Notes under the pieces: generated by a model | What the model was told of the DNA's origin: nothing | What the model saw: only the letters and a program-made list of their open reading frames with translations | Database searches by the model: none | Program-made: the position numbers and the translations under genes | Source: a virus | Lineage: Duplodnaviria; Caudoviricetes | Length of the DNA: 29,075 bases | Reading direction: 5' to 3' (one strand) | Virus record (IMG/VR): IMGVR_UViG_3300034989_000049 | Coordinates: 1 to 29,075 of that record | Shown: positions 1 to 29,075 of the stretch, piece after piece | Position numbering within the stretch: the first letter of the stretch is position 1 | How the letters are laid out: every line of letters begins with the position of its first letter

Positions 1-42
1 GAACAGGAACAAAAAATGCAGCCAATGAATCCAAAGACATAA
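1..42 (+). pseudogene. Possible 3' remnant of a lost upstream gene (portal-like Q/M/P-rich tail)
   Basis: Reads EQEQKMQPMNPKT-stop. Across the circular junction the frame hits TGA (28925-28927) seven codons upstream with no ATG between. This position, before the scaffold/MCP block, is where portal genes usually lie. Confidence 0.35.
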
Positions 43-127
43 AAAGAACAGATGTGCGTCCCTGTAATTTAAGGGTAGAATATTGCACTTTCGATGCAAT
101 TGTCTCGGTTCGAATCCGGGTGGGGAC
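1..127. repeat. Terminal direct repeat, left copy (circular overlap)
   Basis: 1-127 is identical to 28949-29075; 127 equals a common maximum assembler k. Confidence 0.95.
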
Positions 128-128
128 G
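58..128 (+). tRNA. trnE: tRNA-Glu (TTC), CCA not encoded
   Basis: Acceptor GTCCCTG/TGGGGAC, D stem ATTT/GAAT, anticodon stem TTGCA/TGCAA with loop CTTTCGA, 4-nt variable loop, T arm CTCGG-TTCGAAT-CCGGG, discriminator G. Confidence 0.9.
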
Positions 129-144
129 TTATAAGGAGAGAGCA

Positions 145-603
145 ATGCGAAATCACTATCCGATTGGCCAAAAGATATTGCATGATTTAGGAAGTTATGC
201 ACCGATTATAAACAAAGCAGAGATGGCAAAGATTACTCAGCAAAGTTATAAAGAGGTATTACAAGAAAGTCTTAATGATGGCTATAGAAAAACCAGGGGG
301 GATTTTTTTGTAGAGATGCATTTTAAGCGTGATGCACTTTTCTTTAAATTATTTAAGATTATACCTCGGTTACGTTTAAGGTGTCCTGTTCCTATGTATG
401 GACGTGCTCTATTTCACTATAAAAGAAAAGAAGATAGAGTAGAAATGTTATGGCACATTCCTCAGAAGTTTTTCTTTGATCATCCTGAATTGTTGCATAT
501 CGGAGAAGAAGGAAACCAAGAATTACTTGAAAATATGGCTGCTTTTAGAAGAGGTGATTTTTTTAAGATATATGAATCATTTATCAGTAAGGAGAATGCA
601 TGA
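145..603 (+). CDS. Hypothetical phage head-module protein
   Basis: AAGGAG RBS before ATG at 145 (the ORF-track start at 94 overlaps the tRNA); ATGA overlap with the next gene. Confidence 0.8.
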   Translation: MRNHYPIGQKILHDLGSYAPIINKAEMAKITQQSYKEVLQESLNDGYRKTRGDFFVEMHFKRDALFFKLFKIIPRLRLRCPVPMYGRALFHYKRKEDRVEMLWHIPQKFFFDHPELLHIGEEGNQELLENMAAFRRGDFFKIYESFISKENA

Positions 604-1298
604 CTGAACAAGAAGACATAAAAGAATCCGTACCAGAAAGTGCGCCAGAAGAACAACAAGAGGAACTTCAAGAGCGGCAAGAAACTGAAAGTGTACAAGA
701 AGAAGAAAAAGAAGATATAAGATCACGAAATTTGCGGCTTATTGCACAGGCAAAAGAAAAAGTAGAGCAACAAAATAAATATTTACTTAACGAAAAAAAA
801 CAACTGCAAGAGAAAATTAAAAAATATGAGTCTGAATATGAAGATCTTGATGATACATCAGATGAAAAAGAATATGTTAAAGAAATACAAGAATTAAAAG
901 AACAACAAGCTGCTTTAATGCAGCAAATGAACTTAGAAAGAGCCGAAAAGCAAATTGTAACAAAGTATCCTGATTTTGCAGATGTGGTAAGCAATGTAAA
1001 TATGGCTATTTTACAGGAACAAGACACAACGCTTTATGATAAAATACAAGAAGAACCTGATATTATAAAAAAGGCTGATTTGGCTTATAAAGGTATTTTA
1101 AAACACAACATTTACGAAGCAGCAACGAATGCACAAACAAAAAAAGAAGCTATATTGCGTAATATGAAAAAGCCTAGACCAGCGGGTGCTCTTCCCAAAG
1201 AAGGAAATGTAGATGTAGCACCTATTGATAGACTTAATTCGCCGCAATATCAAAATGAACTACGTAGAAAAGCTCAACTTGCCCGATCAAGACTGTAA
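600..1298 (+). CDS. Putative capsid scaffolding protein
   Basis: Acidic E/Q-rich N-terminus, coiled coil, KYPDF motif, basic C-terminus; directly upstream of the MCP. Confidence 0.75.
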   Translation: MTEQEDIKESVPESAPEEQQEELQERQETESVQEEEKEDIRSRNLRLIAQAKEKVEQQNKYLLNEKKQLQEKIKKYESEYEDLDDTSDEKEYVKEIQELKEQQAALMQQMNLERAEKQIVTKYPDFADVVSNVNMAILQEQDTTLYDKIQEEPDIIKKADLAYKGILKHNIYEAATNAQTKKEAILRNMKKPRPAGALPKEGNVDVAPIDRLNSPQYQNELRRKAQLARSRL

Positions 1299-1335
1299 GG
1301 GTCATTGATTTCTCATTTACTTTTTTCCTTTTTTT

Positions 1336-1390
1336 ATAATCGGGAGACGTGAATGCATTCATGTTTCCCGATTATTTCTTGTTATTTTTT
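1336..1390 (+). terminator. Intrinsic terminator after the scaffold gene
   Basis: Long stem ATAATCGGGAGACGTGAAT/ATTCATGTTTCCCGATTAT (G-U wobbles favour the + strand) followed by a T-rich tail. Confidence 0.7.
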
Positions 1391-1408
1391 GACAACATAT
1401 ATTATCAT
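1379..1408 (+). promoter_or_regulatory. Candidate sigma70 promoter for the capsid transcript
   Basis: TTGTTA-N18-TATCAT would put the start near 1415, the first base of the structured leader. Confidence 0.35.
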
Positions 1409-1414
1409 AGAAGG

Positions 1415-1548
1415 GAGCGTTAAAAATTCTAAGCGCATCGCTCACGCTTAGAGGCGTTAAACGAAGCAAAGGAATTCGCCATTCTTGATTATCGTATGAA
1501 TTGCTATCATACAGGCGTTAAATTGTTCGAAAGAATTCGCCGATCTTT
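1415..1548 (+). ncRNA. Structured RNA leader with three tandem pseudoknot units
   Basis: Three (A/G)GCGTTAA boxes (1416, 1453, 1514), each followed by a hairpin whose loop holds the complementary TCGC(T/C); an extra hairpin GTATGA/TCATAC at 1494-1512. Confidence 0.65.
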
Positions 1549-1581
1549 AAGATAAAACATTTTTTATTTTAAGGAGACATC

Positions 1582-2535
1582 ATGGCAAATCTTACAACAT
1601 TAGAAAACATTCCTCTTTCCTTAAAAGCAGAACTATCAGATACTGTTTTTTTGGATCCAGAACCTAATTTTGTATACACCAAGACAGCCATTATGACCCA
1701 ATTAAAAAAGGGACATGGGGATACAAAACGGTTTCCAAAGTATTCACGTGCTGATGCATTTACTACCCCTCTTCCAGAATCTGAATTAGATATTGACCCT
1801 CAAGTACTTGCAAAGACATTTATTGATGCACAAATTGCTTATTATGGTACTTATTTCCTTATCACTGAAAGAACAGTAGATCAAAATCCAGAAGATATAT
1901 TGCGTGTTCATGCGGACGAATTAAATTCAGCATTAAGAAAGACAGAAGACTTGCTTACCCGTGATATTTTACTTACAACTACCGCATCTATTCCATGTGT
2001 TTCAGGTGGAAATGGTGATATGCCAACACAACTAAGTGAAAAGGATTTATCTGCAGTAATTGCAACACTTGCAGGTGCTATTGCAAAACCAATTAAAGAA
2101 ATGATTCAAGGTTCTAATAAAATTGGAACTGCACCAGTTGCACAAGCATATATGGGTATTACCCATCCAGATCTTATTCCTGATCTTGAAGCTATGGATG
2201 ATTTTGTACCTGTTGAGAAGTATGGCTCAGGCTATAATCCAATGGATGCAGAATGGGGTGCGTATTCACGTATTCGTTTTGTGCAAACAACACAAGTACG
2301 TAAAGATACGGGCACATCTATTTTAGGTGCTACTGTATATAACAATTTAATATTGGGTAAAGATGCGTTCACACTTGTTAAACAAGGTGGTGAGAATGGC
2401 ACACTTGTTGGTCCTACAAAAACAGGCGCTCTAGAAGATAAATATCGATTTGGTATTAAGACTTCTTTTACGGGTGCATTACTCTTTGATCAACATGTTG
2501 CTAAAGTAACTTCTACCCGTTCAACCGCCTTATAA
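1582..2535 (+). CDS. Major capsid protein, N4-gp56-like family
   Basis: Motifs YGxYxxITE, TEDLLTRDIL, KIGTAPV..AY.GI.HPD, F.PVEKY, EWG...RF; strong TAAGGAG RBS. Confidence 0.88.
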   Translation: MANLTTLENIPLSLKAELSDTVFLDPEPNFVYTKTAIMTQLKKGHGDTKRFPKYSRADAFTTPLPESELDIDPQVLAKTFIDAQIAYYGTYFLITERTVDQNPEDILRVHADELNSALRKTEDLLTRDILLTTTASIPCVSGGNGDMPTQLSEKDLSAVIATLAGAIAKPIKEMIQGSNKIGTAPVAQAYMGITHPDLIPDLEAMDDFVPVEKYGSGYNPMDAEWGAYSRIRFVQTTQVRKDTGTSILGATVYNNLILGKDAFTLVKQGGENGTLVGPTKTGALEDKYRFGIKTSFTGALLFDQHVAKVTSTRSTAL

Positions 2536-2551
2536 TACCGAAGGAGAGAAA

Positions 2552-3559
2552 ATGAATAACAGATTATATGGAACATTTACTTCTGATGGTACAAATAAAG
2601 TGCTTGATCTTGGTGTAGGAATACAGGGATTTAGAGTTATTAATGCTACCCAAGCAGCTGCTACAAACAACGGATATGGATATCTCTATGAATGGAGTGC
2701 TTCCATGGGTACTAGCATGTATACCAATTACCATCCAGCAGCAGATGCTACCGCTGCTAGTGATGTAGTTGCTAATAGTTTTACACAGTTTGATTCTTCA
2801 AATTACAGTGTAGGAGCTAATGTAACTGCAACTGCTGGTACAAACGTTGTAGGTCCACGAATTAGTACTGCTACTACTACTAATCTTTATGAAGGATGTG
2901 TAGTACGTTTAAATAGTTCTGGATTTACCAACTTGAATGGTGTTGATTTTACTATTGACACTATTGCTGCCGGTGTTTCTTTTGATCTTGCAAACGACTT
3001 GGCTACTGCCCCTGGTAGAACAGCTGAAACAGGAGCCACGGGACCAGCTGGTGTATTTTATTATCAATTGGTTGCCCCTAATAGAGAGATATATGACATT
3101 ATATATCCTTCTGCTCGTGTAATATCAAATATCACACAAGCAGCAAGTGCAGTTGTGACAACACTGGTAGACTCTGGTCATCAGATTGGTGATTACGTTA
3201 AATTCTACGTACCATCTTCTTGTGGTATGACAGAACTTAATGGTCAAACTGGAAGAGTAACAGCAGTAAGTACAGCTGCTCATCCATACACCTTTACGGT
3301 TGATATTGATACGAGTGCTTATACTGCATTCCAGTTTCCTGTGTATAATGCAACAAGTCTGAAGAAAGCCTATGTAATACCGGCAGGTGATACATATACG
3401 GTTAATTCAGTAACTGGCGATTTAGAAACATATTATGGAGGTGCTATTTCACGACGTGCCTTTAGAGGTGTTATTTTAAGAGCTGGTACAGCATATCCAG
3501 CAGGTAATGATGGTGATACTATTCATTGGCAAGCATGGAAAGCTGCAACCACCTATTAG
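2552..3559 (+). CDS. Structural/decoration protein with E1 FCCH-like beta domains
   Basis: ISNITQAASAVVTT..H.IGDYV.F....GMTELNG..G.V...YTFTVDIDTSAYTAF is an FCCH-like signature; a second degenerate copy lies N-terminally; follows the MCP. Confidence 0.7.
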   Translation: MNNRLYGTFTSDGTNKVLDLGVGIQGFRVINATQAAATNNGYGYLYEWSASMGTSMYTNYHPAADATAASDVVANSFTQFDSSNYSVGANVTATAGTNVVGPRISTATTTNLYEGCVVRLNSSGFTNLNGVDFTIDTIAAGVSFDLANDLATAPGRTAETGATGPAGVFYYQLVAPNREIYDIIYPSARVISNITQAASAVVTTLVDSGHQIGDYVKFYVPSSCGMTELNGQTGRVTAVSTAAHPYTFTVDIDTSAYTAFQFPVYNATSLKKAYVIPAGDTYTVNSVTGDLETYYGGAISRRAFRGVILRAGTAYPAGNDGDTIHWQAWKAATTY

Positions 3560-3563
3560 TAGT

Positions 3564-3599
3564 AATATTGGCGCTCTTTTAAAAGAGCGCCAATATTTT
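3564..3599 (+). terminator. Perfect 34-bp palindrome, probable terminator
   Basis: AATATTGGCGCTCTTTT|AAAAGAGCGCCAATATT (3564-3597) straight after the head genes. Confidence 0.7.
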
Positions 3600-3610
3600 A
3601 GAGGAGATGT

Positions 3611-4030
3611 ATGGAAAATAAAACCGCCCCTATTAAAAAAAGCAAAGAAACCATTAAAAAAGAGTACATTCAAAAAGCACAAAAAATGATACGTGGTCGC
3701 ATTATGTTTTACCATATGCGTGGCATTAAAGAAAAAGACTTGGTATGGCGTGATCTTACGAAACCACATCAAATACATACCAAAAAAGTAAAACATATGG
3801 ATATCATTGAAATTCCATTTCATTACGCAGTAGATTTAAATAAAAGTGGCATTCTTAAAAGAAATAAACATGTGCCGATGCGTTTAGAAGATAGTGATGG
3901 AAATCAACGACATGTACAAGTAAATGATAATGAGCAAATATATTATTTCAGGCCTATGGATCTTTTATCAAATGAAGAACTTGCTGAATTAGAACCAAGC
4001 ACTATAGAAAGTGCTCAGTTTTTAGATTAA
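3611..4030 (+). CDS. Hypothetical protein
   Basis: GAGGAG RBS, 139-aa ORF in the operon. Confidence 0.8.
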   Translation: MENKTAPIKKSKETIKKEYIQKAQKMIRGRIMFYHMRGIKEKDLVWRDLTKPHQIHTKKVKHMDIIEIPFHYAVDLNKSGILKRNKHVPMRLEDSDGNQRHVQVNDNEQIYYFRPMDLLSNEELAELEPSTIESAQFLD

Positions 4031-4048
4031 AAGAGAAAGGAGAGGGTA

Positions 4049-4969
4049 ATGCCTGATAGTACATTGTCTACATTAGGCAGTATACGTACAAAAATAAGAC
4101 GTTTAACAAAATCACCAGGGGAATCTCAATTACCTACTAATACAATTGATACTTATATTAACTCTTTCATCTTGTATGATATGCCGCCCGATGTGAGTCT
4201 TAACAGTCTTAAAAAAGTATTACGTTTTTATACAGAACCCTATATAGAATCCTATAGCACCAGTGAAACAGAGACAGATGCACTTTATAATTTTAAGAAT
4301 AATTATGCTCTTGCATCTAATACCGTTTTTATAGGAGGAGACTTAGCTTATTTTACTGAATCACGATCTGATTTCTATCAACGATATCCACGCACTAACC
4401 AGCAAGAAAGTATTGGAACAGGAGATGATGTAACTACTAACTTTACTGGTACATTAACTGGTTATCCCGTCTATCGAAATAATGTTGTGTTTGCATCAAA
4501 GAATGTCGTAGATGCGTATATTAAAATGTACGATGATGGAAATGGTACCTTTGAAGGAGATGGAGCAGGTGGGATAGATTATATAACAGGTGTGTATGAT
4601 ATTATTTTTACGACAGCACCAGCAACGGGAGAAGATGTATATTGTCAACGTGCAACCTATCGAGTTTCTAAGCCTAATACGATTCTTTATTTCCAAGATA
4701 CGTTCTATCTGCGTCCTATACCTGACAAAGCCTATCCGGTTGAAGTAGAGGTATATCAACGACCAACAGAGTTAATTGATGCAGGTCAATTACCAGATCT
4801 TTCTGAGTGGTGGGAATATATAGCCATTGGAAGTGCAAGAAAAATATTAATTGATCGAGCAGATTATGATACCGCTACTATTTTAGAAAGAGAGTTAGCA
4901 AAGAAAGAAGAACACGTTTTATATAAAACCATTATGCAGAACTCAATGCAAGATGGATATGGAGTATAA
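4049..4969 (+). CDS. Putative head-tail adaptor (T7 gp11/P22 gp4 positional analogue)
   Basis: N-terminal TL..IR.KIRRLT..P, RPIPDK.Y, and helical WWEYIA.G C-terminus; position between head and nozzle genes. Confidence 0.65.
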   Translation: MPDSTLSTLGSIRTKIRRLTKSPGESQLPTNTIDTYINSFILYDMPPDVSLNSLKKVLRFYTEPYIESYSTSETETDALYNFKNNYALASNTVFIGGDLAYFTESRSDFYQRYPRTNQQESIGTGDDVTTNFTGTLTGYPVYRNNVVFASKNVVDAYIKMYDDGNGTFEGDGAGGIDYITGVYDIIFTTAPATGEDVYCQRATYRVSKPNTILYFQDTFYLRPIPDKAYPVEVEVYQRPTELIDAGQLPDLSEWWEYIAIGSARKILIDRADYDTATILERELAKKEEHVLYKTIMQNSMQDGYGV

Positions 4970-4971
4970 TT

Positions 4972-5559
4972 ATGGCATATGATCAGACGAAACCCCAATC
5001 AACTGATACAAAAAGCGCCTCTCAGCCAGTTATTTTAGAGAATTTTCTTCAAATTTATAACTTTGTAGGCCAAGATCATGAACAATTTAATACCCCCAAC
5101 GCTGGCAAACATAAATATGTAACATATACAAGACAAGGGGCAGATCCAGGAACGGCTGCAACTGATATAGCCGTCTATTCTAAAGTTTCAGATATTACTG
5201 CTGAAACTGGTATTTTTTGGCAACGACAAAATAATGGAAATGTTATTGAGATGACGGCTTTTGAGGCTGATGGTCATAATGGCTATACTATGCTTCCTTC
5301 TGGATTAAAACTTAATTTTGGAAGAGGTACAATTAGTGCAGGCTCAGACACAGGAGCAGTTATTACATTTGAAAGTGAATTTAGCACTGATTGTTATGCA
5401 ATATCTTTTGCTTTATTAGGAGTGGCTGGGAGTTATGATGGAGCAGATTGGCATTTTTATGCAGCTGGTTTAGATGAGACGGGATTTATACCAACACGTA
5501 TTCGTCCTGGTTATCATGGATCTGACATATCATTTTCTTATATAGCTATTGGAGATTAA
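4972..5559 (+). CDS. Virion protein with gp53-like tail-fibre C-terminal domain
   Basis: GYTMLPSGLKLNFG...ITF...F...CY...SYIAIG motif typical of these domains. Confidence 0.65.
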   Translation: MAYDQTKPQSTDTKSASQPVILENFLQIYNFVGQDHEQFNTPNAGKHKYVTYTRQGADPGTAATDIAVYSKVSDITAETGIFWQRQNNGNVIEMTAFEADGHNGYTMLPSGLKLNFGRGTISAGSDTGAVITFESEFSTDCYAISFALLGVAGSYDGADWHFYAAGLDETGFIPTRIRPGYHGSDISFSYIAIGD

Positions 5560-5560
5560 G

Positions 5561-7792
5561 ATGGCAAACAGGTTCTTGATAGCGCCTTTTAATTCTGGGT
5601 TACAATGTAATCTTCCTGTATGGCAAACACCTGAAGACTCATTTTATACGTTAGAGAATGCATATATTCATCGAGGAGTTATAAAAAAAAGATTTGGATC
5701 TATGTATATAGGCACCGGTGCTACCACTGAACAAACAGCACAATTAAAATCACGGTTTCGTATCCATGTTGATACTACAGATGAAAATGGAGATGCAACG
5801 GGCGTAGTTCCTGGTGCTGTTTTTAGAACAGGTCAAATCTTTTCTATTGGAAGTGAAATTTATACTGTTGTAACTGGGGGGTATGAACAAGATATGTTAG
5901 TATCTGGAGGAGCAGCAACTGTGTATAATTACAGCACTGTTGCGGGTGTTAATCCTGCAGGTACGTATAATTTTGAAGATGCAACTGCTTTAACAAATGT
6001 GTATTGGTATCCAGCTGATCCAGTCATGGGTCTTACTTTATGGGAAAAAGGTGATATTCATAATAGAACAGCCATAGGCTTTGATCCTCAATTTATTTAT
6101 CAGTTTAGTGGAATTGCATGGACACGCTCAGGAACAACTGTGTTTAGGGGTGATAATACTAACTATTTTTGGGCTACTAATTTTGAAGGTGAAGATCCAG
6201 ATGAAACTGCGCTCTTTGTTACTAATTATAATGCGGATGAAGCGAATACCGATCTTATGTATTATACGCAGGATATTACAACATGGAATGCTTTTACCCC
6301 TATTGTAGTACCAAATGGTGGTATAGGAAGAGTTGAAGTAGCAACAGCTAAAATTATTGCACCGTTTAAAAGTTCTCTATTATTGTTTGGGACATACGAA
6401 CGTACTGTTGCTGGATTAGGACCTCCCATTACCTATACATATAAAACGTTTAAAAATCGTATACGATGGTGTACACCGGGAAAACCTCTTGATACTGATT
6501 ATGCATGGCTTCCAGGCACAGAAGATGGTTATACTGGTGGTGGTTTTCTAGATGCGCCGGTAGAAGAAGAAATAGTTTCAATAGGGTATGTGCAAGATAG
6601 ACTTATTGTTTATTTTGAACGTTCTACCTATGAATTAGTATTTACTTTTAATGAATCATATCCCTTTATCTTACAACGAATTAGTAGTGATCTGGGATCT
6701 GCGTCTCAGTTTTCATCAGTACAATCTGAAAATGGAGTACTTACGATTGGTGATACAGGTATTCATATATGTAATGGAGTAAGAGTTTCACGTATCGATC
6801 AGAAAATTCCTGATCAAATTTCTACGTATTTAAAAGAAAATACTGCAGTTAAACGAATCTGTGGTATTAAAAATTTTGATAGAGAAGTTTTTTATTGGTC
6901 TATACCGGCACAAAGAGCTGCTGATACTGAAAAGTATCCTGATAAAATTTTAACGTATAACTATGAAAATGATTCATTTGCAATCTTTGATGATTGTATT
7001 ACGGCATTTGGTTATTTAGAACAAAAAATTAGTGATACATGGGAAGAAGATTATCAAATGTGGGAAGATGATGATAGTACATGGGAAGATGCAGATGAAC
7101 TTGCTGGTTATCTTAAAGTAATTGCGGGCAATCAGCATGGATTTGTATTTGCGTTGACAGATAATGATAATACCAATGCGCCCGTTTTACAGGTGACTAA
7201 TATTGTAGGAACTACCTTAACGGTCTATGATCATAACTTACAAGTAGGAGACTATATACAATTACATAACTGTGGAGATGCTGATTATGATCTCATATAT
7301 AGAGTTGATAGTGTTCCTACTGATGATACATGTACTGTTGTAGGAATTGTAGTAGCTGGATATCGAGGAGGAGCCACAATCTCTCGGGTATCAAAGATAA
7401 ATATCGTTTCTACTGCATGGAATCCTTATAATAATAAAGGAAGAAATGTATCACTTTCTAAGATTATATTTGGTGTGAAAAAGACAGTGAATGGTGAAAT
7501 TTCTGTTAATTATTATCCTTCTCAAGCACGAGCTGATTTTATAACCGCTGCTCAAGCAACGGGTGCAGCAATTGGAACAAATGTTCTGGAAACAGGTCCC
7601 TATGATTTAATTCCGTTAGAAGCATCACAAGATCTTTTATGGCATAGTGTCTACTTGCAAGCAGAAGGAAATACGGTCCAGATACAGTTGACATGGAATG
7701 ATACACAGATAAGAAATAAAAGTATTGTAAGTAGTGATTTTGAAATACAGGGTATTATTTTAGAAACAAGTCCAACAGGAGGAATGGGATAA
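5561..7792 (+). CDS. Putative tail nozzle/stabilisation protein (P22 gp10/T7 gp12 analogue)
   Basis: GGAG RBS before ATG 5561; about 743 aa, beta-rich, N-terminal LENA...RG.IKKR.G motif, propeller-like repeats. Confidence 0.7.
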   Translation: MANRFLIAPFNSGLQCNLPVWQTPEDSFYTLENAYIHRGVIKKRFGSMYIGTGATTEQTAQLKSRFRIHVDTTDENGDATGVVPGAVFRTGQIFSIGSEIYTVVTGGYEQDMLVSGGAATVYNYSTVAGVNPAGTYNFEDATALTNVYWYPADPVMGLTLWEKGDIHNRTAIGFDPQFIYQFSGIAWTRSGTTVFRGDNTNYFWATNFEGEDPDETALFVTNYNADEANTDLMYYTQDITTWNAFTPIVVPNGGIGRVEVATAKIIAPFKSSLLLFGTYERTVAGLGPPITYTYKTFKNRIRWCTPGKPLDTDYAWLPGTEDGYTGGGFLDAPVEEEIVSIGYVQDRLIVYFERSTYELVFTFNESYPFILQRISSDLGSASQFSSVQSENGVLTIGDTGIHICNGVRVSRIDQKIPDQISTYLKENTAVKRICGIKNFDREVFYWSIPAQRAADTEKYPDKILTYNYENDSFAIFDDCITAFGYLEQKISDTWEEDYQMWEDDDSTWEDADELAGYLKVIAGNQHGFVFALTDNDNTNAPVLQVTNIVGTTLTVYDHNLQVGDYIQLHNCGDADYDLIYRVDSVPTDDTCTVVGIVVAGYRGGATISRVSKINIVSTAWNPYNNKGRNVSLSKIIFGVKKTVNGEISVNYYPSQARADFITAAQATGAAIGTNVLETGPYDLIPLEASQDLLWHSVYLQAEGNTVQIQLTWNDTQIRNKSIVSSDFEIQGIILETSPTGGMG

Positions 7793-7794
7793 GC

Positions 7795-8244
7795 ATGGGA
7801 GTTTTACCAGCTGATCAAGCATGGAATGTTAAAGATAAATCTTTTCCTACGCAGTTACATCAAAATTTTAATACATTATCAATAGTATTATCTCAAAAAG
7901 AAAGTGGTATTTATTCGGTACTTCAAACTGAAACAGGAATAATACAATATCCCGAACAAAATGGAGGAACCGCTGTAAAACGTAAGAGTTTTCACATTGC
8001 AGCCTTAGAGAACGGTCCAGGCACGCACACTTATCCCCATGGGTTGAAATTTGCAAAGATTTTTCATTATTGGGGTATTGCAAATGATACAACTGCTGGT
8101 ATAGCATTAACACTTCCATTTATGTCTACAGTTGCAGGTGATGCAATAGAAGTATGGATAGATACTACGGATATATATATCCGCATAGGAAAAAACAGAA
8201 GTTCTTATGAGGTTGATATATATATAGAATTTTTATTAAAATGA
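7795..8244 (+). CDS. Hypothetical virion protein
   Basis: Tightly coupled ORF in the tail operon; beta-rich C-terminus. Confidence 0.75.
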   Translation: MGVLPADQAWNVKDKSFPTQLHQNFNTLSIVLSQKESGIYSVLQTETGIIQYPEQNGGTAVKRKSFHIAALENGPGTHTYPHGLKFAKIFHYWGIANDTTAGIALTLPFMSTVAGDAIEVWIDTTDIYIRIGKNRSSYEVDIYIEFLLK

Positions 8245-8259
8245 GAGAAGGAGAATATA

Positions 8260-8850
8260 ATGGCTTTTCCATGGGCATCATTAATTGCGCAAGCAGTTCC
8301 AACAGCGGTAGGAGCTGGGATGTCACTATTTGGCAAAAAAAGACAACCAGGTGTCACACAGTTACCAACTATCACATCGGCACAACAAGAATTATTTAAT
8401 CAATTAGGTCCTACGCTTCTTGAAGGAATTCAAGATCCTACAAAAGGATTTGAGCCTATAGCCGAAGAAGCTCGTGCCAATCTTCAATCAAAAACATTAC
8501 CAATGATAGCGAACAGATTTGGTGGTTTAGGGGCATTACGATCAAGTGGCTATCAATCAGCTATGCAAGGTGCAGGAGCGCAACTAGAAAGAAGTTTGGC
8601 TGCTCAAAAAGCATTGTTTGGCAATCAACGATTAAGTGCATTATCTGGTTTATTGGGTCAATTCTTTCGACCTCAATTTGAGAATATATATGAACCCGGA
8701 GCAGCAGGTGGTGCGCAAATGCTTGGTTCTACTTTAATGGGACAAGGATTAGGGGGTTTATCAAATGTGATTGGTTCTTATTATCAAAATAAACCATTGA
8801 TGAAGGAACTTTCTAATGCAATAGAAGCATTTAAAAAAACACAAGCATAG
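8260..8850 (+). CDS. Putative DNA ejection/internal virion protein
   Basis: G/A/Q-rich with a hydrophobic N-terminus; position as in podovirus ejectosome genes. Confidence 0.6.
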   Translation: MAFPWASLIAQAVPTAVGAGMSLFGKKRQPGVTQLPTITSAQQELFNQLGPTLLEGIQDPTKGFEPIAEEARANLQSKTLPMIANRFGGLGALRSSGYQSAMQGAGAQLERSLAAQKALFGNQRLSALSGLLGQFFRPQFENIYEPGAAGGAQMLGSTLMGQGLGGLSNVIGSYYQNKPLMKELSNAIEAFKKTQA

Positions 8851-8859
8851 GAGAAAGAA

Positions 8860-9228
8860 ATGGCATATATATTACAAAAACCAAGTGCTGGACAACAAGT
8901 AGCTTATAATGTAGGGAGTCCTATAATAAGTGCATTGCAAAATCTTGCTCAGATGCAATTACAAAACATGCAGCAACAAAAAAAACGAGCATCTATGTTA
9001 GCGGGTCTTTCTTCTTTTATGTCACCAGAAAATGCAAAGATGTTTTCTTATTTGCCGAATTATCTTCAATTTGCTCTTTTAAGTAGAAGAGGCGGTAATA
9101 TATTAGGGAATTTACCTGGAAAAGGTAAAAATTTGACAGATGAGCAAGCAAAGATGTTTTTAGAACTTGTAGGAGGAGACAAAAATACAGCACGTTTACT
9201 TGCAAAAAGGGCTGGTTTTTTATTGTAG
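8860..9228 (+). CDS. Putative small ejection protein
   Basis: Q-rich helical protein; GGAG RBS; sits between ejection-like genes. Confidence 0.55.
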   Translation: MAYILQKPSAGQQVAYNVGSPIISALQNLAQMQLQNMQQQKKRASMLAGLSSFMSPENAKMFSYLPNYLQFALLSRRGGNILGNLPGKGKNLTDEQAKMFLELVGGDKNTARLLAKRAGFLL

Positions 9229-9237
9229 GGAGATACC

Positions 9238-12219
9238 ATGGCTGATATATTTGACAAAGTTTCTGCTGAAATGAAAGAAATGCGTTATAAAGAACCAGCA
9301 CAAGAGCGCGGTATTTTACCTTCATTGTTTAGAGGGCTACGTTCTGGGTCTACGGGTGCATTATTAGGTTCATCTTCTCAACGTGTACCTGAAGATGAAT
9401 CATTTATAGAGCATCTTGCATCATTGGGTGGAGAAGTGATATCGGATATTCCAGCCTTTATAGCTGGTGGAGCTTTAGGTGCCCTAGGGGGACCAATTGG
9501 GTCTGCGGCAGGTGCTTTTGCTTTGCCCTCTGCTATTAAAACAGGCAGAGCAGAACTAGAAAAATTAAGTCAAAAACCAACCGAAGTAACTATTGAAGAT
9601 GCATTGGGATCGTTATATACGCTTGGAAAAGAAACTGCAAAGGCAGCCGCCGTTGGAGGAATAACGGGAGCAGCAGGAAAAATTCTTGCACCTATTTTAA
9701 CTAAAGTTCCTGGTTTAGATAAATTAGCTAATTCAAAATTAGGACGTGCTGCTATTGGTGCAGGCGTCGAATATGGAGGTTTAACTGGTGGTAAAGCGTT
9801 AGTTGAGCAAGAATTACCATCAAAACAAGAATTAATTGATAATGCATTGATTATTGGTGGCTTAAAAGGAGCAGCGCTTATAGGTGGCCGTATATCACAA
9901 AAAAGAGCAGGCAAACCATTTATCCCAGAAGAAATTAAGAAAAAAAGCGCTGCTTACACACCAGATGTGGTAAAAGATATTACAGAGTCAGTTAAAAAAT
10001 TTACATTTACCCCCAAGAAGAAAGAGTGGTTTGGTAAGTTAAAAGATTTCTTAGGAGAAAAAGATGCTCAATATGTGAAGAGCACTTTTAAATGGAAAAA
10101 TCAATATGATCGGTTAGTAAAAGAACACAATATACCAAAACAAGATCTTGCCGATATGATTTATTATCGTCAAAAAACAGGTAATCCTTTTATTGAAGGA
10201 GATACCTATGAAGCTCTTAGAAAACGGTTGCATCCTGAAAGTAAAAAGTTTGTTAAAACAGTAGTAGATACACATTTAAAAAACTCATTAAAAGAATGGA
10301 ATGAAAATCCATTAACAAAAAATATTAATCCACGTGAAGGTATGGAAGAATTTTATCTTCCAGGGCTCTATGAATATGATGCAGAAAAGTTTGCGCGTGC
10401 AACTGCCGATATCAGTAAACGCTTTAAGGAAAAAAATCCACTTGCAAATACAAAAGTATTTCTTAATTACTTAGATGCTTATGAAAAAGCAGGCTTAAAA
10501 CCACGATATAAGAATATTTTTGATATTATGCAGGCATATGATCGCACTATGATAAAAGTTCTTGCAAATACAAAACTTGTTAATGATATAAAGAATATTG
10601 AAAAAGCAACCGGCGAACAAATAATTGTACGTGCTCCTCGTAGTGCAGAGTTTAAAAAAGAAAAAATGCTCTATGAACAGGCAAAAAAGATGGGATATGA
10701 ACCATTTAGAGATCCATTTCTTAGAAAAGGAAGCGAAATGCCTGCGTTAGTCAATCCAGACTTTGCATCTGCTTTTCAGGGTGTTTTTTCTCGTGATGCA
10801 TATAAACCAGAACATCCTTTTTGGAAATCATATGATAAAACAAGTAATCTTGTTCGTTATTTCAGAGTATCAGCCTCCCCGCTATTTCACTATACCGCAT
10901 TAGGGGAAAGTGGACTGGGTGCACTTGGACTTAAAATATTTAGACTGCCGGCTATCATGAAGCGTGGAAGAATGTTGCGTGGCGATAGAGAATTCATGAT
11001 GGATGCAGCACGTTCTGGATTAAAACTTAAAAGACCAGAACTTGGTATTGAAGAAGTTAAACGAGGACTAGATAAACTTTCTGATAGTGCATTTAAGAAA
11101 TTGCCTCAGAAATTTCCCGGTAAAAAAATATTTAAAGGTGGTATGGGAAAACTTATTAAAGCACAGAATTATCTTTTTCAGGAATTTCATCCCAATTTAA
11201 AAGCATTTACGTGGCGAGATTTAGTGCAACAAGAGATAGATAGTAGAAAATCTGTTTCAGATTCAGAATTAAAATTAATTAAAAGAGATGTTGCTGAGTA
11301 TGTAAATGATATTTATGGAGGACAAAATTGGGATAGAATGCGCTTTGTAAATAATGAGCGTAATAGAAAGCTTATGAGTAGAACAGTAGGGTATCCTGAC
11401 TGGACGGTTAGTGCAGCGCGTCAAGCAGCAAACGTTTTAAATCCTGGTCTTAAAGGAAAGTTAACAAGGAAATATTGGTTGCGTTATGGAGTTGGGCTTG
11501 CAAGCATTACCGGTCTTTTAAAGTTTATGTACAATGGCTTAGTACAGCGAGATGAAAAAAATAATTCTATTAAAGGGATTAGATTTGATTTCAAACGGGC
11601 TGTTGATAAAACATTGTCTGATCAACCTGGTACATGGTTTAAAATTCCATTACCTGATTTACCAGTAAAAATAGCTGGAAAAGTGAGAAACTTTGGAAGA
11701 AATGAACGGGGTGAACGTCTTTATACACACTTTGGCAAACAAGCATTGGAAATTGGTAATTATATACGTCCTATGAATCAGATGTTTGTAAAAGCAAATC
11801 CTCTTGTTCAAATGTTTTTAAAACAAGTATTAGGCGTAACACCTTATAAAGATCAATATTTTACCGTACGAGGGAAATATAAAGGTGGCAAATTTATGCC
11901 ATGGGATGCAACGGAAGAATTTTCACCAGAACGTCTTGTTTCTCGTGGAAAAGCTATTTTAGATGATGTAATGCCGTTTGGATTTAAATCATTCTATGAA
12001 CACGGTGGTGCTCCATTTATAGCAGCTGGTGCTGGTGCAATTCCAATCTCAAAAGGATTAACATTATTTAAATCAGAATCATACATAGAAGAAGCGCTTA
12101 AAACTAAAAATGTACGATTACTTGCACGTATTAAATCTGCATTGCGTGAAAACAAATATACTGACAGACAAATAAAAAGCCGCATTACACGAGTAAAAAA
12201 TAAACTTAGGGCTCGTTAA
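9238..12219 (+). CDS. Large ejection/internal virion protein
   Basis: 993 aa; glycine-zipper hydrophobic segments (GGALGALGGPIGSAAGAFA) and a helical basic body. Confidence 0.65.
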   Translation: MADIFDKVSAEMKEMRYKEPAQERGILPSLFRGLRSGSTGALLGSSSQRVPEDESFIEHLASLGGEVISDIPAFIAGGALGALGGPIGSAAGAFALPSAIKTGRAELEKLSQKPTEVTIEDALGSLYTLGKETAKAAAVGGITGAAGKILAPILTKVPGLDKLANSKLGRAAIGAGVEYGGLTGGKALVEQELPSKQELIDNALIIGGLKGAALIGGRISQKRAGKPFIPEEIKKKSAAYTPDVVKDITESVKKFTFTPKKKEWFGKLKDFLGEKDAQYVKSTFKWKNQYDRLVKEHNIPKQDLADMIYYRQKTGNPFIEGDTYEALRKRLHPESKKFVKTVVDTHLKNSLKEWNENPLTKNINPREGMEEFYLPGLYEYDAEKFARATADISKRFKEKNPLANTKVFLNYLDAYEKAGLKPRYKNIFDIMQAYDRTMIKVLANTKLVNDIKNIEKATGEQIIVRAPRSAEFKKEKMLYEQAKKMGYEPFRDPFLRKGSEMPALVNPDFASAFQGVFSRDAYKPEHPFWKSYDKTSNLVRYFRVSASPLFHYTALGESGLGALGLKIFRLPAIMKRGRMLRGDREFMMDAARSGLKLKRPELGIEEVKRGLDKLSDSAFKKLPQKFPGKKIFKGGMGKLIKAQNYLFQEFHPNLKAFTWRDLVQQEIDSRKSVSDSELKLIKRDVAEYVNDIYGGQNWDRMRFVNNERNRKLMSRTVGYPDWTVSAARQAANVLNPGLKGKLTRKYWLRYGVGLASITGLLKFMYNGLVQRDEKNNSIKGIRFDFKRAVDKTLSDQPGTWFKIPLPDLPVKIAGKVRNFGRNERGERLYTHFGKQALEIGNYIRPMNQMFVKANPLVQMFLKQVLGVTPYKDQYFTVRGKYKGGKFMPWDATEEFSPERLVSRGKAILDDVMPFGFKSFYEHGGAPFIAAGAGAIPISKGLTLFKSESYIEEALKTKNVRLLARIKSALRENKYTDRQIKSRITRVKNKLRAR

Positions 12220-12370
12220 TTCTGATATATTTGTCTTTGGCTAGTTTTTCTAAAATCAATCTTAGAAGATACATGCGCATCGAAATACATTCATCTGTAG
12301 CAGCTATTTTTATGGCTCTATGAATAACTTCTGGAACTTCAAACGTTATACGTACTCTTTTTTTTTTCAT
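12206..12370 (-). CDS. Ribbon-helix-helix (Arc/Mnt/ParG-like) regulator
   Basis: MKKKRVRITFEVPEVIHRAIKIAATDECISMRMYLLRLI has the alternating beta-strand plus two helices pattern; -10-like TACACT 6 nt upstream of the ATG (leaderless). Confidence 0.7.
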   Translation of the reverse strand: MKKKRVRITFEVPEVIHRAIKIAATDECISMRMYLLRLILEKLAKDKYIRINEP

Positions 12371-12522
12371 ACATATAGTGTAACATATTGTCACAATTGT
12401 GTCTCATTCTTTGGGGCTTTATTGCCTCTGATAGCACCCTATGTGATACTGATGACAGTAGTAATATATGTATCGCTCATGACCATGATATAAGTGGTAA
12501 TGAAAACAAAAAAGGAGCCCTG

Positions 12523-15500
12523 ATGGGTAGTTATGTAAAGAATGCCGTGGGTGTAAAATCGCCACGCGTTGAAGTGTTTCCTCGTCCAAAGGAAGCTAAT
12601 CGGGTACCTACTACAAATGACCTTGAGTATCCTATTGGGCAGCTATGGATTTATGCTGAAGGATCTGGCACAGATGATGTCTATATTCTGGCAGCAAAAC
12701 AACTGGGAAGTGCGCGTTGGCTTAATTTGAGTGGGGCAAGCGGTCAATTTGAAAATATAACCGTTATTGACGATGCAACTATTGGAGCAAATCTTACCGC
12801 TTCTGGAACTATTACATTTGATGGATTGACTGCAGGTACGGCATTATTAAGTGCCGCTGGCGTAATGAGTTCTTTGGCGCATGGTACTGACGGCCAGGTA
12901 CTTATTGGTGATACGGGAGCTGGTGTTCCTAGTTGGAGTGGTTTAACAGCTGGAGCTGGTATTAATATTACCACTGGCGCACACAGTATCACAATTACTG
13001 CAACAGGAGCAGTTGCTTCTACGTTTCCAACAGATGCGGGAACAGCAACACCGGCAGCAGGAGCAACAACCATTGCAGGAGGTACAAATATTAACACTGC
13101 TGGTGCAGGTTCAACGGTTACTATTAATCTTGATAATAGTCCTTCTGTTTCTGGTTCTCTTACGGCAGGTGTGGATCTTAATATGACATCTGGGGACTGT
13201 ACTATTACCGGTACAACAGATGCTCCACGCACAATTTACTTGCATGCAAATGGTGGTACGTCAGAAGGAATAGAACTTCACGCTGATCAAGGAACTGGGT
13301 ATGATTCTATTTATGCACATTCGGATGTTGGTGGTTTAGCTTTTGTAGCCGGTCTTAATACTTCCGATGCCATAACGATTGAAGCTACTAATGGTGGCAT
13401 TGACGTATATGCTGCAACCAATATCAATATATTGTCCGATAAAAATACTGCGGACGCAATAGTTATGACTGCAAGTGCTGGTGGCATTGATATTATTTCT
13501 ACCGGTGGTGCTGGTGAAGACATTGATATAACTGCCAGTTCTTCTATTAATCTTACTTCTACAGAAAATGCTGCACATGCAATTGTATTGCATGCTAATG
13601 GAGGTACCGCTGAAACAATTCATCTTCATGCCGATCAAGGAACAGGTGCTAATTCAATTGACCTTGTTTCAGATGTTGGTGGTTTTACACTCACCACAGG
13701 GTTAGCTGCTAACGATGCCATTAATCTTGTTGCTACAAACGGCGGTATTGATATGGATGGTGCCTTACAAGTTAATATAGCGTCTTCTCAAGCAGCTGCT
13801 GATGCAATTGTTCTTGATGCTTCAGACGCCGCTGGTGGTATAGATATTGACTATGGAACTGGAGGGATGACTGTAGATGGAGCCAATGGTGCATATACCC
13901 TCCAAACCGGAACCGGTGCAATAAATATAGGTGCAGATGCCGCTGCAAAAACTCTCACTATAGGTAATCAAACAGGTGCAACTGCAGTTAATATTGACTA
14001 TGGAACGGGCGGCATGGTTGTTGATGGTATCAATAGTGATTTCACTCTTCAAACGGGAACCGGTGACCTTAGAATTGGGGCTGATTTAACTGATCATAAT
14101 ATTTATATTGGAAGTGTAGCCGGTGTAAACGCTTGTCAGCTATCGGCTGGAACGGGCGGTATAGCGGTCGCTGCTATAGGGTCAGTTGTTATTGGGTCTG
14201 ATAGTGATCAACTGTATCTTAGCACACCTTATGATGCAGCAGATGCAATTATTATACAAACTAATGGTGGCACTTCAGAAACAATTCATCTTGAAAATAA
14301 ACAAGGAACCGCCGCAAATGCAATTGATATAGAGGCTGAGGCTGGTGGTATTACACTGACAGCTGCGCTTAATACTGCTGATGCTATTAATTTAAATGCA
14401 ACAGATGCAGCAGGTGGTATTGACGTAGACTATGGAACGGGGGGTATGGCAGTTGATGGTGCTAATGGAGCATTCACGCTACAAACCGGAACGGGAGCAG
14501 TCAATCTAGGAACAGATGCGGTTGCAAAGACCATCACTATAGGAAATACGACAGGGGCTACTGCGGTCAATGTTAATGCTGGAACAGGTGGTTTTAATAT
14601 TAATACAACAGGAACTGGTGGTATTGCACTTACTTCTACTGATACGTTTTTAATTGATGCTGCAAGCAACATGGAATTTAATTCCTCTGCAGGTCCTATA
14701 TACATTGGAAATGATGGAGTAGATCAACCAATAAATATAGGTACAGGAGCCTCTAATAGAATATTGACCGTCGGTAATATTACAGGAACTACTTCTGTTG
14801 TAATGGATTGTGGAACTGGTGGTATAAGTATTGGTGCATCTGCGACTGCACATACTACTACTTTAGGGTCTGTTGATACAACGTCTGATACTGTGTTACA
14901 AGCTGGTACAGGAGGTTGTAAATTTGATTCACGAGGTGTTTATAACATCGATGCAATAGGCAATGTAACCATTGACAGTATTACTGGATCAATATCTATA
15001 GGCTCGGATGCTGATGCTCATCCAATAAATATAGGGACCGGTGCAGCTGCTAGAACTATCACCATAGGTAATGTAACAGGAGTAACACAAATTGATCTTA
15101 ATTGTGGAAGCGGTGGTGTCAATGTAGGAACATCTGCCACAGCGCATACTACTACTATTGGTTCAACAACCACTACGTCTTCTACGGTTATTCAATCTGG
15201 AACTGGAAATGTTATTGTTACTTCTGCTGATGACATTACCGTTGATGGTGCTGGTGTCTTAGAATTGAATTCGAGCGGTGGCATCATTAGTATTGGTAAC
15301 GATGCAAATGCCTATGGAATCAACATTGGTACAGGGGCTGCTGCCAGAACTCTCACGGTTGGTAATACGACTGGGGCAACACAAATTGATCTCAATTGCG
15401 GTACTGGAGGGGTTAACGTAGGAACATCTGCCACAGCTCATACTACAACGGTTGGTTCTACAAATACTACGTCTGCGACTGTTATTCAGTCTGGAACCGG

Positions 15501-16086
15501 AGATGTTAATATTACATCAACGGATGCTATTACTCTTGATGGGGCTGGTATTTTAACATTGAATGCCAATACAGCTATAATTGCCATGAATAATGATATT
15601 CTTATGGATTGTGCCGATGTTATAGAATTGAATTCAAGTGGTGGTGCTATTAGTATTGGTAATGATGCTGATGCATATGGTGTTAATATAGGTACTGGAG
15701 CTGCTAATAGAGATATTGTGATTGGTAATTCTACAGCAGGTTCAAGCATTACCCTTACAGGTGGAAACACTGGTGATATTCAAGCAACGCCTGCCACTAA
15801 CAGTGTTGCGGGTGTGGCATTAACATTAAGTGCTAAAGTTGGTGTTGCAACATTTACGGGTCAATCAACGGCCTCTGGGGCTGCTCAAACATTTACCATT
15901 ACAAATACAGAAGTATCTGCAAGTTCAGGTATATTAGTGACAGTTGCAAATGTTGGTACAAATGATGCTCAAATGACTTTACAGCAAGTAAAACCAGCAT
16001 CCGGATCGTTTGAAGTAAAAACAAAGAACAATGGAGGAAACTTCTTAAACGGGGATGTTATAATATCATTTTGGGTACTTAACTAA
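12523..16086 (+). CDS. Giant repetitive tail fibre/spike (about 1187 aa)
   Basis: AAGGAG RBS before ATG 12523; G/T/A-rich repeats (LHANGGT.ETI.LHADQGT; INIGTGAAART.T.GN.TG; DCGTGGVNVGTSATAHTTT). Confidence 0.8.
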   Translation: MGSYVKNAVGVKSPRVEVFPRPKEANRVPTTNDLEYPIGQLWIYAEGSGTDDVYILAAKQLGSARWLNLSGASGQFENITVIDDATIGANLTASGTITFDGLTAGTALLSAAGVMSSLAHGTDGQVLIGDTGAGVPSWSGLTAGAGINITTGAHSITITATGAVASTFPTDAGTATPAAGATTIAGGTNINTAGAGSTVTINLDNSPSVSGSLTAGVDLNMTSGDCTITGTTDAPRTIYLHANGGTSEGIELHADQGTGYDSIYAHSDVGGLAFVAGLNTSDAITIEATNGGIDVYAATNINILSDKNTADAIVMTASAGGIDIISTGGAGEDIDITASSSINLTSTENAAHAIVLHANGGTAETIHLHADQGTGANSIDLVSDVGGFTLTTGLAANDAINLVATNGGIDMDGALQVNIASSQAAADAIVLDASDAAGGIDIDYGTGGMTVDGANGAYTLQTGTGAINIGADAAAKTLTIGNQTGATAVNIDYGTGGMVVDGINSDFTLQTGTGDLRIGADLTDHNIYIGSVAGVNACQLSAGTGGIAVAAIGSVVIGSDSDQLYLSTPYDAADAIIIQTNGGTSETIHLENKQGTAANAIDIEAEAGGITLTAALNTADAINLNATDAAGGIDVDYGTGGMAVDGANGAFTLQTGTGAVNLGTDAVAKTITIGNTTGATAVNVNAGTGGFNINTTGTGGIALTSTDTFLIDAASNMEFNSSAGPIYIGNDGVDQPINIGTGASNRILTVGNITGTTSVVMDCGTGGISIGASATAHTTTLGSVDTTSDTVLQAGTGGCKFDSRGVYNIDAIGNVTIDSITGSISIGSDADAHPINIGTGAAARTITIGNVTGVTQIDLNCGSGGVNVGTSATAHTTTIGSTTTTSSTVIQSGTGNVIVTSADDITVDGAGVLELNSSGGIISIGNDANAYGINIGTGAAARTLTVGNTTGATQIDLNCGTGGVNVGTSATAHTTTVGSTNTTSATVIQSGTGDVNITSTDAITLDGAGILTLNANTAIIAMNNDILMDCADVIELNSSGGAISIGNDADAYGVNIGTGAANRDIVIGNSTAGSSITLTGGNTGDIQATPATNSVAGVALTLSAKVGVATFTGQSTASGAAQTFTITNTEVSASSGILVTVANVGTNDAQMTLQQVKPASGSFEVKTKNNGGNFLNGDVIISFWVLN

Positions 16087-16106
16087 GACTCTCACATTAG
16101 GTAACG

Positions 16107-16141
16107 GGCGTGCTATCATGGTGATGGTGCGTCATCTTTAT
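16107..16141 (+). terminator. Candidate terminator
   Basis: G-U-rich stem GGCGTGCTATCA/TGATGGTGCGTC followed by a weak T tract. Confidence 0.4.
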
Positions 16142-16186
16142 GTTAGAATTGCCTATATGTTTAATTTTTAAAAAAAAGGATAGATT

Positions 16187-16504
16187 ATGGCAGAAGAGGT
16201 ACAAAAAGAAACAACAGAAAATAAACCAGAAGAGCAAGAAATAAAGAAAAAAAGTCTTTTAATTGCTCATCCTGATGGAGATTGTTTATTTTATTTTCCT
16301 GAAAATGCTAAGATTGAATTACTTGAACAGGCAGCTTATCGACTTCTTTCAGAGTTTATTATAGCCCATCATCGTCCAGCAGTTATTGAGAGTTACAAAA
16401 AAGCACTTATTGAAGAAGCACAAGCAGAAAAATCAGAGGATAAAGAAGTCGGCGCAGTAGAAAAATCAGAGGATACAAAAAAACAAACTGATAGATTGAA
16501 ATAA
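16187..16504 (+). CDS. Hypothetical protein (possible fibre chaperone)
   Basis: AAGGA RBS; 105-aa ORF after the fibre. Confidence 0.7.
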   Translation: MAEEVQKETTENKPEEQEIKKKSLLIAHPDGDCLFYFPENAKIELLEQAAYRLLSEFIIAHHRPAVIESYKKALIEEAQAEKSEDKEVGAVEKSEDTKKQTDRLK

Positions 16505-16509
16505 GATAC

Positions 16510-16538
16510 GGGGTTATGCATGCATGACCCCTTTTTTT
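16510..16538 (+). terminator. Intrinsic terminator
   Basis: GGGGTTATG-CATG-CATGACCCC followed by T7. Confidence 0.75.
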
Positions 16539-16554
16539 AAAAAAAGGAGTTTTT

Positions 16555-16878
16555 ATGAAGAGTAATTATATAACCCCTATGGTATTACAGTCTATTGATA
16601 CAGCTGGTATTGCAGACGGAGCATATTCTGTGCTCGATGCAGATGGAGTGGATGGTCCTTTATCAAGCATACGATTTTTTAATAATTCTGATACAGATGT
16701 CTTTGTAAGCATTGATGGCACAAATGATCACTGGGTAGTTCCTGCTGATTATGAATATTCTGATAATTTTCAATCTAATAGTCAAAGAGAAGGTGTTCTT
16801 AAAAAAGGAACCAAAATATATGTCCGTGGCACAGCTGGGACTGGCTACTTTTATGTGTCCGGATATTATCAAGAATAG
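16555..16878 (+). CDS. Small beta-sandwich virion protein, paralogue 1
   Basis: AAGGAG RBS; shares N..D.....S.DG.N.....PA and GT..YV motifs with the next gene. Confidence 0.7.
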   Translation: MKSNYITPMVLQSIDTAGIADGAYSVLDADGVDGPLSSIRFFNNSDTDVFVSIDGTNDHWVVPADYEYSDNFQSNSQREGVLKKGTKIYVRGTAGTGYFYVSGYYQE

Positions 16879-16886
16879 GAGAGGAA

Positions 16887-17222
16887 ATGGCAGATTTAAG
16901 CGTTATATTTGAGATGGATGACGGAAGATCGCTTGCATTTGGTTCCATCGGAGTTGATTATACTGCAATAGGAACCGCATTTGATTATCCGGCGGTAGAG
17001 GTTTTGATACAGAATTTGACGGATGCAACGTTGTCTTTTTCTACAGATGGGATAAATGAAAAATGTAAGCTTCCAGCAGCCGGATATCGTGAGATTGATA
17101 TTGCGACTAATAGACAAGGTGCAAAAAGTGCTGAGATGGAAGTTGGAACTACCTTCTATGTAAAACAGGTAGGGGTTCCTACAACAGGAACTGTTGAAGT
17201 TGCTATGAGTTACTTGAGATAA
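16887..17222 (+). CDS. Small beta-sandwich virion protein, paralogue 2
   Basis: GGAGAGG RBS; motif similarity to 16555-16878. Confidence 0.7.
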   Translation: MADLSVIFEMDDGRSLAFGSIGVDYTAIGTAFDYPAVEVLIQNLTDATLSFSTDGINEKCKLPAAGYREIDIATNRQGAKSAEMEVGTTFYVKQVGVPTTGTVEVAMSYLR

Positions 17223-17232
17223 GGGGAAAAAC

Positions 17233-19494
17233 ATGTCTAAAACAGGCTCATATTTTAATCCAGAGTTATTAGGATATGTTTCGACATTAACCGGTGATAG
17301 TGGTGGTGCAATTTCTCCTCTTGCTGGAAATATAACGCTTGAAGGTGGCGCTAATATAGAAACTATTGGTGTTGCAGGTAGTCATAAAATCACATTTGAT
17401 CTTGATGATGATATTATTCTTACCAGTGTAACTGCAGATTTATTTTACACATCAGATGCGGTAGATGGTTTAACAATTACAGGCAATACCATCTTGGCAG
17501 ATGGAAGTAATGCAGATATCGATATTGATATAGAACCAAAAGGAAATGGTGTTATAAATACAAGTTATATTTTGGCAACAGGAACTATTGGTGCTAATGA
17601 ATTATATACTACCACACTAGCTACGGGCTTAACACTTACTGATAATGAAATCAGAGCAGTAGGAAGTGATACTAATGTAGATATTAGTCTTGTTCCAAAA
17701 GGAACCGGAGCAGTTCTCGTAAATGGATCCGCTGCTATAACAGGTACATTGTTGGTAGATACACTTTATACATCTAATACAGCAACAGGATTGACTATTA
17801 CTGATAATACTATTGTTGCAGATGGAAGTGATGCCAATATAGATGTAACTATTACTCCCAAAGGAACGGGTGTTTTGTCAAGCACAGAACTTACACTAAC
17901 GGGCAAAGTAAACTTGCCTACTACAACAGCAGATGTGGGACAAATTACCATTAACAGTATCCCCTATTTTCATGCATACGGTTCATCTAATGTATATATT
18001 GGAGGAGCAGGAAATTTTACTGAAATTGGGGTGGGTAGTTGTATTGGAATAGGAGAAGATGTTTTATATTCACAAACCACTGGTAATAAAAACATTGGAA
18101 TTGGTTATCAGGCATTATTTGATTTACAGGATGGGTATTCAAATGTTGTAGTAGGACGCGGAGCAGGGAGTAGCATCACCTCCGGCACACAAAATACTAT
18201 ATATGGGTCAGGCGCTTTATCACTTGCTGAGGATGCACATGATAATATAGCAATTGGAATAAATGCTGCATATACATATCAAACTACTGAATCGAGAAAT
18301 ATTATCATAGGACATTCTGGAGTGGTTGGTGATAATGATACTATAAGAATTGGAAATACACATTCGTTATGTTATATAGCCGGAATTGAAAGTGTAACAC
18401 CAAGTGGTGGTGTTGATCGCGGCGTTGTTATTGTAAATTCAATTGACCAACTTGGATCTACACTTACGCCTACATTGACCAGTGTGACTGCAGATACATT
18501 TTATACATCTGATGCAGCAGATGGTCTTACAATTACAAGTGACTCTATTACAGCCGATGGAACTAATACAAACATTGATATTTCGTTGTTTCCCAAGGGA
18601 GGGGGTGCTGTTTTAGTAGATGGATCTGTTGTAGCACAAGGAGCTATAGGAGGACAACCCATTTATACTACAAGTTTAACAAAAGCTTTATCTCTTTCTA
18701 CTAATGAGGTATCTGCTACTGGAACCGATGCAAACATTGATATCAAATTGACACCAAAAGGAACTGGAATTGTTTTAGTAACGGGAGGTGTTTTGGCAAC
18801 CGGAACCGTTGCAGCATATGGATTTTATACTAATATAGATCCAGCTATTGGACTTGTCCTTACGGCAAATGAAATAGGGGCTGCTGGAACCGATGCAAAC
18901 ATTGATATCAAATTGACACCAAAAGGAACTGGAGTCATTACTGGTACCGAACTCACCTTAACAACAGCATTAGCAGTTGGCTATGGTGGAACTGGATTGA
19001 CGGCTCCTACCGATCACTGTGTACTTGTTGGATCAGGTGCAGCTGCAATTACACCAATAACAGCAGGAACAAATGGACAAGTACTTCTTGGCTCAACAAA
19101 TAATGATCCCGTTTTTTCTTCTGTTACAGAAGGTACAAATATAGATATTACCGAAGGAGCTGGTACGCTTGCAGTTGCTACTACAAAATCAGAAATTAAT
19201 GCACAAACAGGAACCACGTATCAACTGGCAGCTGGAGACGCTGGAAAAACAATAACACTTACAAACGCAGCAGCTATTACATTAACAGTACCAGCAAATG
19301 CAACGGTTGCTTTTGAAATAGGAACCGTCATCTCTATAGGGCAAGGAGGAGCTGGAACAGTAACAGTAGCACCCGCAGGAGGCGTTACTATAAATTCCGT
19401 TGGAGCACTTACTGATCTATCTGGAACTTATGCAATGGCAACATTAACAAAAACCGATACAAATATTTGGTGGCTCGCTGGAAGCCTGTCTTAG
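17233..19494 (+). CDS. Second tail fibre (753 aa)
   Basis: Six NIDI.L.PKG.G repeats, a central beta-helix (N.GIG..AL), and an INAQTGTTY...W.LAGSL C-terminal domain common in phage fibres. Confidence 0.8.
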   Translation: MSKTGSYFNPELLGYVSTLTGDSGGAISPLAGNITLEGGANIETIGVAGSHKITFDLDDDIILTSVTADLFYTSDAVDGLTITGNTILADGSNADIDIDIEPKGNGVINTSYILATGTIGANELYTTTLATGLTLTDNEIRAVGSDTNVDISLVPKGTGAVLVNGSAAITGTLLVDTLYTSNTATGLTITDNTIVADGSDANIDVTITPKGTGVLSSTELTLTGKVNLPTTTADVGQITINSIPYFHAYGSSNVYIGGAGNFTEIGVGSCIGIGEDVLYSQTTGNKNIGIGYQALFDLQDGYSNVVVGRGAGSSITSGTQNTIYGSGALSLAEDAHDNIAIGINAAYTYQTTESRNIIIGHSGVVGDNDTIRIGNTHSLCYIAGIESVTPSGGVDRGVVIVNSIDQLGSTLTPTLTSVTADTFYTSDAADGLTITSDSITADGTNTNIDISLFPKGGGAVLVDGSVVAQGAIGGQPIYTTSLTKALSLSTNEVSATGTDANIDIKLTPKGTGIVLVTGGVLATGTVAAYGFYTNIDPAIGLVLTANEIGAAGTDANIDIKLTPKGTGVITGTELTLTTALAVGYGGTGLTAPTDHCVLVGSGAAAITPITAGTNGQVLLGSTNNDPVFSSVTEGTNIDITEGAGTLAVATTKSEINAQTGTTYQLAAGDAGKTITLTNAAAITLTVPANATVAFEIGTVISIGQGGAGTVTVAPAGGVTINSVGALTDLSGTYAMATLTKTDTNIWWLAGSLS
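18719..18933 (+). repeat. Exact 50-bp direct repeat within the fibre gene
   Basis: 18719-18768 is identical to 18884-18933 (offset 165 bp, 55 codons). Confidence 0.9.
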
Positions 19495-19495
19495 C

Positions 19496-19639
19496 ATGTA
19501 TTGACAATATTCATCAGGTGTTTTGTTTAAAAAGGGTCAAGCGCCATGGAATAAAGGCAAAAAACATACTGAAGAGGCCAAGAAAAAAATGAGTGAATCA
19601 AAAAAAGAATTATTTAGAAAAAGAAGAGAAATGGAGTAA
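19496..19639 (+). pseudogene. NUMOD3-motif remnant of a homing endonuclease
   Basis: MY*QYSSGVLFKKGQAPWNKGKKHTEEAKKKMSESKKELFRKRREME: canonical NUMOD3 (GKKHTEEAKKKMSES), TGA at codon 3, no nuclease domain. Confidence 0.75.
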
Positions 19640-19641
19640 GT

Positions 19642-20619
19642 ATGTCAATATTAACACAAATGGCTGGTATATATTCAGGAAGTGCGGGAAGCACTCCTTA
19701 TGTTCCAACTTCATGGACACAACGAACTTCATCATTTGCAGGTACAGATACAATATTTGATGTTCATTATGGTGGTGGGACGTGGGTAGCAGTAGGTCAA
19801 AATGGTAAGTTAGCAACAAGTACATCACCAACTACAACATGGACACAACGGACTTCCTCTTTTGGTTCTAGTGGTATTAATGGAGTTGCCTATGATGGTT
19901 CTACGTATTGGGTAGCGGTTGGTGATAATGGTAAGTTAGCAACAAGTACATCACCAACTACAACGTGGACACAACGGACTTCCTCTTTTGGTTCTAGTGT
20001 TATTAATGGAGTTGCCTATGATGGTTCTACGTATTATATGGCTGCTGGTGGAGGAGGAGGGAGTGGTCAATTAGCAACAAGTACATCACCTACAGGTACG
20101 TGGACACAAAGAACAACTAATCTTGGAGCCCCTCTTAATTGGTGTGGTTTTGATGGAACATATTATGTGATTGGGGGTTCTGTTGATGGGTCTGGATATG
20201 CGATTGCAACGGCCACTGATCCTACGGGGACCTGGAGTGTTAGGGATTGTGGTGCAGTTCAATTTGATAATATTACCTGTGCAATATATGACGGCAGTAA
20301 ATGGCTTCTTATGGGATATAATATTGGAACAGGCAATACATTTTTATTTATAGCAAGTGATCCTACGAGCAGCTGGGCAAGTTATACGTCTCCTTTTCCA
20401 CAAAATGCAGAGCCGCAAGGAATTCGTTATGATAGTACGTCTGGTGTCTATGTAGCAGTTGGAGGAGATGCAAAATTATATACGAGTTTAAATGGAACAA
20501 GTTGGACTGAACAAACCAGTTCATTTTCAGGTACAGATATCTATGGAATATATAATAGTAATTCATATTGGGTAGCAACTGGAGTCAGTGGTAAATTAGC
20601 TACAAGCCCAACGTCTTAA
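19642..20619 (+). CDS. Beta-propeller (BNR/WD40-like) receptor-binding protein
   Basis: About 7 blades of WTQRTSSF...I.GV.YDG..WVAVG..GKLATS. Confidence 0.75.
   Translation: MSILTQMAGIYSGSAGSTPYVPTSWTQRTSSFAGTDTIFDVHYGGGTWVAVGQNGKLATSTSPTTTWTQRTSSFGSSGINGVAYDGSTYWVAVGDNGKLATSTSPTTTWTQRTSSFGSSVINGVAYDGSTYYMAAGGGGGSGQLATSTSPTGTWTQRTTNLGAPLNWCGFDGTYYVIGGSVDGSGYAIATATDPTGTWSVRDCGAVQFDNITCAIYDGSKWLLMGYNIGTGNTFLFIASDPTSSWASYTSPFPQNAEPQGIRYDSTSGVYVAVGGDAKLYTSLNGTSWTEQTSSFSGTDIYGIYNSNSYWVATGVSGKLATSPTS
19801..20035 (+). repeat. Recent 126-bp tandem blade duplication
   Basis: 19801-19909 and 19927-20035 differ at only 2 of 109 positions. Confidence 0.9.
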
Positions 20620-20743
20620 AATATTCACATTAATATCTTTTAATTTTTATGTACAGATTATTACACTATAAACGAAGTAATTATGAAAAACTTGTGTTAC
20701 AAATACTTAATAAGTATCTTAGAAATATCTTAAAGAAATAGCA

Positions 20744-20776
20744 TCTCAGTTGCCGACAACTTGTCGGCAACTGAGA
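20744..20776. repeat. Perfect 16-bp inverted repeat upstream of the toxin
   Basis: TCTCAGTTGCCGACAA-C-TTGTCGGCAACTGAGA. Confidence 0.9.
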
Positions 20777-20810
20777 GCATGCCCAAACGTCACACGTTGA
20801 AAGGAATATC

Positions 20811-21986
20811 ATGAAAAAAATAATATTATTTTTACTTTTAAGTGTCTCATCCGTAGATGCAGGTATCATTGGAAAAACCCCTGTTTTTATTAAGCATCCC
20901 TGCTCTGCCTTTAACAAAAAAAAAGCAGAAAATTTTAAAGTAGGCGACTCAGTTCTTTCATCAATCGATGTAAACGGGAACATCAAATCTATTTCTATTA
21001 AAATTCAAAATATAGAAAAGCATCAGACAAACAGAATTGTATTTATAAGAACAGAACATGGCCAATTAATAGTTGACCCTGAGGAACGTTTTTTTTCTTT
21101 TAATCGACTAAAATGGATAAAAGCAAAGTACTTAAATCGATGTGATACTTTAACCACCTTGCAAGGACGAGAAGTTCGCTTAAAAGAAATAGCATATCTC
21201 ACCTTGTTGGTACCGGTGGACATTTATAATTTTACACTTGAAGCGTGTCCTGTTTTATATATTGCTGATTCAAGTGGAGAATCACTTCTTATTCACAATG
21301 AACCCGTCACATTGATGAGTTTATATCTTGCGAGCTTGCCGGTTAAGATTTCTTTAATATCCTCAACTACTATTCCAACCATTCTTGGTTTTTTATGGAC
21401 CTTTACTGCACCAGCGGTTGTGGCTGTTCATTGTTATGCTATAGGACGAGGAATAGGATTGGCAACCAAAAAAGCATATCATGGCATCACGAGTTTTTTT
21501 CATCATCGCAGACGCAAGAAAGAACTGCGAAGAGTAATAAAAGAAGCATATCCAGAAATTTCCTCACCACCTACATTAGTACGAAATACACAAGATATCG
21601 TTGAAAAACTTAAAAAAATAGATGATAGAATGGCTAAAATAAAAGATGCACAAAAACCATCTGGTGGAAAAGACCCCGATCCAAAAGATGAAGAACGTAA
21701 ACTACAAGAAATCAACTACAAATACAGTCATAGAAATAGTAGGCAATTACGTAAAGGACATAAATCATCATTCAAGAGATTAAGTGAACACGTTGATAAA
21801 CTTAAAAAATACATAGAGAACCCAGACAAATATGATGATCGAGGTCTTTTAACCAATGCATCTGAAGAACAACGAGTAACCATTATTAATACCCGCGTAA
21901 ACCATCTGATAAAAGAAATTAATAACTTTACTAACGAGTGTGAAGAAATACAAAATGCACTTGAATATCTCAATAAAACGCTCTAA
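20811..21986 (+). CDS. Secreted Hint-domain polymorphic toxin
   Basis: Signal peptide (MKKIILFLLLSVSSVDA); Hint motifs (F.VGDSVLS, WIKAKYL, IYNFTLE...LIHN); hydrophobic segment; DPDP linker; C-terminal EHVDKLKKYIENPDKYDDRGLL domain resembling Rhs/CdiA-type toxin tips. Confidence 0.75.
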   Translation: MKKIILFLLLSVSSVDAGIIGKTPVFIKHPCSAFNKKKAENFKVGDSVLSSIDVNGNIKSISIKIQNIEKHQTNRIVFIRTEHGQLIVDPEERFFSFNRLKWIKAKYLNRCDTLTTLQGREVRLKEIAYLTLLVPVDIYNFTLEACPVLYIADSSGESLLIHNEPVTLMSLYLASLPVKISLISSTTIPTILGFLWTFTAPAVVAVHCYAIGRGIGLATKKAYHGITSFFHHRRRKKELRRVIKEAYPEISSPPTLVRNTQDIVEKLKKIDDRMAKIKDAQKPSGGKDPDPKDEERKLQEINYKYSHRNSRQLRKGHKSSFKRLSEHVDKLKKYIENPDKYDDRGLLTNASEEQRVTIINTRVNHLIKEINNFTNECEEIQNALEYLNKTL

Positions 21987-22303
21987 TGATTTTTATGAAG
22001 ATAACCAGAAAAGAACTAGAAACTATCCTTAATCTCTTTTTGACTGAGATAACATTGTGTCTTCAGAAAGAAGAATTTGATTTGAGTTATACTACATTTT
22101 GGGTAACAATGTTTGATGATGGACAAAAACTTGAAAAACCGGAGCCAACGGTTGCAGACTTAAGAGATGACCTTGAAAGTATCTTAAAGCGTTTACAAGA
22201 TAAAGATATGTCATTTTCCTACAACGATTATGAAAGTCTTGGAAATGTTATAAAGGCTATTGGGTATACTATATATAAAAAAAACCGTACAAAACAAAAA
22301 TAA
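21986..22303 (+). CDS. Putative cognate immunity protein
   Basis: TAATG overlap with the toxin; small and acidic-cored, with FW...D and ADLRDDLE motifs like immunity proteins I recall downstream of this toxin type. Confidence 0.65.
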   Translation: MIFMKITRKELETILNLFLTEITLCLQKEEFDLSYTTFWVTMFDDGQKLEKPEPTVADLRDDLESILKRLQDKDMSFSYNDYESLGNVIKAIGYTIYKKNRTKQK

Positions 22304-22321
22304 AAGCTGAAAGGACGAGTA

Positions 22322-22522
22322 ATGGCACAGAAAAAAAAATGGATACAAGCAGCTATAAAAAAACCAGGTGCTCTGCGTAAAACACTTGGTGCAAAAAAGG
22401 GAAAAGATATTCCAGAAAAAAAATTAAAAAAAGCAGCAAAAAAGAAAGGCATCACAGGACGCAGGGCTCGATTGGCACTTACCTTAAAAAAACTTTCTAA
22501 GAAAAAAAAGAAAAGTAAATAA
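22322..22522 (+). CDS. Small Lys-rich phage protein
   Basis: KWIQAAIKKPGALRKTLG...GRRARLALTLKK, a recurrent phage mini-protein motif. Confidence 0.8.
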   Translation: MAQKKKWIQAAIKKPGALRKTLGAKKGKDIPEKKLKKAAKKKGITGRRARLALTLKKLSKKKKKSK

Positions 22523-22770
22523 TGCCAATACGCAAACCAGAAACAAAAAAAGAAAAGAAAAAAGCTGTTGAAACAGTTATGCATGAATTTAAGTCTGGTG
22601 CATTGCATAGTGGTTCTAAAAAAGGACCTCTAGTGACAAGTAGAAAGCAAGCAATTGCAATTGCATTGTCAGAATCAGGCCAATCTAAATCATCTAAGAA
22701 AAAACGCAATCGTTCTGGAAAAAGAAAAACAAAAAAGAAAATTTCTCATAAAAAAAAAGAGGAGAAATAA
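22522..22770 (+). CDS. DUF6496-like basic protein
   Basis: VMHEFKSGALHSGSKKGPLVTSRKQAIAIALSE signature. Confidence 0.8.
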   Translation: MPIRKPETKKEKKKAVETVMHEFKSGALHSGSKKGPLVTSRKQAIAIALSESGQSKSSKKKRNRSGKRKTKKKISHKKKEEK

Positions 22771-22994
22771 TGCGTTATCTTTTTTATGGTATGATATGTT
22801 GTTTTTGTTTCTGTTGTTTTGCTGGATGTTCACGTAAGAAAATACTCAAAACTGTTCAAAAAATATTACACTTACATCCAACAAACATCCATGATCCGGA
22901 ACCAGAACCAGATCAAACAGAAGGAGAAATTGTCGAAGATATTGTTGAAGATTCTATTGATATCGCAGAAGACATCATTGAAGATATCCTATAA
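22770..22994 (+). CDS. Putative small lipoprotein
   Basis: Cys-rich hydrophobic N-terminus, FAGC lipobox, acidic C-terminus; TAATG coupling. Confidence 0.6.
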   Translation: MRYLFYGMICCFCFCCFAGCSRKKILKTVQKILHLHPTNIHDPEPEPDQTEGEIVEDIVEDSIDIAEDIIEDIL

Positions 22995-23013
22995 CAATAC
23001 ATGAAAGACTGGC

Positions 23014-23460
23014 ATGTATAAAAAACTTATACAGAAAATTAAAAAATATATAAGTCACAAGTGGCCTAAGAAATCACCTTGTGACTCCCCCCCTCCACCT
23101 CCAAGGACCTTCCAGGAAAAACTGTATCGCCTTTCCTATTATAAAAAGTATAAACTTCCGTTATCTAAAAAAAAAGAAAAGAAAGATATTTTAAAACTGA
23201 TTCCATTTACGTTACTTCTTGTTTTTTCGGCTTGTTCGAAAAGGCAAGAAGTAAAAATTGTCCATAACTATTGGAATAAGGTTCCGTTGCTTGAAACATC
23301 TAAACAGCAGGTAAAACTGGATTGTTACACATACAAATCATTTAAAGATTCAAATAAAAAAGAAAAGGTTATAATTTATAAACCTGATATGATCTTTGAA
23401 AAAACAACTCATAATATTCCTTTGGTGGAAACTCCCGAATTTATTCGGGAGAGGAAGTGA
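23014..23460 (+). CDS. Hypothetical membrane-associated protein
   Basis: Basic N-terminus, poly-Pro, internal hydrophobic stretch ending FSAC. Confidence 0.55.
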   Translation: MYKKLIQKIKKYISHKWPKKSPCDSPPPPPRTFQEKLYRLSYYKKYKLPLSKKKEKKDILKLIPFTLLLVFSACSKRQEVKIVHNYWNKVPLLETSKQQVKLDCYTYKSFKDSNKKEKVIIYKPDMIFEKTTHNIPLVETPEFIRERK

Positions 23461-23483
23461 TTAGTACTTTCTCCATTTTAAGT

Positions 23484-23523
23484 AGCCTCCATTTTATTTT
23501 GTTCCTTTCTTGGAATGGAGGCT
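23484..23523. terminator. Intergenic hairpin
   Basis: AGCCTCCATT...AATGGAGGCT with a 20-nt pyrimidine-rich loop. Confidence 0.4.
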
Positions 23524-23551
23524 CACTTAGCTAGATAAAGGATGAGAAATA

Positions 23552-24265
23552 ATGAAGATTACCTTAGAAGATGTCTATGCAAAACTTGAAGAACTTACTG
23601 AGCTCATTGATCCTCAAGCTTCTTTTCACATACATGAATCAAAAGAAACAGATAAAATAAATACCGCTCTTGCTAAAGCTCAATGTGAATATCCCCTCAT
23701 ACTTCTTAATCGCAAAGACACGTACATGAATAATGCATATACTGACCTGGATAATATTATGCGTGAAATGCGTCCAATTTTAGGCAAGCACGGCATTTCT
23801 ATTACCCAACGAACACTGGCCCCTAATAGCGGCAAAACGTTTCTTCAAACAAGAATATGGCATAATAGTGGCCAATGGATACAAACCATTGAACGATTTT
23901 TACCAACACAAAATAATATAGATATTTATGTCTCTGAATTAAATGAATTAAAAAAGTCACAAGTGATGGCGCTCCTTAATATTACAATTGCCAATGACCA
24001 ATTTGATGATAATGGATATGAAGCATTAAAAGAAGCTTATAAGAATATTGGTGTGCATGGAGAAGGCCATAAAAATACAAGTATGGAAACAATAACACGC
24101 GATGACCTTAAAAAGATTGAACATGAACTACAATATGTGCCACACTATAAAGAGAAAATATTGCGACATTTTAAAATTCGTAATCTTGCTGATATCCCCC
24201 TTGATGGATTCCAAAAAACCATCACAGGAATACGAACTGAAAGAAAGGCACACAAAGATATTTAA
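23552..24265 (+). CDS. erf: ERF-family ssDNA annealing recombinase
   Basis: INTALAKAQ...YTDLDNIM...RPILGKHGISITQ...LQTRIWHNSGQWI...DD matches the ERF pattern. Confidence 0.8.
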   Translation: MKITLEDVYAKLEELTELIDPQASFHIHESKETDKINTALAKAQCEYPLILLNRKDTYMNNAYTDLDNIMREMRPILGKHGISITQRTLAPNSGKTFLQTRIWHNSGQWIQTIERFLPTQNNIDIYVSELNELKKSQVMALLNITIANDQFDDNGYEALKEAYKNIGVHGEGHKNTSMETITRDDLKKIEHELQYVPHYKEKILRHFKIRNLADIPLDGFQKTITGIRTERKAHKDI

Positions 24266-24321
24266 CTGCCACTCTACTTATGTCTCTGTCTCCAACAGAG
24301 AACCTACTTTTTTCTTTTTTA

Positions 24322-24352
24322 TAAAAAGCTTCCCTTCTTCTGAGGGGAAGCT
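24322..24352. terminator. Terminator-like hairpin after erf
   Basis: AGCTTCCCTTC-TTCT-GAGGGGAAGCT; an upstream A tract gives a U tail on the minus strand. Confidence 0.5.
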
Positions 24353-24433
24353 ATGATAGAACCTCCCTGTAGAATGCATTTGCTTATGTATGGTACACTA
24401 GAAAAAGTTACAAAAAAAAGAAAGGAAAAACCG

Positions 24434-24721
24434 ATGAGGCCCTCCTCACATGATATATGGTTTAAAGTTTTTGGAAGTATGGTTATTATTACCATTCTTA
24501 CTTATATTTTTTTTATTTGGTATTCATTTTATCAACATCATAAAAAATTCAAAGACAGTGTCATAGAAATAACATTGCCAGATGACATCAAAGAAGAAGC
24601 AGAAGTTACGTCTTTTGATGATTTCTTCGAAGATCCAAGTCCAAAAGAAGCAAAAGAAATTAAAGAATATCTCTTTAGCATTGAACCACCCGTCAAAACA
24701 ACAAACAAATTAAAACGCTAA
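24434..24721 (+). CDS. Single-TM membrane protein
   Basis: AAGGA RBS before ATG 24434; TM helix VFGSMVIITILTYIFFIWYSFY. Confidence 0.7.
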   Translation: MRPSSHDIWFKVFGSMVIITILTYIFFIWYSFYQHHKKFKDSVIEITLPDDIKEEAEVTSFDDFFEDPSPKEAKEIKEYLFSIEPPVKTTNKLKR

Positions 24722-24750
24722 AAAATTCTCCCTTTTTAATCACACATTCA

Positions 24751-24788
24751 AATAGGCGCCCCCCAATAACGCAAACTGGGCGCCTATT
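24751..24788. terminator. Hairpin at the convergence of the two transcription units
   Basis: AATAGGCGCCC...GGGCGCCTATT. Confidence 0.55.
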
Positions 24789-24805
24789 AAAAGGTAATGT
24801 AAGGG

Positions 24806-24837
24806 GTCAACTACTCTCGACTAAAGTCGAAAGCTTG
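24806..24837 (-). mobile_element. Orphan IS200/IS605-superfamily end hairpin (TnpB/IscB omega-RNA terminus-like)
   Basis: Minus strand CAAGC-TTTCGAC-TTTA-GTCGAGA-GTAGTTGAC, the characteristic end motif; no transposase or nuclease nearby. Confidence 0.7.
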
Positions 24838-24894
24838 TACTTCCAAGTTTCTCAGGACAAAATTTCCAATAGCTGTTTTAATCCATTTATTCAT
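24811..24894 (-). pseudogene. Short gene running into the IS end
   Basis: AAGGA RBS; MNKWIKTAIGNFVLRNLEVQAFDFSRE*, with the last 8 codons coming from the IS end. Confidence 0.5.
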
Positions 24895-25399
24895 GTGGTT
24901 TCCTTATATTCCTTTCAACGTGTGACATTTGGTCACACGTTTTTACTAGACGAACTGATCCTTTATCAATATCCCATGGATGTTTTTTATCGGGAACAGC
25001 TTCTAGTAAAGGGCCAACGCTATTTTCAGATTGGATTCTTACTTTTTCATTTATTACCAGAGGGATCATCCTTGTTACAATTTTCTTCATAGTTTCTACC
25101 ACTTCTTCTGACGAATTTCCTTTATTGTTATTATTAAAAGCAAGAAGTACAACTGCAGCACCACACAAATCTGCTACTTCGTGTTCAGAAAGTAGTGTGC
25201 TATCAAGTAACGTTTCACCCTCTTTAAGATCTTCGAGCGCATCTTCATATTTTCTTATCAAATCCATAGGAATATTCATTAACCAGGAATCTATATTTCC
25301 ATCTTTTTTGGCATATTCTTCCCATAAGGTAGCCTGTAATGGAAAATCAGCTTCCTGCAAAACTTTAATTAGCTCTTGTTGGTTTATCTTTTTATTCAT
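24887..25399 (-). CDS. Hypothetical early protein
   Basis: 170-aa ORF in the leftward operon. Confidence 0.75.
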   Translation of the reverse strand: MNKKINQQELIKVLQEADFPLQATLWEEYAKKDGNIDSWLMNIPMDLIRKYEDALEDLKEGETLLDSTLLSEHEVADLCGAAVVLLAFNNNNKGNSSEEVVETMKKIVTRMIPLVINEKVRIQSENSVGPLLEAVPDKKHPWDIDKGSVRLVKTCDQMSHVERNIRKPHE

Positions 25400-25437
25400 G
25401 TCTTACCCTAACGGCATCTGTATCACGTTTGTGCATA

Positions 25438-25680
25438 TCATCTATTTATAACGTCTTTACAACCACAGCATTCACGAATTACTATATATTTTTTGGGTTT
25501 CTCATCTACCATGTTTTCAATCTCACCAATATTAACGTAAATATCAACGTCGTTGTCTTTTCTAATAAGAAGGAAATTTAATGGCATCGCATCATGATGC
25601 TCTCTTCTGGCAATCTCCTTAACTTCTTCTGAAATCTCTTTTGTTACATCTGTTACACATATTAACTTAAAATTAGCCAT
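25438..25680 (-). CDS. Hypothetical protein
   Basis: AGGAAAAAG before the ATG; leftward operon. Confidence 0.7.
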   Translation of the reverse strand: MANFKLICVTDVTKEISEEVKEIARREHHDAMPLNFLLIRKDNDVDIYVNIGEIENMVDEKPKKYIVIRECCGCKDVINR

Positions 25681-25688
25681 CTTTTTCC

Positions 25689-26171
25689 CTACATAATAAA
25701 AGGTATCTTAATCTTTTTGCCCATACTCTTAATCAACTCTACTGCAGCTATCCCAAACATCTTCCATGGCTGTGTGGCTATTTCTTCTAAGAGCTGTTGG
25801 TTAGCACCGATTGTCTTTTGTAATTCATAAAATGCCTGCGCTCTGCCTATGGTTGATAATAAACTGCGGCCTACATCCTTGATGGGATCTAACCCAAGAT
25901 AATGTCCATAAAGAACAACGAAGGGAGCTAAGACCACTACTGTCTTGGTAACTCCCTTACTCGTTAAAAGATAATCTATATTCTCATTAAAGAAATTATA
26001 CGTGCTTCTTAGCATGCGTCCAGCATTGATCATACACCCAGCATAATAACCCTCTTTACGACTATCAACCGGTTGATACTTATCAAGCGGATCTTTGATG
26101 CCAGTGTCATTACTTAGAATTGATCCCTGTAGACATACAGATAACATAGCAACCAATAGAGCTTTTCTCAT
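25689..26171 (-). CDS. Putative secreted/membrane protein
   Basis: Signal peptide MRKALLVAMLSVCLQGS and an internal hydrophobic helix. Confidence 0.7.
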   Translation of the reverse strand: MRKALLVAMLSVCLQGSILSNDTGIKDPLDKYQPVDSRKEGYYAGCMINAGRMLRSTYNFFNENIDYLLTSKGVTKTVVVLAPFVVLYGHYLGLDPIKDVGRSLLSTIGRAQAFYELQKTIGANQQLLEEIATQPWKMFGIAAVELIKSMGKKIKIPFIM

Positions 26172-26191
26172 AATATCCCCCAATCTTTTTA

Positions 26192-26494
26192 TTATGAACA
26201 GCCTGTGTGCTTTGATGTTTCTTCGTGTAAGTAATCATTAAACTCAGAAATAAAACCATCCAAATAATAAGCTACCAATAATTTGCCTTGAATATCAAGT
26301 TCATCATAGAGAATGGCATCTTCATTAGACGTTAAGTATAAGTTATCCTCAACCCAAGAGAGAGCCATTGAGTCATCTTCCATGTCTTCTATATAAACGT
26401 CGAACCTTGTAGCATATCTACCATCTTTTCCTAGATAATCAATTAAAGCATGGGCCTCTTTGTTTATTGTTTTCTCTAGTTCTTGTAAATACAT
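26192..26494 (-). CDS. Hypothetical acidic protein
   Basis: AAGGA RBS; D/E-rich, 100 aa. Confidence 0.75.
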   Translation of the reverse strand: MYLQELEKTINKEAHALIDYLGKDGRYATRFDVYIEDMEDDSMALSWVEDNLYLTSNEDAILYDELDIQGKLLVAYYLDGFISEFNDYLHEETSKHTGCS

Positions 26495-26548
26495 TATTTA
26501 TCCTTTCCGTAAATTGTTTTTCCATTAAAATCTATAATAATATGCTTT

Positions 26549-26923
26549 TTAGTCCATTCTTCCACTTGCCTGTCTGCATTCTATTCCATGAACTTCTTTT
26601 AACCATTTAAGTACTTTAATTGAACTTTCTTCTTTTATAGAACAATCCTGATAAGCAGGAGCATGAACTATAGTCACCAGTCTTGGCTTTCTGCAACCCT
26701 TCATCAGAACATAGGCTTTAATATGATCCCCTAAAACACAAGATCCCATCGCTTCGCCACCGTTCTTTTCGTAAATAACATCTGCAGCTTTTTGCCATCT
26801 ATTCTGTGCCTCCAGCAAAACATCCCGCTTTTCTAAAATCTCTTTATAAGTATAATAACGCTTTGCGGTGTCAGAAGAACTACCTTTCCAGTAAAATGTC
26901 TTTGTCTTTTTATCAACTATCAT
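26549..26923 (-). CDS. Hypothetical early protein
   Basis: GAGGGGG RBS; first gene of the leftward unit. Confidence 0.75.
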   Translation of the reverse strand: MIVDKKTKTFYWKGSSSDTAKRYYTYKEILEKRDVLLEAQNRWQKAADVIYEKNGGEAMGSCVLGDHIKAYVLMKGCRKPRLVTIVHAPAYQDCSIKEESSIKVLKWLKEVHGIECRQASGRMD

Positions 26924-26967
26924 AAAATCCCCCTCAAATTAGATTTATCTTTTAACTTACCACTATC

Positions 26968-26996
26968 ATACTAGCAGGGGTTTAATGCAATGTCAA
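26968..26996 (-). promoter_or_regulatory. Leftward sigma70 promoter
   Basis: TTGACA-N17-TAGTAT with an extended TGn. Confidence 0.7.
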
Positions 26997-27014
26997 GTGT
27001 TTGATATCGGATGT

Positions 27015-27042
27015 TTGACATTAAACATCTTTGCTATATAAT
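27015..27042 (+). promoter_or_regulatory. Rightward sigma70 promoter
   Basis: TTGACA-N16-TATAAT; inverted repeat GATGTTT-N6-AAACATC (27010-27029) covers the -35. Confidence 0.75.
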
Positions 27043-27085
27043 TATATTTTGAAAGGATATATATGCAAAAAAGAAGGATAAGATA

Positions 27086-27271
27086 ATGAAAGAATATATG
27101 CTTATAGGAGAAGCTGCTAAGCTTCTTGGTATTTCACAACAGACATTAAGAAAATGGGAAACCACAAGAAAGTTATTACCGGTGGGTATCTTGAAAAAAA
27201 CCGGCTATAGATTATATAGACAAGATCAACTAGAAAAGTTTAAGAACAAAGAAAATAAAGGAACTAGATGA
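27086..27271 (+). CDS. MerR/excisionase-like HTH protein
   Basis: IGEAAKLLGISQQTLRKWE...GYRLY signature. Confidence 0.85.
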   Translation: MKEYMLIGEAAKLLGISQQTLRKWETTRKLLPVGILKKTGYRLYRQDQLEKFKNKENKGTR

Positions 27272-27513
27272 CGCTTATTGAGGAAAGACAAATACAATCG
27301 CTCAAAGATACATATAAAGGTGCGTATCATTATCGCCATGTAGAAAAAATCATCGCGACGTTAGAACCTAATTATTTAAAAAAAAAGGCTAAAGATGTAC
27401 TCAGTGCCCTTTATGAATTTTTTCCAGAAGATACTTTCTTTCTGGATGAATTAAGAAAAAAGTTAGAAAAAATAAAAGCAATACCAAGGAAAGAATGTGA
27501 AAAACACAATTAG
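27268..27513 (+). CDS. Hypothetical protein
   Basis: AAGGA RBS; adjoins the upstream stop. Confidence 0.65.
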   Translation: MTLIEERQIQSLKDTYKGAYHYRHVEKIIATLEPNYLKKKAKDVLSALYEFFPEDTFFLDELRKKLEKIKAIPRKECEKHN

Positions 27514-27856
27514 AGCCATTAAGGCTCTTGAAGAACACATAAAAAAAGGGAATGTTCCATATGAAGTAACAGAAGCCATGAGAGAAGTAGTGTCAACATT
27601 TGTAACAGAAACTATTAAGATGATAGAATTTAGAGCCAAGAAAGAAAAGGACGACGCTACACCCCCAGAAAGAAAAGCTGGTTTACTTTTATCGATTGCA
27701 TATCTTCTGAAAGATGCGCGACCATATGAACGCGAAATACGAGCATTTAATAAAGAACCACGCTATGTAGCATGGCTTGATAAGCACTATGAAAAAGTTA
27801 CAGAACTGGAAATGCAAGAAAGACAACGATATAAAAATAAGAGATCATCTATCTAA
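27497..27856 (+). CDS. Hypothetical protein
   Basis: AAGGA RBS, GTG start, helical 119 aa. Confidence 0.7.
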   Translation: MKNTIRAIKALEEHIKKGNVPYEVTEAMREVVSTFVTETIKMIEFRAKKEKDDATPPERKAGLLLSIAYLLKDARPYEREIRAFNKEPRYVAWLDKHYEKVTELEMQERQRYKNKRSSI

Positions 27857-28162
27857 AAAACTTAGGTAACTGTTCGCAATTATAAAACCCCCAACATCCA
27901 GTAAAAAATTCAAACACTCTCAAGTCGTGTTCCATTGGTGGACTATTTTATAACTTATTCTTTTGAAAATTTTAAATCCTTTGAAATAAAGTCAATCATT
28001 GATAACATGAGTATCAATCAATAAAAAAGGTGCTTGCAGGTAGGATATTGCTTGGTAAAAAATTAAAACATATATTTTTTAATCGCAGAAATTGCCTTAA
28101 AGTAAATTTTGTCTTGACGAATTAACCAAATTTAGTAAATTCAATCTTTGGGAGTATAAATT

Positions 28163-28471
28163 ATGAAAAAAACATTTGGCGAAAAAATTCAGGCTTATAG
28201 ACGGGGAAAAGGGTGGACTGTAAAACAGTTCATTGAAAAACTTGGAAATGATTTATCCCCTTCTTATGTCACTAAAATTGAAGTGCATGGTGAAATTCCT
28301 AGTCCTGAGTTAATTTGCAAAATAGCAGACGTTTTTGGGATAAAAGAGCAAGAATTACTTGAGGATGCAAAAGAGATAAAAGTTCAACAATTTGAAGATG
28401 GATTAAGTAAAAAGTATCAGCGAGCAGTTGGATTATATCGATTACAACGGAGAAAAAAGGGAGATGGATAA
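28163..28471 (+). CDS. XRE-family HTH regulator
   Basis: FGEKIQAYR..KGWT...LSPSYVTKIE....PS.ELICKIADVFG; GGGAG RBS; TTGACG-N16-TAAATT upstream. Confidence 0.85.
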   Translation: MKKTFGEKIQAYRRGKGWTVKQFIEKLGNDLSPSYVTKIEVHGEIPSPELICKIADVFGIKEQELLEDAKEIKVQQFEDGLSKKYQRAVGLYRLQRRKKGDG

Positions 28472-28718
28472 GCTGTATAGTTTTATGCCTGAAGTAATTG
28501 CTAATCAATGTTTGATAAAATATATAGCTGAAAAAAAATGGAAATTTTTTGATGATATTATAGTTAATGTACAAGAAATTTATGATTATGTTGTTTATCC
28601 AATGTGTGAGTTTCGCTTAATTACAGATATTGATTTAGGGGATGAAAAAGGTAAGAGGAATTCAAATACTCAAGCAAAGCTTCTTTTGCTTCAACTAAAA
28701 GCTGTCTATCTTGATTAA
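28464..28718 (+). pseudogene. Possible truncated ImmA/IrrE-like protein (N-terminus only)
   Basis: Coupled to the XRE gene; no HExxH motif; the 3' part overlaps a convergent ORF by about 98 bp. Confidence 0.35.
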
Positions 28719-28875
28719 CTAGTATAAGAATTGTTTGAAAAACTTGCTCAAAACACTTATCTTTCTTTAGCAAGTCAAAGATTTCAAAACTATTTAAAAG
28801 TAGAATTGTTCCAGATTTTGTCTCTTGAGAATTTTTGATTAATGTTCTAAGCTTGTCTTGAGTTGAAAATATCAT
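28621..28875 (-). CDS. Hypothetical protein, possibly truncated
   Basis: AAGGAAG RBS before ATG 28875; convergent overlap with 28464-28718. Confidence 0.45.
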   Translation of the reverse strand: MIFSTQDKLRTLIKNSQETKSGTILLLNSFEIFDLLKKDKCFEQVFQTILILVNQDRQLLVEAKEALLEYLNSSYLFHPLNQYL

Positions 28876-28948
28876 AGTACTGCTTCCTTTTTTTTGTGTT
28901 TAAATAAAAGAGTACAGTATACTATGATATTTTCTTTTTATACAAATT

Positions 28949-29075
28949 GAACAGGAACAAAAAATGCAGCCAATGAATCCAAAGACATAAAAAGAACAGA
29001 TGTGCGTCCCTGTAATTTAAGGGTAGAATATTGCACTTTCGATGCAATTGTCTCGGTTCGAATCCGGGTGGGGAC
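28949..29075. repeat. Terminal direct repeat, right copy (includes tRNA-Glu 29006-29075)
   Basis: Identical to 1-127. Confidence 0.95.

What the first reader, a model, noticed from the sequence alone, without database searches (positions are those of the whole stretch)
1415..1581. Tandem triple-pseudoknot RNA in the major capsid gene leader, with internal covariation
Seen: between a terminator and the MCP RBS lie three units of a 5' box followed by a hairpin whose loop is complementary to the box. Unit 1: GAGCG-TTAA (1415), stem TTCTAAGCG/CGCTTAGAG, loop caTCGCTCa. Unit 2: GGCG-TTAA (1453), stem AGGAAT/ATTCTT, loop TCGCC. Unit 3: GGCG-TTAA (1514), stem AAAGA/TCTTT, loop containing TCGCC. The box and loop change together (AGCG:CGCT vs GGCG:CGCC) while the stems differ in sequence, which points to selection on RNA structure. 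A fourth hairpin (1494-1512) has a TTGCT loop complementary to AGCAA at 1465-1469. Inference: a repeated protein-binding RNA module. It could be a capsid/scaffold autoregulatory operator (as with the T4 gene 32 pseudoknot), an assembly or packaging RNA, or a mimic of ToxI-type pseudoknot antitoxins. I do not recognise it as a named Rfam family.
Basis: partly seen in the sequence, partly recalled or inferred. Interest (0 to 1): 0.85.

Follow-up and report, generated by a model that had tools for sequence, protein, structure and literature searches.

The report
Pseudoknot array gating phage capsid translation
The capsid-gene leader of this uncultured phage carries three copies of a small RNA module, predicted to fold as a knot, that recurs in dozens of related and two unrelated phages and matches no Rfam family; its last copy likely works as a switch that uncovers the ribosome-binding site when a still unknown partner binds, which would be a new way for phages to control capsid production.

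Summary
Three box-plus-hairpin units lie at 1415-1548. The same module occurs in 39 of 43 distinct long capsid leaders of relatives, and the box-loop pairs covary when units are found blind to those pairs (83 of 94 and 67 of 94). The fourth hairpin is a decayed unit, and its proposed pairing is at chance level. (1) The 3' stem strand of the last unit is an anti-Shine-Dalgarno that competes with the knot (27 of 43 leaders). (2) Where the scaffold gene abuts the capsid gene, the module sits against the scaffold's ribosome-binding site (25 of 28), often after a circularly permuted copy. (3) Two phages with an unrelated capsid and scaffold carry the same array and switch. Best reading: a cis-acting translational control element of the head operon, ON when the last knot is stabilised; the ligand is unknown. 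A ToxI mimic, packaging RNA or DNA operator is unlikely. No Rfam match; it could be an anonymous candidate in Fremin 2023 (alignments unreadable). This scan noted pseudoknot arrays in other capsid leaders before; I could not check whether they are this motif.

The parts
145..603 (+). Conserved gene of unknown function before the scaffold gene (152 aa from the ATG at 145); candidate trans factor only
   Evidence: Present in 24 of 24 near-complete genomes compared; confident model, pLDDT 89.6; no PDB fold match; not found in G036/G037
600..1298 (+). Putative scaffolding protein gene (232 aa); candidate ligand
   Evidence: Position before the capsid gene, acidic coiled-coil make-up, present in 24 of 24 genomes; nearest named Atlas cluster is Phage-scaffold, a weak lead (19% of members)
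1336..1375 (+). Terminator-like hairpin after the scaffold gene
   Evidence: 18 pairs plus T-rich tail
1379..1408 (+). Sigma-70-like promoter (-35 at 1379-1384, -10 at 1403-1408); predicted start near 1414-1416, at the first box
   Evidence: 9 of 12 consensus match, not significant alone; a similar -10 hexamer ends 8-10 nt before the first box in 16 of 39 leaders (no shuffle control)
1415..1453 (+). Unit 1: pseudoknot with 5-bp box-loop helix (1415-1419 with 1439-1443) and 9-bp stem (1427-1435 with 1445-1453)
   Evidence: a strain contig changes two unpaired loop bases and turns one G-C into G-U
1453..1486 (+). Unit 2: long-linker unit; box 1453-1456 pairs with 1477-1480; stem 1469-1472 with 1483-1486
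1487..1512 (+). Decayed short-linker unit: hairpin 1494-1512 kept, box and loop motif eroded
   Evidence: Aligns with intact units of L005, L009, L012, L013; pairing with 1465-1469 is at chance level
1514..1548 (+). Unit 3, the switching unit: box 1514-1517 pairs with 1538-1541; weak stem 1530-1534 with 1544-1548
1544..1575 (+). Alternative 14-bp anti-SD hairpin that uses the 3' stem strand of unit 3 and covers the Shine-Dalgarno (1571-1576)
   Evidence: MFE and ensemble, pairing probability 1.00; mean SD accessibility 0.02 with the strand free and 0.44 with it removed
1582..2535 (+). Major capsid protein, N4-gp56 family (317 aa), first gene of the structural operon
   Evidence: TIGR04387 131.9 bits, cut-off 60; phrog_1357 E 1e-25

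Best explanation
The leader is an array of one small RNA module (a 3-5 base box that pairs with the loop of the next hairpin downstream, predicted to form a compact pseudoknot) that likely acts in cis as a translational ON-switch for the major capsid gene: a bound partner would stabilise the last knot and so pull its 3' stem strand away from the Shine-Dalgarno sequence. Shown by sequence comparison: the module, its covarying pairs, its tie to the start of the head genes, the competing anti-SD helix and the weaker stem of the last unit. Inferred: that the RNA is made from the promoter just upstream, that the upstream units are stable docking sites adding avidity, and that the partner is a protein recognising shape rather than many bases. 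In phages whose scaffold gene abuts the capsid gene, the same module touches the scaffold's ribosome-binding site without an anti-SD, where a bound protein would more likely block or recruit the ribosome. The single phage ligand that makes both layouts homeostatic is unassembled scaffolding protein (less scaffold in one layout, more capsid in the other); I give it about 0.3. A host translation component such as S1 or the 30S subunit gets about 0.25 and would explain the spread to unrelated phages.
For: Units found without using the outer box-loop pairs: 94 in 39 of 43 long leaders, against a mean of 11 in shuffles. The third pair is Watson-Crick in 83 of 94 (permutation maximum 61) and the fourth in 67 of 94 (maximum 49). 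The loop fits its own upstream box better than the next box in 32 of 43 adjacent pairs, the reverse in 1. Repeated in 31 further leaders: 56 and 53 of 65 (maxima 42 and 40). The last stem strand pairs with the ribosome-binding region at P>=0.5 in 27 of 43 hand-anchored leaders, against 16.1 expected with the middle shuffled. Own duplex energy averages -6.20 against -3.84 kcal/mol for cross pairs, reached by 0 of 10,000 permutations. Last-unit stems are weaker (median -2.7 vs -4.5 kcal/mol, 24 vs 62 units). All 11 clusters of three or more units in 35 scanned records lie in the head-operon leader. In 25 of 28 scaffold leaders a unit ends 7-19 nt before the start codon (shuffle mean 4.2). G036 and G037 have the array and an 8-bp anti-SD helix before a capsid of another family. 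[quoted passage not shown]
Against: The anti-SD pairing is below P 0.5 in 16 of 43 leaders, including 4 of the 7 closest (L004, L009, L012, L030), and removing the strand raises SD accessibility by more than 0.15 in only 22 of 43. Stem 3' strands are pyrimidine-rich in all units (5' strands 71% purine), so some SD complementarity comes free. Scaffold-first leaders show no anti-SD, so the switch is not universal. G036/G037 share no detectable scaffold, capsid or pre-scaffold protein with the main group (1 of 42 families hit, an accessory one), which counts against a single phage-encoded ligand. Units are related by descent and duplication, so permutation counts overstate independence. All energies are nested-model predictions; no pseudoknot was folded in three dimensions and no binding was tested.
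Confidence: 0.6

Rival explanations
1. Small-molecule or ion riboswitch: each unit is an aptamer and the last one has a translational ON platform, tuning capsid synthesis to host metabolism.
For: Aptamer-platform architecture with a poised last unit; presence in unrelated phages fits a host-derived ligand; the core survives circular permutation.
Against: Few bases are fixed. All four box-loop pairs vary, the inner two included (L213, L239, L251, L208, L221), and an extra base inside the box is tolerated in 11 of the 25 scaffold-leader calls. That leaves a U before the loop match and an A after the box. Scaffold-first leaders have no competing helix. No Rfam riboswitch matches.
Confidence: 0.12
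2. Ligand-free stabiliser and timer: the knots bury the 5' end and block 5'-dependent decay so that capsid mRNA outlasts upstream mRNA, while the last knot forms first during transcription and leaves the SD open for a limited time.
For: The predicted start falls on the first box; copy number varies from 1 to 5; sequence is loose and structure strict; no ligand is needed to explain spread to unrelated phages.
Against: It does not explain why the module sits 1-6 nt from the SD in most scaffold leaders or why a permuted copy inside a hairpin is kept. In 4 of 28 measurable leaders the array starts within 30 nt of the upstream stop, with no room for a promoter, so it is not always at a primary 5' end, although it could still guard a processed end.
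Confidence: 0.15
3. Nascent-RNA antiterminator (like HK022 put or lambda nut sites) for the long structural operon.
For: Promoter-proximal position at the head of an operon of about 15 kb in most members.
Against: Covarying helix to the SD; arrays without a promoter upstream; few strong + strand terminator-like sites between 1582 and about 16,100 in the window.
Confidence: 0.07
4. Mimic of a type III (ToxI/CptI-like) antitoxin, or a packaging/assembly RNA acting in trans.
For: Tandem small pseudoknots, as in ToxI and CptI repeats (passages, PMC4627078).
Against: Type III antitoxins are toxin-specific near-repeats, whereas neighbouring units here have unrelated stems. CptI has a one-base first loop and a long A-rich last loop, the reverse of these units (last loop 0-3 nt). 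No terminator separates the array from the capsid gene, and the last unit is wired to the SD.
Confidence: 0.04
5. DNA-level repeated operator or late-promoter element.
For: Boxes look like spaced inverted repeats next to a promoter.
Against: Box-to-loop distance runs from 9 to 36 nt, a whole hairpin can be inserted in the linker (L004, L030), G-U pairs are accepted, and circularly permuted copies exist.
Confidence: 0.02

Closest known systems
Phage T4 gene 32 translational operator
   Same: Pseudoknot in a phage mRNA leader bound by a protein for translational control (passage in PMC10690425).
   Different: One knot, and repression (recalled). Here 1-5 tandem units, and in capsid-first leaders a helix competing with the SD that predicts activation.
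Phage P22 scaffolding-protein autoregulation
   Same: Post-transcriptional control of head-protein supply by the scaffold (passage, 10.1101/2022.12.13.520362).
   Different: No RNA element of this kind is described in what I could read; the primary paper (PMC255007) is not held. P22 proteins were not compared.
E. coli thrS and rpsO operators
   Same: Structured elements next to the SD bound by a protein; thrS uses two hairpins (passages, PMC3858243). The scaffold-first layout (two units, spacer, SD) resembles it. Many unit loops fit a 7-nt anticodon-like register (all three flanking pairs in 37 of 86).
   Different: Different sequence and topology; here the loop bases are paired with the upstream box, and the loop triplet varies.
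Translational ON riboswitches; fluoride (crcB) aptamer as nearest look-alike
   Same: Pseudoknot whose 3' strand competes with an expression-platform helix. The 5' half looks like the first helix and knot strand of the fluoride aptamer (resemblance recalled, not from a call).
   Different: The fluoride aptamer needs a Mg2+ pocket and a long-range A-U linchpin (passages, PMC8752731) carried by a long connecting segment (recalled) that these units lack; no Rfam match.
Type III antitoxins ToxI and CptI
   Same: Tandem small pseudoknots (PMC4627078).
   Different: Loop proportions reversed, units not near-identical, no toxin gene, cis wiring to the capsid SD.
Anonymous candidates DNAVirus_3698, DNAVirus_865 and DNAVirus_5613 of Fremin et al. 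2023
   Same: Listed within 25 bp of capsid_maj_N4 (37 and 4 cases) or capsid_maj_Podo (52 cases) genes in the same kind of viral contig collection (supplement rows).
   Different: Cannot tell: their alignments are in files that could not be read. The tables give 1-2 covarying bases, and the main text mentions no tandem or repeat motif.

Membership tests
Any Rfam 15 family | Covariance-model match at or near the gathering score | tested here: not met
   No match on the leader at E<=1 in the window; only tRNAs in 20 related loci; two weak matches outside the leaders in 10 loci at E<=5
Conserved pseudoknot motif | Compensatory changes in both crossing helices | tested here: met
   Box-loop pairs covary blind; hairpin stems have unrelated sequences across units; inner pairs swap in L213, L239, L251, L208, L221. 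No phylogeny-aware test was run.
Translational ON switch (riboswitch or protein-activated leader) | Sensor helix mutually exclusive with an SD-covering helix | tested here: met
   27 of 43 capsid-first leaders and both unrelated phages; not seen in scaffold-first leaders
Translational ON switch (riboswitch or protein-activated leader) | Ligand binding shifts the structure and the output | not testable with these tools
   Needs probing and reporters
Fluoride riboswitch (crcB) | Rfam model match and long connector bearing the ion pocket | tested here: not met
   No Rfam hit; the last loop is 0-3 nt
T4 gene 32-type autogenous operator | Product of the downstream gene binds and represses | not testable with these tools
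   The predicted sign is activation in capsid-first leaders; binding untested
Type III antitoxin (ToxI/CptI) | Near-identical tandem repeats upstream of a ToxN/CptN-type RNase | tested here: not met
   Adjacent units differ; the downstream gene is a capsid; no toxin family among 37 window ORFs scanned with Pfam
Type III antitoxin (ToxI/CptI) | Short first loop and long A-rich last loop | tested here: not met
   CptI description against first loop 2-13 nt in most units and last loop 0-3 nt here
put-like antiterminator | Promoter-proximal RNA | tested here: inconclusive
   Promoter-like site in many leaders, but no room for one in 4 of 28
put-like antiterminator | Read-through of downstream terminators | not testable with these tools
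   Needs transcription assays

The most novel reading that the evidence does not exclude
A portable, circularly permutable RNA sensor that unrelated tailed phages use to set head-protein supply: one ligand (unassembled scaffold, or a host molecule reporting cell state) read by the same knot, wired as an activator of the capsid gene in one genome layout and as a brake on the scaffold gene in the other. That would be the first assembly-state sensor or riboswitch controlling a phage capsid gene.
Probability: 0.3. Interest if true: 0.9.

Novelty: new variant of a known kind. Interest (0 to 1): 0.74.

Why it matters
How tailed phages match capsid to scaffold supply is known in few cases, and the RNA side of it is largely undescribed in the papers I could search. 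This motif gives a defined element of about 25-35 bases with compensatory mutants supplied by nature, a built-in ON/OFF helix and two genome layouts that predict opposite effects, so the question can be tested with ordinary reporters. It is common: the sister capsid group has at least 569 confirmed stretches in the viral collection, and nearly all sampled members carry the module in one layout or the other. A natural RNA fold that occurs both in tandem and circularly permuted is also a good target for structure work, and a small ON-switch could be useful as a part in synthetic biology.

Tried and rejected
Expression: no RNA holder listed among 14 runs, which says nothing either way. Distant 360-aa N4-gp56 capsids: no array in 43 of the 44 loci with upstream sequence, a lone box in 2. 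Named phages and plasmids gave only distant capsid matches (20-32% identity), and the genome collection one weak hit, so the host is unidentified. Pattern scans for the window-type unit outside the clade: of 85 stretches only known-clade leaders had more than one unit; of 24 stretches most were coding chance hits, with one good single unit before a tRNA (L114). Trans factor: no gene family that both tracks the element and has an RNA-binding fold; the pre-scaffold protein has no Pfam, PDB sequence or Foldseek match and matches only uncharacterised phage proteins; the wider structure search could not be run. A fifth box-loop pair is at chance level (23 of 94). A strict anticodon-loop mimic is only partly met (37 of 86). 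No unit was found at scaffold starts of 19 capsid-first genomes beyond scattered low-scoring calls. Literature: ten searches returned no description of this motif; most subscription papers are not searched, the Weinberg 2017 supplement was unreadable, and so were the Fremin 2023 alignment files.

Full report
Setting. The window is a tailed-phage record. ORF 1582-2535 is an N4-gp56-family major capsid protein (TIGR04387, 131.9 bits against a cut-off of 60), preceded by a scaffold-like gene (600-1298) and followed by head and tail genes on the same strand. The record is a 29,075-base piece of a 37,829-base contig (G001), bounded by two copies of a tRNA; portal and terminase families are missing from the window. 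Between scaffold and capsid lie a terminator-like hairpin (1336-1375) and a promoter-like site (1379-1408).

Observation. The seven-base box occurs nowhere else on either strand, and none of 1,500 shuffles of the intergenic region gave more than one box-and-loop match. The fourth hairpin is real, but its proposed partner is a chance-level match (48% of 2,000 shuffles). It aligns with intact short-linker units of four relatives, so the window has a short-long-short-long array in which the third unit has decayed. One strain contig (one run of four laid, depth 8.3) differs at three leader positions: two unpaired loop bases and one G-C to G-U change.

Close relatives. Six further distinct leaders with capsids 61-70% identical (L004, L005, L009, L012, L013, L030) each have 3-4 boxes, with unrelated stems and in two cases a whole hairpin inserted in the first linker.

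Sister group. A profile search found a large sister group of 315-aa capsids. A scan with a four-sequence alignment confirmed 569 of 600 stretches, and the best 80 were kept. With the close set this gave 87 leaders, 71 distinct: 43 with a long gap before the capsid gene and 28 where the scaffold gene abuts it. A finder that needs only the two inner pairs and a hairpin called 94 units in 39 of the 43 long leaders (30 shuffles: mean 11, maximum 18) and one unit in 3 of the 28 short ones. The next pair out was Watson-Crick in 83 of 94 (54 G-C, 28 A-U, 1 U-A; 10,000 permutations, maximum 61) and the one after in 67 of 94 (47 G-C, 12 A-U, 7 U-A, 1 C-G; maximum 49). A fifth pair was at chance. For 43 neighbouring units with different boxes, the loop fitted its own upstream box better in 32 and the following box in 1. 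These counts include 8 calls that I later judged spurious and dropped only for the composition tables. A second set, from a pattern scan (114 stretches, 88 distinct), repeated this in 31 distinct leaders chosen by hand after leaving out six contigs already used: 56 and 53 of 65 units; for the 32 units whose box the pattern did not fix, 24 and 21. The inner pairs also swap in some phages (L213, L239, L251, L208, L221; read by eye). Units are related by descent, so the permutation figures overstate independence; the within-leader test is less exposed to this. In 86 kept units the base before the loop match was always U, the base after the box was U in 81, and the stem's 5' strand was 71% purine. 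The conserved U in a short loop recalls a U-turn (label from memory).

A switch at the 3' end. In the window the 3' stem strand of unit 3 forms instead a 14-bp hairpin over the Shine-Dalgarno. The nested OFF fold is -16.0 kcal/mol. The ON state sums to -17.6 in stacking before a pseudoknot loop penalty; with a penalty of roughly +7 to +10 (recalled) it would be 5-8 kcal/mol less stable, a gap a ligand could pay. With the last unit anchored by hand in all 43 long leaders, its 3' strand paired with the ribosome-binding region at P>=0.5 in 27, against 16.1 when the middle was shuffled with both ends kept. The strand plus eight bases paired better with its own ribosome-binding region than with others (-6.20 vs -3.84 kcal/mol; 0 of 10,000 permutations), over gaps of 27-98 nt. 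Against this, 16 leaders fall below 0.5, among them 4 of the 7 closest, and SD accessibility rose by more than 0.15 in only 22. Last-unit stems are weaker than upstream ones.

A second layout. In 35 records scanned, all 11 clusters of three or more units were in the head-operon leader. Where scaffold abuts capsid, the module moves to the scaffold leader: a unit ends 7-19 nt before the start codon in 25 of 28 (shuffles: mean 4.2, maximum 7; two of the 25 look misparsed, and the three misses look like variants by eye). No anti-SD is apparent there. Upstream of it many leaders hold a hairpin in which the loop motif sits in a bulge and the box in the terminal loop, that is, a circular permutation of the unit (18 automatic calls of 28, at least one spurious, no shuffle control; clear in L175, L203, L219, L237, L241, L250). 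Keeping the same contacts in a different chain order argues for a defined three-dimensional fold.

Beyond the family. L330 and L424 (G036, G037) carry three units starting 14 and 30 nt after the scaffold stop, and an 8-bp anti-SD helix, before a 431-aa capsid of another family (phrog_14242; NF033394 below cut-off). Of 42 protein families of the main group only one accessory family hit these records. The 360-aa N4-gp56 group lacks the array.

Mechanism. Shown: a conserved, covarying module tied to the start of the head genes, with an SD-competing helix in most capsid-first leaders. Inferred: transcription from the adjacent promoter, folding as drawn, a ligand, and the sign of control. I commit to a cis-acting translational control element that is ON when the last knot is stabilised (0.6). 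Few fixed bases and a variable copy number favour a multimeric protein over a metabolite. Free scaffold is the one phage protein that makes both layouts homeostatic, with P22 as precedent, but the unrelated G036/G037 proteins weaken it. S1 or the 30S subunit is the host alternative, since pseudoknots were selected as S1 binders. A riboswitch (0.12), a ligand-free stabiliser and timer (0.15), a put-like antiterminator (0.07), a ToxI mimic or packaging RNA (0.04) and a DNA operator (0.02) follow.

What is known. No Rfam match. Ten paper searches found no description (listed under Tried and rejected). Papers seen: PMC10690425, passages and table rows of supplements 3 and 5, with supplement 4 searched without a hit and the alignment files unreadable; PMC5737381, passages only; PMC4627078, PMC3858243, PMC8752731 and 10.1101/2022.12.13.520362, passages; PMC2115188, reference-list passages. 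HK022 put, lambda nut, U-turn geometry and the layout of the fluoride aptamer are recalled. Fremin 2023 lists three anonymous candidates next to the same two capsid families, which may or may not be this motif. Earlier notes of this scan describe pseudoknot arrays in other capsid or scaffold leaders; none matched by sequence, and they are unchecked leads, not support.

Verdict. A real, widespread, uncatalogued RNA motif family with a testable switch architecture. Its kind (a cis-regulatory leader acting on translation) is known; the module, its permutation and its two wirings appear not to be described. Interest 0.74.

Noticed in passing
window 1-127 and 28949-29075: The 127-base terminal repeat holds a tRNA with a TTC (Glu) anticodon. 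The window is the part of G001 (37,829 bases) between two copies of that tRNA, so the circle is probably an assembly artefact or a deletion form lacking portal and terminase.
   Followed up: yes
L114 1501-1531 (- strand), record G035: A single unit matching the window's long-linker type, with a new stem, lies a few bases before a tRNA-Lys/tRNA-Gly pair in a contig with no capsid of this family. It may be chance (one of 24 pattern hits) or a use outside capsid leaders.
   Followed up: partly
G004, G005, G007, G010, G017 (scaffold to capsid) and G021-G029 (before the scaffold): The stretch just upstream of the promoter and array varies by 1-3 kb between genomes, so it behaves as an insertion hotspot in both layouts.
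   Followed up: partly
window 3564-3597: Perfect 15-bp inverted repeat between two structural genes, ending just before the next Shine-Dalgarno; source of the weak Rfam hit.
   Followed up: no
window 145-603: Gene present in all 24 genomes compared, with a confident alpha/beta model and no match among solved structures.
   Followed up: partly
window 20811-21986: 391-aa ORF with a weak HINT-domain match (PT-HINT, E 2e-5, below cut-off).
   Followed up: no
window 22322-22770: Two small lysine/arginine-rich ORFs, one DUF6496, from a family found in 20 of 24 genomes; possible nucleic-acid binders.
   Followed up: no
L387 1501-1560 (G039): Two unit-like elements about 185 nt upstream of a 428-aa ORF that is not a capsid; not examined further.
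   Followed up: no
L330 1623 onward versus P0020 N-terminus: The unrelated 431-aa capsid and the sister-group capsids both begin with a threonine-rich stretch followed by Leu-Pro; could be chance.
   Followed up: no
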